Assembly: GCA_963667145.1 (NCBI GenBank) | Contig: OY762943.1 | Span: 49,576-113,575, forward strand | DNA: 64,000 nucleotides | Reading direction: 5' to 3' | Origin: Candidatus Cloacimonadota bacterium | GTDB lineage: Bacteria; Cloacimonadota; Cloacimonadia; G963667145 | Part shown: positions 1-64,000 of the stretch, piece by piece | Position numbering within the stretch: position 1 is the stretch's first letter | How the letters are laid out: every line of letters starts with the position of its first letter | Position numbers and translations under genes: made by a program | The notes under the pieces: model-generated | Database searches by the model: none | What the model saw: the letters and a program-made list of their open reading frames with translations, nothing else | What the model was told of the DNA's origin: nothing

Positions 1-1079
1 GCCCCGTTCTTCATAGTTTCGCTGTTGATTTTCATGGTTGCCAGCATCGGAGTTAGTGTTAAAAGGCAGCCTTTCAGCGTATCCACAGTGTCGAAAAATC
101 CTTCCTTATCTTCTTGCATATCTTTGTTATACGCAAGTGGTAGAGACTTTAGAGTTGCAAGAATGCCAATCAGATTTCCGTAAACTCGCCCAGTTTTCCC
201 CCGTATCAATTCGGCAACATCGGGATTTTTTTTCTGAGGCATAATGCTTGAGCCAGTGGAATAGGCATCGTCAAGCGTGACGAAAGAGAACTCATCGCTA
301 GACCACAGAATGATTTCCTCGCACAATCTCGAAAAGTGCATCATCAAAATGGAAGCTGTGGCGTGAAATTCCACGATGTGGTCTCTGTCGCTCACTCCGT
401 CCAGCGAATTGTGCGTAATGTCGGCAAAATTCAGCTCATCAGCGACCATGTGTCTATTCAAGGGGAAAGTGGTGGTAGCCAGTGCTCCCGATCCAAGAGG
501 AGAGGAATCAGTTCGTTTGATGCAGTCGGAAAATCTCTCGAAGTCGCGTTTGAACATGAAAAAATATGCCATTATGTGGTGAGCAAAAGTTATTGGTTGA
601 GCTTTTTGCAGATGCGTGTATCCTGGCATGATGGTATTCAAATTGTTCTCAGCAAGTAACAAAATTGTCTTTTGCAGGTCAATAAGCAGATTTTGGATGA
701 CATTGACTTCTCTTTTCAGGTACAGCTTTATATCCAGAGCAATTTGGTCGTTGCGAGATCTTCCTGTATGGAGCTTTTTGCCGACTTCGCCAACTTTCTT
801 CGTGAGCAAAGTCTCGATATTCATATGGATGTCTTCCGCTGCTGGGTCGAATTCGATTTGTCCGCTTTCGATTTCTGATTTCAGCTCTTCCAATCCCTTG
901 ACAAGCGTGTCAGCCTCTTCAGTGGTGATGATGTTTTGCGAGCCAAGCATCCGAGCATGAGCAATAGAGCCTTGTATATCTTCGCGAAAAAGTCTCTGGT
1001 CGAAGCTGATAGAAGAATGAAAATCCTCGACCAATTTATCCGTATTTTTTTGAAATCTGCCACCCCAAAGTTTACTCAT
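1..1079 (-). CDS. argH: argininosuccinate lyase (3' end runs off the window)
   Basis: Manual minus-strand translation from ATG at 1079: [18 protein letters not shown], and the signature [12 protein letters not shown] near 250-200. No stop before the window edge, so it is absent from the ORF track. Confidence 0.96.
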
Positions 1080-1216
1080 TTTTACCTCGTTCTAATTGAT
1101 AATTTTAATGATAAGTCACTGAAAATAGCCAGGAGTGTCAAGCAAGAAATAAATAGTAGGGGAAATTACTTGTCAAAAATAGAAAGATTTTATGTCTAAT
1201 GGTGAAAGGAAAATCT

Positions 1217-2209
1217 ATGGGTAAAAAAATTCTTATTACAGGTATTACTGGTTTTGTGGGGAGGCATACTGCAAGAGCCATTTTGAGGGCAGGATTGTAT
1301 GATGTAACTGCTATAGTACGACCAAACACTGATTCTGAGAGATTGGAAGAGTTTGTGGGGAAAATTGAAATTGTTGAGATTGACTTGTGTGATTTGATTA
1401 AGTTGCAAAGCTATTTGGGAACAGTTAAGTTTGACGTTATTTTGCATATTGGGGCACTTTTAAGGCAAAGAAAATTTTTTAAACAACAATATATTGATGC
1501 TAATGTAAATGCAACAGAACTATTGGCTAAAAATGCTTTGAAAAATAATTCAAAATTTATTTTCTGTTCAACAGTAAGTATTTATGGGACTGTTCCCAAA
1601 AATGTTCCTGCTGACAGGAAAAGTGAAATGGTAGAAGATACCATTTATAGCATGACAAAAATTGAAGCTGAAAAGCGATTGAAATTGCTTATTGGGCAAG
1701 GTTTGAATTGTAATATAGTTAGACCGAGCATAATCTATGGCAAGGGAGATGAAAATGGGTTCCCAAATATTTTAGTCAAACTTGTTTCTAAGCGAATATT
1801 ATTTTTCCCTCGAAAACCAGTTAGGTTTCATTTAACGAATATAAATCTATTGGTAGAGGTATTCCTGAAAATTCTTGAAGAAAGCTTTTGGGATTGTTTT
1901 GACGACATAGTAGTAGATGACGAACCTGTTTTGTTAGATGATTTAGCAAATTTTATTAGTATGAATTTGGGCAAAGGGAAATATGGTAAATGGCATAAAT
2001 TACCGAATTTTGTTTTTGATTTAGTTTTATTTGTTTTGAAAATTTTTGGTCTAAATGAAATGGAATCAAAAATCAGTTTTCTGAGTAAAGACTGGTATTA
2101 TAAAAGTGATGTCAAAATGAATTTAGGAATTGAAACGCAATTTTGTACTATTCCACAAATTTTACCAGTAGTGAAAGAGTCTTGCAATAGTTGGGGTGTG
2201 AATGGATAG
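1217..2209 (+). CDS. NAD-dependent epimerase/dehydratase (extended SDR)
   Basis: ILITGITGFVG Rossmann motif and YSMTK (YxxxK). ATG 1217 follows an AAAGGA RBS. Confidence 0.88.
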   Translation: MGKKILITGITGFVGRHTARAILRAGLYDVTAIVRPNTDSERLEEFVGKIEIVEIDLCDLIKLQSYLGTVKFDVILHIGALLRQRKFFKQQYIDANVNATELLAKNALKNNSKFIFCSTVSIYGTVPKNVPADRKSEMVEDTIYSMTKIEAEKRLKLLIGQGLNCNIVRPSIIYGKGDENGFPNILVKLVSKRILFFPRKPVRFHLTNINLLVEVFLKILEESFWDCFDDIVVDDEPVLLDDLANFISMNLGKGKYGKWHKLPNFVFDLVLFVLKIFGLNEMESKISFLSKDWYYKSDVKMNLGIETQFCTIPQILPVVKESCNSWGVNG

Positions 2210-2615
2210 AGTTATTGAATTACCTTTGGATAAAAAGTATGAGTGCGAAATTTTTGGTTTGGGTGAAATCTTTGAGATTGTTTCTATAGAGAATTTGCGT
2301 AAAAAATTGAAAAAACAGTACAGAGTAGGTGTGCTTTTTTTACATTCTAACAAAGACCATTCTGGCAGAGGCTTGAGTCTTGAGGAGTTGTGCGAAGAAG
2401 CAAAAAAGAGAGATTACACAGTTGTACAATCGGGCTTCGCCGATGCTCCACCTTGGAAGTCTAGCCCTGCCAGTGAAGTGACTGATAAGAAAAAAATACC
2501 GTTTTCTGTTCCGATTTCCTATTTTTTATTTAGTATTTGGATTCCGCTTATGGAGAGGTTTTATAGAAAAAAAGACATTGCTCATGTTGTTTATTGTTTT
2601 GGGCAGAAGAAGTAG
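2202..2615 (+). CDS. hypothetical protein
   Basis: 137-aa ORF overlapping the epimerase stop by 8 nt, with similar AT-rich composition. No family recognised. Confidence 0.6.
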   Translation: MDRVIELPLDKKYECEIFGLGEIFEIVSIENLRKKLKKQYRVGVLFLHSNKDHSGRGLSLEELCEEAKKRDYTVVQSGFADAPPWKSSPASEVTDKKKIPFSVPISYFLFSIWIPLMERFYRKKDIAHVVYCFGQKK

Positions 2616-2626
2616 CTTATAATTGG

Positions 2627-3232
2627 CTATTGAGTAATTTCCACTATTCCCACTTGATTTCTAATCTTTACTATATTTTGATTTTCTAATCTCGACAATG
2701 GATAAAGCACATAGCCAGCCCCATTTGTTTTTAGGCATCTTTTGATAGTTGAAAACACATCTTCCTGATTGCATTCTATTTCGAATCGTGCAATTTGTTT
2801 GCCTTTGTCTTTTGGCATTTTGCCTGAATTTTGGGGATAGAAAGGTGGATTGCAGATTACGAGGTCAAATTTTTCGATGTAAGTTCTCAAATCTTCATGA
2901 AAAAAATCGACTTCCAATCCACAGATTTTTGAGTTGTAGTTTGCGAGTTGCACGAGATTTTCTTGGATGTCTATTCCTATTATCTGCCAGTTTGGTCTGG
3001 AGAGTTTTAGCATAAAGCTCAATACTCCACAACCACAGCCAATGTCCAAAACCTTCAAGCAATCTTGAGGATGATTTTCCAGCACCGTTTCTACTAAAAA
3101 ATTTCCATCACTGGAGATAGCTTGTTCGGACGGAGATTGGTAGATGATTTTTTTGTTCGGCAGAGAGATTTTTTTTAAATTAGCAGAATTTATAAAATTG
3201 TTGTTTTCCAATTGAGTTACAAATTTATCCAA
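2627..3232 (-). CDS. SAM-dependent methyltransferase, tRNA1(Val) m6A37 (TrmN/YfiC)-like
   Basis: LDIGCGCG motif I and NPPFY motif IV; overlaps the hisH end. Confidence 0.75.
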   Translation of the reverse strand: MDKFVTQLENNNFINSANLKKISLPNKKIIYQSPSEQAISSDGNFLVETVLENHPQDCLKVLDIGCGCGVLSFMLKLSRPNWQIIGIDIQENLVQLANYNSKICGLEVDFFHEDLRTYIEKFDLVICNPPFYPQNSGKMPKDKGKQIARFEIECNQEDVFSTIKRCLKTNGAGYVLYPLSRLENQNIVKIRNQVGIVEITQ

Positions 3233-3813
3233 TTTCTTAATAGTTGCAATCCCATTTCTCCGCTTTTTTCGGGATGAAATTGGGTTCCAAACACATTCCC
3301 TCGTTGCAAGATAGCACCAAAATTTACATCGTATGTGCAGGTCGCCAAGATGTCTTTTTCGGTTTTTGCATTTGGGTAGAAGCTGTGAACGAAGTAGAAA
3401 TCGCTGTCATTTGGAATACTTGCAAATAATGGATGCTTCTTTTCATAGTGGACTTGATTCCAGCCCATTTGGGGAACACGCTGACAGGTAAATTTTTCGC
3501 AATTTCCTTGGAAAAACCCAAATCCTTCCGATGATGGTGCTTCGGAGCTACTTTCCATAAGGAGTTGAAGTCCGACGCATATTCCCAAGAAAGGTTTATC
3601 TTGTTTAATCCATTCCAGAAGCTCGGAGTAGCAGCCTGAGTTTTGCAGTTTGGTGGACGCTTGTCCGAAATGTCCGACGCCAGGCAAGATAATTTTGTCG
3701 GCTTTTTTTAGTTCGTTTGGCGAATTGGTTATCACATATTTTGCATCGAGATAACTAAGAGCGTTCTTTACCGAATGCAGATTTCCGGCTCCGTAGTCGA
3801 TGATGGCTATCAT
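3217..3813 (-). CDS. hisH: imidazole glycerol phosphate synthase glutaminase subunit
   Basis: IAIIDYGAGN, LPGVGHF, GICVGLQ (catalytic Cys), FHPEKSG. Start placed at ATG 3813. Confidence 0.95.
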   Translation of the reverse strand: MIAIIDYGAGNLHSVKNALSYLDAKYVITNSPNELKKADKIILPGVGHFGQASTKLQNSGCYSELLEWIKQDKPFLGICVGLQLLMESSSEAPSSEGFGFFQGNCEKFTCQRVPQMGWNQVHYEKKHPLFASIPNDSDFYFVHSFYPNAKTEKDILATCTYDVNFGAILQRGNVFGTQFHPEKSGEMGLQLLRNWINL

Positions 3814-4664
3814 AAGCTCTCCTTGTCGTTTTTCATCAGGATGTACGAGCCAATGTCCAATCCGATGTGATTTGCGATGACTTGGCACTTTGCTTTGAGG
3901 AAGAAATAAATCGGCAAATTTGTGTCGGAGAGCGCTTCATAATTGCCTTGCCCTTTGCTGATGATGAGGTCGGCATTTTCCAAATTTTCTCTAAATTCTG
4001 TTGAACACATTTTTGGAACAGTTCCAGGAATTTTAGCACCTGAGCTGACGACAGTAGCAACTTCATCAATTCCGATTTTTTTTGCCCAATCCACTGTGAT
4101 GTCGTTGATAACAGGAATTTCTCGAGTGGCGTAAGTCACTGGTTTGTCTATTTGTTCGATAAATATTTTGTCAAAAACACCTTCGGCTGTGTTGTCTCCG
4201 AGATAGATGATAGATTTAGCTTTTTGAATATCTTGTTTGAAATTTTTGAAGTCGTCTATGGCGAATTTGGCGGAGATTACGTTTTTGATTTCGCTTTCCA
4301 AATCGAATTCCAAGCAAGCTCCCAAATCTATCACATTTCCTGCGATTGCCAGCCTTGTAGCTGTGAAAAGTTTGTCGTTTGAGTTGTCTAAAATCTCGTG
4401 TATTTTGGGCAACAAACTCTGAGCTTTGGCAACGTTTGCTTGTTTGATTTCGGCATAAGGGTCTTCGTTTTTCAAGTAATCTTTCAGATTGGAATGGATG
4501 AAGTGAGCGATTTCTGGCGAAGTGGAATCCATGTCGATTTTTGCAAAAAGAGAGCCAGTGAAATCGACAATCTTTTTCTGTGTCTGTTCGTCCAAGTTCG
4601 ACAATCTGGCAAGGTGCAGAGTTTGTTTCAAAAAGCAAGGAAAACAGTCCAAATAGGCTTTCAT
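3810..4664 (-). CDS. damage-control phosphatase, DUF89/ARMT1 family
   Basis: N-terminal CFPC, AIAGNVIDLG, GDN..E, NDIT, SKGQGNYE and LKAKC motifs. Confidence 0.88.
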   Translation of the reverse strand: MKAYLDCFPCFLKQTLHLARLSNLDEQTQKKIVDFTGSLFAKIDMDSTSPEIAHFIHSNLKDYLKNEDPYAEIKQANVAKAQSLLPKIHEILDNSNDKLFTATRLAIAGNVIDLGACLEFDLESEIKNVISAKFAIDDFKNFKQDIQKAKSIIYLGDNTAEGVFDKIFIEQIDKPVTYATREIPVINDITVDWAKKIGIDEVATVVSSGAKIPGTVPKMCSTEFRENLENADLIISKGQGNYEALSDTNLPIYFFLKAKCQVIANHIGLDIGSYILMKNDKESL

Positions 4665-5251
4665 ATGCTTCCTTTTGTGGAAGGAATTTTATCGGTGGCT
4701 CTGGGCAGATAGTTGCAGGCAAAACGGAGAGATTTTGCTAAGGCTTTGAAACACGCTTCCAATTTGTGATGGTCGCTACGACCGTAAGGCATTCTGATTA
4801 CAAGATTTGCAGGAATATTTTGTGCAAAACTCTCAAAAAAGTCAGGCATCAAGTCCAAATCGAGTTCTCCGCAGAATTGTCGCTCAAATTTGCAATCGTA
4901 TTGTAAATAGGCTCGTCCGCCCAAATCCACAGCGACCACGGCGAGAGCTTCATCCATGGGATATACGAAATATCCGCTTCTTTCGATGCCTTTTTTGTCG
5001 CCGAGAGCTTGGCAAAACGCTTGTCCCAAAACGATTCCCAAATCTTCCACAAGGTGATGTTGGTCAACGTGCAGGTCGCCTTTAGCCTTGATTTCCAAGT
5101 CGAAGAGACCGTGCTTTGCAAGACCTTCCAACATGTGGTCGAGAAATCCGATTCCAGTGCCGATTTGTGCGGTTCCTTCGCCGTCAATGTTCAAGATTAT
5201 TTCGATTTCGGTCTCGTTGGTCTTTCGTGAGATAGTGGATGTTCTTGCCAT
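4661..5251 (-). CDS. hisB: imidazoleglycerol-phosphate dehydratase (monofunctional)
   Basis: RKTNET, FLDHML, DQHHLVED, PMDEA, DHHKLEA metal-binding motifs. Confidence 0.96.
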   Translation of the reverse strand: MARTSTISRKTNETEIEIILNIDGEGTAQIGTGIGFLDHMLEGLAKHGLFDLEIKAKGDLHVDQHHLVEDLGIVLGQAFCQALGDKKGIERSGYFVYPMDEALAVVAVDLGGRAYLQYDCKFERQFCGELDLDLMPDFFESFAQNIPANLVIRMPYGRSDHHKLEACFKALAKSLRFACNYLPRATDKIPSTKGSI

Positions 5252-5261
5252 TTTCGTGCCT

Positions 5262-6923
5262 CTATCCTAAGATTAAATCTGTTATTTCAGTAATGTCGCT
5301 AATGTAGTAGTCGGTTTTTGGATGCTCCATCAGGCTGATATTTGTGCAGTTAGCGTCAAGCGAAGAGAGAACATCGTCGATGGTGTCGCCGACATAAACT
5401 ACCAGTTCTGCACCGCTTTTTTCTTTGATAAGGTTTATTCCGTATCCGCTTGGTTTGGATTTTTCGCCTGTGTCTTCTTGACCGATTGTCCACGAGAAAA
5501 GGTCTTTCACACCGAAAAAATCGAGGGCGTATTCTATGTCTTTGTTCGGTCTGCCAGAGAAAATAGCCAGTGGAACAGTTTCTTTTATTTTCTGCAAATC
5601 GCCAATCGGAAGAAGCCATTTTTCCGATTTCTTGTTGTCGCTATAGTATGCCTCGAATTTGTCTATAAGCTCTTGCTTGTCGATAGTGATGTTTCGTTTT
5701 TGCAGGGCGTATTCGGTCAAATCCCAATCACAATTGTAGCCACCCAACTTGCGAATTTCGTTGATTTCGTCCGTGGTGATTTCTTCGCCTGAGTAGTGAG
5801 CGACCGTGTCTTTGATGGACTTTATATAGGACAAATCGACGTCGATGAGTGTCCCATCCATGTCAAAAACAAGCAGTTTGTTCTCCCAGAGTTTTTTGAA
5901 TTCGGTGCGGAATATTGCATTTTCTTCGGGAGTTCCCATAGAAATTCGCAAGTAGTTTTTCAGCATTGGGTTGCTTCCCTGATGACGCACCATTATCCCT
6001 TTTGAGTACAGCGAAGAAAAAACTTCTTTGCTCCAAATTCCTGTTTTTACAAGGATAAAATTGGTTTCGCTTGGCAAATATTTTATATTTAAAGAATCAA
6101 AAAAATGTTCGAGTTTGCGTTTTTCCTCTTTGACGGTAGCCAAAATGTGTTGGAAGTGGTTTTGGTCGAGCAAAGCTATTTGAGCCGCTTTTAGCGAAAA
6201 ATGGTTAACTCGGAAGGGCAGTGTAACTTTTCTCAATTGGTTCATAGTTTTTGGGTTAGCCGTGGCAAAGCCAATTCGATGTCCAGCGAGAGCGTAAGCT
6301 TTGGAAAAAGTTCTTAGGACGATAATATTTTCGTGAGTCAAAACTAAGTCCCAAAGTTCCTCGCGGGAAAAATGTACATACGCTTCATCCAGCACCAATA
6401 GTGTGTCGGGGGCATTGGTCAAAATTTTCTCGACTGTTTCCCTGCCAAGCATATCTCCAGTTGGATTGTTTGGATTTACGAGGATAATCATTTTAGGATT
6501 GGTTTTAGCTTTTTCCAAAAATTCCTCTGTGGGGAAATTCAAATCTTTGTCGTAGCAGACTTTGTCCGCAATTGCTCCTTTGATTTGTAGCAATAGGTAA
6601 TAGACGGAAAAGGTCGGGAAAGGAATGAGCACTCTGTCGCCCTCTGAGATAAAGGCCTCCAAGATTAGTGTGATTGCTTCGTTGGAACCGTTGCAAACCA
6701 AAAAATATTCGGGGTCAATTTTGTAATAATCAGCTAAACTCTCGATTAAAGAATCTTCCTGAGGGTAAATGCAGGACAAGGTCGAGTCGAATTTGAGGTC
6801 TTTGAGCTTCGGTGTAGGAGGCAGATTGACTTCGTTGAAGTCTAAGCGAATTTTGTCAATTCTATCCGAAGGTGGAGCTTGATATTGTGCGACTTTGTCC
6901 AAAATCGGTTTCGCTTTTATCAT
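5262..6923 (-). CDS. hisC: histidinol-phosphate aminotransferase fused to a C-terminal HAD-family phosphatase
   Basis: Residues ~1-345: NPNNPTG, DEAY, RTFSKAYALAGHRIG. Residues ~350-553: FDMDGTLID, SGR, KSKP, VGDTIDD. One uninterrupted frame. Confidence 0.9.
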   Translation of the reverse strand: MIKAKPILDKVAQYQAPPSDRIDKIRLDFNEVNLPPTPKLKDLKFDSTLSCIYPQEDSLIESLADYYKIDPEYFLVCNGSNEAITLILEAFISEGDRVLIPFPTFSVYYLLLQIKGAIADKVCYDKDLNFPTEEFLEKAKTNPKMIILVNPNNPTGDMLGRETVEKILTNAPDTLLVLDEAYVHFSREELWDLVLTHENIIVLRTFSKAYALAGHRIGFATANPKTMNQLRKVTLPFRVNHFSLKAAQIALLDQNHFQHILATVKEEKRKLEHFFDSLNIKYLPSETNFILVKTGIWSKEVFSSLYSKGIMVRHQGSNPMLKNYLRISMGTPEENAIFRTEFKKLWENKLLVFDMDGTLIDVDLSYIKSIKDTVAHYSGEEITTDEINEIRKLGGYNCDWDLTEYALQKRNITIDKQELIDKFEAYYSDNKKSEKWLLPIGDLQKIKETVPLAIFSGRPNKDIEYALDFFGVKDLFSWTIGQEDTGEKSKPSGYGINLIKEKSGAELVVYVGDTIDDVLSSLDANCTNISLMEHPKTDYYISDITEITDLILG

Positions 6924-7777
6924 AAGATTACCTTGCTCAAATTATATTCCAAGATGTCGCAAGCTCCCCATTTTTTCAGCTTTGGCAATAAATCGGGGAC
7001 GTCTTTGGTGTCCAAAGTGATTTTTACGGCATAGCCAGCGTCTCTTGCCAGTGGCATCACTGTAGGCGATTTGAGGCACGGAAGTCTATCGATAATCTCT
7101 TTTTTGTCGTTGGGAATGTTCATCTCTATCATCGATTTGTTTCTTCCCAAAAGAATTGCCTCAAAAAGCATTTTCATCTCCATAATCTTTTCGTGCTTCC
7201 ATGGGTCGTCCAAAGCTGAATTTGATGCCACGAAGTTGGTGGCTGATTGTACCAGAGTGCCGACTATTTTTAAGTTGTTGTCTCTTAGGGTGTTACCTGT
7301 AGAGGTGTTGTCGATAATCATATCTGCGTCTTCGGGCGGATACACTTCTGTTGCTCCGTGCACCGTCAGAAATTTGTAGTTGAAGCCTTGTTTATCCAGC
7401 CAATCGGTGGCAATCTTTTTGTATTCGGAAACTACGATGATTTCTCTATTTTTTAGCTCCTCAAGCGAATAGTTTTCTGGAATGGCAGCCACTATTTTCA
7501 CGGGGTTAAGTCCCAAAGGCAAAATGGTGGTGATTTGGTCGGAAACTTCCGATTCCATTATCCAGTCTTCGCCACTAAATCCGATGTCGTGTCTGCCAAA
7601 AGCCAAAAGGTTGGCGATATTGCGAGGTTTCATGATTTTCACGATGAGGTCGTCTTTATTTGTTGCCGGACGCAAACCTCTGCCACTGAGGGTCAGGCTA
7701 ATTCCTGCTTCAGCCAGCAAATCTTTTACTTGATCAAAAATTCTTCCTTTCGGCAAAACTAAGTTTATTTTTTTCAT
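6920..7777 (-). CDS. hisG: ATP phosphoribosyltransferase, long form
   Basis: LVLPKGR, GATEV, DMIIDNTSTGNTLRDN, and a C-terminal regulatory domain. Confidence 0.94.
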   Translation of the reverse strand: MKKINLVLPKGRIFDQVKDLLAEAGISLTLSGRGLRPATNKDDLIVKIMKPRNIANLLAFGRHDIGFSGEDWIMESEVSDQITTILPLGLNPVKIVAAIPENYSLEELKNREIIVVSEYKKIATDWLDKQGFNYKFLTVHGATEVYPPEDADMIIDNTSTGNTLRDNNLKIVGTLVQSATNFVASNSALDDPWKHEKIMEMKMLFEAILLGRNKSMIEMNIPNDKKEIIDRLPCLKSPTVMPLARDAGYAVKITLDTKDVPDLLPKLKKWGACDILEYNLSKVIL

Positions 7778-7787
7778 TTTCTTCCTT

Positions 7788-8114
7788 CTATTTGGCTAAA
7801 ATTTCTTCTATTTCTTTGATGGTCTTTAGAATATTTTTTTTTAATGTAGCTCGCTCAAAATCGATTTTAACTTCATCTCTTTTGTCTTGGCTATTCAACA
7901 CTTTTTTTGCTCCCTTGATGGTATAACCTTGGGTGTGAAGCATATACTTGATTTTTTCAAGCAGTTTTATCTCTTTTTTGCTGTATTGACGCTTTCTTCC
8001 CGAGAGTTTACTTGGAGAGAGTTGCTTGAATTCGTTTTCCCAATATCGAACGGTGTAATCTGGCAATTTCAAAAGATTACAGACTTCTCCAATCGAATAA
8101 TATGTCTTTTCCAT
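7788..8114 (-). CDS. MerR-family HTH transcriptional regulator
   Basis: YYSIGEV...TVRYWENEF...RQYS...GYTIKGAK. Start placed at ATG 8114. Confidence 0.88.
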   Translation of the reverse strand: MEKTYYSIGEVCNLLKLPDYTVRYWENEFKQLSPSKLSGRKRQYSKKEIKLLEKIKYMLHTQGYTIKGAKKVLNSQDKRDEVKIDFERATLKKNILKTIKEIEEILAK

Positions 8115-8261
8115 ACTACGGTGAACGAAACAGGGAGGTACTATGTTGTAAAGTGTAAATTCCAAAATTTTTGGTTGACAGCACACGAAGACAAATGAGA
8201 TTAAAATTGTTTTTTATGGATTGTTTTGTTTGTCTGAAAGATTGGCGATAGAGGTTGTTTT

Positions 8262-9035
8262 ATGAAGAAAATAAGTTTTTTAATTTTTATTTTAACTTTG
8301 TGTGTTGGCTCACTTTGGAGTTTTGAGTTCGTGAGGGTAAAAGGTACTACTTTTACTAGAGGAGACAGTGAAGGAGATGATGATATAGTACCAAAGCACG
8401 AAGTTTTTGTTAGGAGTTTTTATATTTCAAAATATGAAGTTACTCAAAAAGAATGGAATAGAGTTATGAAATATAATAATTCTCCAATCAAGGGCGATAA
8501 TTATCCTGTTTGCAATGTTTCTTGGTGGGATGCTGTTACATTCTGTAATAAATTGAGTATTAAAGAGGGCTTGAAACCCTGTTATGATTTATATAAAGGT
8601 GAAATGATTAAATGTAATTATGAAGCTTCTGGTTATAGATTGCCTTCAGAGGCTGAGTGGGAGTTGGCAGCTATCGGAGGAAGTGATAAAAACCGTAAAA
8701 ATTTTTCTGGAAGTGATGATATAGAAAAGGTGGCTTGGACGAATGATTCATTACCTCATCCTGTGGGAACAAAAAAAGCGAATGAACTTGGTATTTTTGA
8801 TATGAGTGGTAATGTTTCTGAGTGGTGCAACGATTGGTATGATAAGAGTTATTATAAACTTGCGGTTCTCAAAAATGAAAATCCCACGGGTTCTAATTAT
8901 GGGTATTATAGAGTAATTAGAGGTGGAAGCTATAAGGAATTACAGAGTTATGCAAGTCCTTCTTTTAGGAGTTTTAACAGACCTAAGAAACGTCTTGAAG
9001 CAAAAGGCTTTAGAGTTGTTAGGTCTTTTTTATAG
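8262..9035 (+). CDS. secreted FGE-sulfatase (SUMF1)-fold protein
   Basis: Signal peptide; YEVTQ, PVCNVSWWDA, RLPSEAEWE, DMSGNVSEW, RGGS and GFRVVR motifs. Confidence 0.88.
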   Translation: MKKISFLIFILTLCVGSLWSFEFVRVKGTTFTRGDSEGDDDIVPKHEVFVRSFYISKYEVTQKEWNRVMKYNNSPIKGDNYPVCNVSWWDAVTFCNKLSIKEGLKPCYDLYKGEMIKCNYEASGYRLPSEAEWELAAIGGSDKNRKNFSGSDDIEKVAWTNDSLPHPVGTKKANELGIFDMSGNVSEWCNDWYDKSYYKLAVLKNENPTGSNYGYYRVIRGGSYKELQSYASPSFRSFNRPKKRLEAKGFRVVRSFL

Positions 9036-10340
9036 TTGATGAAAATATTAGAAAGATATTTGCTTAGAGAATCTCTCAAACCATTTATTGGTGCTTTGGG
9101 AGTTTTTACGTCGTTGTTTTTGATAGATATGATTATCAGCAAGCTGAGTCTTATCATTCAAAAGAAGCTCTCTTTCATGACAGTGGTTAGTCTGTTCGGA
9201 TATAGTTTGCCTGCTATGGTGGCACTCACTATTCCCATGGCGATACTATTCGCTTCTATTATGACTTTCGGGAAGTTGTCGATTGACAACGAATTAACAG
9301 CGATAAAATCTTGTGGTGTCAGCATATATCGGTTGATGAGACCGTTGTATCTTTTGGTTATTTTGTTTTCGTGTTTTATGTTGTATTTCAATCACATTGT
9401 TTTGCCCGATAGCAACTATCTTTCCAGAGATTTGCTTCTGCATATAGCGTATCGAAATCCTATCAGCAATATCAAAACGGGTGTGTTCAATAAAAATCAA
9501 AACATTTCCGATTTGGTGATTTTCGCTGGAGGCAAAGAAGACAAATATTTGTTGGATGTGCTTATTTATAACAAGGGTCAACGGGAGACTTTTCAGATAG
9601 TTAGTGCGAAATACGGTGAGATTGATTTGGCTAATAACGGAAACGATATGGTTGCCAGACTTTATGATGGAGAAATCCACGAGAAGAGCATCAAAAATCC
9701 TGGCGATTATCGAGTTGTTAAGTTCAAAAAATTCAATTTCAATATTTTCGGTGGAGCCAATCAGGGTGACTTGCGACATACACTTGGCGATAGAGAAATG
9801 AACACCAAGATTATGTTGAACAGAATTAAGGAGAACGAAAAAATCATTCATGTGGCGGATTCTTTGCGACAAATCCATGACGACAGATTGCAGACGATGG
9901 AGAAGGGCGAAAAGTACAATTCCGTGACCAGCCTGATGCTTCAGGAATCTAACAAAATGAAGCGTTACCAAGAGTACAACTATGCCTATTGGGTAGAAAT
10001 CCACAAGAAAAACGCTTTGGCTTTTGCTTGCATCATTTTTCTCTTTTTGGGAGTTCCAGTTGGACTGATGGCCAAAACTAGCGGAGTTGGAGCGGCTTTC
10101 GGATTTAGCATGGTAGTTTTTGTGTCTTATCATTCTATGTTGCTGGGTGGAGAAGAGTTAGCCGACAGAGGGTTTATAGCTCCTTGGCTTGCTATGTGGC
10201 TCGCTAATATTGTGCTTGTGATATTGGGGACGTTCCTTACTTGGAAGTCTCGCCACGACACCAACGCTTTCGATTCGGTTAGATTTAAGGTGCGGATGTA
10301 TTTCAAAAAGGTATTTAAAGCTAAAAAGGAATTGAGTTGA
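9036..10340 (+). CDS. lptF: LPS export ABC transporter permease LptF
   Basis: LptF/G architecture: 3 TM, periplasmic domain, 3 TM; DNELTAIKSCGVS motif; tandem with a paralog. Confidence 0.85.
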   Translation: MMKILERYLLRESLKPFIGALGVFTSLFLIDMIISKLSLIIQKKLSFMTVVSLFGYSLPAMVALTIPMAILFASIMTFGKLSIDNELTAIKSCGVSIYRLMRPLYLLVILFSCFMLYFNHIVLPDSNYLSRDLLLHIAYRNPISNIKTGVFNKNQNISDLVIFAGGKEDKYLLDVLIYNKGQRETFQIVSAKYGEIDLANNGNDMVARLYDGEIHEKSIKNPGDYRVVKFKKFNFNIFGGANQGDLRHTLGDREMNTKIMLNRIKENEKIIHVADSLRQIHDDRLQTMEKGEKYNSVTSLMLQESNKMKRYQEYNYAYWVEIHKKNALAFACIIFLFLGVPVGLMAKTSGVGAAFGFSMVVFVSYHSMLLGGEELADRGFIAPWLAMWLANIVLVILGTFLTWKSRHDTNAFDSVRFKVRMYFKKVFKAKKELS

Positions 10341-11431
10341 TTAAGATTTTAGACCGCTATATATTGGGTTCTTACATCAAAAATTTTGTGTTGATTAGTT
10401 TGTCGTTTTCCGTGCTTTTTGTGGTAATCAGCATTTTTGACAGGCTTACCAGATTTCTAAAATATGGTGCTTCACTATCAGATTCTCTGGCGTATTTTAT
10501 GTACAATATGCCCTATCTTTTTGTTCTTACCTCTCCAGTTGCCGTTTTGCTGTCCAGTTTGTTCCTGATGAATAAACTTTCCAAATACAACGAATCTATA
10601 GCTGTTAGAGCTTCGGGAAGAAGCATCGTTCGGATGGTGATGCCTATTTTTATTTTCGGAATTTTTTACAGTTTTTTTGTGATGTGGATCGGAGAGTATG
10701 TTCTGCCAAAAGCTATTCAACTGCGAGAGCATACCTACATCGTCAAAATCCGTGGTGAGAAGATGGAAGACATCAAGCGGAGAGCCAACATAAATTACAA
10801 AGGCAATAACAATCTTTTTTTCAACATCGGGTTTTTCGATGGATATAGCAAGAAGTTGTATAATATTGACATTGTGCAGTTTGACCCCGAGACGGGCGGT
10901 TTGGTGCAGACTATTGCGTCACATTCTGCCAGATGGGATGGCGAAAAGTGGCTTTTTGACCATTGCTATGTTCGGGAATTTGAAGATGGGATGCCCACGG
11001 AAATTGAATTGTTCGAGAAAGATAAGGTCATTCCGATAGTAGATGTGAAGCCGATAGATTTTGTCAAATCTTCCAAAGATCCTTTGGCGATGAGCTATTT
11101 TGAGCTTAAGGAGTACATTGCTCGTCAGGAAAAGGTGGGAGAGAAGTGTCTGAAGGAGCGAGTTGATTTGGCCACGAAATTGGCTTTTCCTTTTGCAAAT
11201 TTGATTATTCTGTTCTTCAGCGTGCCGATGGCTTCAGCTTCTGTTCGCAGTAGGACTCGAAGTGTTGTTTTTTTGGTTGGATTGGTAGTCTGTTTTGTTT
11301 TCCTTGCGGCGTTGCGTGTCAGCCAGAATTTGGGATATTCTGGAATTTTGTCGCCGTTTTTCGCTGCGTGGTCACCCAATATTCTTTTTACTATTTTGGG
11401 ACTTGTATTTTCCTCCAGAGCAGAGGTTTAG
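10337..11431 (+). CDS. lptG: LPS export ABC transporter permease LptG
   Basis: KILDRYI start, NESIAVRASG, FFAAWSPN; overlaps lptF by 4 nt. Confidence 0.85.
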   Translation: MIKILDRYILGSYIKNFVLISLSFSVLFVVISIFDRLTRFLKYGASLSDSLAYFMYNMPYLFVLTSPVAVLLSSLFLMNKLSKYNESIAVRASGRSIVRMVMPIFIFGIFYSFFVMWIGEYVLPKAIQLREHTYIVKIRGEKMEDIKRRANINYKGNNNLFFNIGFFDGYSKKLYNIDIVQFDPETGGLVQTIASHSARWDGEKWLFDHCYVREFEDGMPTEIELFEKDKVIPIVDVKPIDFVKSSKDPLAMSYFELKEYIARQEKVGEKCLKERVDLATKLAFPFANLIILFFSVPMASASVRSRTRSVVFLVGLVVCFVFLAALRVSQNLGYSGILSPFFAAWSPNILFTILGLVFSSRAEV

Positions 11432-11432
11432 A

Positions 11433-12347
11433 CTAAATAAATAGATTTTCCAGAATAGAATAGATTTCTTGCAGGTCTGTGCTGAGATTGATTTTTTCTC
11501 GTGCTTCCGCACTTTTTTTGATGCCCTTGGTGTATTTTGCTATGTGAGACCGCATCATGACAATGCCTTTGGTTTCGCCGTAGTGTTCGATAGATAACGT
11601 ATAATGACGCTTTATAGTGTCGATTTTCTCTTGATTTGTGGGAGTTTCTGTGGAGAAAATCCAAGGATTGCCGATAGCCCCTCTTCCAATCATAACACTG
11701 TCACAAGCAGTTGCCTTTTTCATTTTTTCTATGTCATCTTTTTCAAAAATGTCACCGTTCCCGATAACTGGAATTGTGGCTTTATTTTTCAAGATTTTGA
11801 TGTGCTCCCAATTGCTCATTCCAGAAAACATTTGGTTTCTCGTGCGTGGGTGCAAGATTAGAGCGTCCGCTCCAGATTTTTGCATAAGTATGCCAAAATC
11901 CAAGTAGTTGATAGTGGAGAAGCCCGAGCGGAATTTGACAATTAGAGGAACATCTTCGGGCAAGGCGAGTTTGCAGGCTTCAACGATTTTAGAAGCCAAT
12001 TCTGGTGTATCCATCAGGGCTGAGCCAGCACCAGTTTTTATCACTTTTTTAACGGGGCAACCCATATTTAGGCAGAGGAAATCCATTTTTGGCAAGATGG
12101 AAATAGCTTTTTGGAAATGGGCAGGAACACTGCCGAAGAGTTGGATTCCGATTGGCGATTCGACCTCAGAGGTTTGAGCATAGGGCAAACTGGTTTTCGG
12201 ATTGTAGGTTAATCCCGCAGCACTTACCATCTCGGTGGTGAGTACATTCACACCGTTTTCTTTGGCGACAATTCTGTATGGGTAGTCCGTAAATCCCGCC
12301 AACGGAGCCAACCAAGTGGTGTTCTTACAAAGTTCGTCAATATGCAT
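11433..12347 (-). CDS. dusB: tRNA-dihydrouridine synthase
   Basis: LAPLAGFTD, QLFGS, NMGCP, HPRTR, IGNGD, MIGRGAIGNPW. Confidence 0.92.
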   Translation of the reverse strand: MHIDELCKNTTWLAPLAGFTDYPYRIVAKENGVNVLTTEMVSAAGLTYNPKTSLPYAQTSEVESPIGIQLFGSVPAHFQKAISILPKMDFLCLNMGCPVKKVIKTGAGSALMDTPELASKIVEACKLALPEDVPLIVKFRSGFSTINYLDFGILMQKSGADALILHPRTRNQMFSGMSNWEHIKILKNKATIPVIGNGDIFEKDDIEKMKKATACDSVMIGRGAIGNPWIFSTETPTNQEKIDTIKRHYTLSIEHYGETKGIVMMRSHIAKYTKGIKKSAEAREKINLSTDLQEIYSILENLFI

Positions 12348-12366
12348 TTTTGTAGAGATGAAGTCG

Positions 12367-12738
12367 TTATTTTTTTTGAGATATCTTGAATGTTATAAAG
12401 AGGTATAACTCATAGATATACAAAGAGATTAGAGGCAAAATCAAGCCAACACCGAAAATCAGTATTTCTATTTTAATGTATTTGGCGACGAAATAGCAAT
12501 AGAGCACCAATATCAAAAATCTGCCTCCGAATCCCAAGACAATGCTTTTTTTTATGTTTGTTGCTGGAGACAGGGCAAGCATTGTGCTGATAGCCATCGA
12601 AATTAGAAAAAATAAGCCACCGATTAAGCCCAAAAATAAGCTTAATCTAGATGGCAAAACAAGACTTGGGCAAGCGAGAACAACGCTCAGCAAACAAACT
12701 TTTCCCAGATACAGCAGATGTTTTTTATTTGATGGCAT
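12367..12738 (-). CDS. small 4-TM membrane protein (possibly AtpI-like)
   Basis: 123 aa with four hydrophobic segments; overlaps the bactofilin end. The family call is tentative. Confidence 0.6.
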   Translation of the reverse strand: MPSNKKHLLYLGKVCLLSVVLACPSLVLPSRLSLFLGLIGGLFFLISMAISTMLALSPATNIKKSIVLGFGGRFLILVLYCYFVAKYIKIEILIFGVGLILPLISLYIYELYLFITFKISQKK

Positions 12739-13078
12739 TCTGTCCCATGGTGCAGTTGCCGTTGAGGATTGCTCCCGGCTCTACTATCAGGGTTACAGCT
12801 TTTATATCTCCAGTGATTTTGGCACTTTTTTTGACTTCGATAGTGTTCTTGGCGGTGATTCCACCGTTGATGATGCCAGCGATGATGCAATTGCTACAGT
12901 CCAAATTTCCGTCAATTTTCCCACTGGTGGTCACGGAGATTAGAGATTTGCAGGTGATATTTCCCACAAGGTCACCATCGACTTTTATGCCGTTTTCGCA
13001 ACTTACGTCTCCAGTGATTTTCAAATCTTTTCCGATGATAGAGGACACTTCCACTTCTCTATTTTTTTCTTTAATCAT
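12725..13078 (-). CDS. bactofilin (polymer-forming cytoskeletal protein)
   Basis: SSIIGKDLKITGDV...VDG...G.I.G.I.A...V.GDI.A..L.VEPGA.LNGNCTM beta-helix pattern. Confidence 0.92.
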   Translation of the reverse strand: MIKEKNREVEVSSIIGKDLKITGDVSCENGIKVDGDLVGNITCKSLISVTTSGKIDGNLDCSNCIIAGIINGGITAKNTIEVKKSAKITGDIKAVTLIVEPGAILNGNCTMGQNAIK

Positions 13079-13082
13079 GTGC

Positions 13083-13745
13083 TTACTCTCCTTTAAAATT
13101 CTTTATAAAATCTTTTGGATTTTGGTTAATGTCGCTTTGTTGGATTTCGTAGTGCAGGTGTGGATTGGTGCTATATCCCGAATTTCCCACCGAGCCTATG
13201 GTTTGCCCTTTCTTCACAAAAGTTTCCACGTTTACGCAGATAGAGTCCAAATGAGCATAGACTGTTTTGAAGCCGTTGAGATGGTTGATAATAATGGTTT
13301 TCCCGAAATATGTATCCGCTTCAGCTTTTTCCACAACTCCCGATGCTCCCGCAAAAACGGAAGTTCCGAGTTTGCCCGCAAAATCAAGAGCTTTATGTTT
13401 CTCGTTGAAATCTCTGCTTGTTTTATAAGGTTTGGCAACAGGCAAAAAATCGGGATAAAAATTTTCTGGTGCACTCAGTTTACTACCATTTTTTTTGTTA
13501 GCATGAGGCTCTTCGGCTATATATTTTTCTAGCGAAAGTCGCAACTTTTCTAACTTTAGATTGTTGTTTAATTTGTTGTCCTGAAGTAGATTTTGACGAT
13601 AAGAGTCTAATTGTTTGGTCAAAATCTCGATTTGGGCTTTGCTCTCATCCAATTTATTCAGAAGGAGGTAGCAAGAAATCAGGCTTCCCAAGAAAAAAAT
13701 GGAAAGCAAGGAAAACAGTAAGATGCTAAAGTGCTTATTTCTCAT
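13083..13745 (-). CDS. membrane-anchored M23-family metallopeptidase
   Basis: N-terminal TM and coiled coil; HKALD (HxxxD) and GYSTNPHLHYE (HxH). Confidence 0.9.
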   Translation of the reverse strand: MRNKHFSILLFSLLSIFFLGSLISCYLLLNKLDESKAQIEILTKQLDSYRQNLLQDNKLNNNLKLEKLRLSLEKYIAEEPHANKKNGSKLSAPENFYPDFLPVAKPYKTSRDFNEKHKALDFAGKLGTSVFAGASGVVEKAEADTYFGKTIIINHLNGFKTVYAHLDSICVNVETFVKKGQTIGSVGNSGYSTNPHLHYEIQQSDINQNPKDFIKNFKGE

Positions 13746-14598
13746 TGCTTAACAGTTTTAGAAGTTCTTCCTTTTGTGATTTTGACTGATAAGAGAAAAT
13801 TATTTTGCCTCTGCTTCCGGTTCCTTTGATTTTCACCTGAGCGTTGTAGATGCTTTTCAGAGATTCCTCAGCAACGGAAAAATCCAATTGAGCGTTCTTA
13901 TTTTTTACGACAGTGGCGGAAGATTTCACCAAAGTTTCACTGGCTCTAACTGAGAGTTCTTTTTGAGCGATGGTGGCAGCCAGAGCTTCTCTTTGTTCAG
14001 GTTCGGCTTGCATTATCACCTTTGCGTGTCCCGTGCTGATTTTTCCTTGAAGCAACAATTTTTTGATGGAATCTTGCAACGAGAGCAATCTCAAGAAGTT
14101 GGAAATGGTTGTGCGGTCTTTGCCCATTGCAGTGGCGATTTCGCCGTGTGTATAGTTGAACTCCTCTTGGAGCCTTTTGTAGCTGGCGGCTTCTTCTATC
14201 GGGTTCAGATTTTCTCTTTGAACGTTTTCGATAATAGCCAGTTGGAGCATCTGCTGATTGGTGGCTTGCCTTACCACCACTGGCACTGTTTTGAGGTTAG
14301 CCAATTTAGCTGCTTGAAGCCTTCTTTCTCCAGCGATTAGCTCATAATGCCCACCATCTTGCTCGGTGACGATAAGAGGCTGAATAATGCCATTTTCGAT
14401 AATGGAGTCACGCAACTCTTCCAATTTATCTTGGTCAAAATGCCTTCTGGGTTGATAGCGATTTGGGAAAACTAAATTGATGTTTGCTTCGTTTACTGTT
14501 GCGTCTTCCGAAGCGGATGAACTTTCTCTGTCTGCAGATTTGAAATCTACGGGCTTAATCAGAGCTTCTAAGCCTCTTCCCAGTTTCTTTTTGCTCAT
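13735..14598 (-). CDS. parB: chromosome partitioning protein ParB/Spo0J
   Basis: LGRGLEAL, NRYQPR, IAGERR, ENVQRENL, HTH. Confidence 0.95.
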   Translation of the reverse strand: MSKKKLGRGLEALIKPVDFKSADRESSSASEDATVNEANINLVFPNRYQPRRHFDQDKLEELRDSIIENGIIQPLIVTEQDGGHYELIAGERRLQAAKLANLKTVPVVVRQATNQQMLQLAIIENVQRENLNPIEEAASYKRLQEEFNYTHGEIATAMGKDRTTISNFLRLLSLQDSIKKLLLQGKISTGHAKVIMQAEPEQREALAATIAQKELSVRASETLVKSSATVVKNKNAQLDFSVAEESLKSIYNAQVKIKGTGSRGKIIFSYQSKSQKEELLKLLSNEK

Positions 14599-15350
14599 CT
14601 CTCGACCACCTCTTTCACCAAGCTTAAGTAATCTTGAGCACCTTTGGAAGTGATGGCATAGTCAAAAATGGTTTGTCCAAAACTTGGGGATTCGCTGAGT
14701 TTCACATTTCTAGCAATATAGGTTTTGAAGACTATGTCTCCAAAGAAACTTTTTACATCCTCTTCAACTTGTTGGCAGAGGTTCAGTCTTTTGTCGTACA
14801 TGGTGAGCAAAACGCCCAATATTTCCAAATCTTTGTTCAGATTATTTTTTATCAGATTAACCGTGTTCAGCAGTTGGCTTACACCTTCCAAAGCATAGTA
14901 TTCACACTGGATTGGCAAAAGGACGTGCGTGCTGGCTGTCAGAGCGTTGATGGTGAGCAAACCCAAGGACGGAGGACAATCGATGATGATGTATTCGTAA
15001 TTGTCCAAGATGGGAGCCAAAGCGTTTTTCAGCTTCTGTTCGCGTGCATACTCTTTCACCAACTCAATCTCTGCACCTGTGAGGTTAATGTCAGCCGGTA
15101 TCACATCGAGCTTTTTGTAGTTCGACTTCACGATGCAAGACTTAATGTTTTTCTCACCGATGAGCATCTTGTAAACTTGGCTGTTAACTTTGTTTTTGTT
15201 TATTCCTATTCCAGAAGTGGAGTTCCCTTGCGGGTCTAAATCTATAAGCAAAGTTTTCTTTTCGTAAACGCCCAAAGCTGCAGACAAATTCACAGAGGTT
15301 GTTGTTTTGCCTACGCCACCTTTTTGATTGACGACCGATACTACTTTCAT
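14595..15350 (-). CDS. parA: chromosome partitioning ATPase ParA/Soj
   Basis: NQKGGVGKTTT, DLDPQGN, DCPPSLG, QCEYYALEG. Confidence 0.96.
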   Translation of the reverse strand: MKVVSVVNQKGGVGKTTTSVNLSAALGVYEKKTLLIDLDPQGNSTSGIGINKNKVNSQVYKMLIGEKNIKSCIVKSNYKKLDVIPADINLTGAEIELVKEYAREQKLKNALAPILDNYEYIIIDCPPSLGLLTINALTASTHVLLPIQCEYYALEGVSQLLNTVNLIKNNLNKDLEILGVLLTMYDKRLNLCQQVEEDVKSFFGDIVFKTYIARNVKLSESPSFGQTIFDYAITSKGAQDYLSLVKEVVER

Positions 15351-15542
15351 AACAGTCCTTTATTCATTTTTTGGTTAATATTTTGTCGGTTGACGCAGTA
15401 GTCAAGTTGTTTTTTAGGCTCTATTATCCCATCAGCCAATTTTGTTCCTTTCATTTTTTTATGGTGTAAAAAAATTGACATAATTTTTGCTTGATTATGA
15501 ATTTGTATGTTGGATAAAAAAATTTATAAGGAGATTTGGAGG

Positions 15543-16916
15543 ATGGAAAAAGAAAATTTGGATTTGGTTTTTAGGTTAGAAGACAAGCCTAAACCAGCGA
15601 CTGCTTTATTGGCAGCTATTCAACACCTTTTGGCAATTTTTGTGGGAATTATTACACCCACGATTGTGATTGGTGGAGTACTTGGATTGGGTGCGGAGAT
15701 TCCCTATTTAATAGGAATGTCTTTGATAATTTCAGGAGTTGCAACATTTATTCAAGTGAGAAAATTCGGTCCAGTTGGTTCAGGATTGCTGAGTATTCAG
15801 GGAACAAGCTTTGCTTTCTTGGGTCCGATTTTGGGCATTGGATTTGCCGTAAAAGGAGGTGGTGGAAGTGTGGAAATGATTTTGGCAACGGTTTTTACTG
15901 CTTGTTTTTTCGGTTCTTTTATCGAGATGATAGCCAGCAGATATATCCACAGATTGAAAAAAATCATTACGCCTTTGGTTTCGGGAATTGTGGTGATGCT
16001 TATTGGTCTTAGCTTGATTAAGGTTGGTCTTACCGATATGGGCGGAGGTCAGTATGTTAAAACCAATTTCCCAGACAAGTTCGGTTCTTGGGAAAATCTC
16101 GGTTTGGCATTTTTGACTCTTGCTGTTGTGATTTTTTTCAATAGAAGCAAAAAGCCTATACTCAGAATGTCCTCAATATGCATCGGTTTGGCAGTTGGTT
16201 ATATTGTTGCTGTTTTCACAGTAGGAGTAAATTTTGCTCCTATCGCGAAATTGCCTCTTATTAACGTGCCAATTCCTTTCAAGTATGGATTTAATTTTGA
16301 CTTTTCAGCTTTATTGACTGTCGCTTTCCTGTTTGTTATCACTATGATAGAGTCAACGGGCGACCTCACCGCTACCAGCATGGTTTCGGGTGAGCCAGTG
16401 GAAGGAGAGGTCTATTTCAAAAGGATTGAAGGTGGAGTTCTCGGAGATGGGGTCAACTCAGCTTTGGCTGCTGTTTTCAACACTTTTCCCAACACGACTT
16501 TCAGCCAAAATAACGGTGTTATTCAAATGACGGGAATGGCTTCCCGCCACGTGGGAAAATATCTTGCGGTAATCTTGGTTTTCTTGGGACTATTCCCTGT
16601 TATTGGCGGAATTTTGCAAGTGATGCCAAAGCCTGTTCTTGGTGGTGCTACCATTACTATGTTCGGAACAGTTGCCGCTTCTGGTGTGAAGATTATCACC
16701 AATCATAAATTGGACAGAAGGGGAATAACCATTTTGGCTCTTTCTCTCGGACTTGGCTTGGGTGTACAATTTGTACCTGAAATTGTTTCGCATTTTTCTA
16801 TGATACCCAAGAGCATTTTTGGTTCGCCTATTACAACTGGTGGTTTGACAGCTATTGTTTTGAATATTATTTTGCCACGCATTGACACTAATAAAGATGA
16901 ATGTGGATGTGATTAG
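15543..16916 (+). CDS. NCS2-family nucleobase permease, xanthine/uric-acid type
   Basis: QHLLA in TM1 and the NAT signature TFSQNNGVIQMTG (Q-N pair typical of xanthine transporters). ATG 15543 follows GGAGG. Confidence 0.9.
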   Translation: MEKENLDLVFRLEDKPKPATALLAAIQHLLAIFVGIITPTIVIGGVLGLGAEIPYLIGMSLIISGVATFIQVRKFGPVGSGLLSIQGTSFAFLGPILGIGFAVKGGGGSVEMILATVFTACFFGSFIEMIASRYIHRLKKIITPLVSGIVVMLIGLSLIKVGLTDMGGGQYVKTNFPDKFGSWENLGLAFLTLAVVIFFNRSKKPILRMSSICIGLAVGYIVAVFTVGVNFAPIAKLPLINVPIPFKYGFNFDFSALLTVAFLFVITMIESTGDLTATSMVSGEPVEGEVYFKRIEGGVLGDGVNSALAAVFNTFPNTTFSQNNGVIQMTGMASRHVGKYLAVILVFLGLFPVIGGILQVMPKPVLGGATITMFGTVAASGVKIITNHKLDRRGITILALSLGLGLGVQFVPEIVSHFSMIPKSIFGSPITTGGLTAIVLNIILPRIDTNKDECGCD

Positions 16917-16930
16917 TTTTAGATAATTTG

Positions 16931-16958
16931 AAAGGCAATCGATTTTCGGTTGCCTTTT
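16931..16958. terminator. probable bidirectional intrinsic terminator (permease / tRNA-Val)
   Basis: AAAGGCAATCGA-ttt-TCGGTTGCCTTTT hairpin between convergent genes. Confidence 0.75.
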
Positions 16959-16974
16959 GTTTTTGGGGAAATAA

Positions 16975-17051
<77 letters not shown>

Positions 17052-17098
17052 ATCGATTTGCAATTTGTTGGATGTGCGTAGTGGTTGTCAATGTTATT

Positions 17099-17343
17099 GT
17101 TACCTTTCTTTTTTTTGTGATAAAAAAAAGAAAGAGTAACGCCAAAGAAAAAAAATCAAAATCCTAAGCCTCGCCTCTAAAATATTTAACTCCTTCGTAT
17201 TATTGTAGGCTCAACCTGTGAAGTCAGATTAGAAATTCTGCAAGAGACGACAGGTATCGCACAATAATTGACTTCAGTCGTTTTCTATTTTCACGAGGCT
17301 CGACTTGATGGATTTGTAGCCACCTCGCCCCGAGCGAAGCACT
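17099..17343. repeat. structured dispersed repeat, element A copy 1
   Basis: Core 17156-17343 matches 38130-38313 in direct orientation: 6 substitutions in ~165 aligned nt, one variable loop and one 5-nt indel. Terminal hairpin at 17099-17140. Confidence 0.9.
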
Positions 17344-17365
17344 CTTTGGGTTGAGTTGGGTTTGA

Positions 17366-17561
17366 CTTTTGGCATAATTTAGCTAAACAACAAAGTATTA
17401 TTAGAGAAGTGCAAAACAAATTTTAGATTAGCAGGTAATAGTCGTTCACTCGGAGATGTCTCTACTCAGAGTTAGCAAAACTGCATCTCACGACCCTGTT
17501 TTAGCGATTTTATGACAAAAGGAGGTTTTTTGGTTCGTTTTTTTTCGGCAAAAAAATGAAC
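17366..17561. repeat. structured element B (same architecture as A, opposite orientation)
   Basis: Nested stems 17366-77/17510-21, 17382-87/17500-05, 17441-45/17490-94, 17453-58/17484-89. Terminal hairpin GTTCG-T8-CGGC-A7-TGAAC. Single copy in the window. Confidence 0.55.
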
Positions 17562-17632
17562 ATCGAAAATAGATACCCGTTTTTCAAGCACAAGAGTACT
17601 AAGAAACTGATTAACGTTGTGCTTGATAGACT

Positions 17633-17721
17633 ACGGGCATGAGGATTAGAGGTGCAGGAATCCCAAGCATACCTCATTCTCGTTTTCTTTCTTTTCTCAT
17701 TCCCGCAAAAGCGGGAATCCA
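17633..17721. repeat. REP/dRS3-like palindromic repeat cluster
   Basis: ATTCCCGC-AAAA-GCGGGAAT at 17699-17718; 17633-17682 is an inverted homolog of 38340-38389. Confidence 0.75.
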
Positions 17722-17844
17722 TGGGAATAGGATAAAGATAATTGCATAATTCTAAGATGAACAAACAAATATCTTGACCTCTCTTCCACATAAATTCTTA
17801 TGACATAAATTAAATTTCAGCAGAAAAGTGGGGTGATGATACTT

Positions 17845-18054
17845 ATGCCTTTGGTTGTTGCAAAAAACAAAGAGCCATTTGAAGTTTTACTTCGTAAGTT
17901 TAAGAAGAAGTGCGAAATAGCTGGTGTTTTGTCGGACATCAAAAAAAACCAACGCTACGAAAAGCCTTCTGCCAAAAAACGTCGCGAAGTTAACGCAGTG
18001 AAAAGGAAACTTTTCAACAAGCAACGCAAGTTGACGCGTTTGAGAGGTTATTAG
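17845..18054 (+). CDS. rpsU: 30S ribosomal protein S21
   Basis: EPFEVLLRKFKKKCEIAGVLSDIKKNQRYEKPS. Confidence 0.92.
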   Translation: MPLVVAKNKEPFEVLLRKFKKKCEIAGVLSDIKKNQRYEKPSAKKRREVNAVKRKLFNKQRKLTRLRGY

Positions 18055-18125
18055 ATTTAGTTTTAAATTGGTGGGCAGTGTCGTTTTTTGTTTCGTTGTG
18101 AGCAATTCGGCATTGCCTTTTTTGT

Positions 18126-18599
18126 ATGAATATTCTTGATACTATATTTTTGATATTGTCTTTTGCTTTGGCGGTGTACGGCTTCATCAAAGGGTTTCTT
18201 TGCTTTCTTACCAAAATTGCTGCCATCGTCATCACGTTTGCGTTGTGCTATATTTTTGGTGATTATTCCACCAATCTGATTATCGTGCAGTTGGGTTTGT
18301 CCGCCACTGTCGCCAAAATTCTTTCGTATGTTATTTTTTTTCTGATAGTTGTGATTTTGCTCAAGGTCTTCAGCGTTTACATTCACAAGATGATTAACTT
18401 TTTGGAAATCGGAGTTTACAATCGGTTTCTCGGTTCTATTTTTATGATTTTGCTGTTTTTGATAGTTGTCGTTATGGGATTTGTGGCTTTGAGGATATTT
18501 TTTGACTACAACCTTCTGCTAAATCCGACTGTCGCATCTTCCAAGATTATTCAGTTTCTGTTTGGGATTGTGCAACGGGTTTATCCTGGAATTATGTAA
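18126..18599 (+). CDS. cvpA: CvpA-family membrane protein
   Basis: MNILD...YGFIKGF...NRFLG pattern, 4 TM. Confidence 0.8.
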   Translation: MNILDTIFLILSFALAVYGFIKGFLCFLTKIAAIVITFALCYIFGDYSTNLIIVQLGLSATVAKILSYVIFFLIVVILLKVFSVYIHKMINFLEIGVYNRFLGSIFMILLFLIVVVMGFVALRIFFDYNLLLNPTVASSKIIQFLFGIVQRVYPGIM

Positions 18600-18600
18600 A

Positions 18601-19293
18601 ATGAAAAAGCTGATATACGCTTTGGACGATGAAGCCGATATTTTGGCTTTGATAGAAGCGAGTTTGCAAGACCAAAATCTGCAAGTTCAGACTTTTACTA
18701 ATTGTAGCGATTTTGAAGACGCTGTCATTCAGCAACTTCCCGATTTGGTGATTTTGGATTTGATGTTGCCTGGGAAAGATGGATTTGAGATTTGCAAAGA
18801 TTTGAAGAAGGCGTATTCCAAAATTCCTGTGTTGATGCTCACCGCCAGAGGAGACATAACTGACAAGGTGTTGGGCTTGGAACTCGGAGCAGACGACTAT
18901 TTGACGAAGCCTTTTCATCCCAAGGAACTTTTGGCTCGAGTTCGTGCGGCTTTGCGTCGTTCGTCGTTTGAGGCAGAATTGATTGAGAGGGAAGTTGACA
19001 AAGTTGAGCGGAGAGTTGGCAGTTCGCTTGTCATCAAATTCGACACGCATCAGGTCTTGGAATTTGGCAAAGAAATCAGTTTGACTTTTGCTGAGTTTTC
19101 TATTTTGGATTTGCTCTCCGAAAAGCCGAATATTGTCTTTTCCCGAGAAAAAATTTTGGATTTCGTTTGGGGACAAGATAAGATAGTGACTGACCGCAGT
19201 GTTGATGTGCATGTCACCAAGTTGCGAAATAAGTTAAAATCGGTGAAAATTAGTAGTGTGCGTTCGGTTGGCTACAAACTGGAGATATTGTGA
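18601..19293 (+). CDS. OmpR/PhoB-family response regulator
   Basis: LDDE, ILDLMLPGKDG, MLTA, GADDYLTKPF, winged-helix RSVDVHV. Confidence 0.93.
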   Translation: MKKLIYALDDEADILALIEASLQDQNLQVQTFTNCSDFEDAVIQQLPDLVILDLMLPGKDGFEICKDLKKAYSKIPVLMLTARGDITDKVLGLELGADDYLTKPFHPKELLARVRAALRRSSFEAELIEREVDKVERRVGSSLVIKFDTHQVLEFGKEISLTFAEFSILDLLSEKPNIVFSREKILDFVWGQDKIVTDRSVDVHVTKLRNKLKSVKISSVRSVGYKLEIL

Positions 19294-20453
19294 TTTGGAT
19301 TTTGTCGATTGGTGCATTGGTTTTGTTGGGGTGTTGTTTCTATTTCAAGCAGAGTTATTTGGCGTTGTTTGAGGAAGTTAGACGCTTGGCTTTGCATGGT
19401 AAGGTGAGCGAAAAAGCTGTTGGCAAAGAGTGGTCGGTTTATTTGCAGGACTTGAAGGAGCAAAAGAACCAGAATAAACGTCTGGCAATTCAAGAAAAAG
19501 ACGAGCTGAAGGGGATGATGCAGTTTTTGCAAACTCCTGTGTGGATGCAAGATAACGATGGAATGATTATTCGAGGAAATCAGGCGTTTCAGGAAATATT
19601 GAAGAAGAAATTCGAGCCAGATTTTTATTGGAACTTGATAGATTTCCCAGAGTTGTTCAGCTTTGTGGACGGCTTTGATGGGAAAAAGAACAATACTTCC
19701 AATTTGCATCTGGGCGATTCGTATTACATTGCCAGTGGTTCGTTGCTTCCATCGGGTGGCAAAGTGTTTATTTTGCAAGATATTACGGAATTGTCTGAAT
19801 TGCAGACGCTCAAAAAAGATCTCTTGATAAATATTTCTCACGAGCTTAAAACTCCGTTGACGACGATTAGCGGATTTTTGGAGCTTTTGCCTGCCGAAAA
19901 CGACAAGGTGCTAACAATTCTGAAGCGAAACGCAGAGCGATTGCGGTTGCTTGTGGACGATATTTTGCAACTATCCACCATAGAATCTTTGAGTTCGTTT
20001 GAGTTGGAGAAAATCGATTTGGTGCAAGTGGTGGAAGAGAGCAAATTGCTTTTTTCTGAGAAAAAGGTGCCGATTGAAACCAGCTTTTTTGCTGACAAAG
20101 TGGAGGTTTTTGCTGACCCATTCAGACTTCAGCAGGTTGTGGTTAACCTCCTGAGTAACGCTGTGAAGTACACATCCGACGGCAAAATAACCGTGAAGAT
20201 TGAGAAGATTGAAAACGGTTGTGAATTGAAGATAGTCGATACGGGAATTGGGATTTCCAAGGAGAACTTGCCGAAGATTTTTCAGAGATTTTTTGTTGGA
20301 GACAGCTCACGTTCCAAGTCTTTGGACAACACGGGTTTGGGCTTGGCGATTGTGAAGAACATAGTGGAAAAGCACGGATGGAAAATTGCTGTGGAGAGTG
20401 AGTTGGGAGTTGGCACGGAAGTGAAAATCAGGATTGCGGATAAATCTAACTGA
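19290..20453 (+). CDS. sensor histidine kinase (PhoR-like)
   Basis: SHELKTPL H-box, NLLSNAVKY, DTGIGI, GLGLAIVK; N-terminal TM; GTG start overlaps the regulator stop. Confidence 0.92.
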   Translation: MIWILSIGALVLLGCCFYFKQSYLALFEEVRRLALHGKVSEKAVGKEWSVYLQDLKEQKNQNKRLAIQEKDELKGMMQFLQTPVWMQDNDGMIIRGNQAFQEILKKKFEPDFYWNLIDFPELFSFVDGFDGKKNNTSNLHLGDSYYIASGSLLPSGGKVFILQDITELSELQTLKKDLLINISHELKTPLTTISGFLELLPAENDKVLTILKRNAERLRLLVDDILQLSTIESLSSFELEKIDLVQVVEESKLLFSEKKVPIETSFFADKVEVFADPFRLQQVVVNLLSNAVKYTSDGKITVKIEKIENGCELKIVDTGIGISKENLPKIFQRFFVGDSSRSKSLDNTGLGLAIVKNIVEKHGWKIAVESELGVGTEVKIRIADKSN

Positions 20454-20454
20454 G

Positions 20455-20919
20455 ATGAAAATTGAAGATTATTTGCCACTAATTTTAAAGGTGATTAAGC
20501 CTTATTCAAACAACGATAAGCACTTGGAAGAGGACTTGATACAAGAGGGTTTTTTGGGGATTATTGAGGCGAAAAATCACTACGATGCACAAAAAGGGAC
20601 GAAGTTCAGCTCGTATGCGTATTATTGGATACGAAAGAGGATTTTGGCTTATCTCGGCAAGGAGATTGAGCAAGGTGTTGGCGAAAATAATTTTCCCTTT
20701 TTGGAAGACGTCGCGGATGTAGAATGCAATTTTGATGAGGAAAAAATGCAACTTAATTTGCCTGAAAATATGCCAGATGAGGAGAGAAAAATTTTGGATT
20801 TGGTGTTTGTGGGGAATAAGTCTCTGCACGAAGTGGCGGAAGTTTTGGGCTATTCACGGGAAAGAGTTAGGCGATTGAAATCGAAAGCCCTCAGGAGACT
20901 GCGAGTTATCAACAAATGA
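20455..20919 (+). CDS. compact sigma-70-family sigma factor (regions 2 and 4 only)
   Basis: DLIQEGFLG...YDAQKGTKFSSYAYYWIR (region 2) and SLHEVAEVLGYSRERVRRLKSKAL (region 4.2). Confidence 0.85.
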   Translation: MKIEDYLPLILKVIKPYSNNDKHLEEDLIQEGFLGIIEAKNHYDAQKGTKFSSYAYYWIRKRILAYLGKEIEQGVGENNFPFLEDVADVECNFDEEKMQLNLPENMPDEERKILDLVFVGNKSLHEVAEVLGYSRERVRRLKSKALRRLRVINK

Positions 20920-20998
20920 AGCTGATTGCGATAAAAATAAATTGACAAGCTGTAGCTTCAAAATTTTCTGAAAAAGCAAAGTTAATTTCATGTACTTT

Positions 20999-21074
20999 GG
21001 GGCATTAGCTCAGTTGGTAGAGCACTACACTGGCAGTGTAGGGGTCAGCGGTTCAAGTCCGCTATGCTCCACCA
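20999..21074 (+). tRNA. tRNA-Ala(GGC)
   Basis: GGGGCAT/ATGCTCC acceptor stem with G3:U70, CTACA-CTGGCAG-TGTAG anticodon arm, GTTCAAG, CCA. Confidence 0.96.
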
Positions 21075-21083
21075 TTTTTTTAT

Positions 21084-21118
21084 AAAGCGTTTATCTACAT
21101 AAGATGAACGCTTTTTTT
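21084..21118 (+). terminator. intrinsic terminator after tRNA-Ala
   Basis: AAAGCGTTTATCT-acata-AGATGAACGCTTTTTTT. Confidence 0.75.
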
Positions 21119-21185
21119 CTTGACTTCATTGTCTTTATCTCTTTTATGCCTATTAGGTATGTTATTTTGATTTAGGAGAACTTAG

Positions 21186-22199
21186 ATGTTGAAAACGGTT
21201 TTTTCCAGTGATAACGCTTCTGGTGTTGATTTGCGAATTATCAGAGAGTTGAAGAAATGTAGTAGCAAATATCATGTGCCGTATGGTCATGAGGAATCGG
21301 TTACCGATGAGTTGTTTAGCGAATTTTTGGAACAAGATGTCAAGGCGTATTTTGTGTACAATGGCACGGCAGCAAATGTCTTGGGAATTACTTATGGTTT
21401 GCGTAGTCATCAGGCGGTAGTTTGTGCGGATACTGGACACATAAATGTGGACGAGTGTGGTGCTTTGGAGAAGATTTCGGGAAGCAAAATTTTGTATGTG
21501 CCTTCCGATGATGGCAAAATTTGTCCGCAGGATGTGGAAGCTTTTTTGTGGCAAGTGGGGAGTTATCATCGAGTTCAGCCGAAGGTGATTTACATAACTC
21601 AATCCACAGAACTTGGTGGGCTTTATTCACTGGAGGAGATTAGGGAATTAGCCGATTTCGCTCATGCTCACGAGATGTATTTGTATTTGGACGGAGCGAG
21701 AATTGCCAACGCTTTGGTCGCTTTGGATTGCTCTGCCAAGGAGCTTTTGGTGGATACTGGAGTGGATATATGCAGTTTCGGTGGCACTAAAAACGGTTTG
21801 ATGTTTGGGGAAGCTGTGATTTTCCTGAACACATATTTGGCGAAAGATTTCGATTTCTATCGCAAGCAAAATATGCAGTTGCATTCCAAACACGAGTATA
21901 TCTATCGTCAGTATGAGGCGTACGTCAATGATGGTATTTACTTGGAGAATGCGAAAAAGGCCAACGAGATGGCTACTTATTTGGAGAAGGAACTGCGTGG
22001 ATGGGTGGAACTGGAGCGTCCCGTGGAGACGAATATGCTTTTTCTTAGATTGAATGAAGCTCAGATTGATGCTTTTTGCAAGGAGTACGACAGCAGGGTA
22101 TTTGGGCTGAAAAATGGTGTGTTGCGTTTAGTGACTTCTTTTATGACGGACAAGCGTGAGATTTTTGAGTTGGCAGATGTTATTAAGAGGGCGAAGTAG
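21186..22199 (+). CDS. ltaE: low-specificity L-threonine aldolase
   Basis: FSSDNAS, NGTAAN, LYLDGARIANA, SFGGTKNG (PLP lysine). Confidence 0.88.
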   Translation: MLKTVFSSDNASGVDLRIIRELKKCSSKYHVPYGHEESVTDELFSEFLEQDVKAYFVYNGTAANVLGITYGLRSHQAVVCADTGHINVDECGALEKISGSKILYVPSDDGKICPQDVEAFLWQVGSYHRVQPKVIYITQSTELGGLYSLEEIRELADFAHAHEMYLYLDGARIANALVALDCSAKELLVDTGVDICSFGGTKNGLMFGEAVIFLNTYLAKDFDFYRKQNMQLHSKHEYIYRQYEAYVNDGIYLENAKKANEMATYLEKELRGWVELERPVETNMLFLRLNEAQIDAFCKEYDSRVFGLKNGVLRLVTSFMTDKREIFELADVIKRAK

Positions 22200-23462
22200 A
22201 TGATTAAAATTATTGGAAGCAGGGAGTTACCCGCTAATTTTTTTGCTCCTTTGGATTATAGCGGAGAGGATGCAGTTTTAGAGATTTTGGACGATGTCAA
22301 ATCCTATGGCGATAGAGCTATCAGGAAATATTCCCAGAAATTTGACGGAGTTGATTTAGATAAGTTTTTAATATCAAGTTCGGAGATAAGCAACGCTTAT
22401 TCGTTTTTGTCGAGCGAGCAGATAGAGGCGATTGAGTATTCTAAAAATAATTTGGAGAAATTTGCCAAGGCTCAGCTTGAGCAGTCCAAAAATTTTGAAC
22501 TGGAGACGGATAAAGGAGTTTGGTGTGGGCAGAGAGTTGTCCCTATTGAGAATGTGTGTGTGTACGCTCCTGGTGGCAATTTTCCTTTGCCATCTTCCGT
22601 GTTGATGGGCGTTGTTCCTGCCAAGGTGGCTGGTTGCAAGCGAATTGTGGTTTCTTCGCCTCCGTGTTTCCGAGGCTCTGTGCATCCTGCTGTGTTGGTT
22701 GCTGCGGACATTGCAGGGGCTGACGAGGTTTACGCTGTGGGAGGTGTGCAGGCGATAGGTGGATTTGCTTTTGGTTCGGAGAGTTTGCCTCGGGTCGATT
22801 TGATAGTTGGTCCTGGGAATAAATATGTTACGTTAGCCAAAAAAGCTGTGTATGGTGTAGTCGGCATCGACTTCATTGCAGGTCCATCGGAAGTGATGAT
22901 TATTGCTGACAAGGTTGCCAATCCTGAGTATATAGCGGCGGATATGTTGGCACAGGCTGAGCACGATGTCAACGCCAGTGCCTATTTGCTGACGGATGAC
23001 GATTATCTTGCGAAGAGTGTGAGTGTGGAGTTGGAAAAGCAGTTGAACAATTTGACAACACGAGATATAGCCAACCAATCTATTGAGAACAACAGTTATA
23101 TCGTTGTTTGCGAAGATTTGCAAGAGGCTGTGTCTATTTCCAATCGCAAAGCTCCAGAGCATTTGGAGTTGCAGACTGTTTGCAATAACGTCTTGTTGCC
23201 TCAGCTGACCAATTATGGATCGCTGTTCATCGGAGAGCAGTCTGTGGAGGCTTTGGGCGATTATTCTGCGGGAGTAAATCACACTTTGCCGACAGGTTTG
23301 TCTGCACGTTACACAGCCGGTTTGTCGGTGAACAATTTCATCAAAAAACAAACGACTTTGAGAGTGGAGGGAGCGAAAAAGGTTACGGAAGTTGCGGGAG
23401 TTTTTGCCAAGATGGAAGGCTTGGATGCTCATAGCAAATCTGCATTGAAGAGACTAGAATAG
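22200..23462 (+). CDS. hisD: histidinol dehydrogenase
   Basis: [45 protein letters not shown]. Confidence 0.95.
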
Positions 23463-23500
23463 TTTTGAATATAGAAGATTAACGAAAAAGGAGGAGTGAT

Positions 23501-25204
23501 ATGACTACTTTAATAGTAATTATTAGTCTGTTGCTTTACGTGTTGCTGTACAAGTCGTACGGCGGTAAACTGACAAAGATGGTGCAAGCGAACGATGATA
23601 ACGAAACTCCAGCTGTTCGTTTGCGGGACGATGTGGATTATGTGCCTGCCAGACCAACTGTGCTCTTTGGACACCATTTTGCTTCCATAGCGGGAGCTGC
23701 CCCGATTATTGGCCCAGTACTTGCTTTAGCTTGGGGTTGGGTACCTGCAATTTTATGGATTTGGTTTGGGAATATTCTCATTGGAGCTGTGCATGATTAT
23801 CTATCGGTGATGGCTTCTGTGCGTTATGATGGGAAGTCTGTCCAGTTTGTGGCTGCTGACGTGATCGGAGTAAGAACCAGTAAGATTTTTTATTGGTTGG
23901 TTCTTTTCATGATTATTTTGGTGATTTCCGCTTTCGGAGCTGTGGTTGGCGGAATGTATGTGGGGCAGCCTGCTGTGGCTTCTTCATATGTGCTCAAATT
24001 GGTTGCTGCTCTCATTTTGGGATATTTGATGTATAGCGTCAAAATGGATTTTCGCCTTGCAACTGCGATTGGTATTGTGCTTCTAATTTTTGCCATTATC
24101 GGTGGAACTTGGATGCCAATCAAACTTGGTTGGGGAACTTGGATGATAATTATTGGCGTGTATATTGTGGTGGCGTCTTCCGTGCCAGTGAATATCTTGC
24201 TGCAACCTCGAGATTATCTCAATTCTTGGCTTCTGTATTTTGGATTGGCGATAGGTCTTATCGCTGCTGTATTCAGTTTCCACGGATTTACCGCTCCTGC
24301 TTTTACTTCGTTTGCTCCTATTATTTCTGGTGGTAAGCCAACTCCATTTTGGCCAGCTATTGTGTTGATAATTGCTTGTGGTTCTTTGTCTGGATTTCAT
24401 GCATTGGTTGGCTCGGGAACTACTTCTAAGCAAGTGAGCAAAGAAAGCGATGTCAAGATTATCGGCTATGGTTCTATGCTCACTGAAGGATTCTTGTCCA
24501 CAATAGTGCTGATTTCGATTGCCGGATTCTCTTTTGGGATTTTGCAAGATGCAGGTACAGGGCTTACTCTGGATAATTGGGGAATGAAATACACAGGGGC
24601 TATGATGAGCAATTTTCCCAAAGCGGCTATGTTCGTTGAGTCTTATGCGAAAATGGTTGGAAGCACTTTCCTCAGCTTCATCCCTGTGAAATTCGTAAAA
24701 GTGATTGCAGGAATGTGGGTGGCTTCTTTCGCCATGACCACGCTTGATACTACTAACCGTTTGGGAAGATACGCTATTTGCGAAGTTTGTGCACCGCTCA
24801 AAGGCAAATCTGACAATTTGCATGCTTTCCTCACCAACAAATGGGTTGCTTCTACGATTCCTGCTTTGGTAGGTATGCTTTTGGCTTATACCAAGAGTTT
24901 CACGATTTTGTGGCCTTCGTTCAGCACGGCAAATCAGCTTTTGGCTTCTATCGTTATGTTTACCAGTGCAGCTTGGTTGTCCAAAAGGCTTAAAGTTAAG
25001 AATTTAAATATGGTTTTGATACCTGCTTATCTTCTGTGGATTACAGTGACCGCCGCAATTTTGTGGTTCAGTTTCGTGGTACTCCCTGGAACTATTGCCA
25101 CTAAACCTGTGACAGGTTACACGGTGATGTGTATCGAAATCACAATGATAATCCTTAACTTTATCTTCATCTACGATTTCCTCAAAACCAGGAAAGAAGC
25201 GTAA
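23501..25204 (+). CDS. cstA: carbon starvation protein A (CstA/BtsT-family transporter)
   Basis: TPAVRLRDDVDYVP, FGHHFASIAGAAPIIGP, QPRDYLN, IACGSLSGFHAL, LWPSFSTANQLLA. Confidence 0.93.
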   Translation: MTTLIVIISLLLYVLLYKSYGGKLTKMVQANDDNETPAVRLRDDVDYVPARPTVLFGHHFASIAGAAPIIGPVLALAWGWVPAILWIWFGNILIGAVHDYLSVMASVRYDGKSVQFVAADVIGVRTSKIFYWLVLFMIILVISAFGAVVGGMYVGQPAVASSYVLKLVAALILGYLMYSVKMDFRLATAIGIVLLIFAIIGGTWMPIKLGWGTWMIIIGVYIVVASSVPVNILLQPRDYLNSWLLYFGLAIGLIAAVFSFHGFTAPAFTSFAPIISGGKPTPFWPAIVLIIACGSLSGFHALVGSGTTSKQVSKESDVKIIGYGSMLTEGFLSTIVLISIAGFSFGILQDAGTGLTLDNWGMKYTGAMMSNFPKAAMFVESYAKMVGSTFLSFIPVKFVKVIAGMWVASFAMTTLDTTNRLGRYAICEVCAPLKGKSDNLHAFLTNKWVASTIPALVGMLLAYTKSFTILWPSFSTANQLLASIVMFTSAAWLSKRLKVKNLNMVLIPAYLLWITVTAAILWFSFVVLPGTIATKPVTGYTVMCIEITMIILNFIFIYDFLKTRKEA

Positions 25205-25216
25205 TTTTAAAAATTA

Positions 25217-25495
25217 ATGTCATTTTTGAAGCTTGATTTTTGGAAAAGGGCATGGGAGACCTTTGAGGCTATTCATCGAGGTAGAGCAGTGGAATCACTG
25301 CAAAATGAGTTGAATGAATTGGAAAACGTGTTTTGTCTGCTATCGATGAGTTGCTTGGTGGGGTTTCCTATGCCCATGTTTTATCATAGTTTGGAGTACT
25401 TACCCGATTTGCAAAAAGAGTTGGAAATGTTTTATCTAAAAGCGGAGCGTTCGGACGATATGTTGGCGACTATCGCTGCTATGAGTGAATTGTGA
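25217..25495 (+). CDS. small CstA-associated protein (resembles cory-CC-star-type proteins)
   Basis: 92 aa, ELENVFCLL..LVGFPMP...SLEYLP; lies between cstA and an ArsA-like ATPase, and its stop overlaps the next start. Confidence 0.75.
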   Translation: MSFLKLDFWKRAWETFEAIHRGRAVESLQNELNELENVFCLLSMSCLVGFPMPMFYHSLEYLPDLQKELEMFYLKAERSDDMLATIAAMSEL

Positions 25496-26385
25496 GACTG
25501 GCGTTCTTTTTGGGAAAAGGCGGAGTAGGGAAATCCACATGTTCTTCGGCTTTGGCTTATCAGTTGGCTACAAAAGGAGAAAAAACTTTATTAGCCTCTT
25601 TTGACCCTGCACATAATTTGGGAGACATTTTCGGTTTGAGATTGTCTGGCAAGATAAAGGGATTTTGTCCTCATCTGGATTTGTTGGAAATAGATTTGCA
25701 GAAAGCGACCGAGAATTACATAGCCAAAACCAAAGAACTGATTAAGCAGGTTTATTCGTACAACACGGCTTATAATGCGGATGGATATTTCAATCTTTTT
25801 CGCTATTTGCCCGGCATTCAAGAATATGCGTCCATCACGGCTTTGCTTGATTTGGTGCAGGAGCAGAAGGGGAATTACGACAACATAATTTTTGATACTC
25901 CTCCCACAGGTCTTACTTTGCGGGTGTTAGCGTTGCCGATGATTTCGATAAAGTGGCTAATGCAACTGAAGAGTTTGCGGGAGAAGATTTTGGACAAAAG
26001 GCATACGATAGCATCTATCAATGACCGCGAAAACAAATTACGTTGTCAGCAAGCGATGAAGACCGACAAAGTGTTGTCCAAAATTTGTCGAATGCTCAGA
26101 TGCTATCAAGAGTTTGACGACTTGTTGAAAAGCAATGAAGCTAAGTGTGGAATTGTTGTGAACCCCGACTTTTTGTCGTTACGCGAATCAGTACGAATAA
26201 AAGATGGATTGAGAGAGATTGGAATTAAGAGCAAGTTTTTGGTAATCAACAAGGTTACAGATGAAGTTCGTGATGCCGTGAAGGAAGCAAAAAAATCTTT
26301 GAACGATGATAACACAATTGATATTGAGATTTGCTGTAATTCATATTCGTACAAATTGAGCGACGATTTAACCAAAATTTTTTGA
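25492..26385 (+). CDS. ArsA/Get3 (TRC40)-family ATPase, single NBD
   Basis: GKGGVGKST, SFDPAHNLGD, LPGIQEY, FDTPPTG.TLR.L.LP, LVINKV. Confidence 0.9.
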   Translation: MRLAFFLGKGGVGKSTCSSALAYQLATKGEKTLLASFDPAHNLGDIFGLRLSGKIKGFCPHLDLLEIDLQKATENYIAKTKELIKQVYSYNTAYNADGYFNLFRYLPGIQEYASITALLDLVQEQKGNYDNIIFDTPPTGLTLRVLALPMISIKWLMQLKSLREKILDKRHTIASINDRENKLRCQQAMKTDKVLSKICRMLRCYQEFDDLLKSNEAKCGIVVNPDFLSLRESVRIKDGLREIGIKSKFLVINKVTDEVRDAVKEAKKSLNDDNTIDIEICCNSYSYKLSDDLTKIF

Positions 26386-26402
26386 GGAGAAAAGAGATTA
26401 TT

Positions 26403-27023
26403 ATGGAGCAAAACCCTTATTTTTATTTGTTCACAGCTTTGACGATAGCGTTGGCTTTCAGCTATTTTGTGGGTGCAAGGCGAAACAAAAAAATTTCCAG
26501 AGTTATTTTTAGAAATTTAGAAGATATTCTCAAGCCGAGCAAAAAAACTTACACCAACATTGGTGGTTTGATTGGCTATAATTTCGATTACGCCAAGATG
26601 AAGGCGAAGAAGATTTCCCGTGTAAATGGTGTTTTGACTTTGATTCCCAGACAGTCGCCTCTATATTTGCCGATTGCCAAACTTCTTGGAAGAAAAGACA
26701 AGCTGTACATAACCATTTTTGTAACGAATGTGGGCTTGAAACATACGTGGCACATCGTACACAACAAATGCAAAGAGCGTATTGACGTGGCAAATTTGCA
26801 GTGTGATAAGCTCAATTCAGGTGGTCAATCTGTGAATTTATTTCATCAAGAAGGCGACGAATGTGTAGCTATCAAAAAATTCATTGCAAATAACAGTTTG
26901 AAGCATTTGCGTCATTTGGCATATCATCCCGAGGACAAGTGCTTTTCTATGTTGTTGAAGCCAGGGAATATTTCCGAGGAGTTTGAGAAAATTTACGGCT
27001 TCATCAACTCGCTGATTAGTTAG
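26403..27023 (+). CDS. single-TM hypothetical protein with CCDC47/DUF1682-like motifs
   Basis: N-terminal TM followed by YFVGARRNKKI, LTLIPRQ and KDKLYITIFV. The ORF is well supported; the family call was made by eye. Confidence 0.65.
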   Translation: MEQNPYFYLFTALTIALAFSYFVGARRNKKISRVIFRNLEDILKPSKKTYTNIGGLIGYNFDYAKMKAKKISRVNGVLTLIPRQSPLYLPIAKLLGRKDKLYITIFVTNVGLKHTWHIVHNKCKERIDVANLQCDKLNSGGQSVNLFHQEGDECVAIKKFIANNSLKHLRHLAYHPEDKCFSMLLKPGNISEEFEKIYGFINSLIS

Positions 27024-27140
27024 ATTTTTAGTCTATTTGATAGATTATTCGTTTTTAGTGCAAATTCTGCATTATTTGGAAAAAGATTTTGACAAACAAC
27101 CACACAAAAAAAGTATCGCAAAAATTGTAAAGGACTGTTT

Positions 27141-28511
27141 ATGAGCAAATTGATGGTGAGCGTGTCGGGGATGCGTGGAATCTATGGTAAAGATCTTTTA
27201 CCGGAAAATGTTGTTAAAGTTGCTGCTAAATTCGGACTGAACCAAGGTGGTGGCAGAATTGTGGTGGGGAGAGACAGTCGAACTACTGGAATGGCGATGC
27301 TACACAGTGTCAAAGCTGGACTTTTGAGCGTTGGTTGCACGGTGGTGGATATTGGTGTTGTTCCCACTCCAACGGCTCTACTCAAGGTGGAACATTCTGA
27401 CGCCAACGGTGGAATAGTTATCACAGCCAGTCACAATCCGTCGCAGTGGAACGCTATGAAATTCGTGGATAGCAACGGCTTGTTTTTGTATCCTGATAAA
27501 GCCCAAAAATTCATCGCTTCCTTGGACGAACCTTTGGAGTATTCCGCGTGGAATAAAATGGGTTCGGAAGAGGTTGACGAGAACGCTGTGGAAGAGCATT
27601 TGGAGAAAATCTTAAACCTTTCGTTTCTCAATGTAGATTTGATTCGAGAGAAAAGATTTAGAGTGGCTTTGGACGCGGTGAACGGTGCAGGTGGAGAGAT
27701 TTGCTTGGAGCTGTTGAGCAGACTTGGCTGTGTGGTGGAGAGTATCAATACCGAAGCTACTGGAGTGTTTGCTCACGAGCCAGAGCCTCTCAATAAAAAT
27801 CTCAAGCAGTTGTGTGAGTTGGTGAAAGCCACTGGCGTTGATGTCGGCTTTGCCACTGACCCTGATGTGGATAGATTGGCTATCGTGGATGAAACTGGCG
27901 AATGCATTGGCGAAGAGAAGAGCTTGTTGCTGAGTGAAGATTTCATTTTGTCTCAAACCTCTGGAGATATTGTTACCAATTTGTCGTCTTCTATGGGCAG
28001 TGACGATTTGGCTGCAAAATATGGTGTTAATATTCATCGCGAGAAAGTCGGAGAAATCAACGTTGGGAGCAAGATGAAAGAGATTGGGGCTGTGGTTGGT
28101 GGTGAAGGCAACGGCGGTGTTATTTGCTCGGAGCTACACTACACCCGTGATGCTATTGTGGGAATTGCCATCGTCCTCAATTATATGGCTTCTTCTGGCA
28201 AGAAAATGTCGGAACTGAGTGCTGAGTTGCCAACATACTATTTTGCCAAAAAGAAAGTTGAGACCGAGTTTGAGAAATTGGACAAGGTGATGGAATTAGC
28301 GGAAAATTTAGGCAAAGATGATAATTTTTGGGAAGGCGAAACCAAAGAGTTGGACACACGCGACGGAATAAAAATTTGTGGTGATAAAAAGTGGGTTCAT
28401 ATTCGCAAGAGTGGCACAGAGCCGATAGTCAGAGTTTATGTTGAGGCGGAGACCGAGGCAAAAGCCAAAAAGATTTGCAACGAAGTTTGCACGACAATAA
28501 CAAAGTTTTAG
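27141..28511 (+). CDS. glmM: phosphohexomutase (GlmM / PMM-PGM family)
   Basis: SVSGMRG, GRDSR, ITASHNP (phospho-Ser), DPDVDR, GGEGNGG. Confidence 0.85.
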   Translation: MSKLMVSVSGMRGIYGKDLLPENVVKVAAKFGLNQGGGRIVVGRDSRTTGMAMLHSVKAGLLSVGCTVVDIGVVPTPTALLKVEHSDANGGIVITASHNPSQWNAMKFVDSNGLFLYPDKAQKFIASLDEPLEYSAWNKMGSEEVDENAVEEHLEKILNLSFLNVDLIREKRFRVALDAVNGAGGEICLELLSRLGCVVESINTEATGVFAHEPEPLNKNLKQLCELVKATGVDVGFATDPDVDRLAIVDETGECIGEEKSLLLSEDFILSQTSGDIVTNLSSSMGSDDLAAKYGVNIHREKVGEINVGSKMKEIGAVVGGEGNGGVICSELHYTRDAIVGIAIVLNYMASSGKKMSELSAELPTYYFAKKKVETEFEKLDKVMELAENLGKDDNFWEGETKELDTRDGIKICGDKKWVHIRKSGTEPIVRVYVEAETEAKAKKICNEVCTTITKF

Positions 28512-28535
28512 AAAAATTTATCTTAAGAGTAGGAA

Positions 28536-30581
28536 ATGGATTTTTTATTTGAAATAGGAACCGAAGAGATACCGGCAGGCTATATAGCCAGTGCTGTTGA
28601 CCAGTTTGTGAAGTTTTTTCAAAAAGGGCTGAATGAAGCTGAATTGTCTTTTGACGAGTTGGAAGTTTTTGATACTCCAAGAAGAATGGCGATTTTGCTC
28701 AGAGGCTTGCCCGAAGGTCAGCAAGACAAAGTGGTGGAGAAAATCGGTCCTAAAGTCGAGATTGCCTATGCGGAAGATGGCAAAAGTTTGTCCAACGCAG
28801 GTATGGGATTTTTGCGTAGTAGCGGATGCGACGAATCGCAGATTTTCATAGTTGAGGGGAAAAAGGGCAAAAACGTTGCCGTGAAGTTTGAGCAGAAAGG
28901 GAAAAAGACGAGCGAGATTTTGTCTCAACTTTGCACCGATTGTGTTTCTGGCTTCAACTATCCCAAGTCGATGAAGTGGGGAAGTGAGAGTTTTATGTTT
29001 GCCAGACCCGTTCGTTGGTTGGTGGCTTTGCTGGACAAAAAGGTTGTGGACGTAGAAATTGCAGGTGTCAAATCTGGCAAAATCACATTTTCTCATCGGG
29101 AATTTGGGGGAAAGCACGAGTTGAGTACTCCCAGCGATTATGAAGCTACTTTGTTGAGTGGGAGAGTTATTGCCGATAGAAAAAAGAGATTTGAGAATAT
29201 TTTGCAACAGTTTGCAGAGTTGGATTTGGAAGTGGTTGAGGACAACAAGCTGATGAATTTGGTTTGCGACATCGTTGAATATCCTGTGGTTATGGTGGGC
29301 GAGTTTGACGAAAAGTTTTTGGAGTTGCCAGAGAAGATTATCATCACCACACTGTGCGAGCATCAAAAGTGCTTTGCAACTCGCAAGAGCGGGAAGCTGA
29401 CGAACAGATTTGTGTTTGTTTCCAATGGCAAAAAAGAGAATAGTGAGCTTATCATTGTGGGCAATCAGAAAGTGGCTAAAGCTCGACTTTCCGATGCGAA
29501 GTTCTTTTACACGGAAGACACCAAAAAGCCGTTGTTGGACTATTATCAAGATTTGGAGCAGGTCACTTTTCAGCAAGATTTGGGGTCGCTTTTGTCCAAA
29601 GTGCAACGAGTAGAAAAGATTTGTTCGTATTTAGCGGGAAAATTGAATTTCAAAAATGCGAAAGATTTGCATTTGGCAGCACAACTATCCAAGTGTGATT
29701 TGGTGACGACCATGTTGGGCGAGAAGGAGTTCACTAAGTTGCAAGGCTATATGGGGCATCAATACGCTTTGGCTACGGGAGTTGATGCGGAAGTGGCTTT
29801 GGCGATAGAGGAGCATTATTTGCCTAAAGGCTTAGGTGGAAATTTGCCAACCACGGATTTGGGAGCTATTTTGGCGATAGCCGACAAGATAGACACGATT
29901 TGCGGAATTGTGGGAATTGGAATGTTGCCCACTGGTTCTGCTGACCCATTTGCCCTAAGGAGAGCAGCAACGGGGATTTGCAGGATTGTTTTGGACAGGG
30001 AATTTGATTTTGATTTGGCTATGTTGGTTGCGGAGAGTTTTGCTCTTCAGCCCGATTGTGTGGATAAGAAGCATATCGATTTTGTGGTGGACTATTTGAT
30101 GCAAAGAGTGAAGTATGTTTTTGGGCAAAGCGATGTGAAGGACGATTTGCTTTCGGCGTTGCTTGGCGACCAATCGGCTTTGAATTTGACTGCTATTAGC
30201 AATAAAATTGCCGTGTTGCAACCGATGTTGAGCAGGGACGATTTCTTGCAATTGGTTTTGAGTTGCAAGAGAATCGACAACATTTTGGTGTCTGCTAAGC
30301 CAGATGGCGAAGTGAACGAAGCTCTTTTGGTGGAAGAGATGGAAAAGGAATTGTACAACTCTTTTAAAAATCTGAAGTTGAATGAGATTGACGATTTTGA
30401 ACAAAAGATAGCTGAACTGATTAAATTTAGCAGTGTGATAAATAAATTCTTTGATAAAATCATGGTGAATGCCGAGGACGAGAATATTAAGAAGAATAGA
30501 TGGAATTTGCTGGCGATGATAAGAGCGGAGATTAAGGGTGTGATGGATTTTGGCAAAATTGAAACGGGAGAGTTGAAATAA
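28536..30581 (+). CDS. glyS: glycine--tRNA ligase beta subunit
   Basis: LFEIGTEEIP, TPRR, MKWG, RPVRW, ARLSDAKFF, ELQG-like KLQGYMG, DPFALRR. Confidence 0.94.
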   Translation: MDFLFEIGTEEIPAGYIASAVDQFVKFFQKGLNEAELSFDELEVFDTPRRMAILLRGLPEGQQDKVVEKIGPKVEIAYAEDGKSLSNAGMGFLRSSGCDESQIFIVEGKKGKNVAVKFEQKGKKTSEILSQLCTDCVSGFNYPKSMKWGSESFMFARPVRWLVALLDKKVVDVEIAGVKSGKITFSHREFGGKHELSTPSDYEATLLSGRVIADRKKRFENILQQFAELDLEVVEDNKLMNLVCDIVEYPVVMVGEFDEKFLELPEKIIITTLCEHQKCFATRKSGKLTNRFVFVSNGKKENSELIIVGNQKVAKARLSDAKFFYTEDTKKPLLDYYQDLEQVTFQQDLGSLLSKVQRVEKICSYLAGKLNFKNAKDLHLAAQLSKCDLVTTMLGEKEFTKLQGYMGHQYALATGVDAEVALAIEEHYLPKGLGGNLPTTDLGAILAIADKIDTICGIVGIGMLPTGSADPFALRRAATGICRIVLDREFDFDLAMLVAESFALQPDCVDKKHIDFVVDYLMQRVKYVFGQSDVKDDLLSALLGDQSALNLTAISNKIAVLQPMLSRDDFLQLVLSCKRIDNILVSAKPDGEVNEALLVEEMEKELYNSFKNLKLNEIDDFEQKIAELIKFSSVINKFFDKIMVNAEDENIKKNRWNLLAMIRAEIKGVMDFGKIETGELK

Positions 30582-30590
30582 CTGAAGAAT

Positions 30591-30944
30591 ATGACTAAAG
30601 TATCAAAAAATTTACATTTGAGGTTGTTCGAGCTTTTTGGTAATCCGAATAAGAAATCGAAAAATAGTTACAGGATAATGAGTAGCGGTGAGCGGGAATT
30701 TTTTACTGGCTCAGCTCAGTCCTACTTGTTGGATTTGCTTTACAGCTCTTTTATCGATTCTGGCACTTTCGAGACTATCATGGAAGTTTCAGGTGGATTT
30801 TACCGATTTTACAAAGAGAAAATAGAGGTTGAAAATCTGAAAAAGATTGTTGAGTCTGTGGTTTTTTCGGGCGAAGAGAGTAGCACGGATGCGAATATCA
30901 GTCTTATGGACAAAATTTATCCCGAAGAAGACGAGGTTAATTAG
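30591..30944 (+). CDS. Smg/DUF494-like protein
   Basis: RIMSSGEREFF...YLL.L...FE.IME pattern, directly upstream of topA (the usual position). Confidence 0.6.
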   Translation: MTKVSKNLHLRLFELFGNPNKKSKNSYRIMSSGEREFFTGSAQSYLLDLLYSSFIDSGTFETIMEVSGGFYRFYKEKIEVENLKKIVESVVFSGEESSTDANISLMDKIYPEEDEVN

Positions 30945-33155
30945 ATGGCGAAAAATCTTTTGATAGTAGAGTCACCGGCTAAGAGCAAAACAATTTCCAA
31001 ATTTTTGGGGAGTAGTTTTCGGATTGAATCTTCCATGGGGCACATTCGTGATTTGCCCAAGAGCAAGCTGGGTGTGGATGTGGAGAACGATTTTGAGGTC
31101 AAATACACCAACGATAGGGGAAAAGCTAAGATTACCAAAAACCTCAGGGAAGCGGCGAAAGAGGCTAAAGAGATTTATTTGGCTGCCGACCCCGATAGAG
31201 AGGGAGAGGCGATTGCTTGGCATCTGACGGAGCTTCTGAAAAAAGAGATTAAGGATAAGCCTGTTTATCGGGTGATTTTCAACGAGATAACTCACAGTGC
31301 TGTGCAGAAAGCTGTGCAAAATCCAATGGATATAAATATGCATATGGTGAACTCTCAGCAGGCACGACGAGTTTTGGATAGATTGGTTGGGTATGGGATT
31401 TCGCCATTAATTTGGCGTGTTATTTATTATGGACTGTCTGCTGGCAGGGTGCAGTCGGTTGCTTTGCGGATTATTTGCGAACGAGAGGAACTGATTAACG
31501 CTTTTGTTTCGGAAGAGTATTGGGAAATTTTCGGCTTCTTTGGCAAGGGCAAGTTTTCGCCATTCAAAGCTAAATTGGTGCAAGTTGCAGGAGAAAAAGC
31601 GGATTTTGCCAACGAAAGTCAGGTTGAAGATTTATTGAGCAAAATTTCCGACAAGAGCGTAAAAATTTCCAACATTGTGGAGAGCGAGAGGCGGAATAAT
31701 CCTTTTCCTCCGTTCATCACGTCCACTTTGCAGAGGGCAGCGTCCACTTATTTGGGATTTTCCGCCAAACGCACGATGGCTATCGCTCAGAGGCTCTACG
31801 AAGGTGTGGACTTGAAGGCACAGAGCGTCGGTTTGATTACGTATATGCGTACCGATTCCGTTAGAATGTCCGAGCAGGCTGTGCAGTCGGCGAGAGAGTT
31901 CATTGTGGAGAAATTTGGGAAAAATTCACTTGAGGCGAAACCACGCCACTTCAAAGCAAAAAAGGGAGCACAAGATGCTCACGAGGCTATCAGACCGACG
32001 GACGTTACCAAAACTCCCGAGAGTATCAAAGATTTTTTAACTTCCGAGCAGTTCAAACTTTATGAGCTCATTTGGCAGAGGTTTGTGGCAACACAGATGA
32101 AACCTGCTGTACTGAAATCTAAGAAGGTTGAAATCGAAAAGGGCGATGCTTTGTTTGAGGCTCAGGGCAGCCATGTCGTTGACCCCGGATTTACTGTTTG
32201 CTATAGATTTACCAAATTGTCGCTGGGAGAGAATATCGATTCTGGCTATGCTGTCGGCGATGTAATGGATGTTGAGGAGATTGTGCCTGAGCAGAAGTTC
32301 ACCAATCCGCCTGCACGCTACACGGAGAGTTCGCTCATCAAGGAGTTGGAAAGCAATGGCATCGGCAGACCTTCCACGTATGCAAGTATTTTGTCCACCA
32401 TTCAGGACAGAGGCTATGTGGAGCTACAGGAGAAGAAATTTTACGCTTTGGAGCTGGGACTTGCAGTGAATAACTTTTTGGTAGGCAGTTTCGATTCTTT
32501 TTTCAACACGGAGTTCACTTCTGCTATGGAGAACGATTTGGACGAGATAAGCAATGGCAAGTTGGACTGGAAAAAATTCTTGCGGACTTATTATGATGCC
32601 ATGTGTGCCTTGATGAAGAAGGTGAATGTCACGAAAGCCAAAGCAAATTTGGTGAAGCCAACGAAAACTAAATGTCCCGAATGTGGCAAGAAGTTGGTTA
32701 TCAAGTGGGGACGTAACGGACAATTTTTGACGTGTAGCAACTATCCTTCCTGCAAATTCTCGGCTAATTTCAGCAAAGATTCCAAAGGGGAAATTGTCAT
32801 TGAGAAAGAGAAAGTGTTGGACGATGCTTGTCCTGAATGTGGGAGTAAATTGACTATCAAGAAAGGACGTTTTGGAGAATTTGTGGCTTGTACGGGTTAT
32901 CCTAAGTGTAAATTTTCCAAGCCGTTGACTTTGGGCGTGAAGTGCCCCGAATGTGGCGTTGGAGAGATTGCCCAGAAGATGAGCAAAAAGGGCATTTTTT
33001 ATGCGTGTACCCAATATCCCAAGTGCAAATTTGCCACGAGCTACAAGCCTGTTCCAGTTAATTGTCCTGAATGTGGGAATCACTACATGGAGATAAAAAC
33101 GAAAAAAGGTAAAGAAATAAAAATCTGTCCCAAGTGCGGACAAGAAATAATGTAA
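30945..33155 (+). CDS. topA: DNA topoisomerase I
   Basis: LLIVESPAK, GHIRDLP, DPDREGE, SAGRVQS, ITYMRTDS, C-terminal zinc ribbons. Confidence 0.97.
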   Translation: MAKNLLIVESPAKSKTISKFLGSSFRIESSMGHIRDLPKSKLGVDVENDFEVKYTNDRGKAKITKNLREAAKEAKEIYLAADPDREGEAIAWHLTELLKKEIKDKPVYRVIFNEITHSAVQKAVQNPMDINMHMVNSQQARRVLDRLVGYGISPLIWRVIYYGLSAGRVQSVALRIICEREELINAFVSEEYWEIFGFFGKGKFSPFKAKLVQVAGEKADFANESQVEDLLSKISDKSVKISNIVESERRNNPFPPFITSTLQRAASTYLGFSAKRTMAIAQRLYEGVDLKAQSVGLITYMRTDSVRMSEQAVQSAREFIVEKFGKNSLEAKPRHFKAKKGAQDAHEAIRPTDVTKTPESIKDFLTSEQFKLYELIWQRFVATQMKPAVLKSKKVEIEKGDALFEAQGSHVVDPGFTVCYRFTKLSLGENIDSGYAVGDVMDVEEIVPEQKFTNPPARYTESSLIKELESNGIGRPSTYASILSTIQDRGYVELQEKKFYALELGLAVNNFLVGSFDSFFNTEFTSAMENDLDEISNGKLDWKKFLRTYYDAMCALMKKVNVTKAKANLVKPTKTKCPECGKKLVIKWGRNGQFLTCSNYPSCKFSANFSKDSKGEIVIEKEKVLDDACPECGSKLTIKKGRFGEFVACTGYPKCKFSKPLTLGVKCPECGVGEIAQKMSKKGIFYACTQYPKCKFATSYKPVPVNCPECGNHYMEIKTKKGKEIKICPKCGQEIM

Positions 33156-33181
33156 AAAAATTTGTACAAGGAGAGCCACTT

Positions 33182-34909
33182 ATGTCTAGTAAATCGAGTT
33201 TGGAATTTTACGGTTCAATTAGTGAAATTTCGCCAGTAAGAGCAGTAGTTGAGACCCTATTGCACTCTAAAAGGGTAAGAAAAGTAACCGCTGCTGAAGC
33301 CTATGAGTTAGCTCGCAAACAATCCAGTGTAGATGAAACGGATTTGGAAATTTATGAAGGAACAGCCAAGCGGTTGGGACTTCCCAAAGGAGCAAAAGTT
33401 TTGGTGGACAACCACGGGAAAATCATCGGGAGAACTGCCAAAGCGAGAAGATTTTACGGTACTAGCTCTGCTACTGACAAAAAAAAGTTGGACGGAGACT
33501 TGAGAGAAGCCGTCTATCAGATGCAAAAGCAACCTCTGATAAAAGCAGATGCCATCATCGGGCTCGATAGCGATTTGATGATTAAAGCGACCTACATCAC
33601 TACCGAATCTGATGCCAACAACGTTTTCAACTGGCTTTGCAATTTCACGCCGTTTGAGTCTATGGCTAAGGAATACGCCGCCAGCAAAAAGTTGCCAATT
33701 CAGGATATTATCATTTTGGCTTTCAACGAGTGGTCAAACAGCGATCCGTTCTACGAAAACACAGGTGCTCCTCAGTTGGCTTTGGTTGACCAAAATCACA
33801 ACGTGATTGTGAACTTGGGTATGCGTTATTTTGGTGAGCGGAAAAAAGGCACTTTGACATTGGCTTGGACAAGCGGTATGCGTCTTGGAATGGCTGCCAG
33901 TCACGGTGGCATCAAGGAAATAGATTTCTCAGAATGCGGTGAGGATTACAAAAAATTGGGTAAAAGGGCGATAGCTTTTTACGGATTGTCTGGCACAGGA
34001 AAATCTTCGCACACCAACTCTGCCGACAACGGTGGCACAATGCCCAAAGGCTTCAAAAAAGTTGTGTTGCATGATGATGCTTTCCAAATCGACGTTGAAA
34101 ACAAAGTTTGTCGTGTTTGGGAGCCAAGTTTATTTGACAAAACCGATGCCAGAGATTTGGACAATTCAGAATGGAAATATCTGACCGCTGTGATGAACCA
34201 CGCTATGATTACCTACAAGGGGAAAGTCGTTCCTCTTGGCTTGGATGCTCGTCAGCAAAACGGACGTGCTTTGTTCGATCGCGATTTGCTTGGTAAGTGG
34301 GTGAATAGATGCGAATTTCCGAACTCCCTTGTTTGGCTGATGAAAGATACGATTTTGCCTCCAGTAATCAAAGTCACCGACAAATATCTCGGAGTTGCCA
34401 TGGGTGCTGCCCTTATGACCGAGAGAAACGCAGCCGAGAACGTGAAAGCCGAAGATTTGGGCAAATTGGTCTTCGTGCCTTATGCCAATCCTTTCAGAGT
34501 TTACGAGCTTCACAAAGATGTGGAGGCTTTCAAGAGAGTGATAGATAACGGTGCGGATTGCTTCGTTTTCAATTCGGCAGGATTTTGGAAAAGCTCAGCG
34601 GAAGATTTGGAGGACATTAAACTTCAAACCTCTTTGTCGTTGCAGACCGCTATTCTCACCGACGCTTTGGAATGGGAAGAGTGGGATGTGCTTCCTGGAG
34701 CGATGATACCGACTAAGGCTTCTATCGATAAGATTTTGCCAGGTTATTATGAGAAATATAACCCTGATACACGCGAGAATATGAAAGAGTATCATACTGT
34801 TATCAGGAGCAGATTCCGTCAGAGAATCGATTTCTTGGAAAGTTCTGATGTAGCCGATAAACCTGAGCTTTTGGATGAACTTATTGCGTCACTTAAGGTG
34901 AATTGTTAA
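33182..34909 (+). CDS. pckA: phosphoenolpyruvate carboxykinase (ATP-type family)
   Basis: YFGERKKG, GLSGTGKS P-loop and LHDD metal motif. ATG 33182 follows GGAG. Confidence 0.82.
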   Translation: MSSKSSLEFYGSISEISPVRAVVETLLHSKRVRKVTAAEAYELARKQSSVDETDLEIYEGTAKRLGLPKGAKVLVDNHGKIIGRTAKARRFYGTSSATDKKKLDGDLREAVYQMQKQPLIKADAIIGLDSDLMIKATYITTESDANNVFNWLCNFTPFESMAKEYAASKKLPIQDIIILAFNEWSNSDPFYENTGAPQLALVDQNHNVIVNLGMRYFGERKKGTLTLAWTSGMRLGMAASHGGIKEIDFSECGEDYKKLGKRAIAFYGLSGTGKSSHTNSADNGGTMPKGFKKVVLHDDAFQIDVENKVCRVWEPSLFDKTDARDLDNSEWKYLTAVMNHAMITYKGKVVPLGLDARQQNGRALFDRDLLGKWVNRCEFPNSLVWLMKDTILPPVIKVTDKYLGVAMGAALMTERNAAENVKAEDLGKLVFVPYANPFRVYELHKDVEAFKRVIDNGADCFVFNSAGFWKSSAEDLEDIKLQTSLSLQTAILTDALEWEEWDVLPGAMIPTKASIDKILPGYYEKYNPDTRENMKEYHTVIRSRFRQRIDFLESSDVADKPELLDELIASLKVNC

Positions 34910-34927
34910 TTAATAGTTGATTTAGTG

Positions 34928-34957
34928 AAAGGCGACTTTTTTTAAAGTCGCCTTTTT
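34928..34957 (+). terminator. intrinsic terminator
   Basis: AAAGGCGACTTT-tttt-AAAGTCGCCTTTTT. Confidence 0.8.
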
Positions 34958-35248
34958 ATATTTAGATGATAAAATGGATAACCATTTATACGGACAGATG
35001 GTGGAATTGTGTAGGTTAGCCCAAGTATTTTTCATCTTTGCAAACGTGAAAATCCACGTGGTAATAGGCATTATTTAGGTTCAAAAAAATAATCAAAAAT
35101 TATTTCTTGTCAAAATTTGGCTCGATCCCAAGAATGACAAACACAGTGTCCTGTGGTTTTTAATAAGAAAATAATCAAACAATAATGTAAATCTACTTTG
35201 TTATACGAGTAGTAACAAGGTGGCTTTTTATTTTTTAGGAGGTAGAAA

Positions 35249-37957
35249 ATGGATAAATTAGTGTATTCATTCGGCGATTCGCACGCTGATGGTGATGCCG
35301 GAATGAAAAATCTTTTGGGAGGCAAAGGTGCTAACGTTGCACAAATGTGCAAACTTGGTATTCCTGTACCACCGGGATTTACGATTACTACAGAGGTATG
35401 TAATTATTATACAAAAAATGACAATCAATATCCGCAAAACTTGGATAAAGAAGTCAAAGATGCTGTAGCCAAAATGGAAAACGAGATGAACTTGAAGTTT
35501 GGTGATGCTGCCAATCCTTTGCTTGTTTCCGTGCGTTCAGGAGCCAGAGTTTCCATGCCTGGTATGATGGACACGGTGCTTAATCTTGGCTTGAACGATG
35601 AGATTGTGCAAGGCTTGATAGCTAAGTCTGGCAACGAAAAATTTGCTTGGGACACCTATCGTCGCTTTATTCAAATGTATGCAGGTGTAGTGATGAGTGT
35701 GGAAGCTGCCAGCTGGGACGAGCACGACCCGTTTGAAGTGGAAATCGACAAGATAAAAGCAGAAAACGGTGTTCAAGACGATGTGGATTTGGATGCTTCG
35801 GCTTTGCAAAAACTTGTGGAGAAGTTCAAGCAAGTGGTGAAAGATAAAGCAGGCAGAGAGTTTCCGCAAGACCCATATGAGCAACTTTGGGGTGCTATCA
35901 ATGCTGTGTTTGGTTCTTGGAACAATCAAAGAGCCATCACTTATCGTAAATTGAACAAAATTCCTGAAGATTGGGGAACAGCTGTAAACGTGATGGCGAT
36001 GGTTTACGGAAATATGGGCGAAGATTGTGCAACTGGTGTTGCTTTCACCCGTGACCCTGCTACTGGAGAAAAGCACTTCTTTGGAGAATTTTTGATAAAC
36101 GCTCAGGGCGAAGATGTGGTTGCCGGAGTGAGAACTCCAGGACAAGTTACTCAAAAAGATTCTCAATCTTGGGCAAAAGAGCATGGAGTTAGCGAGGAAG
36201 AAAGACAAGCCAAGTATTTGTCGCTGGAAGAAAAAATGCCTAAGGCTTATGCTCATTTGGTGAAGGTGTACAAGAATTTGGAAAATCACTATAAAGATAT
36301 GCAGGATATCGAATTCACTATCCAGCAAAATAAACTTTTTATGTTGCAAACTCGTAATGGCAAAAGAACTGCGGCTGCGGCTCTGAAGATTGCCGTGGAT
36401 ATGGTTGACGAAGGTTTGATTGATGAAAAAACAGCTCTTTTGCGTGTAGATGCTGGTTCTCTCGACCAATTGTTGCATCCTAATTTTGATACCTCTGCCA
36501 AGAATAAGCCAATCGCTAAAGGTTTGGCTGCCTCTCCAGGAGCTGCTGTGGGAATGGCTGTGTTCAGTGCAGATGAAGCCGAAAAAAGAGCTAACGATGG
36601 TCAACAAGTTATTCTTGTCAGAGTGGAAACTTCTCCTGAGGACATCAACGGAATGGCTGCTGCTCAAGGGATTTTGACTTCTCGTGGTGGCAAAACTTCT
36701 CACGCTGCTGTGGTTGCTCGTGGTATGGGAAAATGCTGTGTGGCAGGTTGCGGAGAGTTGGCTATTGATTACAAAAAAAGGCTTTTTAGCGTAGGCGATG
36801 TTACCGTGAAAGAGGGCGAATGGCTTTCTTTGGACGGTTCTACGGGTGAGATTTTTGTTGGTCAGTTATCATTGGTTGAGCCGGAATTGAAGAGCGATTT
36901 CCACAAATTGATGGAGTGGGCAAGCAAGGTAAGCAAAATGCAGGTTCGCACCAATGCCGATACTCCTGCCGATGCTCAAAAAGCCAGAGAGTTTGGTGCA
37001 GTGGGAATTGGTTTGTGCAGAACGGAGCATATGTTTTTTGACCCACAAAGAATTAAGTCTATGCGTAAGATGATTTTGGCGAACAACACTGCCGAGCGTG
37101 AAGTTGCTTTGGCTGAGCTTTTGCCCTATCAAAGAGACGACTTCTACGGAATTTTGAAAGCTATGCAAGGGCTTCCTGTGACGATTAGACTTTTAGACCC
37201 ACCTTTGCACGAGTTTTTGCCGATGGACGACGAAAATCAAGGCGAACTTGCAAAGGAGCTTGGAATTAGTTTGGAGCAAATCAAAACTAAGGTGAACGCT
37301 TTGCACGAGGTTAACCCAATGCTTGGGCACAGAGGCTGTCGTTTGGGCATCACTTATCCCGAAATCACCAAAATGCAGGTGCGAGCCATTATGGAAGCTG
37401 CTTGCCAGTTGACCAAGGAAGGCGTGGATGTTCATCCTGAGATTATGATACCGCTGATTGGCAAGAGTGAGGAGTTTATCGACCAAAAGCAAGTTGCCAT
37501 GGAAGTGGTGGAGAAGGTTTTGCAGGAGACAGGACAATCTCCGAAATACGAAATTGGGACGATGATAGAGATTCCGAGAGCTGCTCTTACCGCTGATTTG
37601 ATTGCTAAAGATGCTGAGTTCTTCTCATTCGGAACAAACGACTTGACTCAAATGTGTTTCGGCTATTCCAGAGACGACATCGGAACTTTCTTGCCGGAAT
37701 ATTTGGACAAGAAAATCTTGAAAGTTGACCCATTCCAAAGCATTGACCAAGAAGGTGTTGGGCAACTCGTGAAGTATGGTGTGGAGAGAGGACGATCAGT
37801 AAAGCCTAATTTGTCTGTGGGAATTTGTGGTGAGCATGGTGGAGACCCTGATTCCGTGAAATTCTGCTACAAAGTTGGAATGAACTATGTGAGTTGTTCT
37901 CCATATAGAGTGCCGATTGCTCGTTTGGCGGCTGCACAAGCGTCGCTTGAGGATTAG
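35249..37957 (+). CDS. ppdK: pyruvate, phosphate dikinase
   Basis: LGGKGAN, SVRSGA, GGKTSHAAVVARG (phospho-His), GLCRTEHMF, FSFGTNDLTQ, GICGEHGG. Confidence 0.98.
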   Translation: MDKLVYSFGDSHADGDAGMKNLLGGKGANVAQMCKLGIPVPPGFTITTEVCNYYTKNDNQYPQNLDKEVKDAVAKMENEMNLKFGDAANPLLVSVRSGARVSMPGMMDTVLNLGLNDEIVQGLIAKSGNEKFAWDTYRRFIQMYAGVVMSVEAASWDEHDPFEVEIDKIKAENGVQDDVDLDASALQKLVEKFKQVVKDKAGREFPQDPYEQLWGAINAVFGSWNNQRAITYRKLNKIPEDWGTAVNVMAMVYGNMGEDCATGVAFTRDPATGEKHFFGEFLINAQGEDVVAGVRTPGQVTQKDSQSWAKEHGVSEEERQAKYLSLEEKMPKAYAHLVKVYKNLENHYKDMQDIEFTIQQNKLFMLQTRNGKRTAAAALKIAVDMVDEGLIDEKTALLRVDAGSLDQLLHPNFDTSAKNKPIAKGLAASPGAAVGMAVFSADEAEKRANDGQQVILVRVETSPEDINGMAAAQGILTSRGGKTSHAAVVARGMGKCCVAGCGELAIDYKKRLFSVGDVTVKEGEWLSLDGSTGEIFVGQLSLVEPELKSDFHKLMEWASKVSKMQVRTNADTPADAQKAREFGAVGIGLCRTEHMFFDPQRIKSMRKMILANNTAEREVALAELLPYQRDDFYGILKAMQGLPVTIRLLDPPLHEFLPMDDENQGELAKELGISLEQIKTKVNALHEVNPMLGHRGCRLGITYPEITKMQVRAIMEAACQLTKEGVDVHPEIMIPLIGKSEEFIDQKQVAMEVVEKVLQETGQSPKYEIGTMIEIPRAALTADLIAKDAEFFSFGTNDLTQMCFGYSRDDIGTFLPEYLDKKILKVDPFQSIDQEGVGQLVKYGVERGRSVKPNLSVGICGEHGGDPDSVKFCYKVGMNYVSCSPYRVPIARLAAAQASLED

Positions 37958-37976
37958 TAAAAAAGTATAATAAAAG

Positions 37977-38005
37977 AAAGTGAGCCTGAAAAGGCTCACT
38001 TTTTT
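37977..38005 (+). terminator. intrinsic terminator
   Basis: AAAGTGAGCCT-gaaa-AGGCTCACTTTTTT. Confidence 0.85.
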
Positions 38006-38084
38006 GTTTAGTAAGGATTTTTTACAATTTTCATTAGTAATTAGAATATTCTCTTACAGAGAGCCTCAATTTTACTTTTTTTAT

Positions 38085-38313
38085 GTTCTTTCCCTTTGAG
38101 TGACCAAAGCGAAAGAACCAAAGGTAAATTCAAAATCCTAAGCCTCGCCTCTAAAATATTCAACTCCTTCGCATTATTGTAAACTCAACCTGTGAAGTCC
38201 GAGAAGCAATTTGTTAGAGAGACGACAGGTATCGCACAATAATTGACTTCAGTCGTTTTCTATTTTCACGAGGCTCAACTTGAAGGATTTGTAGCCACCC
38301 CGAGCGAAGCACT
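38085..38313. repeat. structured dispersed repeat, element A copy 2
   Basis: Core 38130-38313 matches 17156-17343. Terminal hairpin GTTCTTTCCCTTTG-agtgac-CAAAGCGAAAGAAC. Confidence 0.9.
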
Positions 38314-38324
38314 TTTTGTGCTGT

Positions 38325-38403
38325 GGATTCCCGCTTCCGCGAGAATGAGGAGTGCTTAAACTTCTTGCTATTCTAATCCTCATGCCCGTGAAAGTGTGAA
38401 TCC
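38325..38403. repeat. inverted pair of REP/dRS3-like units
   Basis: GGATTCCCGCTTCCGCGAGAATGAG ... CTCATGCCCGTGAAAGTGTGAATCC; shares exact 18-nt and 11-nt blocks with 17633-17682. Confidence 0.75.
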
Positions 38404-38558
38404 ATTCTTTCTTCCTTTCCCCAAAATTATCACTTATCCATTTTCAATTATCAATTGCCTCTTGTTTTATTTCCTTGCCAAATTTTTAAGAATTACGATT
38501 TTGACTGTAACGAATTTAGTTCAACAGAAAGAAGTATAATTGTATATAGGAGAGAGAA

Positions 38559-40469
38559 ATGGGGCTTAGTATTGCACAGAAAATCATCAAAAATCATATT
38601 TTGCATGGAGAGGAAAAAATCGGGAATGAAGTCAGCTTGAGAATCGACCAAACGCTTACTCAGGATGCCACTGGCACGGTTGCGTATTTGCAGTTTGAGG
38701 CAATGGGAGTGAAGCGTGTAAAGACCGAATTGTCCGTTAGTTACGTTGACCACAACACCATTCAATCCGATTTCCGCAATGCTGATGATCATCGCTATTT
38801 GCAATCCATCGCCGCGAAATACGGTTTGCATTTTTCTCGTCCTGGCAACGGAATTTGTCATCAGGTGCATTTGGAAAGATTTGCTGTCCCTGGCAAAACT
38901 CTCATCGGTTCGGACTCGCACACGCCCACAGCTGGAGGAGTTGGTTCACTGGCTATGGGAGCAGGTGGATTGGACGTCGCCATGGCTATGGCTGGTGAAG
39001 GTTTCAACATCAAATATCCAAAAATCTTGGGAATCGAGCTTACAGGGAAATTGCCTGATTGGGTCAGTGCCAAAGACGTTATTTTGGAGGTACTTCGCAG
39101 GATTGACGTGAAAGGTGGAGTTGGCTACATCATCGAATATTTCGGCGATGGAGTGAAAACCCTGAGTGTCCCTGATAGAGCGACTATCACCAACATGGGC
39201 ACGGAAACTGGTTGCACCACTTCGATATTCCCGTCGGATGAAGAGACCAAGAATTTTTTGATCGCACAAGGTAGAGGCAATCAGTGGGTGGAATTGTTGC
39301 CTGACGCTGATGTTAGCTACGACAAGATAATCAAAATTGATTTGAGCGAGTTGGAGCCGTTGGCGGCTTGTCCGCATAGTCCGGGATTGGTTAAGCCTGT
39401 GTCGGAATTGGCAGGAATGCAGGTGCAACAGGTTGGCATTGGTTCGTGCACGAACTCGTCTCTTCGCGATATGTCGGTTGTGGCTGACGTGCTGAATGGC
39501 AAGAGCGTCAGTGATAAGTTGCATTTGATATTGAATCCTGGCAGTCGTCAGGTGCTTGACCATTTGATAGAGGACGGAAAATTCGCTTCGCTGGTGCGTA
39601 GTGGAGCGAGGATTATGGAAAACGCTTGTGGTGCGTGCATCGGCATGGGTGCTGCTCCGTCCAGTGGAGCTGTGAGCGTGCGGACTTACAACCGCAATTT
39701 TTTTGGCAGAAGCGGTACGAAAGACGCCGATGTTTATCTTGTTTCTCCTGAGACAGCTGTTGCCACGGCAATCAAAGGCGAATTTACCGACCCACGAACT
39801 CTGGAGATGCCTTGTCCGCAATTCATTTTGCCCGAGAAGTTTATGATAAACGACAATATGATTATTCCGCCTCAGTCGGGGGAGAATGTGGAAATTTTGC
39901 GAGGTCCGAATATTGTGAAGCTACCCGAATTTGCTCCGTTGGATAGTGAACTAACTGGCAAGGTGCTTCTGAAGTTGGAAGATAATATCACCACCGACCA
40001 CATCATGCCTGCTGGAGCAAAGATTTTGCCCTTGCGTTCCAATATTCCTGAAATTTCCAAGCATGTGTTTGAAGTGGTGGACGAAACTTTCTCCGCAAGA
40101 GCGTTGGCTGAAAACGGAGGATTTGTATTGGCAGGGGAAAATTATGGTCAAGGTTCCAGTCGTGAACATGCGGCTCTTGCACCTAAATATCTTGGAATAA
40201 AAGCTGTTATAACCAAGAGCTTTGCCAGAATCCATCTTGCAAATCTGATAAATTTCGGCATTGTTCCGCTCACTTTTGCCAATCCTGAAGACTATGATAA
40301 AGTCTCTTTAAACCAAGAAATTTCCGTGTTGATTGGCGACTTGAAAGACGAAAAAATTTATATGAAGGTCGGTGACAAGAAAATTGAGCTTCGTCACACA
40401 TTGTCGGATTTGGACGCCGAGATATTAAAAGCTGGAGGCAAATTGGCGTGGGTGAAAGCGAAAAAATAG
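38559..40469 (+). CDS. aconitate hydratase
   Basis: DHNT, GNGICHQVHLE, GSDSHT, IGSCTN, CGACIGMG ([4Fe-4S] ligands), GQGSSREHA. Confidence 0.92.
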   Translation: MGLSIAQKIIKNHILHGEEKIGNEVSLRIDQTLTQDATGTVAYLQFEAMGVKRVKTELSVSYVDHNTIQSDFRNADDHRYLQSIAAKYGLHFSRPGNGICHQVHLERFAVPGKTLIGSDSHTPTAGGVGSLAMGAGGLDVAMAMAGEGFNIKYPKILGIELTGKLPDWVSAKDVILEVLRRIDVKGGVGYIIEYFGDGVKTLSVPDRATITNMGTETGCTTSIFPSDEETKNFLIAQGRGNQWVELLPDADVSYDKIIKIDLSELEPLAACPHSPGLVKPVSELAGMQVQQVGIGSCTNSSLRDMSVVADVLNGKSVSDKLHLILNPGSRQVLDHLIEDGKFASLVRSGARIMENACGACIGMGAAPSSGAVSVRTYNRNFFGRSGTKDADVYLVSPETAVATAIKGEFTDPRTLEMPCPQFILPEKFMINDNMIIPPQSGENVEILRGPNIVKLPEFAPLDSELTGKVLLKLEDNITTDHIMPAGAKILPLRSNIPEISKHVFEVVDETFSARALAENGGFVLAGENYGQGSSREHAALAPKYLGIKAVITKSFARIHLANLINFGIVPLTFANPEDYDKVSLNQEISVLIGDLKDEKIYMKVGDKKIELRHTLSDLDAEILKAGGKLAWVKAKK

Positions 40470-40912
40470 CAAGAGAAGAGAGTCAATTAGCGGAAGTTCG
40501 CTTGCTAAATAAAATCCTGAGCGACCCAGAAGCCAGCAAAATTTACAAGATTTTGAAGGCGGATTTTCAGGTTATTTATTCGCATTCACAGAGTTTGATG
40601 GGTTTGACCACAATTTGCCTAACCATCACAGGATTTTCTGGACCAAGGATTGCATCTTCTGGAGATTTCTCTCGTTATAGCATTGTTCTGGGTTTGTTTT
40701 TCGTGATTTTGTCCGTAATAATTTTGCTCATGGGACCGATTTATCCCAAGTGGATGAGTAGCCTCAAGGAGTTTGACCTCAACAAAGCTTTCACGATTTA
40801 TTTCAAGCGTCGTGACTCCCGAACTCGCAAATATCGCTTGGCTTTGATTAGCTTGGTTTTGGGCTTAAGTTTTTACATGGCAAGTTTATTGGGCTATTTG
40901 TTGTCGCTATAA
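40448..40912 (+). CDS. hypothetical 3-TM membrane protein
   Basis: 154 aa, LTITGFSGPRIA segment, three hydrophobic helices; overlaps the aconitase end. Confidence 0.65.
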   Translation: MGESEKIAREESQLAEVRLLNKILSDPEASKIYKILKADFQVIYSHSQSLMGLTTICLTITGFSGPRIASSGDFSRYSIVLGLFFVILSVIILLMGPIYPKWMSSLKEFDLNKAFTIYFKRRDSRTRKYRLALISLVLGLSFYMASLLGYLLSL

Positions 40913-40952
40913 TTTTTAAGATTTTTAATTATTTTATAAAAGTAGGTTAAGG

Positions 40953-42230
40953 ATGAAAGATTTGATTTTGAGTCTTCTTAGGCAAGAGGTGAAGCCTGCT
41001 GTGGGTTGCACCGAACCAGTGGCGATAGCTTTGGCATCAGCGAAAGCGAGGGAATTTTGCAAATCGGGCGATTTTGAGCAGATAGAATTGATTTTGAGTG
41101 CTAATATCTTCAAAAATGGCTTGGCTGTGGGGATTCCCAAAACGACATTGCGGGGTTTGGAAGTTGCTGCTTTGGTAGGATTTTGGCATGGTGACGCCAG
41201 TGCGGGTTTGGAAGTGCTGCACAGTGTTGACGAGAGCAAGTTGACTAAGATTGACGACTATTTAGCGAAAGTGAAGGTTGCTATCGCCGATACGGACAAA
41301 AAGGTGTTCGTTCGAGTTCGGGTAAAAAGTAGCGACGGGATATTTCAAGCGACAATAGCTGATTTGCATGACAAATTTATCGATTATGGTGATGTCAAAA
41401 ACCTGACTGTGTTGGAGGAAGAAACAGCGATAAATGACGGAGAGTGTGATAAGTTCGCCAAAATTTTTGAGTTGGATGTTTACGATTTAATTCAAGAGGT
41501 GGAGAAAATTCCTGCTTCGGAGATTTTGTTCATGTTGGACGGAGCGAAGATGAACGAAGCTGTGGCGAAAATTGGTTTGTCGCGTCGCTATGGAATGGGC
41601 GTTGGATACACGATTAAGAAGTTGGTGGAAGAGGGCAGGATTGGCAATCACTTGCCGATGATGGCGTCTGAGCTTACCGCTGCGGCTGCTGATGTGCGAA
41701 TGTCGGGTGCGGATATTCCTGTGATGAGTTCCAACGGCAGTGGCAACAACGGTCTCACGGCAATTCTTCCGCTTGTGGCTTATGCCAAGATTTACAATCC
41801 TGACCCTGAGAAGTTGGCGAAAGCCGTGGCGATTTCGCATTTGGTCAATTTCTACATCAAAAACAGCATTGGCAGATTGTCGCCGATTTGCTCGTGCGGA
41901 GTCTCTGCTGGAGCGTCCAGTTCTGCTGGATTGGTGTGGCTTATGGGAGGAAACCGAGAGCAGATAGAAGGTGCGGTGAAAAATGTTTTTGGGAATGTAG
42001 CCGGAATGCTCTGCGATGGTGCGAAGAATGGCTGTTCACTCAAGCTATCCACTGCTGCCTATTTCTCCGTTGCCAGTGCTTTGTTCGCTTCCAAGGGAAC
42101 TATCATCAAAGCAGGAGACGGAATAATAGCTGAATCACTTAGGCAAACCATTCACAATCTCGGCAAAGTGAGTAATCGCGGTTTGTTCGCAGCCGACAGA
42201 GCTATGATAGATGTGATGCAAGAGAATTAA
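40953..42230 (+). CDS. L-cysteine desulfidase / serine dehydratase alpha-like (CdsB/YhaM family)
   Basis: VKPAVGCTEP, MSSNGSGNNG, SPICSCG, GMLCDGAKNGC. Confidence 0.88.
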   Translation: MKDLILSLLRQEVKPAVGCTEPVAIALASAKAREFCKSGDFEQIELILSANIFKNGLAVGIPKTTLRGLEVAALVGFWHGDASAGLEVLHSVDESKLTKIDDYLAKVKVAIADTDKKVFVRVRVKSSDGIFQATIADLHDKFIDYGDVKNLTVLEEETAINDGECDKFAKIFELDVYDLIQEVEKIPASEILFMLDGAKMNEAVAKIGLSRRYGMGVGYTIKKLVEEGRIGNHLPMMASELTAAAADVRMSGADIPVMSSNGSGNNGLTAILPLVAYAKIYNPDPEKLAKAVAISHLVNFYIKNSIGRLSPICSCGVSAGASSSAGLVWLMGGNREQIEGAVKNVFGNVAGMLCDGAKNGCSLKLSTAAYFSVASALFASKGTIIKAGDGIIAESLRQTIHNLGKVSNRGLFAADRAMIDVMQEN

Positions 42231-42251
42231 TTTTAAATTTAGGGAGGAAGA

Positions 42252-43547
42252 ATGAAAAATAAATTTCTAACGGTTTTGTTTTTAATTTGTGTTTTTTCTC
42301 TTTTTGCTGCTAAATCACCAAGTACTGGAGAGCTTTTGGAAAAAGGTGTTGATGCTTTAAATAATAAAAATTATGCAAAGGCTCGCCGTATGTTTGAGAA
42401 ATCTGAGAAGATGGACGAAACAACCAAATCGACAGCTTGTTTGGCTCTGACACACTATTGGGAAGGCAATTATAGCAAGGCTTTGGAATTGCTTGGCAAA
42501 ATTGGAGATGAGCGAAAGGGCTATCCCTCTGTAGTTTTGCTTGAGGCGAAGTGCAATTACTATCTTGGAGAATATCGTCAGAGTTTTCGTTTGCTCAAAT
42601 CTCTGCGGGAGCAGGACAGTTGTGATGTGGACGTGAACATTTATCTGGGTTCGCTGTATGAGAAGTCAGGTAGTTTGTCCAATGCTGTTAAAGAGTATAA
42701 AATTGCTGAAAAGAAGAAGGACGACCCTTTCCAAATCTATTATCGATTGGCAGTTTGTTATAGCACTCTGAGTGCATTTAGCAGTTCGTTGGAATACTAC
42801 AAAAAAGCTATTAAGTTGGAACCAGATTTTTTCCCTAGTTATTATGACTTGGGAATAACTTATTACAGAATGGGTGATTATGACAAATCTATTTCTACGG
42901 GAAAAAAGTCGTTGGCATTTGCCAAAAATGGGACGGACAGTCTGAACGCATATTATGTTATGTGCTTGTCTGCCACAGAGTCAAAAGATACTGTTTCCAC
43001 AGATAAATATTTAAAATTGGCAACTCAAGTAAAAACTCTTAGCACCACTCCTGATTACGGTTTTAGTCTTTTTGCTGAACAAATGGGCAAGGACGATATT
43101 GCGTTGCACTTTTTCAATAAACTCTTGCAGAGCGAAAATAAGAAGATACTAAAATACACTTATGAAGGCTTGGGATATTTGTACATGCGGAGGAAAAAGT
43201 ATAAAGAAGCTTTGAGATATTATAAAATTTTGGTTAATAATTTTGAGATAGAGGATAAGTCTTTGAAGCAAATTTATGTTAATATGGGTGCTTGCTATAA
43301 GCGAGATGAAGAGATGGAAGATGGGGTGAAATATACCAAGAAAGCCTTGAAGATTGACCCGGAATATTGTGAGGCTTTGTATAATCTTGCTTGTTATTAC
43401 TCTCTGAAAAAAGAGAAATCCAAGATGCTGAAATATCTGAAGAAAGCTATAAAAGTGAACGCGGAATTTGTTAAAGATTATGCAAAGTCGGACGAGGATT
43501 TTTATGAATACAGAGCAGACAAAGATTTTTTGAAGTTGATTAGGTAG
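42252..43547 (+). CDS. secreted TPR protein
   Basis: Signal peptide, ~10 TPR-like repeats, C-terminal ALYNLACYYSL...AKSDEDF domain. Confidence 0.85.
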   Translation: MKNKFLTVLFLICVFSLFAAKSPSTGELLEKGVDALNNKNYAKARRMFEKSEKMDETTKSTACLALTHYWEGNYSKALELLGKIGDERKGYPSVVLLEAKCNYYLGEYRQSFRLLKSLREQDSCDVDVNIYLGSLYEKSGSLSNAVKEYKIAEKKKDDPFQIYYRLAVCYSTLSAFSSSLEYYKKAIKLEPDFFPSYYDLGITYYRMGDYDKSISTGKKSLAFAKNGTDSLNAYYVMCLSATESKDTVSTDKYLKLATQVKTLSTTPDYGFSLFAEQMGKDDIALHFFNKLLQSENKKILKYTYEGLGYLYMRRKKYKEALRYYKILVNNFEIEDKSLKQIYVNMGACYKRDEEMEDGVKYTKKALKIDPEYCEALYNLACYYSLKKEKSKMLKYLKKAIKVNAEFVKDYAKSDEDFYEYRADKDFLKLIR

Positions 43548-43561
43548 AAATAGAAAAAATT

Positions 43562-43981
43562 ATGATGAAACCTTTGAGAATATTATTTTTTTGTTCATGT
43601 TGTTTGTTTTTTTTCGGTTGTAAATATTCACTTTCCGCAGAAAATGAGGAATACACTTTTACAGCTAAAATTTATTTTATCAATAAATCTAGTAGGACAG
43701 GCTATTTCTTTTTAAATAGTGATTATTTTTTATTATCGAGTGAAGCTGATGATATGAAGCGTGTAAAAGTTAGCAGTGGCGATTCTTTATTGACTATATT
43801 TACTTGGAGTAGTGAAATCGAAGGAGATTATTATCGGAATTTATATGTTTATTGCAAGTATATGAGTTGGGATAAATTGGACGATAAAGTTTGGATAAAA
43901 GCAGATGCTATTACAAAAATTTACGTAACAGACGTTATTTCCGCTGAAGGCTATGCAACACCTAAATATTTTGATGAATAA
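43562..43981 (+). CDS. putative lipoprotein
   Basis: Short N-terminus with LFFFGC lipobox-like end; AT-rich. Confidence 0.6.
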   Translation: MMKPLRILFFCSCCLFFFGCKYSLSAENEEYTFTAKIYFINKSSRTGYFFLNSDYFLLSSEADDMKRVKVSSGDSLLTIFTWSSEIEGDYYRNLYVYCKYMSWDKLDDKVWIKADAITKIYVTDVISAEGYATPKYFDE

Positions 43982-44945
43982 GATTGTAATTCTAATTTTT
44001 CTTTTTGTCTTTTCTCTGCTATTTGCTTCAGAGGTTGATTCTTTGGAATTTTTTCAAGAAATCAGTGATAGTTTGCATATTGAGAAAATTGGGGAAGAAG
44101 AGGATTTATTTACTAGCAAAAGAATCTATGTTAATTATTCTGGTTATGTATCTGTGCTACATGTCGCAGGTTGGGATGGTTTTTCAGGTTGGGATGTATT
44201 AGAGGATAATTTAACAGATCAGAGATCACGATTTGAGTTTGGCTATAATTTTGGACCTGAATGGTGGAAACATTTTTCTATTTCTTATAGTCCTAATGAA
44301 GATTTATTTTCTGATTTTATGGGAGGTGGAAAGAGTTCATCTATAGAAGTTTATTCATTGGAAATGATTTTTGGAAAAAGTATAAAATATTTGCCTGAAA
44401 TTGTATATTGTGAAGAGAATTTTAAGGCTACAGGAGTTGTAACAGAAGCAAATAGGTTGTATAAAAGAGGAAATCTTTTAGCGGTTGGAGAGACTTTTGA
44501 TGCAGGATTAAAATTTTCTTATTTGGCCGCAGTTTGGAGTTTTTGGAAGTTTTTCTATGTTGGTATTGGAGAATCCCTTTTTGAATTTACTGGTAATAGA
44601 CTTATTAATGTTGATGTTTTTTATATGACAAAACATTACTCGGTAGCAGAAAATTTTGATTACGAAGGAGGGGTAGTTTTATGTGGGTTTCGAAACGATT
44701 TTCATGTTACAAAATATTTAACTTTTCCTGTAAACCTTGGTTTCATTGCTTCTACTGGCGTAGGCATTTATTACAAAACAGGGTATGAAGTAGGGGTACA
44801 GTGTAATTTTTACAAAGATTGCTATGTTAAGTATTGGATAGGATCTTATACATGGGAAATAAGTTCTTTTGATTTTGATAGTGAAATTGTTGATACAGAT
44901 AAGGGTACTACAACAGGTTTGGAGTTTTCAATAGGAATATATTGA
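43974..44945 (+). CDS. putative outer-membrane beta-barrel protein
   Basis: Signal peptide, alternating aromatic/Gly strands, C-terminal GLEFSIGIY beta-signal-like end. Confidence 0.6.
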   Translation: MNKIVILIFLFVFSLLFASEVDSLEFFQEISDSLHIEKIGEEEDLFTSKRIYVNYSGYVSVLHVAGWDGFSGWDVLEDNLTDQRSRFEFGYNFGPEWWKHFSISYSPNEDLFSDFMGGGKSSSIEVYSLEMIFGKSIKYLPEIVYCEENFKATGVVTEANRLYKRGNLLAVGETFDAGLKFSYLAAVWSFWKFFYVGIGESLFEFTGNRLINVDVFYMTKHYSVAENFDYEGGVVLCGFRNDFHVTKYLTFPVNLGFIASTGVGIYYKTGYEVGVQCNFYKDCYVKYWIGSYTWEISSFDFDSEIVDTDKGTTTGLEFSIGIY

Positions 44946-45001
44946 CAATGAGTGATTTCCCAAGATTGTATTGATAAATTGATTTTAAGGAGCAAAGATA
45001 G

Positions 45002-46222
45002 ATGAACAAGATAATTATGGCAAATCCGATAGTGGAGATGGATGGTGACGAGATGACTCGTGTGGTTTGGCCTATGATAAAGGACATTCTGATTAAGCCG
45101 TATGTGGAGCTGAACACGGAGTATTACGATTTGCACATCAAAAATAGGGACAACACGGATGACGAGGTGACTTTTGCGTCTGCTGAGGCTGTGAAAAAGC
45201 ACAAGGTTGGGGTGAAGAATGCGACGATTACGCCGAATGCCGCCAGAGTGAAAGAGTACGATTTGAAAAAAATGTGGAAGAGTCCGAACGGAACTATTCG
45301 GGCGATTTTGGATGGCACAGTTTTCCGCAAGCCGATAATCGTGGGCAATGTGCGTCCGTCTGTTCGTAGCTGGAAAAAGCCGATAATCATTGGGCGTCAC
45401 GCTTATGGCGACGTTTATAAGAACGCTGAGATTTTCGTGAACAAGCCTGGTAAGGCTGAGGTTGTTTTCACGGATGATAAAGGTGTGGAGACTCGGGAAC
45501 TGATTGTAGAGTTCGATGGCAAATCCACTGGCGTTTTGCAAGGAATGCACAATCTGACCGCTTCCATCACTTCTTTCGCTATCAGCTGTTTTGAGTATGC
45601 AATAGACCAAAAAGTCGATTTGTGGTTTTCGGCAAAAGATACGATTTCCAAGACCTACGATCATCACTTTATGGATGTGTTCCAAGAGTTGTATGACGAA
45701 AAATATCGCGAGAAATTTTCTGCTTTGGGCATAGAATATCGCTACTCTTTGATAGACGGTGCGGTTGCCAAAGTGATGCAGTCCGAGGGCGGAGTGCTCT
45801 GGGCTTGCAAAAATTACGATGGCGATGTGATGAGCGATATGTTGGCGTCCGCCTACGGCTCTTTGGCGATGATGAGTTCGGTGTTGGTGTCGCCTCACGG
45901 ATATTTCCTTTATGACGCTGCTCACGGCACGGTGCAAGATTTGTACTATTTGTACCTGAAAGGTGCGGAGGTCTCCATCAATTCCACGGCACTCATCTAT
46001 GCGTGGAGTGGTGCTTTGGGCAAGCGTGGTCAGTTGGATGGCAACGATGAGTTGGTTGATTTTGCTCGGAAGCTGGAACAAGCTGTCGTGCAGACTATAG
46101 AAGAAGGTGTGATGACTGGCGAATTAGCTCCGTTTGCAGAATCTGATAATCTCAAAGTCGTGAATGGCAAAGAGTTTTTGGAAGAAATAGGGAAGAGATT
46201 GGCGAGTTTGATGAATGTCTGA
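45002..46222 (+). CDS. icd: isocitrate dehydrogenase, type II (IDH1-like), predicted NAD-preferring
   Basis: MDGDEMTR, KNATITP, WKSPNGTIR, GRHAYGD, NYDGDVMSD, AAHGTV. Asp-Leu at the coenzyme determinant. Confidence 0.93.
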   Translation: MNKIIMANPIVEMDGDEMTRVVWPMIKDILIKPYVELNTEYYDLHIKNRDNTDDEVTFASAEAVKKHKVGVKNATITPNAARVKEYDLKKMWKSPNGTIRAILDGTVFRKPIIVGNVRPSVRSWKKPIIIGRHAYGDVYKNAEIFVNKPGKAEVVFTDDKGVETRELIVEFDGKSTGVLQGMHNLTASITSFAISCFEYAIDQKVDLWFSAKDTISKTYDHHFMDVFQELYDEKYREKFSALGIEYRYSLIDGAVAKVMQSEGGVLWACKNYDGDVMSDMLASAYGSLAMMSSVLVSPHGYFLYDAAHGTVQDLYYLYLKGAEVSINSTALIYAWSGALGKRGQLDGNDELVDFARKLEQAVVQTIEEGVMTGELAPFAESDNLKVVNGKEFLEEIGKRLASLMNV

Positions 46223-47072
46223 TAAATTGTTCGAGTGCGTCCCCAATATTTCTGAGGGACGAGACGCTTCTGTGGTTGAGGCAATTGCCAAGGCGATAGC
46301 TGATGCAGGAGCAAATTTGTTGGACTATTCCGCGGATATTGACCACAATCGCTCTGTTTTCACGATATCAGGTACAGAGCAAACCATAAAGAACGCAGTT
46401 CGCAGGATGATGGCTTTGGCTATAGATTTGGTGGATATGCGAACTCACGAGGGTGTGCATCCGTGCGTGGGTGCGTTGGACGTGTTGCCGATAGTTCCAT
46501 TGCAAGGTGCGTCAATGTTGGATGCTATTCGATTGATTAGGGAACTTGGCGAGATTTTGTGGCGAGAGTTTGCGGTGCCTTCTGTGGTTTACGATTATTC
46601 TGAAAACAGAAATAGACTGGCGAGTTTCCGCAAAAGTGGTTTCTGTGGTTTGCAAGATGGTAGCTACGATTTTGGTGATAAAAAACATTTCACAGCTGGA
46701 GCAACTGCGATTTCCGCACGTGACTTTCTGATAGCCTACAATGTCAATTTGCTTGGTGGAGATTTGGTTTTAGCCAAAAAAATTGTCAAAGCTCTGCGAG
46801 AGAGCAGTGGGGGATTGGTTGGAGTTAAAGCGTTGGGAATCTATTTGCCTCGGCAGGACATTGTGCAGGTTTCTATGAATTTGACCGACTACAAACAGAC
46901 CTCGATGCGACAAGTTTACGATGCGATTTGTGAGATGATTGCAGGAAAAAATATCGTTCCTCAATCTGAAGTGATTGGCTTAATCCCAGAAGATGCTGTA
47001 ACAAAAGAGGATGTTGAAGTGTTGGGATTGCAGGGAGTTAAGAAGTTGAGTTTGACAGGGGAATTAGTTTAA
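46215..47072 (+). CDS. ftcD: glutamate formimidoyltransferase
   Basis: ECVPNISEGRD, DHNRSV, H.GVHPCVGALDV, LIAYNVNL, QVSMNL. Confidence 0.88.
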   Translation: MSDKLFECVPNISEGRDASVVEAIAKAIADAGANLLDYSADIDHNRSVFTISGTEQTIKNAVRRMMALAIDLVDMRTHEGVHPCVGALDVLPIVPLQGASMLDAIRLIRELGEILWREFAVPSVVYDYSENRNRLASFRKSGFCGLQDGSYDFGDKKHFTAGATAISARDFLIAYNVNLLGGDLVLAKKIVKALRESSGGLVGVKALGIYLPRQDIVQVSMNLTDYKQTSMRQVYDAICEMIAGKNIVPQSEVIGLIPEDAVTKEDVEVLGLQGVKKLSLTGELV

Positions 47073-48124
47073 ATTATTTTCCAATGCCCTGTTTTGTCGC
47101 TTCCTACTCGCTCAATTTTTCCGTCTTCCTTTAGTTTTCTTAATCTTCTTTTTGCTGTGCTTAAGCTTATTTGTAAATTTTCGCTTATTTCGGTTGCTGT
47201 TATTTTGTTGTTTAATGTTATTAACTGAAGTACAGTGTCATTTGCAGTATTTATTTTTGAATATACAGTGTCGGATTTTGGTTTTATAGTTTCATTTTGT
47301 GTGTTTACAGTGTCAAATTTGACATGCATTTTCCTGTTTTTAAGCAAATTATTTTCACCAAGCAATAAGTTTGAGAGAAATTCAATCAGAAATTTTTCAG
47401 TTTTGTGAATTTTTTTGGATAAATCCTCATAGTTAGCTCTCACAAGTGCATTGCGGAAATACCATGAATGTTTTTCAAACAAATCATTGTCTACATTTTT
47501 AAAACCGAGTTTACGAAGATATTTAATAAGAAAAATTGCTGTTGTTCGTGTGTTTCCTTCTCCAAAAATATGAATTTGCCACAAATTGCTGACGAAATAC
47601 GCAATGTGTTCGATAATCTCTTTTTGATTTAATCCTTTGTAGCTGAATTTTTTTTCTTGTTCAAAGTCGAATTCTAAAGTTGCTTTTAAACTTTCGGCAC
47701 TTGCATATAGAACGGTTTCCCCGTTCAATATCCATTCTTTTTTTGTAATATTGTAATCGCGAATTTTACCCGCGTAGCTGTAGATATCTTGGAATAGTCG
47801 TCTATGAATAGTTAGATATTCGATTGGAGAAAATGTGAAAGTCTGTTCACTCAAAATTTCAACAATTCGTGCAGAGACCTTGTCAGCTTCTTCTGTCCTA
47901 TCTTTGCCTTCTCTTACAAAACTTTTCTTGTAATAATTGTTTATCAGGTTTTTTACTTCATAAATGGTTATATTTCCTTCGATATTTTGCTTAGCTTTTT
48001 CTAGCAAATAAACTGAAGGTGTTAGCCCATCTACTTTTTGCAATCCGATAGCAGTTTTCCAAATCTTTGCTTTTTCCGCTTTGGTCGGCTCGCTTTGTCT
48101 GATATATTCGTCGAAATTATACAT
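47069..48124 (-). CDS. Fic-domain protein with N-terminal VbhA-like segment and C-terminal HTH
   Basis: HIFGEGNTRTT Fic-like motif, AIGLQKVDGLTPS N-terminal segment, C-terminal ISLSTAKRRL HTH. Confidence 0.85.
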   Translation of the reverse strand: MYNFDEYIRQSEPTKAEKAKIWKTAIGLQKVDGLTPSVYLLEKAKQNIEGNITIYEVKNLINNYYKKSFVREGKDRTEEADKVSARIVEILSEQTFTFSPIEYLTIHRRLFQDIYSYAGKIRDYNITKKEWILNGETVLYASAESLKATLEFDFEQEKKFSYKGLNQKEIIEHIAYFVSNLWQIHIFGEGNTRTTAIFLIKYLRKLGFKNVDNDLFEKHSWYFRNALVRANYEDLSKKIHKTEKFLIEFLSNLLLGENNLLKNRKMHVKFDTVNTQNETIKPKSDTVYSKINTANDTVLQLITLNNKITATEISENLQISLSTAKRRLRKLKEDGKIERVGSDKTGHWKII

Positions 48125-48790
48125 TTAATCTATCTCTGTTCCGCCCCACTCAACGACAACAAATCCTTCTCTTTTGAAATTTGTCAGTTTTTGTGGTTTA
48201 ATTTTCATCGGCTTTTCTAATGGCTTGTACACCATAAAAACGCGTAGGATGTTGTCAGGTTTTGGTTTTATCGATAGCTTGGCAAGATTTTCGTATTCTT
48301 CTCCTGCAAAATGGATTAAGTTGTATTCATTTTCTTGCATGAGGGGTAGCCAATACACTATAAACTCGTTGTATTCTTTGGGTTGCAATCCCAATTCGGT
48401 TAGCGATTTTTCCAAGAATTCCACCGTTTCACTGCCCTTCACCACAAATCCTTCTTCGATGTTCCATTCGTGGTCGGAGATGCTTTCCCAAAATAGATAC
48501 GAGTACTCCTTGCCGTCAGAGGTGTGGAGAGTGCCATCTGGCTCGGCGGTAACTTCCCAGCCATCATTGTATTCGGGATATGTGCAAAACAATTCTCCGT
48601 CGCAATTCAATTGAACCTTGATTTTTGTTTGAGCTTCTGGATAGAGATAAATGACTGGTTTTGCTACTCGTTGATCTCCTCTCATGCGAGGGCGGTTGCT
48701 ATCGTGATTTGTGTCAATTTCACTGAATGTTAGTAGAATTGTTGTAAGAATAACCAAAATAACGAGAACTAAAATTTTATTGGATTTCAA
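48125..48790 (-). CDS. conserved hypothetical protein (KPVIYLYP...VVEWGG type)
   Basis: N-terminal signal/anchor; KPVIYLYP, YLFWE, FIVYWLP, LRVFM and VVEWGG motifs; TTG start. Confidence 0.75.
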   Translation of the reverse strand: MKSNKILVLVILVILTTILLTFSEIDTNHDSNRPRMRGDQRVAKPVIYLYPEAQTKIKVQLNCDGELFCTYPEYNDGWEVTAEPDGTLHTSDGKEYSYLFWESISDHEWNIEEGFVVKGSETVEFLEKSLTELGLQPKEYNEFIVYWLPLMQENEYNLIHFAGEEYENLAKLSIKPKPDNILRVFMVYKPLEKPMKIKPQKLTNFKREGFVVVEWGGTEID

Positions 48791-48800
48791 ATTTTTTTTC

Positions 48801-49508
48801 CTACAAATTATCTTTAATTGAGTTTAAAAGTATCTCAACACCTTTTGAGACAGAGTATTCAATTAATTTAGTTGAACTTGAAGTCATAATATTTTTTAAG
48901 GTTTGAAAACTATATTTTCTAATTTTAGCCCAAATTTGGCATATTTTGTGGAATGTTTCAGCTTTAGTTAGTTTTCCTATGTTATCTTTTAAATTGCTTG
49001 AATCTTTTAGAATTTCAACAGTTTCATCAGATTGTTTTTCATTTTCTATAGTAGCTATGATTGAATTTATATGTTTCTCTATTGCTAGTTGTTGTTTGAA
49101 GTTATAAGGTTTAATATCTGCATCATTATCTAGAAGTTTAAGATTTTCGAAAAATTCATTTTGATATCCTTTAAGTATTGGGTCTTCATCGAAATAATCA
49201 GGTACTTTATCGTAATCTTCAATAATTTTTAACCAACTATCAAATTGTAGTTTTAAGTTTTCTATTGGAGCACTGAGAGTAGTATTTTCATTATTGAATG
49301 GGCTCATTGGTTTTTTAGATGCAATGTATGTTATTTTTGAAGCTTTGTATTCATATTTTGTTACTTCGAAATAGAAATCAGAATCAATATCTTTATCAAC
49401 AAAACTTAAGATGCAATCCTTTTTTTTACGAAATTTTATGAAATTAGATTTATTTTTGAGAAAAGGCTCTAATTCTATCAATACTTGTAATGGAATATTT
49501 TTTTTCAT
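48801..49508 (-). CDS. hypothetical protein, strongly AT-rich
   Basis: 235-aa open frame with AAGAAGAG-like RBS; no family recognised. Confidence 0.7.
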   Translation of the reverse strand: MKKNIPLQVLIELEPFLKNKSNFIKFRKKKDCILSFVDKDIDSDFYFEVTKYEYKASKITYIASKKPMSPFNNENTTLSAPIENLKLQFDSWLKIIEDYDKVPDYFDEDPILKGYQNEFFENLKLLDNDADIKPYNFKQQLAIEKHINSIIATIENEKQSDETVEILKDSSNLKDNIGKLTKAETFHKICQIWAKIRKYSFQTLKNIMTSSSTKLIEYSVSKGVEILLNSIKDNL

Positions 49509-49665
49509 GTAACTCTTCTTTTAAAGCTTTTACTTTATCAGAATTTTATACCTCATCTTGTCAACCAATTTTAACTTCCCACAACGCCAAACTCTAAATT
49601 TCTTGACTAACTGTCAAATTTACTTGTTTTTGACTGAAAATCAGGTTAAGAGGGTAGCGTAATTT

Positions 49666-50700
49666 ATGAACAAGAAAAGTGTTAGACGAAAAAAACTGTT
49701 GGATTGTCTCATTTGGGAGTATTACATCTGTCGTACTCCGTTGGCTTCCGGCACGATTTGTAGCAAATATTTCCCTGACATGAGTCCTGCCACCATTCGT
49801 AGCGACTTGGTGCATTTGGAGGATAAAGGCTATATTTATCAGCCACATACGTCCGCAGGTCGCATTCCCACGATTGCCGGTTATCGCGAATATGTTCGCC
49901 AAAACGAATTTTCCGATTTGTCTTTTGAGAAAGTGGACACGCTCAAGCGAATTGTGTGCGAGAATTTCCGAGATGCCACCACGATGTTGGACTACATTTT
50001 GCAGATTTTGGCAAGTTCTGTGGGGCAGTTGTGCTTCGTTGCCGAGCCTGAGATTAGCTACGAATATCTTCGCAATCTGAGTGTTTTCAAGATTTCTCCA
50101 GTCAAGCTCCTGTTCGTTGTCAGCCTCAGTTCTGGCTTGGACAAAACCATTTTCGTGAAGTGCGACTATCAAATAACCACTCAGCAGTTGAACGCTCTGA
50201 CTCGCTATGTAAATCAAAAATTCTCAGGGCTTCGGATTTACGACATTCAGACCAAGTATCTGCTGGATTCTGCCAACAATCAGGAGAATTCCCTGCTCAA
50301 TCTTTTTTTGCGGGAATTGTACAACGCTCTGAGTAAAATGGGTGGATATTTCTTGAATTTCGACGGAAATATCTCTTTCTTGGAACAGCCCGAGTTCGAC
50401 AGCAAAAACAACATTCTCAATTTTTTTGGAATGATGCGTCGTCAGGAGATTTTGGTCAAACTTATGCAGGAGAACGACCCGAATGATAAAGCGGGAATTA
50501 TTCTCGGGGATAGTTTGCCAGACAGTTCTTGGCGTGAGTTCGTTTTGATTTATGCCAAATACGATTTGTTTGGGATTCCGGGTTACCTCGGCACTCTCAG
50601 TCCGCTCCGCACCGACTATGCCAAAAATATTTCGTCGCTTGTGGGGATAGCTCGCACCATCACAGCCACCACTCGCGATATGGGGATTGTTCGCTATTAG
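49666..50700 (+). CDS. hrcA: heat-inducible transcription repressor HrcA
   Basis: SPATIRSDLVHLEDKGYIYQPHTSAGRIPT.GYR.YV winged helix; C-terminal GTLSPLRTDY. Confidence 0.88.
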   Translation: MNKKSVRRKKLLDCLIWEYYICRTPLASGTICSKYFPDMSPATIRSDLVHLEDKGYIYQPHTSAGRIPTIAGYREYVRQNEFSDLSFEKVDTLKRIVCENFRDATTMLDYILQILASSVGQLCFVAEPEISYEYLRNLSVFKISPVKLLFVVSLSSGLDKTIFVKCDYQITTQQLNALTRYVNQKFSGLRIYDIQTKYLLDSANNQENSLLNLFLRELYNALSKMGGYFLNFDGNISFLEQPEFDSKNNILNFFGMMRRQEILVKLMQENDPNDKAGIILGDSLPDSSWREFVLIYAKYDLFGIPGYLGTLSPLRTDYAKNISSLVGIARTITATTRDMGIVRY

Positions 50701-51731
50701 TTTTCTGTTAGCCTTGTAATATTTCCGCTTTCGTCAATTTGCAATCCACAGTTGGGTGCGTCTTCTTTGAGGAGCTTTTGCATATTTCGTATCGCTCTTT
50801 TTTTGGCATCTATCCGTGGAACTCCCCTTCCGTATTGCTTTATGGGAACAATTTTCCCGCTGGCAAACTCTCCTTGTGAGGTCAGTCGAAGCGAGAGTAT
50901 GGGAGCGATTCCGTTTGCACCTCGCAGGTTGAATCGCCCAAACGTGCAGAAGTTCCCAAGGCTGTAGATGATGAAGCGGTTTTTGTAGAGGTCGATGGTT
51001 CGGGGAACGTGCGGTCCATGCCCGAGAACGATGTCAGCTCCAGCATCAATAGCTTTGCGAGCGAACTCCCTCACATATCCTCTGTTTTCTCCGAGGAATA
51101 TTTCCGTGCTGTCAGGCGTGCGTTGGTAGTCTTTGCCTTCCGCTCCTCCGTGGAACGACACGATGACAATATCAGATTGCTTTTTCAAATTCTTTACGAC
51201 TTTTTCCAAAGTCTCGTAATCGTTGATGTAGAGTGTTCCTTTGTTGGGGGAGAATGCACAGAAGCCATATCTGACGCTATCTCTGACGATAGTTGCAGTT
51301 GGATAATTTTCGGTTCCTGCCACCGCAATTCCCAATGAATCCATCAAGAATTTGGTGGTCTCCACACCTTCGTTTCCGAAATCTTGTGAATGGTTGTTGG
51401 CGATGCTCATCAGGTCAAAACCCGCTTTTTGCAGCTCCACAGCGTAGAGGCACGGCATACGGAACAGATACGCTTTGCTACTGTCTCTCACGATTTTCAC
51501 AGGAGAAGCCGTGTCGCTGAAGCATCCTTCCAGATTTCCGAAAGTAACGTCTGCATTCTGCAAAATTGGGTGCAACGGTTGGAGAAGCTCCTCAACATTC
51601 TCAGGCAAATATTTTGCTTCTGGGAAAGAAGTTCCGAGCATTATATCTCCCACAGCAACGATGTTCATGATTTTTTCGTTTGCGTAGAGGGAAGCTGAGA
51701 TGAGTAGGCAACAGAGGATTATTTTTTTCAT
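50697..51731 (-). CDS. CapA-family (PGA_cap) metallophosphoesterase-like secreted protein
   Basis: GDIMLG, GNLE, ANNHSQDFG, SFHGG, GHGPHV, YSLGNF; signal peptide from ATG 51731. Confidence 0.85.
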   Translation of the reverse strand: MKKIILCCLLISASLYANEKIMNIVAVGDIMLGTSFPEAKYLPENVEELLQPLHPILQNADVTFGNLEGCFSDTASPVKIVRDSSKAYLFRMPCLYAVELQKAGFDLMSIANNHSQDFGNEGVETTKFLMDSLGIAVAGTENYPTATIVRDSVRYGFCAFSPNKGTLYINDYETLEKVVKNLKKQSDIVIVSFHGGAEGKDYQRTPDSTEIFLGENRGYVREFARKAIDAGADIVLGHGPHVPRTIDLYKNRFIIYSLGNFCTFGRFNLRGANGIAPILSLRLTSQGEFASGKIVPIKQYGRGVPRIDAKKRAIRNMQKLLKEDAPNCGLQIDESGNITRLTEN

Positions 51732-51821
51732 GCTCAATCCAAACCAAAAAAAAAGACTATCTGTCAATCGATTTGTGTTTGGCACAAAATTGACGATAGC
51801 CTTTAAAGGATCTATATGCAA

Positions 51822-53606
51822 TTAATTGATCATTTCTAATATTTCGGAACTCATTTTTACAAACTCTTGCAACTTCTTTGGTGAATAGTTGTTCTGCTTG
51901 ATGAGAGCCAAATCGTTGATGTATCTGCAAAGAAGCGAAATCTTGTCTTTGTCTGTCTTGGCGTTCATATTGCCCAACTTCTTTATCAGCTCGTTGTTGG
52001 AATTTATCACCAACTCATAGCCAGTAATAGACATCTTGTCTTCCTCTTGGTTCATCATGGAGTTCATCTCCATAAAGCGACGCATTTGCTCATCAAACAC
52101 AATCATCGCTGGAATATCTTTCATTTTCAGAGCTTGCACTTTCACGGTGATTTTTTTGTCGTCAAGTTGCTTTTCAAAAAGCTCTTTCAATTTGTCGGAA
52201 GCCCCTTTGCCTTTGTCGTCAATTTCCTCCACGGTGTCTTTGTCCACCATACTTTCAGCGACTTGTGCGTCCACTCTGGTAAAGCTCAAATTGTTGTCCG
52301 CCATTTCGTATTTTTGGTAGAGGTGATTGTCCAAAAGTTCGTCCGCCAAAACGACTTTGTTGCCTTCTTTGGTTAGAATTTCTATATACGGAGAGTTGGC
52401 GTCGGTTGTGTAATGCACCTTCTTTTTTTCTTCGGTTTGCTCGGCAATTAGTTCCGAAAGCGAAAGCCACTTTTTGTCAGTCGTTTGAAACAAAATAATC
52501 TCTTTGCAATTCTCAAAGAATTTCTCCTGAGTAAGCACACCGTATTTCACATATTTTTGAATGTCTTCCCAAATTTTTTCGTACTTCTTGCGGTCATCGT
52601 TAAAAAGTCGCTTCAGTTCATCACCGATTTTTTTGATGATATATCCAGTAATCTTTTGCACTTCTTTGTCGTGTTGCAAAAAGCTTCTGGAGACGTTCAG
52701 CGGAATATCAGGAATGTCGATGCCACCTTTGAGCAAGAGGAGAAATTCTGGTAAAAGCTCCTTCACGTTGTCGGCAACGAACACTCTATTGCAGAACAGT
52801 TTAACCATCCCCGTGTTACGCATGGCGTGAATATCCAGCTTGGGAAAGTACAAAATTCCTTTCAAATTGAACGGATAATCGATGTTCAAATGTATCCAAA
52901 ACAGAGGCTCTTGCCAATCGTGAAAGTACTCTTTATAAAACTCTTTGTACTCTTTTTCTTTCACTTCTTTTGGGTCTTTTTCCCACAGAGGCTCTTTTTG
53001 ATTGATGACTTTGTCCTCAAACTCAATCGGATAAGGCATAAATGTGCAGTATTTGTCCAAAATATCTTTGATTTTGTAGCTCTCGATGTAATCTTTGCTG
53101 TCGTTGTTCAGGTAGATGCTCACGGTAGTCCCAACGGTGGTACGGCTACCTTTGATCATTTTATATTCGGTTTCGCCTTCGCATTCCCAAGCGGCAGCTT
53201 CTGCACCCTCTTGGTAGGAAAGAGAATCAATGGTCACTTTGTCGGAAACCATGAAACTGGAATAAAATCCCAATCCGAAATGCCCAATGATGTCTTTGTT
53301 TTTGTATTTTTCCACAAAATCTTCTGCACCAGAAAAAGCTATTTGGTTGATGTATCTTTTTATCTCGTCAGCTGTCATTCCGATGCCAGTGTCTATCACC
53401 TTGATGCACTTATTGTCTTTGTCGATTTCTATTTTGACTTTCAGTTCCTTCTTACCAACTTTTTTGTCCATCGCCTCGCGTTTGGATAGGGCGTCAATCG
53501 CGTTGGCTATGATTTCTCTCAAAAAAATATCATGCTCGGAGTAGAGCCACTTTTTGATAATAGGAAAGATGTTTTCGGTATGAATAGATAATTTACCTTT
53601 TGCCAT
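51822..53606 (-). CDS. htpG: molecular chaperone HtpG (Hsp90)
   Basis: IFLREIIANA, DTGIGMT, IGHFGLGFYSSF, LKGILYFP, PLNVSRSFLQ. Confidence 0.96.
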   Translation of the reverse strand: MAKGKLSIHTENIFPIIKKWLYSEHDIFLREIIANAIDALSKREAMDKKVGKKELKVKIEIDKDNKCIKVIDTGIGMTADEIKRYINQIAFSGAEDFVEKYKNKDIIGHFGLGFYSSFMVSDKVTIDSLSYQEGAEAAAWECEGETEYKMIKGSRTTVGTTVSIYLNNDSKDYIESYKIKDILDKYCTFMPYPIEFEDKVINQKEPLWEKDPKEVKEKEYKEFYKEYFHDWQEPLFWIHLNIDYPFNLKGILYFPKLDIHAMRNTGMVKLFCNRVFVADNVKELLPEFLLLLKGGIDIPDIPLNVSRSFLQHDKEVQKITGYIIKKIGDELKRLFNDDRKKYEKIWEDIQKYVKYGVLTQEKFFENCKEIILFQTTDKKWLSLSELIAEQTEEKKKVHYTTDANSPYIEILTKEGNKVVLADELLDNHLYQKYEMADNNLSFTRVDAQVAESMVDKDTVEEIDDKGKGASDKLKELFEKQLDDKKITVKVQALKMKDIPAMIVFDEQMRRFMEMNSMMNQEEDKMSITGYELVINSNNELIKKLGNMNAKTDKDKISLLCRYINDLALIKQNNYSPKKLQEFVKMSSEILEMIN

Positions 53607-53682
53607 AATGTTTACTCCTTATTTAAAATTATTAGTAATCTTGAGACAAGATTTGGTAAGAGAAATTTTTGTCAAATTGTTT

Positions 53683-53709
53683 TTAGCAGTCCAATTTGTA
53701 GAGTGCCAA
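53683..53709. promoter_or_regulatory. CIRCE operator (HrcA site) upstream of htpG
   Basis: TTAGCAGTC-N9-GAGTGCCAA against consensus TTAGCACTC-N9-GAGTGCTAA (2 mismatches), next to a minus-strand TTGACA at 53675-53670. Confidence 0.85.
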
Positions 53710-53728
53710 AAAGGGAAAATAGAAACAA

Positions 53729-53768
53729 AAAAGCCACTCAAAAGTTCTTCAGAAAAAGAGTGGCTTTT
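53729..53768 (-). terminator. probable terminator of the Spy/CpxP-like gene
   Basis: AAAAGCCACTC...GAGTGGCTTTT inverted repeat just past the stop. Confidence 0.6.
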
Positions 53769-53783
53769 AACTCAACTATAAGG

Positions 53784-54212
53784 TTAAAGTTTTGCTTTTT
53801 GTTCCTTGGTCAACACGTTATAGCAATCTTGCATCATGTCGATTTTTAGTGCTTCTTTTTTGCCTCTTAGTTCGCTAATTTTTTTAACGTTACTTTTTGC
53901 TTTGGCAAAATCGTGCTTTTTCATGTTAACTCTTTTGTCGATTTTAACTTTTTGAATATCTGTATCAATCTCGAAAACTTGGTCACGATTTTTTTTGCGA
54001 ATAGCTTTCATCTTGTCTTTTTGTTCTTGGCTCAGATCTACATCGTCGAACATTGAGTATCCAGAACACATACCAGATTTTTTGTCCATCATTTGGTGAC
54101 CATCACGATTTCTACCATTGTTTTTATGTTTATTTCCATCTCCATCAGGTCCAAATGCGAAAGCAGAAGTTGCTATGCACAGAGCCATGAGTATAAATCC
54201 AAACTTTTTCAT
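53784..54212 (-). CDS. Spy/CpxP-family periplasmic protein
   Basis: Signal peptide, G/M/H-rich N-terminus, two LTxxQ motifs (LSQEQ, LTKEQ). Confidence 0.85.
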   Translation of the reverse strand: MKKFGFILMALCIATSAFAFGPDGDGNKHKNNGRNRDGHQMMDKKSGMCSGYSMFDDVDLSQEQKDKMKAIRKKNRDQVFEIDTDIQKVKIDKRVNMKKHDFAKAKSNVKKISELRGKKEALKIDMMQDCYNVLTKEQKAKL

Positions 54213-54236
54213 ATCTTTATTTCCTTTATTTTATTG

Positions 54237-54264
54237 TATACGCTTCTTTCTACTAGTAGTTTTA
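54237..54264 (-). promoter_or_regulatory. putative ECF-sigma promoter of the Spy/CpxP gene
   Basis: Minus strand TAAAAC-N16-CGTATA, 24 nt upstream of the ATG; matches the general ECF AAC/CGT pattern. Confidence 0.55.
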
Positions 54265-54294
54265 TTGTTATGAATAAGTAATTCAATTTCTAAA

Positions 54295-54477
54295 TTACTT
54301 GGTCTCACTTTTGTACTCTGGGCAATTCTCAAATCCGTTGTCTGTGCATGAGTAAGCACAACAAGATGAATTTCTTTTGCCATTTCTGTCGCAACTCCTC
54401 GTTCCACAATTTGATCCAAAAGCAAATGCAGAAACAAAGACAATGAGCATTAAAGCAGCAATTATAATACTTTTCAT
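54295..54477 (-). CDS. small secreted Cys-rich protein
   Basis: Strong GGAGG RBS, signal peptide ending SAFA-FG, 6 Cys in the ~40-aa mature part. Confidence 0.7.
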   Translation of the reverse strand: MKSIIIAALMLIVFVSAFAFGSNCGTRSCDRNGKRNSSCCAYSCTDNGFENCPEYKSETK

Positions 54478-54508
54478 TTTTCCTCCTTTCAAGGTAGCAA
54501 TTTCCTCT

Positions 54509-54859
54509 TTACTTTTTTTTATTTTGATAGTCTATCAAACATCTTACAAAGTTTTTTTCTCGTTTAACGGTTATTTTTATTAGTGAATCGCCTAAGATTA
54601 TCATCTCTTCTATTTTGGTATTATTGTCGAACATTCTGTCGGCAAGTTGCTCTCTAATCTTTCGATACTCTTTCATATCCCTGAGCAATTCCTCTCTGTT
54701 TTGCTCAAAAAATTCACGCATGACATCTTTTTTTGGAGGCTTCATTCTATGTGGAGGCTGCATAGGCATTCTTCCTCGACATTTGTAAGCTCCGATGATA
54801 AAAATAGCGTTAAAAATTAAGGAACAAACCAACAGCCCGTAAATCAGCCACTTTTTCAT
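54509..54859 (-). CDS. membrane-anchored periplasmic helical protein (periplasmic heavy-metal-sensor/CnrX-like)
   Basis: SL.FNA.F..G TM pattern, Pro/Met-rich linker, long helices; follows the anti-sigma gene. Confidence 0.6.
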   Translation of the reverse strand: MKKWLIYGLLVCSLIFNAIFIIGAYKCRGRMPMQPPHRMKPPKKDVMREFFEQNREELLRDMKEYRKIREQLADRMFDNNTKIEEMIILGDSLIKITVKREKNFVRCLIDYQNKKK

Positions 54860-55230
54860 AAGTTTTCCTCCAGATATGAGTACATGGAATTGTTGTCCAA
54901 ATTCAGCTCATTAGCGTAATCGTTGGAGAAGTAATGACCACCAAAGCTACCGACAATAGCGAACAAGATAAAGCAAGCTGCAATGGCGAATTTTTGCCAT
55001 AGGAGATAGCCGAAATCGTGCAACGAAGAAATGCGGGACAAGAAAGCTGTTTGTTCAAAAACAGGAGGTTCTGCGATGTTATATATACCGATGTTTTTTA
55101 TGTCATTGAGAAATTTCAGATTAGTTTGACATTCGGGACAGTTATTCAGATGAGTTGCGAATTTCTCACGCTGCTCTATGCTTAACTCATTGTCATAATA
55201 TTTATTTAGGTTATCACAAATCTTTTTCAT
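54856..55230 (-). CDS. zinc-binding anti-sigma factor (ZAS, zf-HC2)
   Basis: C..L..Y.DNEL......F..HLNNCPEC (HxxxCxxC) plus one TM. Confidence 0.85.
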   Translation of the reverse strand: MKKICDNLNKYYDNELSIEQREKFATHLNNCPECQTNLKFLNDIKNIGIYNIAEPPVFEQTAFLSRISSLHDFGYLLWQKFAIAACFILFAIVGSFGGHYFSNDYANELNLDNNSMYSYLEENL

Positions 55231-55243
55231 CTTGCTTACCTCC

Positions 55244-55801
55244 TTATTCGTTTTCCGTATCGATTTGTTCGTCGTTACATTCAGTAAGAGAACGCAAATA
55301 GCCGAATTCCCTCAAATTTTTTAGTTCTTCTCGCAAAAAGTTCCGCACTCTCGTCAAAACACTCTCCACAGCTTTTGAGGTTAATCCAGTGATGTCGGAA
55401 ATTTGTTTATAAGAAAACCCTTGGAAAGTTTTCAGCTCGAAAATGTCTCTGTCTTTTTGTTTGAGCTTGTCCAAAGCTTTATCGATTTGCATTCTCAGAT
55501 AGAGATTTCTGTCGCTGTGGTTGGGCTGAAATTGCAGTGTTTCTTTCAAATTTTGCTCTTTCTTATTCCGATTGCTATTGTCAATTATCATATGATAAGC
55601 AACTTTATAAAGGTAGCTTTTGGGAAATTCGAGCTTTTCAAATTCGGGATAAGTTTTGAGATAGGCGTTTTGCATAATGTCCAAACTTTTCTCGTTATCG
55701 CGTACTCTTTTCAGGATGTAGTTGTACAGCAGACCAGAAGTCTGAGTGTAAAACTTCTCAAACTTCATTTCGGTTCTTTTACTTACTTTATCTGCTGACA
55801 A
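55244..55801 (-). CDS. ECF sigma factor
   Basis: DIMQNAYLK, KSYLYKVAYH (region 2), FQGFSYKQISDI...VESVLTR (region 4); AAGGAG RBS before TTG. Confidence 0.88.
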   Translation of the reverse strand: MSADKVSKRTEMKFEKFYTQTSGLLYNYILKRVRDNEKSLDIMQNAYLKTYPEFEKLEFPKSYLYKVAYHMIIDNSNRNKKEQNLKETLQFQPNHSDRNLYLRMQIDKALDKLKQKDRDIFELKTFQGFSYKQISDITGLTSKAVESVLTRVRNFLREELKNLREFGYLRSLTECNDEQIDTENE

Positions 55802-56046
55802 TTCTTTCTCCTTATATGTGTAGAATAATTTGATTTATCAAAAGTTGTGTTGGAAATTCTGACAAACTAACTACGTCGAATTTATCAAAAATATTCTTAC
55901 TTGTAAAGCTAAAGAGTACAAAAATTGCAAATACCCTCACATTTTTCAAAATTAAGAGCGAAAGAAAATTGACAGTCAGGTATGAGGTATAAAAATTTGC
56001 CAACTTTGTGGATGAAAAATAGTGCACTAAATTGATGGAGGTAATA

Positions 56047-57672
56047 ATGAGTCGTTTTTGTGGTAACATTGTTGACCCTATAAAAAAGAAAGTTTTCCCT
56101 GGTGTTATTGAAGTTGAGAACGGTAGAATTGCTTCCATTATCGAAGAGGATGGCAAAGATTATGACAATTTTTTGCTACCTGGATTTGTAGATTCTCACA
56201 TTCATGTCGAATCTTCCATGCTGACTCCAGCTGAATTTGGCAGACTTTTGGTGCGATTTGGCACGGTTGCCACGGTTTCCGATTGTCACGAAATTGCCAA
56301 TGTAGCGGGGATTGACGGAGTAAAGTATATGTTGAGAGAAAGCCAAAAAACGCCTTTGAAGATTTTTTTTGGCATTCCTTCTTGTGTACCTGCCACGGAT
56401 TTCGATTCTTCGGGAGCCAATCTCGATGCGAACACATTGGAAGAGTTGATGAAGATGGATGAGCTTAAATATTTGGGCGAATTTATGGATTTCCCTGGCG
56501 TTATCAACATGACTCCCAAGGTGAAGGCTAAGTTGGATATGGCGAAGAAATATGGGAAATTGGTGGATGGGCATGCTCCCGAGCTTCGCGGAGACGACGC
56601 CAAAAAATACATCGATGCTGGCATCTCCACCGACCACGAATGTGTGACGATTGAGGAAGCTCTGGAGAAGATAGAGTATGGGATGAAGATTCAGATGCGA
56701 CAAGGCGTTGCGGTCAAAAATTTTGACGATTTAATTCCTATCGGTCATGACAATTTTGAGAATTGTATGTTTTGTTCCGACGATGTCCATCCTGATGTGT
56801 TGCTTCGCGGTCATATGAACTTGCTGGTGCAGAAAGCTGTGCGAAGAGGAATTGGGATTTTCAAGGTGTTGCAAATGGTGAGCGTTAACCCCGTGAAGCA
56901 CTACGGAATGGATGTTGGACTATTGCAGGTTGGTGATTCAGCGGACTTCATTGAGATGGAAGATTTGCAGTATTTCGATGTTCTGCGAACAGTGATAAAC
57001 GGCGAAGTTGTTTTTGAAAAAGGGCAAGAAATTTTGCAGTACAGAGAGCCTGAAATCATCAATAATTTTGTAGCTAAATGTCCAACGAATTTGGATGTGC
57101 CTTGCCAAGTGGGCAAAATTAACGTGATAGAATTGGTGGAAAATCAGGTTTTGACCAAGCGGATAGAAGTTGAGCCGAAAGTGGAAAGCGGGAAGGTGGT
57201 TTGTGATGTGGATAGAGATTTGCTGAAGATTGTCAATCTGAATCGCTATCAGGATAATGCGAAACCGGCGATAGCTTTTGTAAAGGGCTTTGGCTTGCAA
57301 AAAGGTGCTATTGCCAGTAGCGTGGCACACGATAGCCACAATATTTTGGCAGTTGGGACTAACGATGCCGATATTTTACGAGCGATGGAGATGATAACTG
57401 AAAACAAGGGTGGCATCGTTTTTGTGGATGGAGACACGGAGTTCATTTTGCCGTTGCCTGTGGGTGGCATCATGAGTAATTTGCCGTATTCGGAAGTTGC
57501 CAAAAGTTACAGAAAATTGGAAGAGCTTAGTCGAAATGCAGGTTCGCCTCTTTTTTCTTCGTATATGAGTTTGTCTTTCCTCACATTATTGGTCATTCCC
57601 GAAATAAAAATTAGCGATAAAGGATTGTTTGATTCGGTCAATTTCCGATTCATAGATTTGTATGCAAATTAA
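56047..57672 (+). CDS. ade: adenine deaminase
   Basis: PGFVDSHIHVESSML, DCHEIANV, DGHAP, TDHEC, SDD, SVAHDSHN, LSFLTLLVIPEIK. Confidence 0.93.
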   Translation: MSRFCGNIVDPIKKKVFPGVIEVENGRIASIIEEDGKDYDNFLLPGFVDSHIHVESSMLTPAEFGRLLVRFGTVATVSDCHEIANVAGIDGVKYMLRESQKTPLKIFFGIPSCVPATDFDSSGANLDANTLEELMKMDELKYLGEFMDFPGVINMTPKVKAKLDMAKKYGKLVDGHAPELRGDDAKKYIDAGISTDHECVTIEEALEKIEYGMKIQMRQGVAVKNFDDLIPIGHDNFENCMFCSDDVHPDVLLRGHMNLLVQKAVRRGIGIFKVLQMVSVNPVKHYGMDVGLLQVGDSADFIEMEDLQYFDVLRTVINGEVVFEKGQEILQYREPEIINNFVAKCPTNLDVPCQVGKINVIELVENQVLTKRIEVEPKVESGKVVCDVDRDLLKIVNLNRYQDNAKPAIAFVKGFGLQKGAIASSVAHDSHNILAVGTNDADILRAMEMITENKGGIVFVDGDTEFILPLPVGGIMSNLPYSEVAKSYRKLEELSRNAGSPLFSSYMSLSFLTLLVIPEIKISDKGLFDSVNFRFIDLYAN

Positions 57673-58873
57673 ATATAGTTGGTATAAGAATTTCGTCGCT
57701 AAGGTGCGACTTTTTTTCAAGGAACCGCAATGGCGATATTTCAACTTATTTCCTTTGGCATTAAGGGGTTATGTTTATAATAATTGCCAATTTCACGCCT
57801 CGGCTCTTACTCTATACACCATTTTTGGATTTGTTCCGATTTTGGCTCTGGCTTTCGGAGTAGCGAAAGGTTTTGGAGTGGAAAATTTTTTGCGTGAACA
57901 AATAATCGCTCAAGTGCCACAACAAGAGATTATCTTGCAAAAGTTTTTTGGTTTTGCCCAAAATCTCTTGGAAAGAACAAAAGGTGGCGTAATGATTGGT
58001 ATCGGTTTGGGGCTTTTGTTTTGGAGTTTGCTCTCCATACTTTGGCAAATCGAGAGCATTTTCAATCGGATTTGGGACGTGAAAAAATTTCGGAATCTAT
58101 CCAAAATGATAGCCGATTATTTTTCCGTGGTAGTCATCTTGCCAATTCTGCTTGCGACTTCCGCCAGTGCAACCATTTTTGTTAGTTCGCAACTGAGAAA
58201 AGTATCTGCTACTGGCTATCTTGGGGAAATTTTGGATTCTGCTCTTAGCGTACCCGTCAAGATTTTGCCGTATTTCATCATCTGGATTTTGTTTACATTT
58301 TTGTATCTATATATGCCAAATCGGAAGGTGAAATTCAAATACGCCGTGATTGCTGGAGTGATGGCTGGTTCGCTCTACCAAATTACGCAGTACATCTATT
58401 TGTGGCTGCAAATCGGGATTTCTTCCTACAACGCTATCTATGGTAGCTTTGCGGCGATACCTCTGTTTTTGATTTGGATTCGCACCAGTTGGATGATTAT
58501 TTTGTACGGAGCGGAGTTTTCTTTTGTGCTGGAAAATTACAACATCTACTACGGTGTCACCATTCAAACGAATATGAGCTTCAAGCAGACATTCAATCTG
58601 TCTTCCAAGATTGTCAGGCTAATCGGCAAAAATTTTAATTCGCTGGATTGTCATGTGGAATTGGGAGAGTTGTCCAAAAAATTGCGTTTGCAGAAAGCTC
58701 TTGTTTTGTCAGTATTGGAAAAGCTGATTTCTTTGGGAATCTTGGTCAAAATTGATTCCGACAAAAGTGGCGAATATCTATACACCTTGGCGATGCCTAT
58801 GGAGAAAATTACCAATGGGCTACTTTTGGAGAGACTTGCTTTATTCGGAGAAAACAAACAAATTACCGTTTAA
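57662..58873 (+). CDS. YihY/virulence factor BrkB-family membrane protein with C-terminal extension
   Basis: ASALTLYTIFGFVP, IESIFNRIW, LYLYMPN, YNAIYGSFAAIPLFLIW. Confidence 0.88.
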   Translation: MQIKYSWYKNFVAKVRLFFKEPQWRYFNLFPLALRGYVYNNCQFHASALTLYTIFGFVPILALAFGVAKGFGVENFLREQIIAQVPQQEIILQKFFGFAQNLLERTKGGVMIGIGLGLLFWSLLSILWQIESIFNRIWDVKKFRNLSKMIADYFSVVVILPILLATSASATIFVSSQLRKVSATGYLGEILDSALSVPVKILPYFIIWILFTFLYLYMPNRKVKFKYAVIAGVMAGSLYQITQYIYLWLQIGISSYNAIYGSFAAIPLFLIWIRTSWMIILYGAEFSFVLENYNIYYGVTIQTNMSFKQTFNLSSKIVRLIGKNFNSLDCHVELGELSKKLRLQKALVLSVLEKLISLGILVKIDSDKSGEYLYTLAMPMEKITNGLLLERLALFGENKQITV

Positions 58874-58973
58874 CGGTTAATTTTCTTTACAAAAAAGTAT
58901 CATTTTTGGATATTGGCACTCCTAATCTGAGAGGATTGTGTTCAAAATTCTAATTCAAAAAATTGAGGAATAA

Positions 58974-60716
58974 ATGGAAATTTACTCTAAGTATGTCAAA
59001 AAAATTGTTGCTCGTTGCAAAAGATATAAAGAAAGCTATATCACCTATAAGGACCTTTACGAAATTTTGCCCAATACACCTTTGTTTATTGATGCGGTCG
59101 ATGATATTGTTGAGGAATTGGCTGGCAGAGGAATTAAGACTGTTGATGAGACTCAAACGAAGGAAGCTGGTGAACAGGTTAAAGTAAAGGAAACTCAGAA
59201 GAAACGCAGGATTGAGCGATTTGATGATGCTGTGAAGATGTATCTGAAGGAGATTGGGAAGATACCTCTTTTGGATAAGCAAGGCGAAGTGGAGTTGTCC
59301 AAGAAAATCGAAGAAGGGCAAATCAAAATCAACAAGTTTATTTTTATTTCTGGTAGCACTCTCAAGGAGTTTCAGAATTTCAAAATTCGCTACACCGAAG
59401 GCAGAATTAAGTTGGAACAGATTTTGAAGTTGGATTTTGAGAGTTGGATGGACAAGGAGCGTACCGAGGAAACTTTTGAGGAATTTTCCAAGAATTTGGA
59501 TAAGATTGAAAAGAAATTCAAGGCTATCGGCGAGATGCTGGACAAGTACAAAAATGTTGAAGAGAAAGAGCAAAAGAAGATAGACAAGGAAATCGACAAG
59601 TTGCGTGTTCAAATTGTTGAAATTTATGAGACTATGAAGTTCAACAAAAAGATGATTTCCAGAGCAATTTATCGGATTAACTCTTTGGCAGAGAGGATTA
59701 TCGAGAGCAAGCAAACTATCAAAGAAATTGCCAAAGTTAAGACTTATACTGTAAACGAAATTTGTTCATACGGGCGTCAAGCTCAGAAATCTGAAGAAGA
59801 CCTCAAAGCAGTTGGCGAAGAAACTGGTGTTGATCCAGAAGTTTTTGTGGAAGTTTTGCGGAAGATAAAAAACGCTCGTCGCAAGATGAGACGTGTGGAG
59901 TTGGAAACGAAGCTCAAATCTTCCGAGATGTTGGATATTTTGGAAAAAATCAACAAGGGCGAGCATGTGAAGGAAATTTCCAAAAATAAGATGATTGAGG
60001 CGAACGTTAAGTTGGTGATTAGTATTGCCAAACGTTATAACAACAAGGGTTTGGATTTTTTGGATTTGATACAAGAGGGAAATCACGGATTGATGAACGC
60101 TGTGGAGAAGTACGATTATCGCAAGGGTTACAAGTTTTCCACTTATGCCACTTGGTGGATTAGGCAGTCCATCAGCCGAGCGATTGCCGACCAAGCGAAG
60201 ACGATTAGGATTCCAGTGCATATGATTGAGTTGATTAACAAGCTCAATCGGACGGAAAGGCGATTGGAGCAGAAGTTGGGTCGCAAGCCGTACATCAAGG
60301 AGATAGCCGAGGAGCTTGATTTGACGCCAGATAAGGTCAAGACGATAATGTCTTTCACTCCAGATACGGTTTCGTTGGATAAGCCTGTGGGGAACGACAG
60401 TAGCGAAGAGACGGTGTTGAGCGACTTTATTGAGGATATTAGCACGATAGCTCCCGAGAGAGTGGCTGAGCGGACGTTGCTGAAAAAGCAGATTGATGAG
60501 GTACTCAGAACTCTCACTCCAAGAGAGGAAAAAATTTTACGCTTGCGTTTTGGGATAGATGATGGTTATCATCGGACATTGGAAGAGGTTGGTAGCATCT
60601 TTAACGTTACCCGAGAGAGAATTCGTCAGATAGAGAACAAGGCTCTCATCAAATTGCGTCATCCCACACGAATACACCATTTGCAGAAGTTTATAGATAA
60701 TTACAACATTAAATAG
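58974..60716 (+). CDS. rpoD: primary RNA polymerase sigma factor RpoD
   Basis: [64 protein letters not shown]. Confidence 0.96.
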
Positions 60717-60725
60717 AATACATTT

Positions 60726-60750
60726 AAACCGCCGATAAGGCGGTTTTTTT
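60726..60750 (+). terminator. intrinsic terminator after rpoD
   Basis: AAACCGCC-gataa-GGCGGTTTTTTT. Confidence 0.85.
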
Positions 60751-60895
60751 ATGCACTGAAATGGCAAGGAATTTATATTTTGGACGACTATAACAAAAAC
60801 ACCTTGACCTTTTTTTAACGGAAACTAAGTTTCGGACAAATCAAGTTAGGATGCCGTCTGAATGTGAGCATTCTACGGAAGGAGTGAAACTAAAA

Positions 60896-62929
60896 ATGAA
60901 AGAAACTCGCAACTTTTTTTTGGTAGGAGCCCAAGGGTCGGGTAAAACGACATTTTGTGAACAAGTGCTTGCAGATGCAGGCGTTATAGGTAGAGCTGGC
61001 AAGGTGGAAGACGGCAATACGGTGATGGATTTTACTGCTCAGGAGATTGAGCAAAAGAGTTCTATAAATTTGTCTTTAGCTCAGTTCGAGTGGAAAGGGA
61101 CAAAGATAAATTTGATAGATACGCCCGGAAATCCCGATTTCGTTGGGGAGCAAATGGTTTCGACCAAAGCTGCGGAATCTGCGATTATTTTTGCTAACGC
61201 TACTGCTGGATTTCAGGCTGGATTGGAGCTTGCTATTGGGAAGCTCGAGGTTAAGCCAGAGATTTGCAAAGCGATAGTTATCAACAAGATGGATCAGAAA
61301 GATGCGAATTTTGACCACGTTTTGCAGGAAATTCGTGAGCATTCTAATCTTTCGCCTGCTCCAATTTGCATTCCCATCGGTCAAGGTGGAGATTTCCAAG
61401 GCGTGGTTCATCTGATTAAGCAGAAGGCTTATATTGATGGGAAAGAGGTGGAGATTCCCGCCGAGATGAAAGACAATGTTGCCACTGCGTTTGATGTTCT
61501 CAGCGAAGCTGTTGCACAGACTTCCGAAGAGATGTTGGATATTTATTTGGAAAAGGGCGAGTTAGACCAAAATCAGCTTTTGGAAGGCTTGAAATCGGGA
61601 ATCCGAGAAGGTCTCATCACTCCTGTATTTGCGTGTTCTTCGGTGGAAGACAAAGCTGTGCGAGTTACGATGGATTGCTTGATTAGGGAGCTTCCGTCTC
61701 CGCTGGACGACAACAAGATTAAGGTGTACAAAAACGGTGAGGAAACCGAAGTGGAAGCCAGTGAGACTGTACCTACTTTGGCTTATATCTTCAAGTCAGT
61801 TTCCGAGGGTTCCGTGGGAACTGTTTGCTACGTTAGAGTGATGTGTGGCACTTTGAAATCGGGCGACACTTTGTATGTCCCAGAGATAGGTAGTAAGGTG
61901 AAAATCGGCTCTATGTTTGTGACTGTGGGCAAAAAGCGGAAAGATGTTCAGGAGCTTGCAGCGGGGCAAGTGGGAGTTTTGGTGAAGTTGAAAGATTGCC
62001 AAAGTCTGAACACGCTCACTGCGGACAACAGCTTGATGGTTGTTCCTCCGAATTTGCCATCTCCGTATGTGTGGCGGACTATCCTTCCCGAATCTCAAGA
62101 GGATGAGAATAAACTCGGAGAAGTTTTGGAAAAGGTGCTTCAGGAAGACAAAACCGTGCATTTGGACTATAACGAAATGACAAGGCAGTCCGTTTTGTCT
62201 GGCATCAGCTTGACGCAACTAAACCTTATCAAAAAGAGGTTGGAAAGTTCGTATAACGTCAAATGTGATTTGCTCGAGCCTCGAGTTCCGTACATGGAGA
62301 CGATTAGCAAAAAATCTGAGAGCCACTATCGTCACAAAAAGCAGTCTGGTGGCAGAGGTCAGTTTGCCGAGGTGTATTTTAGGGTTTCGCCTATGCAGCG
62401 TGGAGAAGGCTTCAAGTTTATTTCGTCGATTGTTGGAGGGGTTATTCCCAAGGGATTTATTCCGGCTATCGAGAAAGGGCTGAAAGAGACCATCGCCAAG
62501 GGAATTGTAGCTGGCTATCCTGTTACGGACATCAGTGTGGAGGTTTACGACGGATCATATCACACAGTGGATTCGAGTGAGGCTGCCTTCAAGACAGCAG
62601 CATCGATGGCTCTCAAGGAGGGGTTTGTAGCTGCCAATCCAGTGATTTTGGAGCCTATTCACAATGTGGAAATCAATATTCCGAGCCAATATATGGGCGA
62701 TGTGATTAGCGATTTGTCTTCTCGCAGAGGTGTGGTGAACGGGATGAACCAGAAAGGGAAAAATCAGGTGATAGAGGCTTTGTTGCCACTATCTGAACTT
62801 TTCAGTTATTTCCCAACTCTCAAATCACTTACGCAGGGTAGAGGCAGATTTATCCAAAAGTTTTCTCATTATCAGATTTTGCAACCCGATTTGGCTCAAA
62901 AGCTAATGGAAGAGAAAGACAAAGAGTAA
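60896..62929 (+). CDS. elongation factor G paralog (EF-G2-like)
   Basis: GAQGSGKTT, DTPGNPDF, NKMD, HKKQSGGRGQF, DGSYHTVDSS, LEPI; all five EF-G domains present, switch regions divergent. Confidence 0.9.
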   Translation: MKETRNFFLVGAQGSGKTTFCEQVLADAGVIGRAGKVEDGNTVMDFTAQEIEQKSSINLSLAQFEWKGTKINLIDTPGNPDFVGEQMVSTKAAESAIIFANATAGFQAGLELAIGKLEVKPEICKAIVINKMDQKDANFDHVLQEIREHSNLSPAPICIPIGQGGDFQGVVHLIKQKAYIDGKEVEIPAEMKDNVATAFDVLSEAVAQTSEEMLDIYLEKGELDQNQLLEGLKSGIREGLITPVFACSSVEDKAVRVTMDCLIRELPSPLDDNKIKVYKNGEETEVEASETVPTLAYIFKSVSEGSVGTVCYVRVMCGTLKSGDTLYVPEIGSKVKIGSMFVTVGKKRKDVQELAAGQVGVLVKLKDCQSLNTLTADNSLMVVPPNLPSPYVWRTILPESQEDENKLGEVLEKVLQEDKTVHLDYNEMTRQSVLSGISLTQLNLIKKRLESSYNVKCDLLEPRVPYMETISKKSESHYRHKKQSGGRGQFAEVYFRVSPMQRGEGFKFISSIVGGVIPKGFIPAIEKGLKETIAKGIVAGYPVTDISVEVYDGSYHTVDSSEAAFKTAASMALKEGFVAANPVILEPIHNVEINIPSQYMGDVISDLSSRRGVVNGMNQKGKNQVIEALLPLSELFSYFPTLKSLTQGRGRFIQKFSHYQILQPDLAQKLMEEKDKE

Positions 62930-63065
62930 TATTTGAGCTGATTAAGTTTTAATTTTAGAGCCTCTTGAAGGTCGGTAGCTTTGTTATAAAAAGTATTTGA
63001 CATCAAGGGGCTTTCTTAAATTGTGGGGTTAATTTGATTGCTATGTGGCGTTGCTTGTATAGATA

Positions 63066-63151
63066 GCGAGAGTGGTGAAATTGGTAAACGCACTGGACTT
63101 AGAATCCAGCGAGCTACGCTCTTGAGGGTTCGAGTCCCTCCTCTCGCACCA
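63066..63151 (+). tRNA. tRNA-Leu(TAG)
   Basis: GCGAGAG/CTCTCGC acceptor stem, CTGGA-CTTAGAA-TCCAG anticodon arm, long variable arm, CCA. Confidence 0.96.
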
Positions 63152-63228
63152 TTTTCATTTCTCTTTGTTTTCTTGAGATGGAGAAATGATTTTTTTTATG
63201 ATTTTAGACTACAGGAGTAGGAGTTTTG

Positions 63229-64000
63229 ATGAATATTGAACTTAAAGAAATTAGTCAATGTAAGAGGGAAGTGACGGTTATTTTTCCGTCTGATTTGGTG
63301 AATGCGGAGTATCAAAAATCTTTGAAAAAATATTCCAAGATGGTGAATATCAAAGGTTTCAGAAAGGGTAAAGCACCTTTATCGATGATTAAGGAAAAAT
63401 ACGGCGAGTCGATTGCCATGCAATTTAAGGAAGATTTTGCTTCCGATCAATATAAAAATGTTGTGGATGAATTGGAGATTAAGCCTTTGACACCTGGGAA
63501 CATTGTGGATATTAGTGGCGAGGTTGATGCGGAATTGACAGTGAAATATTCGTATGAGGTCGCACCGAAAATCGAGAAAGTTGACTACGAAGGCGTGGAA
63601 ATGGTTTTCGAGGAGAAAAAAGTTGGAGCCACAGAAGTGAACAGCGAACTGGAAAACCTAAGATACAAATTGGCTCAATCTGTTGATATTGATGCTAATC
63701 CCAAAAAGGGCGACACCATTTATGCGGACATGAAGTTTGTGGAGAGCGGAAAAGAGTTCAAGAGGAATTTCATTTACGGTAGCACTCCTTATGGCAAGAA
63801 ATTTGAAGAAGATTTGAAAGGTGTGAAAGTTGGTGATGAGCTTGCTTCGCAAATGGACTATAGCAAAGAGAAAGATGGCTCTGACATGAAAGATGTGGAG
63901 CTGAAGATTACCGCTATCAAGAGATTGGAATTGCCAAAAATTGATGACGAGTTCGCTAAGGATGCTGGATTTGAAGATTTGAAATCTATGAAAGCTGACA
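63229..64000 (+). CDS. tig: trigger factor (3' end runs off the window)
   Basis: Manual translation MNIELKEISQCKRE...IKGFRKGKAP (signature); lies after tRNA-Leu, the usual synteny. Confidence 0.9.
   Translation, partial: MNIELKEISQCKREVTVIFPSDLVNAEYQKSLKKYSKMVNIKGFRKGKAPLSMIKEKYGESIAMQFKEDFASDQYKNVVDELEIKPLTPGNIVDISGEVDAELTVKYSYEVAPKIEKVDYEGVEMVFEEKKVGATEVNSELENLRYKLAQSVDIDANPKKGDTIYADMKFVESGKEFKRNFIYGSTPYGKKFEEDLKGVKVGDELASQMDYSKEKDGSDMKDVELKITAIKRLELPKIDDEFAKDAGFEDLKSMKAD

What the first reader, a model, noticed from the sequence alone, without database searches (positions are those of the whole stretch)
5262..6923. HisC aminotransferase fused to a HAD phosphatase: probable bifunctional enzyme for two consecutive steps
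Seen: one 553-aa frame with an intact PLP domain (SKAYALAG) followed by a complete HAD domain (DMDGT, SGR, K, GDTIDD; also GGYNCDWDL). The hisB here is monofunctional and has no phosphatase domain. Known: HisC makes histidinol phosphate, the next step dephosphorylates it, and some archaeal HolPases are HAD enzymes; the textbook fusion is HisN-HisB. Inference: a HisC-HolPase fusion that could channel substrate.
Basis: partly seen in the sequence, partly recalled or inferred. Interest (0 to 1): 0.6.

Follow-up and report, generated by a model that had tools for sequence, protein, structure and literature searches.

The report
HisC fused to histidinol-phosphate phosphatase
One gene in this bacterium's histidine operon joins the enzyme that makes histidinol phosphate to a phosphatase domain that very probably removes that phosphate in the next step; this fills the pathway's only gap, but the phosphatase family has already been assayed in archaea.

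Summary
Window 5262-6923, minus strand, is one uninterrupted 553-aa gene. Residues 1-345 are a true HisC (TIGR01141 above cutoff, the only one in the genome). Residues 346-553 are a complete HAD-IA phosphatase.

The 1.54-Mb complete genome has every other histidine gene but no PHP, IMPase or HisB-N phosphatase.

The same HAD family recurs in his operons:
- fused to HisC in 138 of the proteins collected;
- free-standing exactly between hisC and hisB in Acidobacteria;
- fused as HisC-HAD-HisB.

It carries five of the six substrate-binding fingerprint residues of nmHisN, the assayed Nitrosopumilus enzyme (Kinateder 2024). The sixth, D25, is Ile here and Arg in most relatives, a subtype nobody has assayed. 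I could not compare it directly with nmHisN.

Substrate channelling is untested.

A DUF89 phosphatase is translationally coupled between hisB and hisH. It is conserved in a relative whose fusion protein is only 43% identical. Its role is unexplained, and it is the main rival.

This scan found the same fusion before on other DNA. I found no paper describing it. It is a useful annotation and a new variant of a known enzyme kind, not a new enzyme.

The parts
5889..6923 (-). HisC domain (residues 1-345): histidinol-phosphate aminotransferase. The PLP lysine is K208.
   Evidence: TIGR01141 scores 282.9 bits against a cutoff of 276.55. It is the only over-cutoff hisC in the genome. N152, D179, Y182, K208, R216 and R326 are invariant in 27 fused homologues. 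omega is 0.076 against the closest genome.
5265..5888 (-). HAD-IA phosphatase domain (residues 346-553), the proposed histidinol-phosphate phosphatase. The stop codon is at 5262-5264.
   Evidence: HAD_2 E 1.3e-17. The best NCBIfam hit is TIGR01548, 102 bits, below the 140.2 cutoff. All four HAD motifs are conserved across 330 relatives. The model has pLDDT 95.7 and matches HAD-IA folds at Z about 23. omega is 0.055.
6920..7777 (-). hisG, long form. Its stop overlaps the hisC start in an ATGA.
   Evidence: HisG plus HisG_C domains. Junction sequence.
4661..5251 (-). hisB, monofunctional imidazoleglycerol-phosphate dehydratase. It starts 10 nt after the fusion gene's stop.
   Evidence: IGPD 207.9 bits. 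NF002111 scores 255 against a cutoff of 231. There is no phosphatase domain. Junction sequence.
3810..4664 (-). DUF89/ARMT1-like metal-dependent phosphatase, with ATGA overlaps to both hisB and hisH.
   Evidence: PF01937 E 8.7e-63. It is conserved at this position in 5 of 5 genus genomes and in the distant syntenic locus L131. omega is 0.039. Junction sequences.
3217..3813 (-). hisH. The true start is the ATG at 3813-3811, after an AAGGAG Shine-Dalgarno.
   Evidence: TIGR01855 232.7 bits. Start read from the sequence.
2627..3232 (-). Small SAM-dependent methyltransferase (MTS/HemK-like), the last gene of the conserved cluster.
   Evidence: PF05175 E 9e-17. It is syntenic in L131 at 46% identity.
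7788..8186 (-). MerR-family regulator immediately upstream of hisG.
   Evidence: PF13411 E 1.7e-18. It is syntenic in L131 at 54% identity.
22275..23453 (+). hisD (histidinol dehydrogenase), which uses the product of the proposed phosphatase. It lies about 15 kb from the operon.
   Evidence: TIGR00069 scores 489.8 bits at G000:C1:71850-73028, converted to window coordinates.

Best explanation
The gene encodes a bifunctional enzyme for steps 7 and 8 of histidine biosynthesis. The N-terminal PLP domain (HisC) transaminates imidazole-acetol phosphate to L-histidinol phosphate. The C-terminal HAD-IA domain hydrolyses that ester to L-histidinol by the usual Mg-dependent aspartyl-phosphate mechanism, with D354 as nucleophile and D356 as general acid/base. 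A helical cap holds the imidazole and amino groups through Y366, R391 and D399. The HAD domain belongs to the TIGR01548-like branch of the archaeal-type (nmHisN/toHisN) HolPase family. Shown here: domain identities, intact catalytic motifs, purifying selection, absence of other HolPase types, and the family's recurrent linkage to his operons. Inferred: the substrate itself. Unsupported so far: any channelling between the two active sites. The fusion at least fixes a 1:1 ratio of the two activities, with a linker of only a few residues.
For: 1. Domains and motifs.
2. The pathway is otherwise complete in a 98.65%-complete single-contig genome. hisG, hisB and hisH are in the operon, hisD is in the window, hisF is elsewhere, and a HisA-like/HisI/HisE fusion is elsewhere.
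3. Other HolPase types were looked for and not found. There is no PHP HisJ (the best hit is 18.8 bits inside a 1150-aa frame) and no IMPase-family protein. The only HisB-N-like HAD-IIIA protein scores as GmhB (175.8 bits against 65 for hisB_Nterm), and GmhA is present.
4. Free-standing members of the same HAD family lie exactly between hisC and hisB in six Acidobacteria loci. About 50 weaker generic HAD hits in the same scan have no his neighbour.
5. A HisC-HAD-IGPD triple fusion sits in a complete his operon with no other phosphatase gene. Fused genes lie in his clusters of a Woesearchaeota MAG, a Gastranaerophilaceae (Melainabacteria) genome and unnamed contigs.
6. Kinateder et al. 2024 (PMC10804674) assayed Nmar_1556, a HAD encoded between hisC and hisB, as a specific HolPase and defined the fingerprint Y24-D25-K56-E64 plus I28 and I52. 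Mapped through the profile alignment to PDB 6iah, the 330 family members carry Y (312), I or V, I or V, K or R (327) and D (327) at five of these positions. This matches the paper's 'cluster II / delta-proteobacterial' logo.
7. omega for the HAD domain is 0.055 against the closest genome.
Against: No enzyme of this subtype has been assayed.
- The D25 equivalent is Ile367 here. It is Arg in 246 of 330 relatives and Ile in only 11. D25A cut nmHisN kcat/KM about 220-fold.
- The cap in the model has 4-5 helices, against the 7-9 reported for toHisN and nmHisN.
- The domain scores below the TIGR01548 cutoff (102 against 140.2).
- I could not align it directly with nmHisN or toHisN. The link runs through 6iah, whose identity as a Thermococcus enzyme I recall from memory, and through the published logo description.
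- A second phosphatase (DUF89) is conserved in the same operon.
Confidence: 0.8

Rival explanations
1. The DUF89 phosphatase between hisB and hisH is the main HolPase of this operon type, or shares the job. The HAD domain, weakened by Ile at the D25 position, is then auxiliary or acts on another phosphoester.
For: DUF89 is joined to hisB and hisH by ATGA overlaps. It is kept at this position in all 5 genus genomes. It is also kept in the seven-gene syntenic locus L131, whose fusion protein is only 43% identical. omega is 0.039. DUF89 proteins are metal-dependent phosphatases with varied substrates.
Against: DUF89 proteins 43-49% identical occur in 16 of 56 phylum genomes, none of which has IGPD. 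The closest non-genus homologues (50-54% identity) have no his neighbour in the 5 places read. No DUF89 gene was found in any of the other his clusters that carry this HAD family. The HAD domain keeps all catalytic and most fingerprint residues under purifying selection.
Confidence: 0.1
2. The HAD domain is a phosphatase for a different substrate, such as phosphoglycolate, phosphoserine or a sugar phosphate, and is fused to HisC for reasons unrelated to histidinol phosphate. HolPase activity would then come from a promiscuous enzyme such as the GmhB-like HAD-IIIA protein.
For: The second-best NCBIfam and PDB matches are phosphoglycolate phosphatases and beta-PGM-like enzymes. GmhB-type enzymes can have HolPase side activity (PMC9798254). 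The genome has one GmhB-like protein.
Against: Those matches are generic HAD-IA similarity, at 42 bits or less against 102 bits for TIGR01548. The family's linkage to hisC and hisB recurs in several phyla and in triple fusions. GmhA is present, so GmhB has its ordinary heptose role.
Confidence: 0.06
3. The fusion is an artefact: a sequencing or assembly frameshift has joined two genes.
For: None was found. Free-standing hisC and HAD genes do exist adjacent to each other in other lineages.
Against: The same continuous frame occurs in five complete genomes at 55-87% HAD identity. It also occurs in 138 proteins from unrelated samples. The junction has no gap in the 27-sequence alignment.
Confidence: 0.01

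Closest known systems
nmHisN (Nmar_1556, Nitrosopumilus maritimus) and toHisN (Thermococcus onnurineus): archaeal-type monofunctional HAD histidinol-phosphate phosphatases (Kinateder et al. 2024, PMC10804674; Lee et al. 2008 as cited there)
   Same: Both are HAD core enzymes with a single helical cap inserted after motif I. Both are encoded next to hisC and hisB. The fingerprint residues are shared: Y24 as Y366, I28 as I370, I52 as I387, K56 as R391 (R as in toHisN) and E64 as D399 (D as in toHisN).
   Different: Here the domain is fused to the C-terminus of HisC. The D25 position is Ile (Arg in most relatives). The cap is shorter, 4-5 helices against 7-9. This R/I-25 branch (TIGR01548-like) has not been assayed.
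E. coli / Salmonella HisB (HisNB): histidinol-phosphatase fused to IGP dehydratase
   Same: It is a HAD-superfamily HolPase fused to another his enzyme inside the operon.
   Different: It is a different HAD branch, the HAD-IIIA 'DDDD' type with a Zn-binding loop cap, related to GmhB. It is fused to step 6, not to the enzyme that makes its substrate. The HAD domain here gives no match to hisB_Nterm or TIGR01656.
TIGR01548 family HAD-type hydrolase (NCBIfam 'hypothetical equivalog')
   Same: It is the best model for the HAD domain. Free-standing members of the same family (P0145, P0151) pass its cutoff at 157 and 160 bits, and public records carry this name.
   Different: This domain scores 102 bits, below the 140.2 cutoff. 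The model carries no function.
PDB 6iah, 'Hydrolase', 240 aa. From memory, this is the Thermococcus thioreducens HAD phosphatase of Havlickova et al. 2019; the paper is cited, but the link to the PDB code was not verified.
   Same: It is the best solved-structure relative by sequence, E 4.7e-25 against 1e-17 for the next HAD. It shares the SY...K/R...D cap signature.
   Different: It carries an extra stretch of about 25 residues in the cap. It has D at the position-25 equivalent. It did not appear among the top 50 structural matches.

Membership tests
HisC, histidinol-phosphate aminotransferase (TIGR01141) | Score above the curated equivalog cutoff | tested here: met
   282.9 bits against a cutoff of 276.55; 284.6 bits in the genome search.
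HisC, histidinol-phosphate aminotransferase (TIGR01141) | PLP-binding lysine and conserved fold-type I residues | tested here: met
   K208 (SKAY), N152, D179, Y182, R216 and R326 are invariant in 27 homologues.
HisC, histidinol-phosphate aminotransferase (TIGR01141) | Transaminase activity on imidazole-acetol phosphate | not testable with these tools
   This needs an enzyme assay or complementation. It is the only over-cutoff hisC in a genome with the rest of the pathway.
HAD superfamily phosphatase, subfamily IA (C1 cap) | Four catalytic motifs: DxD, S/T, K, and (G)DxxxD | tested here: met
   D354/D356, S456, K490 and D513/D517 are conserved in 330 relatives.
HAD superfamily phosphatase, subfamily IA (C1 cap) | Rossmannoid core with a helical cap between motifs I and II | tested here: met
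   The model has pLDDT 95.7 with cap helices at 18-88. Z is 20-23.6 to HAD-IA structures over about 200 residues.
nmHisN/toHisN-type HolPase (Kinateder 2024) | Fingerprint Y24, K56 (or R) and E64 (or D), plus hydrophobic residues at 28 and 52 | tested here: met
   Y366, R391, D399, I370 and I387. The mapping goes through the 6iah alignment. Frequencies are and the definition.
nmHisN/toHisN-type HolPase (Kinateder 2024) | Aspartate at position 25 | tested here: not met
   Ile367 here. Among 330 relatives, R occurs in 246, D in 19 and I in 11. The paper itself leaves the R25 clusters as 'likely' HolPases.
nmHisN/toHisN-type HolPase (Kinateder 2024) | Significant direct sequence similarity to an assayed member | tested here: inconclusive
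The family profile hits 6iah at E 4.7e-25; I identify 6iah as a Thermococcus enzyme from memory only.
nmHisN/toHisN-type HolPase (Kinateder 2024) | Gene located with hisC and hisB | tested here: met
   It is fused to hisC and followed by hisB here. Relatives lie free-standing between hisC and hisB.
nmHisN/toHisN-type HolPase (Kinateder 2024) | Specific hydrolysis of L-histidinol phosphate | not testable with these tools
   This needs an enzyme assay.
TIGR01548 family HAD-type hydrolase | Score above the curated cutoff (140.2 bits) | tested here: not met
   102.4 bits for the HAD domain. Free-standing relatives score 157-160.
HisB-N / GmhB-type (HAD-IIIA, 'DDDD') HolPase | Match to TIGR01261 or TIGR01656 | tested here: not met
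   The HAD domain gives no such match at E<=0.001. The genome's only TIGR01656 protein scores as GmhB.

The most novel reading that the evidence does not exclude
This operon type (MerR-hisG-[hisC::HAD]-hisB-DUF89-hisH-methyltransferase) encodes two phosphatases with histidine-specific roles. The DUF89 enzyme, so far known only as a broad 'damage-control' phosphatase, would then have a dedicated job in the pathway. It could be a second, non-homologous HolPase that makes up for a HAD domain with Ile at the D25 position. It could instead remove a phosphorylated side product made around the IGPD, HisC or HisH steps.
Probability: 0.2. Interest if true: 0.6.

Novelty: new variant of a known kind. 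Interest (0 to 1): 0.4.

Why it matters
Histidinol-phosphate phosphatase is the step most often missing from automated reconstructions of amino-acid synthesis. GapMind scored it low-confidence in 28% of 148 prototrophic microbes.

Public records name these fused genes only for their aminotransferase half. Their free-standing relatives are called 'TIGR01548 family HAD-type hydrolase'.

Recognising the family as a HolPase would close that gap in many lineages: Acidobacteria, Melainabacteria, KSB1, Spirochaetota, DPANN archaea and this small-genome lineage.

The fusions also supply independent 'Rosetta-stone' support for the R25-type clusters that Kinateder et al. could call only 'likely' HolPases. 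A fusion of consecutive steps 7 and 8 is also a natural system for testing whether his-pathway fusions channel intermediates or only fix stoichiometry.

Tried and rejected
1. **Fold search.** Foldseek and VIA-align returned only generic HAD-IA enzymes (phosphoglycolate phosphatase, beta-PGM, CbbY). They say nothing about substrate, and 6iah was not in the top 50.
2. **Named-genome scan.** The genome-contig scan with the HAD profile used a generic motif-I pattern. Only the top 11 of 80 loci were true family members. The window's own organism is withheld there.
3. **AICAR disposal by DUF89.** I asked whether DUF89 disposes of AICAR/ZMP because PurH is missing. A full-length purH is present (376.5 bits, positions 2-511), so I dropped the idea.
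4. **DUF89 linked to a hydrophobic position 25.** P0009 and P0010 have Leu or Ile at that position, but no DUF89 in the stretches of their his clusters that I could read.
5. **Compositional sign of recent transfer.** Operon GC (0.409) equals window GC (0.408).
6. **dN/dS.** dS is saturated for most genome pairs. Only the closest pair is quoted, and its dS is also high, 0.9-1.8.
7. **Maximum-likelihood tree.** The treekit run did not finish in time, so I used FastTree instead.
9. **Huang et al. 2016 (DUF89 paper).** It is not held.
10. **Not attempted.** I did not run a full-length or dimer model or a complex prediction. The dimer exceeds the size limit, and the tool returns no coordinates from which to measure the distance between active sites.

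Full report
**1. Observation**

Window 5262-6923 holds one uninterrupted ORF of 553 aa on the minus strand. Pfam finds Aminotran_1_2 at residues 40-336 and HAD_2 at 352-528. NCBIfam puts the N-terminal part above the trusted cutoff of the hisC equivalog (TIGR01141, 282.9 against 276.55). It assigns the C-terminal part to the uncharacterised TIGR01548 family, at 98-102 bits, below that model's 140.2 cutoff.

The domain boundary, residue 345/346, falls at nt 5888/5889.

**2. Surroundings**

The gene sits in a tightly coupled minus-strand cluster:
- MerR regulator (7788-8186)
- hisG (6920-7777)
- hisC::HAD (5262-6923)
- hisB, IGPD only (4661-5251)
- a DUF89/ARMT1-like phosphatase (3810-4664)
- hisH (true start 3813)
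- a small methyltransferase (2627-3232)

Three junctions are ATGA overlaps: hisG/hisC, hisB/DUF89 and DUF89/hisH. hisB starts 10 nt after the fusion's stop.

**3. The genome lacks any other HolPase**

The window lies in a single-contig genome of 1.54 Mb, 98.65% complete.
- It has one true hisC, which is this gene.
- hisD lies about 15 kb away, inside the window.
- hisF lies elsewhere.
- One 444-aa frame carries HisA-like, HisI and HisE domains.

So nine of the ten steps are covered by recognisable genes.

For step 8:
- No PHP-type HisJ/K exists. The only hit is 18.8 bits inside a 1150-aa frame.
- There is no IMPase-family protein at all.
- The HAD domain gives no HisB-N match.
- The one HAD-IIIA protein in the genome scores as GmhB (175.8 bits) and not as hisB_Nterm (65 bits against a cutoff of 140). 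GmhA is present, so it has its normal heptose role.
- The third HAD in the genome is a YjjG-type nucleotidase.

The only phosphatases linked to the pathway are therefore the fused HAD domain and DUF89.

**4. The HAD family is a his-operon family**

In an alignment of 27 fused proteins, down to 29% identity, the catalytic residues of both domains are invariant and the junction is ungapped in most.

A HAD-only profile finds about 700 cluster representatives at E<=1e-30. Among the best 150, roughly half are about 550-600 aa with the HAD at the C-terminus, and about a third are free-standing at 205-260 aa.

In named genomes, the free-standing form lies exactly between hisC and hisB (hisC-HAD-hisB-hisH) in six Acidobacteria loci. 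A Lysobacterales MAG has the fused form in hisG-[C::HAD]-B-H. About 50 weaker, generic HAD hits from the same scan have no his neighbour, which serves as an internal control.

Further contexts:
- P0031 is a HisC-HAD-IGPD triple fusion (IGPD 194 bits) in a complete operon, hisI-G-E-D-[C::HAD::B]-H-A-F, with no other phosphatase gene.
- A Woesearchaeota contig has hisG-[C::HAD]-B-H-A-[F/A::IE]-D.
- A Gastranaerophilaceae protein is followed by hisB.

A FastTree of 305 HAD domains needs about 38 changes between fused and free-standing forms, against about 100 for shuffled labels. So fusion or fission happened many times. The deep nodes are weak and the tree is midpoint-rooted. The window's protein lies in an all-fused clade of 11 with support 1.0.

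**5. Link to assayed enzymes**

Kinateder et al. 2024 (PMC10804674) showed that Nmar_1556, a HAD encoded between hisC and hisB, is a specific HolPase with kcat 0.79 per s and KM 73 uM. It had no activity on nine other phosphoesters. They defined the cap fingerprint Y24, D25, K56, E64, with I28 and I52 as accessory positions. toHisN has the variant Y-D-R-D. Their Euryarchaeota cluster II and some delta-proteobacterial homologues have Arg at position 25.

The HAD profile's best solved-structure hit by sequence is 6iah (E 4.7e-25, against 1e-17 for the next HAD). Its cap reads S-Y-D ... R ... D in register with the profile.

Through that alignment the fingerprint maps to Y366, I367, I370, I387, R391 and D399. 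Over 330 family members these positions hold:

| nmHisN position | Residue here | Residues in 330 relatives |
|---|---|---|
| Y24 | Y366 | Y in 312 |
| D25 | I367 | R 246, D 19, I 11 |
| I28 | I370 | I or V in 312 |
| I52 | I387 | I or V in 318 |
| K56 | R391 | K or R in 327 |
| E64 | D399 | D in 327 |

This is the published cluster-II pattern. So the family is the un-assayed R25-type branch of the archaeal-type HolPases, and the window's clade is a small sub-branch with Ile at position 25.

Caveats:
- I could not fetch nmHisN or toHisN for a direct alignment.
- I identify 6iah as a Thermococcus enzyme from memory.
- The modelled cap has 4-5 helices, against the 7-9 described for toHisN and nmHisN.

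The model itself is confident (pLDDT 95.7) and is an ordinary HAD-IA fold.

**6. DUF89, the loose end**

DUF89 is kept between hisB and hisH in all five genomes of the genus, at 65-88% identity.

The nearest out-of-genus fused relative, P0008 (43% identity), has the same seven genes in the same order. Identities to the window's proteins are MerR 54%, HisG 62%, HisB 69%, DUF89 46%, HisH 58% and methyltransferase 46%.

Against the closest genome, omega is 0.039 for DUF89 and 0.055 for HAD, so both are under purifying selection.

The following argue against a dedicated HolPase role:
- DUF89 proteins 43-49% identical occur in 16 of 56 phylum genomes, none of which has IGPD.
- The closest non-genus homologues have no his neighbours.
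- The other his clusters with this HAD family that I read lack DUF89.

An AICAR-disposal role is not supported, because purH is present. The role of DUF89 here remains unexplained.

**7. Distribution in the phylum**

I searched 61 high-quality genomes of the phylum, spanning 27 genera. An earlier scan note calls the phylum Cloacimonadota; I did not check this. Both this HAD family and IGPD were found only in the window's genus, in 5 of 5 genomes, and in none of the other 56. The histidine pathway as a whole is therefore genus-specific in this sample. That suggests acquisition by transfer, although operon GC matches the genome.

**8. Novelty**

The papers I could search list the his fusions hisNB, hisIE, hisHF/HIS7 and HIS4, plus the Acanthamoeba heptafunctional protein. 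None mentions a HisC-HolPase fusion.

Public annotation names only the aminotransferase half.

This scan has reported the same fusion on other genomes several times, with the same reading. I reached that reading independently and tested it here.

**Verdict.** The fusion is a real, common but undescribed architecture. It uses an un-assayed branch of a known HolPase family. Channelling is not shown.

Noticed in passing
window 3810-4664 (-); also L131:3808-4623: A DUF89/ARMT1-like 'damage-control' phosphatase is translationally coupled between hisB and hisH. It is kept there in all 5 genus genomes and in a distant syntenic operon whose fusion protein is 43% identical. Similar DUF89 proteins also occur in relatives that have no histidine pathway. 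Its role in the operon is unexplained.
   Followed up: yes
own genome G000:C1:774223-775449 (-), outside the window (loci L110-L112): One 444-aa frame carries a HisA-like TIM barrel, HisI (PRA-CH) and HisE (PRA-PH), a HisA-HisIE fusion. A similar 407-aa His_biosynth+PRA-CH+PRA-PH gene sits in the Woesearchaeota operon (L130:10670-11893).
   Followed up: partly
phylum sample: IGPD and this HAD family were found only in the window's genus (5 of 5) among the 61 high-quality genomes of the phylum searched. Yet 38 of the 61, all outside the window's genus and so without IGPD, have an over-cutoff PHP hisJ_fam protein. In those genomes it cannot be serving histidine synthesis.
   Followed up: partly
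window 7788-8186 (-) and 2627-3232 (-): A MerR-family regulator directly upstream of hisG and a small MTS/HemK-like methyltransferase after hisH are both conserved in the distant syntenic locus L131. They appear to belong to this operon type.
   Followed up: partly
L127:7001-9301: A 766-aa HisC-HAD-IGPD triple fusion (P0031) covers steps 6, 7 and 8 in one polypeptide, inside a complete his operon. The profile survey also lists other proteins of about 750-765 aa.
   Followed up: partly
L130:5216-5830: A His_Phos_1 (phosphoglycerate-mutase-like phosphatase) gene lies about 600 nt upstream of hisG in the Woesearchaeota his cluster. It may be a coincidence.
   Followed up: no

Follow-up and report, generated by a model that had tools for sequence, protein, structure and literature searches.

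The two copies of a structured intergenic repeat found in the window (the whole 64-kb stretch of DNA analysed here) belong to a family with an estimated 20-60 members on the 1.54-Mb chromosome of a Candidatus Cloacimonadota bacterium. The family is dispersed in many copies, has modular variants, keeps its fold across species, and carries no transcription signals of its own. On balance, we favor the reading that it is a REPIN/NIME-like, non-autonomous family of hairpin-forming DNA that is restricted to its lineage, is multiplied or shuffled as DNA, and has the fold-back as its selected feature. A preliminary description of the window had offered two readings, a structured ncRNA or a mobile element. 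The element is indeed undescribed, structured, and dispersed, and the repeat or mobile side of that pair is the one favored here; a stand-alone RNA gene is unlikely.

Structure of the Repeat

A repeat search and BLASTN placed copy A at 17099-17350 and copy B at 38085-38320, on the same strand as each other, and so confirmed the two dispersed copies at the places first given for them. The count of two holds for the window, where neither BLASTN nor a covariance model found a third copy, but not for the genome, in which k-mer depth gives tens of copies. The originally proposed extent of 17099-17343 is right at its left edge, but not at its right limit, past which other repeat modules continue. 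The aligned repeat blocks of the two copies are 85 nt at 96% identity and 86 nt at 90% identity, and BLASTN gives 89% identity over 194 nt with the loop counted in. The rods differ by 6 substitutions when the apical loop and a 5-nt indel are set aside. This agrees with the near-identity of the cores reported earlier, in which a loop segment and a 5-nt indel were the large differences. In the predicted fold, the divergent segment of 18/19 nt (17226-17244 in copy A, 38200-38219 in copy B) forms the apical loop. Folding of both copies bore out its position in a loop, and the nested stems were recovered at the coordinates claimed for them. The apical loop is also the most variable part of the repeat across the family.

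The unit consists of an AT-rich terminal hairpin, a conserved A-rich spacer, an imperfect rod of ~157 nt whose tip is hypervariable, and a short tail, C-rich on the plus strand and G-rich on the minus strand. The unit is often followed by a 20-bp dRS3-like hairpin, ATTCCCGC-N4-GCGGGAAT. The terminal hairpin of copy A (17099-17140) was delimited by its fold and by a step in depth. It has the arms GTTACCTTTCT8 / A8GAAAG-A-GTAAC, a GTGAT loop, and one bulged A. It is followed by the spacer GCCAAAGAAAAAAAATCA (17141-17158), which is U-rich on the minus strand. The rod-like imperfect hairpin (17159-17315, annotated on the minus strand) has AAATCC...GGATTT as its outer helix, and contains helices of 5-10 bp, fixed internal loops, and a free tip. 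Its evidence is the folds, a k-mer depth of 30-60x that of the flanks, and covariation with the homologues in L097, a related genome treated below. The hypervariable loop at 17226-17244 is marked by the difference between copies A and B, and by a dip in depth and many family variants at 17233-17241. The right-hand tail (17316-17350, depth ~8x) is hairpin-forming and G-rich on the minus strand. Its sequence is GTAGCCACC(TCGCC)CCGAGCGAAGCACTCTTTGGG, running from GTAGCCACC to …GCACTYTTTGGG, and it contains the 5-nt indel relative to copy B.

Copy B has the same order of parts. Its terminal hairpin, GTTCTTTCCCTTTG / CAAAGCGAAAGAAC (38085-38118), has an AGTGAC loop and one C-C mismatch, and a homologous hairpin lies at 14494-14529 of L097. 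The spacer is CAAAGGTAAATTCA (38119-38132). The rod-like hairpin (38133-38290, minus strand) has its variable tip at 38200-38219, folds as in copy A, and reaches a depth of up to 56x that of the flank. In the tail (38291-38320), depth drops to ~6x and then to ~3x beyond. The leading hairpins at 17099-17140 and 38085-38118 thus differ in sequence and are both followed by CAAAG, as had been noticed from the sequence. The spacer is nearly identical across species (copy B, CAAAGGTAAATTCAAAAT; L097, CAAAAGGTAAAATCAAAAT), and the minus-strand tail motif GGGGUGG(C)UA was found again in the L097 copies by alignment.

The left edge of the unit is sharp, with depth stepping from 1x to 3x at 17097-17099. 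In another genomic copy, an identical hairpin arm (GTTACTTTTCTT…) follows an unrelated flank. We conclude from these two observations that the leading hairpin belongs to the unit. A target-derived arm was ruled out by the same arm behind the unrelated flank. The right side has no sharp stop, and the repeat grades there into other modules.

Abundance and Variants in the Genome

Four sequencing runs of the organism carry the repeat. They behave as DNA, with depth flat over genes and spacers. The flank depths in the four runs are 1144, 397, 45, and ~3100, and the summed unitig depths over 17264-17317 are 47,676; 12,670; 1,340; and 175,734, which is 42x, 32x, 30x, and 56x the flanks, although unitigs overlap by k-1 and such sums overcount up to ~2-fold. 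At the 85% threshold, peaks reach 61x (copy A) and 56x (copy B), with a dip across the apical loop. Single unitigs lie at whole multiples (2, 4, and 9 times) of the single-copy depth. The two copies in 64 kb extrapolate to ~48 over the chromosome. The estimate of the family size given above rests on the depth sums with their overcount of up to 2-fold, on the unitig multiples, and on this extrapolation. The genomic copy number, which the preliminary description had named as a check, is therefore in the tens by k-mer depth in DNA runs.

The copies are not uniform. Internal deletions join 17213>17303, 17156>17258, and 38109>38218, and in a module-swap variant a different palindrome (TCTGACCACTAAAAT...ATTTTAGTGGTCAGA) stands in place of the inner rod. 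The family also includes a diverged subfamily (…CATGAGGCTCAATTT…), and a head-to-head junction of the repeat was seen in the run data. In every run the Logan contigs end at 17152/17157 and at 17323, as a repeat would lead one to expect. A copy number in the tens, together with deletion and swap variants, speaks for a repeat or mobile DNA more than for a gene-like ncRNA. Copies A and B are present in all samples examined, and we saw neither a transposition event nor an insertion polymorphism, and no empty site with clean junctions.

Conservation of the Fold in a Sister Species

The aconitase that adjoins copy B shares 93% identity with its counterpart in the complete Candidatus Cloacimonadota MAG OY762940.1 (1.59 Mb). 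The xanthine permease that adjoins copy A has relatives at 88, 77, 77, and 74% on four complete chromosomes of ~1.56-1.59 Mb. The core was not found by BLASTN or nhmmer in the syntenic loci of four sister species (~130 kb); the only BLASTN matches there were the terminal hairpin and spacer in L097, a 77% relative. The covariance model R1, built from copies A and B, matched two elements in L097 at full length: L097a at 14526-14725 (41.7 bits, E 3e-11) and L097b at 15101-15275 (25.7 bits, E 3e-6). With a refined model, R2, no additional copies turned up in 223 kb of Cloacimonadota loci. On its own, L097a folds to a hairpin-plus-rod like those of copies A and B. L097b is degenerate, and the top of its hairpin is replaced by a CCCAAGCTCCAGCTTGGG palindrome.

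The alignment fitted to the model is biased towards the structure, and in it 96% of cells are paired and 26/56 pairs have changed on both sides. These values were reached by 0/500 shuffles, and no slid register comes near them. An independent alignment and fold by MAFFT+RNAalifold recovered the outer rod, with two-sided changes in 14/31 pairs. Six outer pairs in that alignment differ consistently between the species, e.g., C-G/A-U at the AAAUCC/GGAUUU helix, and the next helices have CC-GG/AA-UU between the species. The asymmetric loops, with GUG opposite A, stay in place. The outer ~30 nt of both rod arms are the best conserved between the species, and they co-vary. The terminal hairpin also keeps its pairing through two-sided changes (GTTC…GAAC vs TTAC…GTAA), with the same C-C mismatch. 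Effectively, the covariation comes from two lineages: copies A and B hardly differ, and the outer sequence is shared by L097a and L097b. The alignments are thus suggestive of a rod fold conserved across species through compensatory changes. The structured element that the preliminary description predicted does show two-sided changes in a sister species, by R1 and by MAFFT+RNAalifold, within the span of effectively two lineages.

Both copies fold better than their shuffles. The z-scores are -2.7 (plus strand) and -3.6 (minus strand) for copy A, and -2.8 and -3.4, respectively, for copy B. The minus strand is the more stable by 6.5-13 kcal/mol in all four elements (A, B, and the two in L097). 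In random 252-nt windows of the G-skewed region, by contrast, the plus strand is favored by 13.7 +/- 10.8, and values of -8 or below occur in only 3% of them. The pairing cells of the rod on the minus strand include 10 G-U vs 2 A-C, and each of the three A/B substitutions at paired positions yields a G-U on that strand. From the predicted folds, the relevant single-stranded form is probably the window's minus strand. The positive GC skew and the gene orientation indicate that this strand is probably the leading-strand template.

The pseudoknot that had been predicted did not hold up. The crossing 8-mer pair TGAAGTCA/TGACTTCA is present in copy A (17219-26 / 17269-76), but a perfect 8-bp helix also occurs in 24% of dinucleotide shuffles of the core. 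The crossing helix is only 7 bp in copy B and is not conserved in either L097 homologue; it is no better than chance.

Genomic Context

Both copies lie in intergenic nests that carry repeats in relatives too. The pbuX/tRNA-Val-rpsU spacer, which holds copy A, has a length of 916 nt in the window. Two variants of the closest species have 590 and 435 nt, and the 74% relative has 323 nt, free of repeats. In L097 it is 4.3 kb and contains an inserted gene and 1.5 kb of repeats. The closest species retains exactly the left hairpin arm (GTTGCCTTTCT8) at the orthologous site, followed by other repeats. Because this remnant is at the orthologous place, the element at the pbuX/tRNA-Val-rpsU site is older than the species split. 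The repeat sets of the ppdK-acn and tRNA-Val-rpsU spacers differ among the window, L007/L095, L096, and L097, and L099 has none. In the sister genome, the ppdK-acn spacer carries a dRS3-like module and an IS3-family element, without the core. Compared across these loci, modules appear often to be swapped at hairpin tips, and to be gained and lost within the few nests where copies sit.

Directly after copy B is a 20-bp dRS3-like hairpin (ATTCCCGCTTCCGCGAGAAT, 38327-38346), located within a second repeat module (~38321-38463, depth 2-4x). The same second module is found inverted at ~17633-17725, with its dRS3-like hairpin (ATTCCCGCAAAAGCGGGAAT) at 17699-17718, 350 nt from copy A. More repeat modules occupy 17353-17640 to the right of copy A, at a depth of 3-17x, and a promoter-like TTGAGT-16-TGgCATAAT sequence lies on the plus strand to the right of that copy, at 17351-17378. 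Another genomic copy, seen as a loose end at 17353, runs directly into the dRS3-like module, and both L097 homologues are followed by this module. The dRS3-like sites in the window are on the right side only of each copy (17699 and 38327). L097a is bounded by such sites on both sides (14439 and ~14726), the right one being a degenerate copy.

Searches for Relatives and Associated Genes

A search of the window with Rfam release 15 returned only three tRNAs above the gathering score. Nothing credible was found at E<=10 for copy A or E<=1 for copy B, nor over the L097 homologues. On this lack of an Rfam signal we ruled out a 6S RNA, a HEARO/omega-RNA, a riboswitch, and a ribozyme. An exact scan with a core 22-mer gave 0 matches in 185,579 species genomes, including the sister genome OY762940.1. 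A 20-mer gave 4 matches in JGI metagenomes, all of them chance matches inside unrelated coding sequence. Three core patterns had 0 matches in IMG/VR, and BLASTN of the unit found no match in plasmid and phage collections. The element thus deserves the label undescribed that it was first given, as far as Rfam and the plasmid, phage, IMG/VR, species-genome, and JGI metagenome searches reach. Beyond the organism's own runs, one wastewater metagenome has a single contig of 151 nt that is 88% alike. A search of 5.8 billion predicted proteins, by alignment of the longest frame and with all frames of both copies concatenated, found no spurious ORF call over the repeat. The dRS3-like pattern occurs in IMG/VR on 16 contigs, all of high GC (53-70%) and without the element.

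No ORF longer than 44 aa lies over the repeat. There is no promoter-like or terminator-like site common to the copies, and a stand-alone RNA gene is unlikely for this reason. We rejected an intrinsic terminator because neither strand has a U-run after the terminal hairpin, and an attC site because the hairpin orientation, GTT...AAC, is the wrong way round. The unit has no terminal inverted repeats: its left end (GTTAC.../GTTC...) and right end (...GCACTYTTTGGG) are dissimilar, and the hairpins at its left and right ends are unrelated in sequence. The inverted arms of the rod are internal to the unit (17159-17315). No direct repeats flank the whole unit or the rod at either copy, with the right boundary blurred by adjoining modules, and the left flanks (ATT, TAT, ATT, and GTC) have no clear target motif.

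The window ORFs tested are all housekeeping genes or unknowns. None among them is a Y1/RAYT (PF01797-type) protein, an IS110 or matching DDE transposase, a reverse transcriptase, TnpB, or IscB, and the syntenic annotation has no PF01797-type protein either. Neither the window nor ~220 kb of related loci contained an IS element whose ends match. The preliminary description had seen no ORF, TSD, or transposase nearby, and this agrees with the absence of ORFs above 44 aa from the repeat and of transposases from the window ORFs tested, and with the lack of visible flanking direct repeats beside a blurred right boundary. It had also considered a co-occurring RAYT, TnpA, IscB, TnpB, or RT gene; the window ORFs tested include none.

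Comparison with Known Repeat Families

In Pseudomonas, REPINs have 71 bp between two conserved 16-mers, form a hairpin in ssDNA or RNA, and show compensatory changes and a variable spacer (PMC3116915). The Cloacimonadota repeat is similarly extragenic and non-coding, is present in tens of copies (REPINs in tens to hundreds), and forms a long single-strand hairpin. As in REPINs, its tip, or spacer, is less conserved than its arms, and its hairpin is kept by compensatory changes. Both also persist vertically in a lineage, here seen as the orthologous remnant in the sister species. Unlike the Pseudomonas REPINs, the unit is ~250 nt, about 2-3 times longer, and has an extra terminal hairpin and a tail. 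The outer arms are the most conserved part, yet no short self-palindromic REP unit is evident, and no RAYT was found within the 64-kb window.

The dRS3 consensus is ATTCCC-N8-GGGAAT, and NIMEs are dynamic syntenic arrays reported only from Neisseria (PMC1797815). The Cloacimonadota nests resemble them as mosaic arrays of modules of ~50-250 bp at syntenic intergenic sites, with a content that varies between close relatives. Furthermore, 20-bp hairpins that match the dRS3 consensus adjoin the element in both species. The nests differ from NIMEs in belonging to another phylum and in having a dRS3-like site on one side only of each window copy. NIME RS elements are defined by position alone, whereas this element has a conserved fold of its own. 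No Piv/IS110-type recombinase was found among the tested window ORFs.

The likeness to two further groups is more general. The repeat is small, palindromic, non-coding, and dispersed like the classical bacterial MITEs (Correia, RUP, and ERIC). Those MITEs carry TIRs at their true ends, and a target duplication of fixed length is usual in them; in the Cloacimonadota repeat we saw neither. In Streptococcus pneumoniae, the intergenic BOX elements (~100-300 nt, roughly 100 copies) are built of the modules boxA-boxB-boxC and have a strong predicted structure. To our knowledge, they have no TIR/TSD signature and no known mobilizing enzyme, and we know of no sequence relationship to the Cloacimonadota repeat. 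The latter is likewise modular, intergenic, and structured, and no TIR/TSD signature was seen in it, but it lacks tandem module repetition such as that of boxB. The Cloacimonadota repeat thus acts most like REPINs and is arrayed most like NIMEs, and it belongs to the known kind of structured intergenic dispersed repeats. Membership in either family is not established, as no RAYT or recombinase was seen and the dRS3-like sites in the window are one-sided.

Possible Origins of the Repeat

Under the REPIN/NIME-like reading, the element would multiply as DNA. By one route, an enzyme encoded elsewhere would mobilize the repeat in trans by recognizing the folded single strand, similar to REPINs and RAYTs. 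By another, site-specific or homologous recombination would take place at the flanking hairpins, similar to NIMEs. Selection would keep the single-stranded fold-back, probably that of the window's minus strand, and an effect as RNA, e.g., on read-through or antisense transcripts, would be secondary if it occurs at all. A caveat is that both the compensatory conservation of a long hairpin and the strand preference are equally expected of a functional RNA. The copies could encode functional structured RNAs from the minus strand, whether small RNAs or cis-acting ones (stabilizers, processing or termination signals, or antisense regulators), in many copies. We consider this unlikely. The rod is kept with two-sided changes and conserved asymmetric internal loops across species, and the fold is more stable on the minus strand, contrary to the local compositional trend, with G-U:A-C at 10:2 and with all three paired A/B substitutions giving G-U on that strand. 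The minus strand also has a U-rich tract after the rod. At copy B, a promoter-like site on the minus strand (38454-38426) and the bidirectional ppdK terminator (38002-37977) could bound an antisense RNA of ~440 nt. However, promoter- and terminator-like sequences are not common to the copies, whose flanks beyond the repeat are unrelated, and neither strand has a U-run behind the terminal hairpin. An Rfam relative is lacking as well. Near-identical copies in the tens, including deletion and swap variants, are typical of repeats rather than of RNA genes, and at 3/4 loci the element lies between two plus-strand genes, where passive read-through would produce the weaker-folding strand.

If the repeat were instead an ordinary MITE, the rod arms would be the long imperfect TIRs of a DDE transposase encoded elsewhere, the compensatory changes would reflect co-evolution of the ends with the transposase, and the leading hairpin would be either a neighboring repeat in its own right or a favored target. 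We find this rather improbable. The rod is not terminal, as the left hairpin and spacer and the right tail are part of the unit and are conserved across species, and no direct repeat was seen beside the rod or the whole unit, whose right boundary is blurred. Compensatory changes occur along the whole rod rather than just at its ends, even though its outer ~30 nt are the best conserved and co-vary between species, as would suit TIRs. The small, non-coding, multi-copy, and palindromic nature of the repeat fits a MITE, and IS3-family and IS481/IS3-like (rve-domain) elements are present in sister genomes, but an IS whose ends match was absent from the window and from the ~220 kb of related loci. 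An IS200/IS605-type PATE, possibly with a guide-RNA scaffold, and mobilized by a Y1 (HUH) transposase as the preliminary description had suggested, would explain hairpins at or near both ends where terminal inverted repeats and target duplication were not seen. It would also suit the strand preference of the fold and the single orientation, relative to the GC-skewed strand, of both window copies and both L097 copies. The ends of IS200/IS605 elements bear similar hairpins that are bound by the same TnpA, whereas the left and right hairpins here are unrelated in sequence. The left end (ATT, TAT, ATT, GTC) has no clear conserved motif of 4-5 nt. IS608 and ISDra2 use the lagging-strand template, but the better-folding strand here is the probable leading-strand template, judged from GC skew. 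The window also lacks tnpA, tnpB, and iscB, and there is no HEARO or IS605-related Rfam match. A PATE is thus highly improbable.

There is also a more speculative reading. The unit may be the cassette of an undescribed hairpin-directed recombination or guide system, in which a fold-back of ~160 nt, its structure under selection on one strand, lies between the AT-rich hairpin and the dRS3-like ATTCCCGC-N4-GCGGGAAT and is moved or rearranged by a recombinase or by an RNA-guided enzyme that uses the rod as its scaffold. We rate this cassette as quite doubtful.

Implications

The repeat is real, new to the databases searched, and structurally conserved, and its kind is not in itself surprising. 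It explains why short-read assemblies break at such sites in these Cloacimonadota. It also flags spurious ORFs, e.g., the 93-aa ORF at 17510-17791, and offers strain-level markers. The otherwise streamlined 1.5-Mb genome of an uncultured wastewater syntroph spends roughly 1% of its DNA on a structured repeat with a cross-species fold. This share of the genome and the conserved fold point either to an active mobilizing machinery or to hairpins that serve the host. The dRS3-like hairpins and the fast-changing syntenic nests resemble the NIME arrays of Neisseria, and a common hairpin-targeting recombination may be more widespread. If the cassette reading were true, NIME-type arrays and their machinery would exist far outside Neisseria.

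Repeat motifs in the two intergenic regions

Both copies of the hairpin-forming dispersed element have a second type of repeat beside them. This is a 20-bp hairpin, ATTCCCGC-N4-GCGGGAAT, which matches the Neisseria dRS3 consensus (ATTCCC-N8-GGGAAT). Within the window the dRS3-like hairpins occur only next to the two element copies (17699-17718 and 38327-38346), and in sister species they are confined to the same two intergenic regions (L007 ~7286; L095 ~11810; L097 ~14225, 14439, and 14864). The longer pattern GGATTCCCGC-N4-GCGGGAATGAG also matched 16 unrelated high-GC contigs in IMG/VR; the motif may thus be widespread.

Another palindromic repeat, CCCAAGCTNNAGCTTGGG, has no copy in the window but is present in sister species (L007 9805 and 9870; L095 11630; L097 14965 and 15074). 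At L097 15055-15100 it takes the place of the top of the AT-rich hairpin, the left-terminal module of the element, and in L095 the truncated hairpin arm is followed, after ~60 nt, by the palindrome. From its placement in these sequences, it looks as if the palindrome inserts at hairpin tips. The ppdK-acn spacer of L007 also carries a tandem octamer repeat, GGTCAGTC, in ~8 copies (~7526-7592).

In one sister genome (L098), two minus-strand copies of a 367-aa IS transposase (HTH_28/rve_3; 8513-9616 and 11565-12668) flank pbuX, one on each side. The ENA contigs L100 and L103 each represent, over their entire length, the pbuX-rpsU region as a large inverted duplication, possibly a fold-back assembly artefact.

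Genes and putative transcription signals

No Pfam match at E<=1e-3 was found for four window ORFs of 221-411 aa (12651-13532, plus strand; 44846-46081, 48125-48790, and 48801-49508, minus strand), two of which adjoin a Fic/DOC-HTH gene (47069-48124). A 93-aa ORF right of copy A (17510-17791, minus strand) lies nearly entirely within repeat modules. We found no family match for it, and it is probably not a real gene.

Near copy B, a promoter-like site on the minus strand (TTGATA-17-GATAAT, 38454-38426) is directed into the dRS3-like module and the element. The ppdK terminator hairpin (38002-37977) has a terminator score on the minus strand too. Together the two could delimit a predicted antisense RNA of ~440 nt.

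The left end of copy A is ~9 nt from a perfect -35 box (TTGACA) in the upstream region (17085-17052, minus strand) of tRNA-Val (16975-17051). The genome has another tRNA-Val(gac) locus outside this site, as shown by loose ends at both 16975 and 17051. On the right, a predicted promoter of good sigma-70 likeness (TTGAGT, 16 nt, TGgCATAAT; 17351-17378, plus strand) is directed towards rpsU. Because it lies inside a module (17353-17417) with ~15 genomic occurrences, this promoter may be portable.

Follow-up and report, generated by a model that had tools for sequence, protein, structure and literature searches.

Why would a permease of the CstA family be encoded together with an ATPase of the ArsA/Get3 family? 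Peptide uptake is a proposed role for the CstA family, and its Escherichia coli members CstA and BtsT are H+ symporters that involve no ATPase. Hence, ATP coupling is not intrinsic to this family. The question arises from a window of 64,000 nucleotides of a Cloacimonadota bacterium (all positions below are counted from its first letter), in which four co-oriented genes, i.e., cstA, cstX, an ATPase gene and a cstY-type gene, span positions 23501–27023. Bacteria and archaea have many single-domain homologues of Get3/ArsA, whose functions are described as unclear (PMC6593721). The operon supplies a fixed, testable set of partners for them.

The four-gene cluster and its conservation

All four genes lie on the plus strand. 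The first, cstA (23501–25204), encodes a permease of 567 aa (Pfam PF02554, E = 1.3e-122) with roughly 12 hydrophobic segments when counted crudely; a sequence-based search found no solved structure for CstA. Its ATG is separated by 38 nt from the stop codon of hisD (23460–23462), and direct reading of the sequence places a Shine-Dalgarno motif (GGAGGAG, 23490–23496, plus strand) 5' of it. After a spacing of 12 nt comes cstX (25217–25495), encoding a 92-aa helical protein of the DUF7990 family. The ATPase gene (25492–26385, 297 aa, PF02374 with E = 2e-51) has its GTG start inside a GTGA overlap with the cstX stop. Its own TGA is overlapped by a second Shine-Dalgarno motif (GAGGAG, 26384–26389, plus strand), located 13 nt 5' of the ATG of the cstY-type gene (26403–27023), whose product of 206 aa has a predicted N-terminal transmembrane helix and a CCDC47-like cytoplasmic domain. 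We set the start of this fourth gene at 26403 because its homologues begin with MEQ(N/D/S)P...; these starts led us to reject an ORF from the TTG at 26382. The four genes, the 12-nt gap, the GTGA overlap and the ribosome-binding site over the ATPase stop, as described in the first-pass annotation, are all present.

The cluster itself is already known. Castillo and Saier described in 2010, by computer analysis, cstA-cstX-arsA operons in 26 prokaryotes, the CstA family being TC 2.A.114 (Int J Microbiol 2010:187373; PMC2963123). They reported that CstA, CstX, the ArsA homologue and CstY have co-evolved, and suggested a CstA energised by the ATPase, with CstX coupling the two (PMC2963123). The system described in the first-pass annotation was thus already in the literature, together with the idea of an energised CstA with a small coupling protein. 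The published clusters share with the one studied here the gene set, sizes and order, with a CstX of ~90 aa, a single-domain ArsA homologue of ~300–330 aa and a single-TMS CstY of ~210 aa. In the window we find the CstA permease, a ~90-aa CstX adjoining cstA and the ATPase gene, and a single-domain ArsA homologue without ArsB/Acr3. The 92-aa ORF was likened to the published CstX by size and position, a position held by the DUF7990 family in bacterial and archaeal loci. The product of the fourth gene was likened by description to the published CstY, which it matches in size, topology and position. The ~210-aa CstY was reported in five archaea alone, from Thermococcus, Pyrococcus, Staphylothermus and Hyperthermus (PMC2963123), whereas we find the cstY-type gene in numerous lineages of bacteria and in additional archaea. 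This breadth in bacteria is an addition to the 2010 survey, as is the likeness of CstY to CCDC47, which was not known then.

The order cstA-cstX-ATPase-cstY is identical in all of the 80 genome loci with a sufficiently long contig, which represent several bacterial phyla. Lineages with the colinear unit are Cloacimonadota, Syntrophales, Desulfohalobiaceae, Spirochaetota, KSB3 and several archaeal lineages. CstA is 85–89% identical in Cloacimonadota relatives and 53–67% identical in the loci of Syntrophales, Desulfohalobiaceae and Spirochaetota. The CstY family has 202 representatives at 50% identity. Four archaeal loci also have a cstY-type gene along with the module, as do 47 of the 60 metagenome loci that were sampled via the ATPase; among archaea, loci of Thermoproteota and others carry a member of the family at this place. 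It was always 3' of the ATPase gene in the loci examined. In nearly all of the 75 loci that were scored, cstX and the ATPase gene meet at -4, -1 or 0 nt, and the spacing between the ATPase gene and cstY is mostly 2–16 nt in the same set. Such an arrangement is far beyond chance, and both the colinearity and the junction spacing back the view that the four genes are one conserved functional unit. The neighbourhood survey also shows the fourth gene to be conserved with the triplet, a point on which the first-pass annotation had staked its reading. CstY is nevertheless not universally required, since triplets without cstY occur in six loci of the metagenome sample and make up most bacterial triplets of the 2010 survey (PMC2963123). 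Occasionally, iron-related genes are inserted in these loci, i.e., a rubrerythrin-like gene in Desulfohalobiaceae and FeS_assembly_P in KSB3.

The single-domain ATPase

By its sequence, the ATPase has a Get3-like architecture. It carries one PF02374 domain, without the tandem A1-A2 duplication of ArsA, and it scores 172 bits with TIGR00345 (GET3_arsA_TRC40, cutoff 135) and 102 bits with TIGR04291 (ArsA, cutoff 650). Its residues 4–258 align continuously with residues 29–279 of the Get3 of Methanocaldococcus jannaschii (PDB 3ug6; 95 bits), whereas the alignment with E. coli ArsA covers just residues 4–150 and 227–259. The region after switch II has 71–73 residues, against 67 in M. jannaschii Get3. 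Hence, the long Get3-like helical region after DTPPTG that had been noticed earlier is supported by both its length and the full alignment. With Get3/TRC40, including the archaeal proteins (PDB 3ug6 and 3zq6), the ATPase shares a single domain with a deviant Walker A, the switch I DPAH, the switch II DTxPTG and a helical subdomain with a region of insert length. The P-loop GKGGVGK(S/T), the switch I S-x-DPAH, the switch II D-T-P-P-T-G-L-T-L-R, and N253 and K254 are invariant among the 45 clade members that we aligned. Since the catalytic motifs are invariant, the ATPase is probably active.

ArsA homology raises the matter of arsenic. ArsA comprises two domains in tandem, has metalloid-binding cysteines and is encoded in ars operons under ArsR, whereas the ATPase studied here has a single domain, no conserved cysteines and no ars context. 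The 45 clade members have no invariant cysteine and the metalloid triad is absent: position 217 is the only column with cysteine in more than 30% of the members, and the Cys113 region of E. coli ArsA (GACTTEI) aligns with ...RYLPGIQ... in the ATPase. The polytopic membrane ORFs of the window are limited to LptF, LptG, a xanthine/uracil permease, BrkB/YihY and CstA, so the window lacks ArsB and Acr3. The earlier claim that the window has no ars genes therefore holds for arsB/acr3, and the scan for the small genes arsR, arsC and arsD was non-exhaustive. Neighbourhood annotation found no ars genes around the related loci, and the clusters of the 2010 survey are without ars genes nearby (PMC2963123). 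An identity as the ArsA of an arsenic pump was rejected given the TIGR04291 score far below cutoff, the single domain, the missing cysteine triad and the lack of arsB/acr3, in agreement with the first-pass annotation.

In ars operons, arsD lies directly 5' of arsA. The cstX gene is likewise immediately 5' of a gene for an ATPase of the same family, and one may ask if the ATPase and an ArsD-like CstX capture a metalloid, a metal or a small ligand and pass it to CstA for export. Membership of the ATPase in the ArsA family and the iron-related insertions (rubrerythrin-like in Desulfohalobiaceae, FeS_assembly_P in KSB3) would fit such a hand-off. We regard it as highly improbable: both the ATPase and CstX (family alignment) lack conserved cysteines, the ATPase is single-domain with only 102 of 650 bits for TIGR04291, arsR, arsB, acr3 and arsC are missing from the context (PMC2963123; related loci; membrane ORFs of the window), and the characterised CstA proteins import pyruvate (PMC5847655).

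The resemblance to Get3 suggests another reading, in which the ATPase, CstX and CstY would be a dedicated counterpart of GET/PAT, serving as chaperone and receptor that aid the insertion, folding or oligomerisation of CstA (or CstX). We find such a role in biogenesis unlikely, even though an archaeal Get3 can be aligned with the ATPase from end to end (73 vs 67 residues after switch II) and insert-bearing bacterial single-domain Get3 homologues have no assigned function (PMC6593721). The operon has no Get1/Get2-type receptor and, unlike Get3, a fixed linkage to a transporter gene. It also encodes no tail-anchored protein: the hydrophobic stretch of CstX is central and the helix of CstY is N-terminal. 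The delivery of tail anchors proposed in the first-pass annotation thus has no visible client. The ATPase differs from Get3 by a switch II without His (DTPPTGLT) and by the absence of the CxxC zinc motif (none in its sequence, and no conserved Cys pair in the family), which certain archaeal Get3 proteins that bind tail anchors also lack (PMC6593721). Its helical subdomain is Met-poor (family median 1 vs 8 in M. jannaschii Get3), its insert has a mean hydropathy of -1.04 (vs -0.71), and its best-conserved residues are aromatic or charged (W155, R163, R170, D192, Y205). Met content is no absolute requirement of the Get3 groove (PMC6593721). Still, the Met-poor subdomain with specific conserved residues may point to one dedicated partner rather than to generic binding of transmembrane segments, and it counts against the biogenesis reading.

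CstX and CstY

CstX is probably not a transmembrane protein, to judge from its composition. Its hydrophobic stretch is central and strongly conserved, which would suit a part in biogenesis, but it is broken by P-x-P-P: the conserved core is ELENIFALLLLGSFVG-x-P-x-PP-x-FLAVELLPFME and the best 19-residue Kyte-Doolittle window, with a mean of ~1.7, is interrupted by prolines. CstX was called single-TMS in the 2010 survey, whereas this proline-broken core argues against a plain transmembrane helix; nor is CstX of the three-TM type. The AF2 model has three helices at low confidence (pLDDT 63).

The PF25952 (DUF7990) assignment is precomputed on close relatives of CstX. The cory-CC-star profile of Corynebacterium (NF041419) matches the CstX of the window below its cutoff (E = 2e-5), and consistently but weakly matches seven out of eight diverse CstX (E of 4e-6 to 6e-5, 23–27 bits vs a cutoff of 80). 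The sequences thus suggest a distant kinship only, in keeping with the cory-CC-star type that the first-pass annotation named. The CstX of the window ends in ...AAMSEL, without the C-terminal Cys-Cys of the cory-CC-star type. That this ending defines the family is deduced from the family name and the DUF466 precedent. CstX has no DUF466 match in Pfam. Like YbdD and YjiX (DUF466), which accompany E. coli CstA and BtsT, it is encoded directly 3' of a CstA-family gene, but YbdD and YjiX end in Cys-Cys, whereas CstX ends in ...MSEL or ...GID and has an ATPase as partner. Deletion of ybdD in E. coli lowers CstA-dependent pyruvate uptake about as much as deletion of cstA (PMC5847655), hence carriers of the CstA family do work with small cytoplasmic partners from adjacent genes.

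The fold of CstY is the point of greatest weight. CstY has a single hydrophobic helix, at its N-terminus, with RRNKK after it, and the model and the positive-inside rule suggest an N-out, C-in topology. A predicted membrane anchor with a cytoplasmic domain fits the docking or receptor role that the first-pass annotation gave to the fourth gene. In the AF2 model (pLDDT 96.4, pTM 0.90), CstY resembles CCDC47, an assembly factor thought absent from bacteria and archaea. Foldseek matched this model to only two PDB chains at E ≤ 0.001, 7tm3_4 and 9i78_4 (E = 1.2e-7 and 1.8e-6, query-normalised TM-scores of 0.62 and 0.68), and both are CCDC47, as is the next match (6w6l_7, probability 0.99). At the sequence level, the Pfam profile PF07946 gives 18.7 bits for the CstY of the window (gathering threshold 27.7), and the best family member (E = 6.2e-5) is still under this threshold. 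Yet, sub-threshold matches to PF07946 (E ≤ 1) occur in 41 of the 86 members, against nine for the runner-up family.

CCDC47 belongs to the PAT complex of the ER multipass translocon, where its transmembrane domain holds Asterix and its cytosolic domain holds SND3 (PMC12572126). CstY shares with it a single transmembrane helix that leads into a beta-rich globular domain on the cytosolic side, with matching orientation, a juxtamembrane G-x-x-x-N, and an R...D pair at an identical spacing of 16 residues. In contrast, CCDC47 has an acidic lumenal N-terminal region, whereas about four residues precede the modelled N-terminal helix of CstY. CCDC47 also has C-terminal coiled-coil/latch helices that touch the ribosome and Sec61, whereas the chain of CstY ends with the last helix of its globular domain. 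The partners of CCDC47 are Asterix and Sec61; those of CstY, by gene linkage, are the CstA permease and the Get3-like ATPase. A prokaryotic CCDC47-like unit, tied genetically to a multipass permease and an ATPase of the Get3 family, offers a handle on the biochemistry and origin of this domain.

The CCDC47 fold and the sub-threshold PF07946 matches in 41 of the 86 members also favour a role of the module in biogenesis, as do archaeal loci in which the accessory genes (cstX, ATPase, cstY) make up an operon separate from cstA. Against it stand the missing latch helices for ribosome and Sec61, the CstA homologues that manage elsewhere without such a system, and the one-to-one co-evolution and tight translational coupling, which suit subunits better than catalytic chaperones. 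We also find it unlikely that CstY is a genuine homologue of CCDC47 in prokaryotes, forming with the Get3-type ATPase and CstX an ancient membrane-protein insertion or assembly machine dedicated to CstA. On that reading, the scaffold of the PAT complex and its pairing with a Get3-like ATPase would be older than eukaryotes, being found in Bacteria and Archaea, and this would contradict reviews in which PAT components are absent from prokaryotes.

A possible ATP-driven module on CstA

ArsA, when attached to the secondary carrier ArsB, makes it an ATP-driven pump. By analogy with this pair and with the need of E. coli CstA for YbdD, we tentatively favour the possibility that an ATP-driven accessory module, docked via CstY and CstX, gates or energises CstA. 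The four products would be a single membrane transport assembly in which CstA is the permease, CstY a membrane scaffold or docking site, and CstX a small helical adaptor, cytoplasmic or peripheral, kept at a fixed ratio to the ATPase through translational coupling. The ATPase, as an ATP-dependent dimer, would dock beside CstA, on CstY and CstX, and its cycle of ATP binding and hydrolysis would energise or gate transport. The analysis shows which genes are present, that they are conserved and coupled, how the products fold and that the catalytic motifs are intact; from there we infer all physical contacts, the substrate and the direction in which transport is affected. The strict colinearity of the four genes, their published co-evolution, the tight junctions, the invariant motifs, the subdomain suited to a dedicated partner, the CCDC47-like unit and the lack of an ars context are consistent with this possibility. 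If it is correct, CstA would follow ArsAB as the second case in which an ATPase of the ArsA family has taken over a secondary carrier.

Some observations count against an energised or gated CstA. To our knowledge, Get3 and CCDC47 are the sole relatives that have been characterised for two of the three accessory proteins, and both act in membrane-protein biogenesis rather than transport. The cstA gene is divergent from cstX-ATPase-cstY in several loci of archaea and metagenomes, and one locus has cstX-ATPase-cstY without cstA inside 6 kb.

This last locus would suit a role in signalling, where CstA is a transceptor and the ATPase, CstX and CstY relay nutrient or energy status (ATP/ADP) or sequester CstA without powering transport, as in GlnK-AmtB or MinD. 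Deviant Walker-A ATPases are typically ATP-dependent dimerisation switches in which a small partner triggers hydrolysis (MinD/MinE, ParA/ParB, Get3/Get1-2), and the hosts, e.g., syntrophs and Cloacimonadota, are energy-limited anaerobes. Nonetheless, we give this reading little credence: the neighbourhoods examined contain no conserved output domain or regulator, and a direct action on the transporter explains the near-obligate linkage to cstA more simply. Energy-limited anaerobes are among the hosts in both surveys, with Cloacimonadota and syntrophs here and Thermococcales in 2010 (PMC2963123).

A conserved four-gene cstA operon

The operon comprises four genes on the + strand, each where the first-pass annotation had placed it: cstA (23501-25204, 567 aa; Pfam CstA, E = 1.3e-122), cstX (25217-25495, 92 aa), a Get3/ArsA-type ATPase gene (25492-26385, 297 aa; Pfam ArsA_ATPase, E = 2e-51) and a fourth gene, gene 4 (26403-27023). 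Homologues of gene 4 begin with MEQ(N/D/S)P, and the true start is therefore the ATG at 26403, which gives a protein of 206 aa. The junctions also proved as described: a gap of 12 nt follows the TAA of cstA, the GTG start of the ATPase gene lies within a GTGA shared with the stop of cstX, and the ribosome-binding site GAGGAG (26384-26389) overlaps the TGA of the ATPase gene.

This kind of cluster has already been described, and the novelty attributed to it in the first-pass annotation was overstated. Castillo and Saier (2010, PMC2963123) found cstA clustered with a single-domain ArsA homologue in 26 prokaryotes, accompanied by CstX (~90 aa) in 24 of them and by a single-TMS protein of ~210 aa, CstY, in five archaea. 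They reported that the partners co-evolve and that ars genes are absent; in their proposal, CstA is energised by the ATPase and CstX couples the two. Thermococcus kodakarensis is reported there as one of the carriers. In the literature that we searched, we found no further paper on CstX or CstY in this sense, and no experimental work. Gene 4 agrees with the published CstY in size, topology and position, and we liken it to CstY on the basis of that description. The window thus provides a further, bacterial, four-gene case. What is new here is how widely gene 4 is spread among bacteria and archaea, the resemblance of its fold to CCDC47, the doubts on CstX as a membrane protein, and the mixture of Get3-like and non-Get3 features in the ATPase.

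The four-gene arrangement is real and conserved. In a set of 1.84 billion proteins, the gene 4 profile matched 202 representatives at E ≤ 0.001, almost all of them 195-240 aa long. We then scanned genomes for one conserved peptide of the family and obtained 146 loci, of which 80 were kept; the peptide was a single pattern taken from an 11-sequence alignment, so the survey carries a bias and has no archaeal entries. The loci kept belong to Cloacimonadota, Syntrophales/Syntrophaceae, Desulfohalobiaceae, Spirochaetota and related MAGs. The nearest are complete Cloacimonadota MAG chromosomes (~1.56-1.59 Mb) that share its flanking genes, hisD upstream and a phosphoglucomutase-family gene, glyS and topA downstream. 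Using tblastn with the four window proteins, we found the order cstA-cstX-ATPase-gene 4 to be colinear in every locus with a long enough contig. The cstX-ATPase junction measured -4, -1 or 0 nt in nearly all of the 75 scored loci, and the gap between the ATPase gene and gene 4 was 2-16 nt in most.

We also sampled metagenomes in reverse, using the ATPase as bait and counting only loci with enough flanking sequence. Upstream, cstA was present in 39 of 40 loci and cstX in 62 of 65; downstream, gene 4 was present in 47 of 60. The fourth gene is therefore conserved with the triplet, a point on which the first-pass annotation had made its reading depend. Six loci were triplets without gene 4 (L137, L140, L148, L149, L153 and L156), with cstA-cstX-ATPase or cstX-ATPase, cstA being beyond the contig range in L137 and L140. 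We found no conserved substitute for CstY downstream in these loci. Where they have cstA, it is less closely related (E about 1e-90 to 1e-118), so that the triplet-only loci may form a clade of their own. The most distant ATPases of the sample had no partner gene at all.

The cstX-ATPase-gene 4 module was also found on archaeal contigs, next to genes for an archaeal ThrRS editing domain and methylene-H4MPT dehydrogenase (L082), an archaeal pilin (L087) or RLI/ABCE1 (L089). One member of the gene 4 family was labelled Crenarchaeota/Thermoprotei by its source. The cstA gene is divergent from cstX-ATPase-cstY in the archaeal loci L082, L084 and L089 and in the metagenome loci L138, L142 and L154; the three accessory genes can thus form their own operon.

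Some loci depart from the common layout. On a chromosome-scale contig of Syntrophales, cstX-ATPase-cstY is present (L070:4797-6582) and tblastn detected no cstA in 6 kb of sequence to the left or right, the single case of this kind. Two tandem full-length copies of cstA precede cstX in L054:803-4689. In a few loci an additional gene separates cstA from cstX, or cstA is split. The split into two ORFs, seen in L035 and L081, reflects a frameshift or an assembly error. The extra gene of Desulfohalobiaceae-type loci is rubrerythrin/ferritin-like and encodes 163 aa, or a 178-aa ORF in L018 (L018:2430-2966, L019:4098-4589, L022:4255-4746, L057:3407-3898; PF02915, E = 1.6e-19 for the L019 copy, the only one scanned). 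A second iron-related gene occurs inside the module of Candidatus Moduliflexus (KSB3), where a 90-aa FeS_assembly_P protein (DUF59-type, PF01883; L086:7717-7989) is encoded between the ATPase and cstY.

The ATPase and CstX

The window ATPase scored 172 bits with the NCBIfam profile GET3_arsA_TRC40 (TIGR00345, cutoff 135), and only 102 bits with the ArsA equivalog (TIGR04291, cutoff 650). It aligned end to end with the Get3 of Methanocaldococcus jannaschii (95 bits; residues 4-258 to 29-279), and the alignment takes in the long helical region behind switch II, whereas E. coli ArsA aligned only at 4-150 and again near 227-259. The Get3-like helical subdomain noted in the first-pass annotation is therefore upheld. 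Each of 45 clade members keeps the P-loop GKGGVGK(S/T), switch I as S-x-DPAH, switch II as D-T-P-P-T-G-L-T-L-R, and the N-K pair that contacts the base, so the enzyme is probably active.

Other features set the protein apart from Get3 and ArsA. It has neither a conserved cysteine triad nor a CxxC motif, its switch II lacks the His of DTAPTGHT, and its helical subdomain is poor in Met (family median of 1, against 8 in M. jannaschii Get3). The subdomain keeps W155, R163, R170, D192 and Y205. This pattern suggests a site dedicated to a single partner more than a groove that takes transmembrane segments in general. We rejected an arsenic-pump ATPase, given the TIGR04291 score far under the cutoff, the missing Cys triad and the lack of ArsB or Acr3 in the window. 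The latter had been anticipated in the first-pass annotation: besides CstA, the window encodes only LptF, LptG, a xanthine/uracil permease and a BrkB/YihY protein as polytopic membrane proteins.

The 75 CstX sequences share the core ELENIFALLLLGSFVG-x-P-x-PP-x-FLAVELLPFME...RA-x-DA-x-DMLAEM. Their best 19-residue hydropathy window is borderline (~1.7) and is broken by the P-x-P-P turn. Judged from its sequence, CstX is unlikely to be a plain single-TMS protein, and so conserved a core speaks for contact with another protein more than for membrane anchoring. The cory-CC-star family (NF041419, cutoff 80 bits) was weakly matched by seven of eight diverse CstX, archaeal ones included (E = 4e-6 to 6e-5, 23-27 bits). 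None of the CstX checked, which were that of the window and its aligned bacterial relatives, ends in Cys-Cys. A shallow AlphaFold run (6 close sequences) gave three helices and no confident fold (pLDDT 63, pTM 0.28).

Gene 4, CCDC47 and the role of the module

The AlphaFold2 model of gene 4, built from an 86-sequence alignment (pLDDT 96.4, pTM 0.90), consists of a helix (residues 5-43) followed by a beta-rich domain with three helices. The hydrophobic N-terminal part of the first helix is the predicted membrane anchor, with RRNKK after it. When we searched the PDB with this model using Foldseek, only two matches reached E ≤ 0.001, and both were CCDC47, the PAT-complex subunit of the ER multipass translocon: that of rabbit (7tm3_4; E = 1.2e-7, TM-score 0.62) and that of Chaetomium thermophilum (9i78_4; E = 1.8e-6, TM-score 0.68). 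Human CCDC47 came third (6w6l_7; probability 0.99), and the rest were at noise level. The identities of the three chains were confirmed in the PDB sequence set. The Pfam profile of CCDC47 (PF07946) was matched at E ≤ 1 by 41 of the 86 family members (best E = 6.2e-5), all scoring below the gathering threshold; the next commonest Pfam family was matched by 9.

Only the fold and the Pfam profile reveal this link. Sequence profile searches of the PDB with two CstY alignments (A1 and A2) or the single protein did not find CCDC47 at E ≤ 10, and hhalign of A2 against human CCDC47 aligned only 36 juxtamembrane columns (probability 6%). The family HMM gave 9.0 bits against human CCDC47, a score reached by none of 3000 full shuffles and by three of 3000 shuffles retaining the TM segment; the signal was gone once the TM and juxtamembrane part was removed. 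Set against one human protein, the sequence evidence is thus weak and local. Two residue pairs of the family, G24/N28 (near-invariant) and R83/D99 (invariant), recur at the same spacing in human CCDC47 as G156/N160 and R227/D243, a post-hoc observation that is only suggestive. With two independent lines, fold and profile matches, and no score above a curated threshold, we consider gene 4 probably a true homologue of CCDC47.

The part of CCDC47 that CstY represents is the "TMD plus globular domain" unit. CstY has neither the acidic region on the lumenal side nor the latch helices at the C-terminus, with which CCDC47 touches the ribosome and Sec61. In the SND3 translocon of fungi, the TMD-plus-globular unit binds Asterix, the partner of CCDC47, via its TMD and SND3 via its cytosolic domain (PMC12572126). 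PAT components have been stated to be absent from prokaryotes (PMC9630114), and the complex to have no obvious bacterial homologues (PMC13261788). The CCDC47-like fold of gene 4 contradicts this current, textbook-level statement.

A plausible, still tentative, role for the ATPase, CstY and CstX is that of accessory proteins acting on CstA to energise or gate uptake. An ATP-dependent dimer of the ATPase would be docked at the membrane by CstY, coupled by CstX, and would act on the transporter. This model draws on the fixed operon with its translational coupling, the published co-evolution of the partners, the ArsA-ArsB precedent in the same ATPase family, the way in which the homologous unit of CCDC47 behaves like a scaffold, and the need of E. 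coli CstA for YbdD, the adjacent small protein required for its pyruvate uptake (PMC5847655). The main rival is a dedicated biogenesis or assembly system, attractive in that both the ATPase and CstY have their characterised relatives in membrane-protein biogenesis. We find it unlikely, since a tail-anchored client is missing from the operon, the latch helices are missing from CstY, and CstA proteins elsewhere manage without such help. A pure signalling role seems more doubtful still, and an ArsA-like hand-off of a ligand is highly improbable.

Genomic surroundings of the operon

Upstream of the operon, a strong terminator-like hairpin (13-bp stem, T-run) comes after a tRNA gene (20999-21071), both within 20999-21114. 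We found no further terminator-like site from this hairpin up to the 3' end of cstY, or in the interval before the gene that follows. The genes cstA to cstY may therefore share a transcript with hisD and the beta-eliminating-lyase-family gene that lie upstream of them. Promoter and terminator calls were uninformative, their counts being at shuffle level. Across the window (1-64000), GC skew is positive in nearly all 2-kb bins (0.03 to 0.30), with an exception at ~48-56 kb, and the long ORFs are mostly on the + strand, which is consistent with a leading-strand segment. Directly 5' of topA, a 117-aa ORF (30591-30944) with a match to DUF494 (E = 3.4e-5) overlaps the topA start, and its position is kept in a Cloacimonadota relative (L001).

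Follow-up and report, generated by a model that had tools for sequence, protein, structure and literature searches.

The gene at 26403-27023 is the last of four genes that form a compact block on the + strand of the window, the 64,000-nucleotide stretch of DNA analyzed here, in the order CstA, CstX, ATPase and CstY. The ATPase start overlaps the CstX stop by 4 nt, and CstY begins 17 nt past the ATPase stop. The genes of the block and the features within and ahead of CstY are as follows.

23501-25204, + strand: CstA-family permease, 567 aa, the first gene (PF02554, E = 1.3e-122, residues 3-517 against profile positions 3-559/560)
25217-25495, + strand: CstX/DUF7990, 92 aa (homologues carry precomputed PF25952; weak match to NCBIfam "cory-CC-star")
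25492-26385, + strand: single-domain ArsA/Get3-family P-loop ATPase, 297 aa (PF02374, E = 2e-51; TIGR00345, 172 bits)
26384-26396, + strand: putative ribosome-binding region, the purine-rich GAGGAGAAAAGAG ahead of ATG 26403, read from the sequence
26403-27023, + strand: CstY, 206 aa, single-pass membrane protein with a predicted CCDC47-fold cytoplasmic domain, from ATG 26403 to a stop codon that ends at 27023
26418-26474, + strand: N-terminal TM helix FYLFTALTIALAFSYFVGA, residues ~6-24 (Kyte-Doolittle 1.75)
26463-26495, + strand: juxtamembrane motif YFVGARRNKKI (Y21-G24-N28), residues 21-31, located by string match
26634-26723, + strand: LTLIPRQS...GRKDKLYITIFV block with invariant R83 and D99, from an 87-member alignment

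A preliminary description of this DNA had read the protein as a short prokaryotic relative of CCDC47, a PAT-complex subunit whose sole known role is in the biogenesis of multipass membrane proteins. Its ORF coordinates and the three peptide strings on which it drew (YFVGARRNKKI, LTLIPRQ and KDKLYITIFV) are exact. LTLIPRQ makes up CstY residues 78-84 (nt 26634-26654) and KDKLYITIFV residues 98-107 (nt 26694-26723), and the TM segment runs straight into YFVGARRNKKI, in agreement with the placement of a TM helix directly before that motif. An in-frame TTG at 26382 was rejected as the start codon, as the homologues all begin with MEQ.P and GAGGAGAAAAGAG precedes ATG 26403. A spurious ORF at 26403-27023 is ruled out by conservation over ~200 clusters.

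In all 10 lineages sampled, among them Candidatus Moduliflexus, a TA06 MAG and one whose contig bears a ThrRS editing domain of archaeal type, the ATPase gene lies upstream of CstY. Where the two genes do not adjoin, what stands between them is a small DUF59 gene (some lineages) or an insertion of three genes (one lineage). CstA and DUF7990 genes are found ahead of the ATPase in nine lineages, and no recognizable CstA or DUF7990 gene occurs upstream on the contig of the tenth. In other lineages the end of the ATPase gene abuts or overlaps the start of CstY, often by 1-4 nt; the CstA-CstX-ATPase-CstY cassette is tightly packed and often translationally coupled. A scan for promoters and terminators did not delimit the operon. 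A FeS_assembly_P/DUF59 gene adjoins CstY in 4-5 of the 10 lineages and is absent from the window.

A cstA-cstX-arsA-cstY cluster was described bioinformatically by Castillo and Saier (2010; PMC2963123), who gave the cstX product as ~90 aa with a single predicted TMS, the ArsA homologue as single-domain and ~300-330 aa, and the cstY product, from five archaea only, as ~210 aa with one TMS. According to the same study, CstA, CstX, the ArsA homologue and CstY co-evolve; its authors proposed that CstA is energized by the ArsA homologue with CstX as a linker, while CstY would be a possibly non-essential auxiliary protein. Characterized members of the CstA family transport peptides or pyruvate (NCBIfam name; PMC2963123). 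The window protein fits the CstY of Castillo and Saier by size, TM count and operon position. Two homologs of ER membrane-biogenesis factors in one bacterial operon would, according to the preliminary description, be notable: a CCDC47-like gene and an ArsA/Get3-family gene do stand together here, but their pairing is not new, the cluster having been described in 2010.

An exhaustive profile search at E <= 1e-3 places 202 clusters (50% identity) in the CstY family; the best 150 of the 202 are mostly ~200-230 aa in length, with none longer than 266 aa. Seven close relatives, with 54-94% identity, were retrieved by a word-indexed search. Members were found in KSB3/Moduliflexus, TA06 and Crenarchaeota/Thermoproteota MAGs, those in an archaeal context including L006 and the Thermoproteota member P0098. 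The family has no Pfam or NCBIfam model, and its homologues carry no precomputed Pfam domain. The degenerate DNA pattern TL.PR[QH]S.L[YF].P(8)D matched 7 loci, and CstY is encoded at none of them.

We aligned 87 full-length CstY members, which are only ~25% identical. R83 and D99 are the sole invariant residues (87/87 each), and conservation reaches at least 90% at G24, N28, G54, G58, P82, P90 and H117 (e.g., G24 in 83 and N28 in 79 of the 87 members). H117 is found in 83 members, H171 in 75 and E115 in 62. Given the invariance of R83 and D99 and the columns conserved to at least 90% at an overall identity of ~25%, the CstY motifs represent the core of the family rather than chance. A single N-terminal TM and no other TM is present in 82 of the 87 members. 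The positive-inside rule is used to orient TM helices, and in CstY the net charge rises from -0.5 ahead of the TM to +3.7 over the 15 residues that follow. CstY is therefore predicted to be N-out/C-in, with a domain of ~165 residues in the cytoplasm, and this charge pattern implies the same orientation relative to the cytosol as that of CCDC47.

The structure of CstY was modeled with AlphaFold2 from the 87-sequence alignment, which contained CstY-family sequences only and no CCDC47 sequence, and without templates. The resulting model (pLDDT 96.7, pTM 0.90) consists of one continuous helix at residues 5-43 followed by an alpha/beta domain. A model built from 8 close homologues reached a pLDDT of 51 and was discarded. 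We then compared the retained model with 350,542 PDB chains using Foldseek. Just two chains pass E <= 1e-3, each of them a CCDC47 with prob 1.00: 7tm3_4 (E = 1e-7, TMq 0.66) and 9i78_4 from Chaetomium thermophilum (E = 1.3e-6, TMq 0.68). The remaining CCDC47 entry of the three deposited, 6w6l_7, was recovered with prob 0.99 and TMq 0.53. All the matches to proteins other than CCDC47 (PYL/Bet v1 and Ig domains) have TM values of ~0.2, and a Bet v1/PYL-like fold, which reaches that value only, was rejected for CstY. The alignments between CstY and CCDC47 show 10-13% identity and an rmsd of 5.4-5.9 A. Since the AlphaFold2 alignment held no CCDC47 sequence, the fold match constitutes independent evidence. 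These modeling results support the view that the cytoplasmic domain of CstY shares the fold of the CCDC47 globular domain, in a match that appears both significant and specific. The preliminary description had made its reading depend on CCDC47 emerging as a significant match by profile or by structure, and a structural match was found, with CCDC47 chains at the top of the PDB.

Similarity to CCDC47 can also be traced at the sequence level. The best Pfam match of the window CstY is PF07946 (E = 0.001), where residues 9-108 align with positions 7-122 of the 326-position profile with a score of 18.7 bits, the cutoff being 27.7. The profile named for this comparison in the preliminary description thus does match, but below its threshold, and by Pfam's own criterion CstY is not a member of PF07946. 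Among the 87 CstY members, 19 match PF07946 at E <= 0.01, all of them short of the gathering cutoff; the best score belongs to a TA06 member, P0008 (22.7 bits, E = 6.2e-5, residues 8-108). PF07946 is the sole recurrent family over the 87 members, the next family being matched by 3, and less than one chance match to any Pfam family would be expected at E <= 0.01 across the set. No CCDC47 signal was obtained from 4 archaeal-type CstY scanned against Pfam, so that the sequence similarity between CstY and CCDC47 is lineage-dependent. Part of the PF07946 similarity is located in the TM and basic stretch, which is prone to compositional matches.

Two CstY profiles searched against the PDB sequences retrieved no CCDC47 chain at E <= 10. 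For a direct comparison we used human CCDC47, whose query sequence is identical to PDB 6w6l chain 7, and a CCDC47 profile that is vertebrate-only (Neff 1.7), the best 120 homologue matches all being at least 81% identical. With hhalign, CstY against this vertebrate profile gives E = 0.034-0.038 and a probability of 1.4-1.5%. The profile is shallow, and the local alignment spans 26 columns, which lie at the juxtamembrane motif (E = 0.038, probability 1.4%). At a relaxed alignment threshold, CstY residues 2-204 are collinear with CCDC47 residues 133-386, with an equally weak score. The CstY HMM scores 8.7 bits on human CCDC47 residues 130-400, and the maximum of 2000 shuffles is 7.4. Both hhalign and HMMER pair Y21-G24-N28 of CstY with Y153-G156-N160 of human CCDC47, where the juxtamembrane stretch reads N-Y153-I-I-G156-K-N-K-N160-S-R-L. 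Furthermore, hhalign aligns R83 and D99 of CstY with R227 and D243 of CCDC47, the residues of each pair being 16 residues apart; both CCDC47 residues are the same in all 18 sequences of a vertebrate-only sample.

The neighboring ATPase passes TIGR00345 (GET3_arsA_TRC40) with 172 bits, above the cutoff of 135, and matches PF02374 (ArsA_ATPase). It is collinear over its full length with the archaeal Get3-type structures 3ug6 and 3zq6 and also with eukaryotic Get3/TRC40, whereas only the N-terminal half of two-domain ArsA aligns with it. The P-loop GKGGVGKS and the motifs DPAHN and DTPPTG are conserved in an alignment of seven lineages, in which there is no invariant cysteine column. Consequently, neither the CxxC zinc motif of Get3 nor the metalloid site of ArsA is conserved in the ATPase. 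The earlier naming of this neighbor as a Get3 homolog thus holds at the family level and not for the Get3-type CxxC, and a function in tail-anchor targeting is not indicated by the sequence. On inspection by eye, the helical subdomain of the ATPase looks charged or amphipathic rather than Met-rich and hydrophobic.

CstX has the conserved core ELxExENxFxLL...G.P.P, and all 7 aligned members match NCBIfam NF041419 below its cutoff. Its hydrophobic center has Kyte-Doolittle values of 1.0-1.7 and is rich in Gly and Pro, and a TM helix in CstX appears doubtful from its sequence. Asterix and CCDC47 form an obligate complex, and CstX was considered as a relative of Asterix (WDR83OS), a candidate that gained no support: a CstX profile searched against the PDB sequences did not match Asterix or return anything meaningful. 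Similarly, no Asterix-like gene was recognized in the CstY neighborhoods examined.

Because the fold match is specific and the weak sequence evidence points in the same direction, we consider that the TM and cytoplasmic domain of CstY are very probably a remote homologue of the CCDC47 core, that is, a product of homology rather than convergence. The earlier reading of a short prokaryotic CCDC47-like protein is borne out by the fold match together with weak but consistent sequence evidence, and the same evidence supports regarding CstY as a minimal prokaryotic variant of the CCDC47 fold. The likeness could instead have arisen by convergence on a simple architecture of one TM plus an alpha/beta domain, in which case CstY would be an unrelated auxiliary protein of CstA and the shared motifs coincidental. 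Such an origin would account for sequence-profile statistics that all remain below threshold, for the archaeal CstY members without a CCDC47 signal, and for Foldseek alignments of 10-13% identity at 5.4-5.9 A. It would not account readily for CCDC47 being the unique structural match in the PDB (prob 1.00, all three deposited entries recovered), for 19 of the 87 members independently picking PF07946 where less than one chance match is expected, for the coincidence of invariant R83/D99 with vertebrate-invariant R227/D243 in both identity and spacing, or for the identical topology of the two proteins. We therefore hold convergence to be very unlikely.

What CstY does in the cassette is a separate matter. 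In the reading that we favor, which is probably but by no means certainly correct, CstY is a homologue of the CCDC47 core that belongs to the CstA cassette and acts as the docking subunit for the ATPase at CstA. It would be a membrane-tethered cytoplasmic docking platform and not a catalyst, as CCDC47 is in the multipass translocon. Together with CstX it would hold the soluble ATPase dimer against the CstA permease, and transport or gating by CstA would become coupled to the binding and hydrolysis of ATP, in the manner of ArsA and ArsB. This docking proposal extends that of Saier, with the scaffolding by CCDC47 as its model. We infer both the physical interaction of CstY with the ATPase and CstA and the coupling to ATP; weighed solely as a mechanism, the docking-platform role may come close to an even chance without quite attaining it. 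Alternatively, the ATPase, CstY and CstX might form a dedicated membrane-protein biogenesis module, a prokaryotic counterpart of GET/PAT that helps in the insertion or assembly of CstA or other clients. The ATPase would then chaperone hydrophobic segments, with CstY as a receptor or an intramembrane-chaperone scaffold, and transport would not be energized. CstY does share fold and topology with CCDC47, a biogenesis factor; the ATPase aligns over its full length with archaeal Get3-type proteins and passes TIGR00345; the multipass permease of the cassette could itself be the client; and the pairing of CstY with a small protein that has a hydrophobic center resembles that of CCDC47 with Asterix. 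These points are offset by the lack of a conserved CxxC pair in the ATPase and the charged or amphipathic look of its helical subdomain (by eye), by a CstX that is not detectably related to Asterix and whose TM is doubtful, by a cassette with no Oxa1/YidC-type insertase, and by a CstY that does not have the ribosome-binding helices of CCDC47. Strict co-evolution with CstA (PMC2963123) suits a permanent subunit at least equally well, and we judge a biogenesis module to be unlikely. Decidedly unlikely, in our estimate, is the larger proposition that CCDC47 descends from a prokaryotic CstY-type protein partnered by a Get3/ArsA ATPase, with CstX-ATPase-CstY as a machine for the insertion or assembly of CstA and a forerunner of PAT/GET.

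The cassette might also be a metal or cofactor system, composed of a SIMIBI-class ATPase, a DUF59 (FeS_assembly_P) protein and CstY, in which CstA moves a metal-linked substrate and E115, H117, H171 and D99 of CstY could form a putative metal site. Relatives of the ATPase in the ArsA family are metalloid and metal chaperone ATPases, which counts in favor of such a system, as do the DUF59/FeS_assembly_P gene that adjoins CstY in 4-5 of the 10 lineages and the conservation of the four residues (H117 83/87, H171 75/87, E115 62/87 and D99 87/87). It is nevertheless highly improbable, as the DUF59 gene is missing from the window and about half of the lineages, no cysteine of the ATPase is conserved, and the characterized CstA-family members carry peptides or pyruvate (PMC2963123). 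Docking of the ATPase at CstA by CstY remains our preferred reading.

The Oxa1-type proteins TMCO1, EMC3 and Get1, together with Get3, are ER insertion factors with prokaryotic relatives. In the literature found, the distribution of CCDC47 is discussed within eukaryotes only, as a component of the multipass translocon, and no paper on CCDC47, DUF1682 or CstY was found that ties CstY or any prokaryotic protein to CCDC47. The link between CstY and CCDC47 is thus the new element here, and the operon was already known (2010, PMC2963123). This link comes as a surprise to the field and can be tested directly: it makes CstY a candidate for the evolutionary origin of CCDC47, as well as a small, tractable system for learning what the CCDC47 globular domain binds, and it gives the accessory genes of CstA transporters (CstY, CstX and the ATPase) a predicted fold and a testable role. 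Should the likeness prove only structural, what is left is a useful annotation for an orphan family.

Compared with the CstY of 2010, which came from five archaea, the family is extended here to bacteria (the window, KSB3 and TA06). The CstY of that study, to which the window protein is matched by description, was of unknown fold, whereas a predicted fold and a probable eukaryotic relative are now assigned to it. In the ArsA-ArsB pump, as in the cassette, the gene for a soluble ArsA-family ATPase accompanies that for a secondary-type permease, and docking and ATP coupling have been proposed. Unlike ArsA, the ATPase of the cassette is single-domain (297 aa) and lacks the cysteines that bind metalloids; CstA stands in place of ArsB or Acr3 as the permease, and CstX and CstY have no counterpart in ars operons. 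The GET pathway likewise pairs a Get3/ArsA-family ATPase with a membrane protein bearing a domain on the cytoplasmic side. In contrast to the Get1/Get2 receptor, CstY is not Oxa1/Get1-like and has one TM plus an alpha/beta domain, and the ATPase differs from that of GET in having no conserved CxxC and no evident tail-anchored client.

The CstY genes sit with a permease and an ArsA-type ATPase, whereas eukaryotic CCDC47 acts at Sec61; in cryo-EM work its globular domain curls from the membrane beside TMCO1 and contacts Sec61. CstY, with 206 aa, is much smaller than CCDC47, with 483 aa. It has only 5 residues before the TM and lacks both the signal peptide and the acidic, Ca-binding lumenal region of CCDC47 (42% Asp/Glu in human residues 21-130). 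It also lacks the C-terminal coiled coil and latch helices, the parts of CCDC47 that reach the ribosome. In the AlphaFold2 model the chain of CstY stops at residue 206, where the last helix of its globular domain finishes, as the preliminary description had predicted in denying it a C-terminal coiled coil, and charged residues make up 25% of its tail against 50% of the last 100 aa of human CCDC47. What CstY and CCDC47 (PF07946/DUF1682; 6W6L chain 7, 7TM3 chain 4 and 9I78 chain 4) have in common is a single TM with the N-terminus outside and a cytoplasmic domain, a juxtamembrane Y-x-x-G-x-x-x-N motif, and an R-Q...D block with an identical spacing of 16 residues.

CstY, the single-TM protein with a CCDC47-fold cytoplasmic domain, is adjoined by a gene of about 90 amino acids of the FeS_assembly_P/DUF59 family (PF01883) in four or five of the ten lineages sampled, located either between the ATPase gene and CstY or directly after CstY. 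The homologous loci (L handles) that carry it are as follows.

L004, 5717-5989, FeS_assembly_P/DUF59 gene
L017, 4502-4774, FeS_assembly_P/DUF59 gene
L019, 4714-4839, FeS_assembly_P/DUF59 gene
L020, 5634-5906, FeS_assembly_P/DUF59 gene
L018, 3379-3591, FeS_assembly_P/DUF59 gene, possible case

The window has no PF01883 gene. The FeS_assembly_P/DUF59 gene may be an optional fifth member of the cassette, and its membership might hint at metal or Fe-S chemistry.

At L005 (2804-5804), in one genome of 2.7 Mb, the ATPase and CstY genes are separated by an insertion of three unrelated genes, of which one is Schlafen/AlbA_2-like and two lack a Pfam match, which indicates that the pair is separable with both genes kept. 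On the 9.3-kb contig L003 (1-6621), the CstY-ATPase-CstX-CstA cassette is duplicated in inverted orientation around a central, fragmented CstA; this arrangement probably arose as an artefact of long-read assembly and is not biological.

CstX (DUF7990) is encoded in the window as listed here.

25217-25495, CstX (DUF7990)

The CstX proteins aligned from seven lineages all give sub-cutoff matches to the NCBIfam model NF041419, "cory-CC-star protein", the best with E 1.2e-6. Instead of Cys-Cys, the C-terminus of the window CstX reads ...MSEL. The richness of its hydrophobic centre in Gly and Pro casts doubt on the published assignment of a "single TMS" to CstX.

The GC content of the window is about 37-45%, and GC skew is positive over nearly its whole length, the sole dip being at about 48-56 kb. 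From 21 to 47 kb, the + strand carries the majority of the long ORFs. Across 1-64000 there are three tRNAs (Val-GAC, Ala-GGC and Leu-TAG) and no rRNA. A DUF494 (Smg-like) gene of 117 aa (30591-30944) lies directly upstream of topA (30945-33155), the two abutting without intergenic sequence, and in the related genomes L001 and L002 this gene pair is found after glyS. The genomes of close bacterial relatives are about 1.55-1.58 Mb.

In the 261-aa CstY family representative P0012, the N-terminal half of CstY is present twice, followed by out-of-frame-looking sequence. A tandem duplication is one likely origin, an artefact of assembly or frameshift the other. The Pfam CCDC47 signal is present in some bacterial CstY proteins, among them the TA06 member P0008 and the window protein, and absent from the four archaeal-type members tested (P0098, P0180, P0182 and P0183). 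At the level of sequence, this distribution is the opposite of that predicted by simple archaea-to-eukaryote descent.
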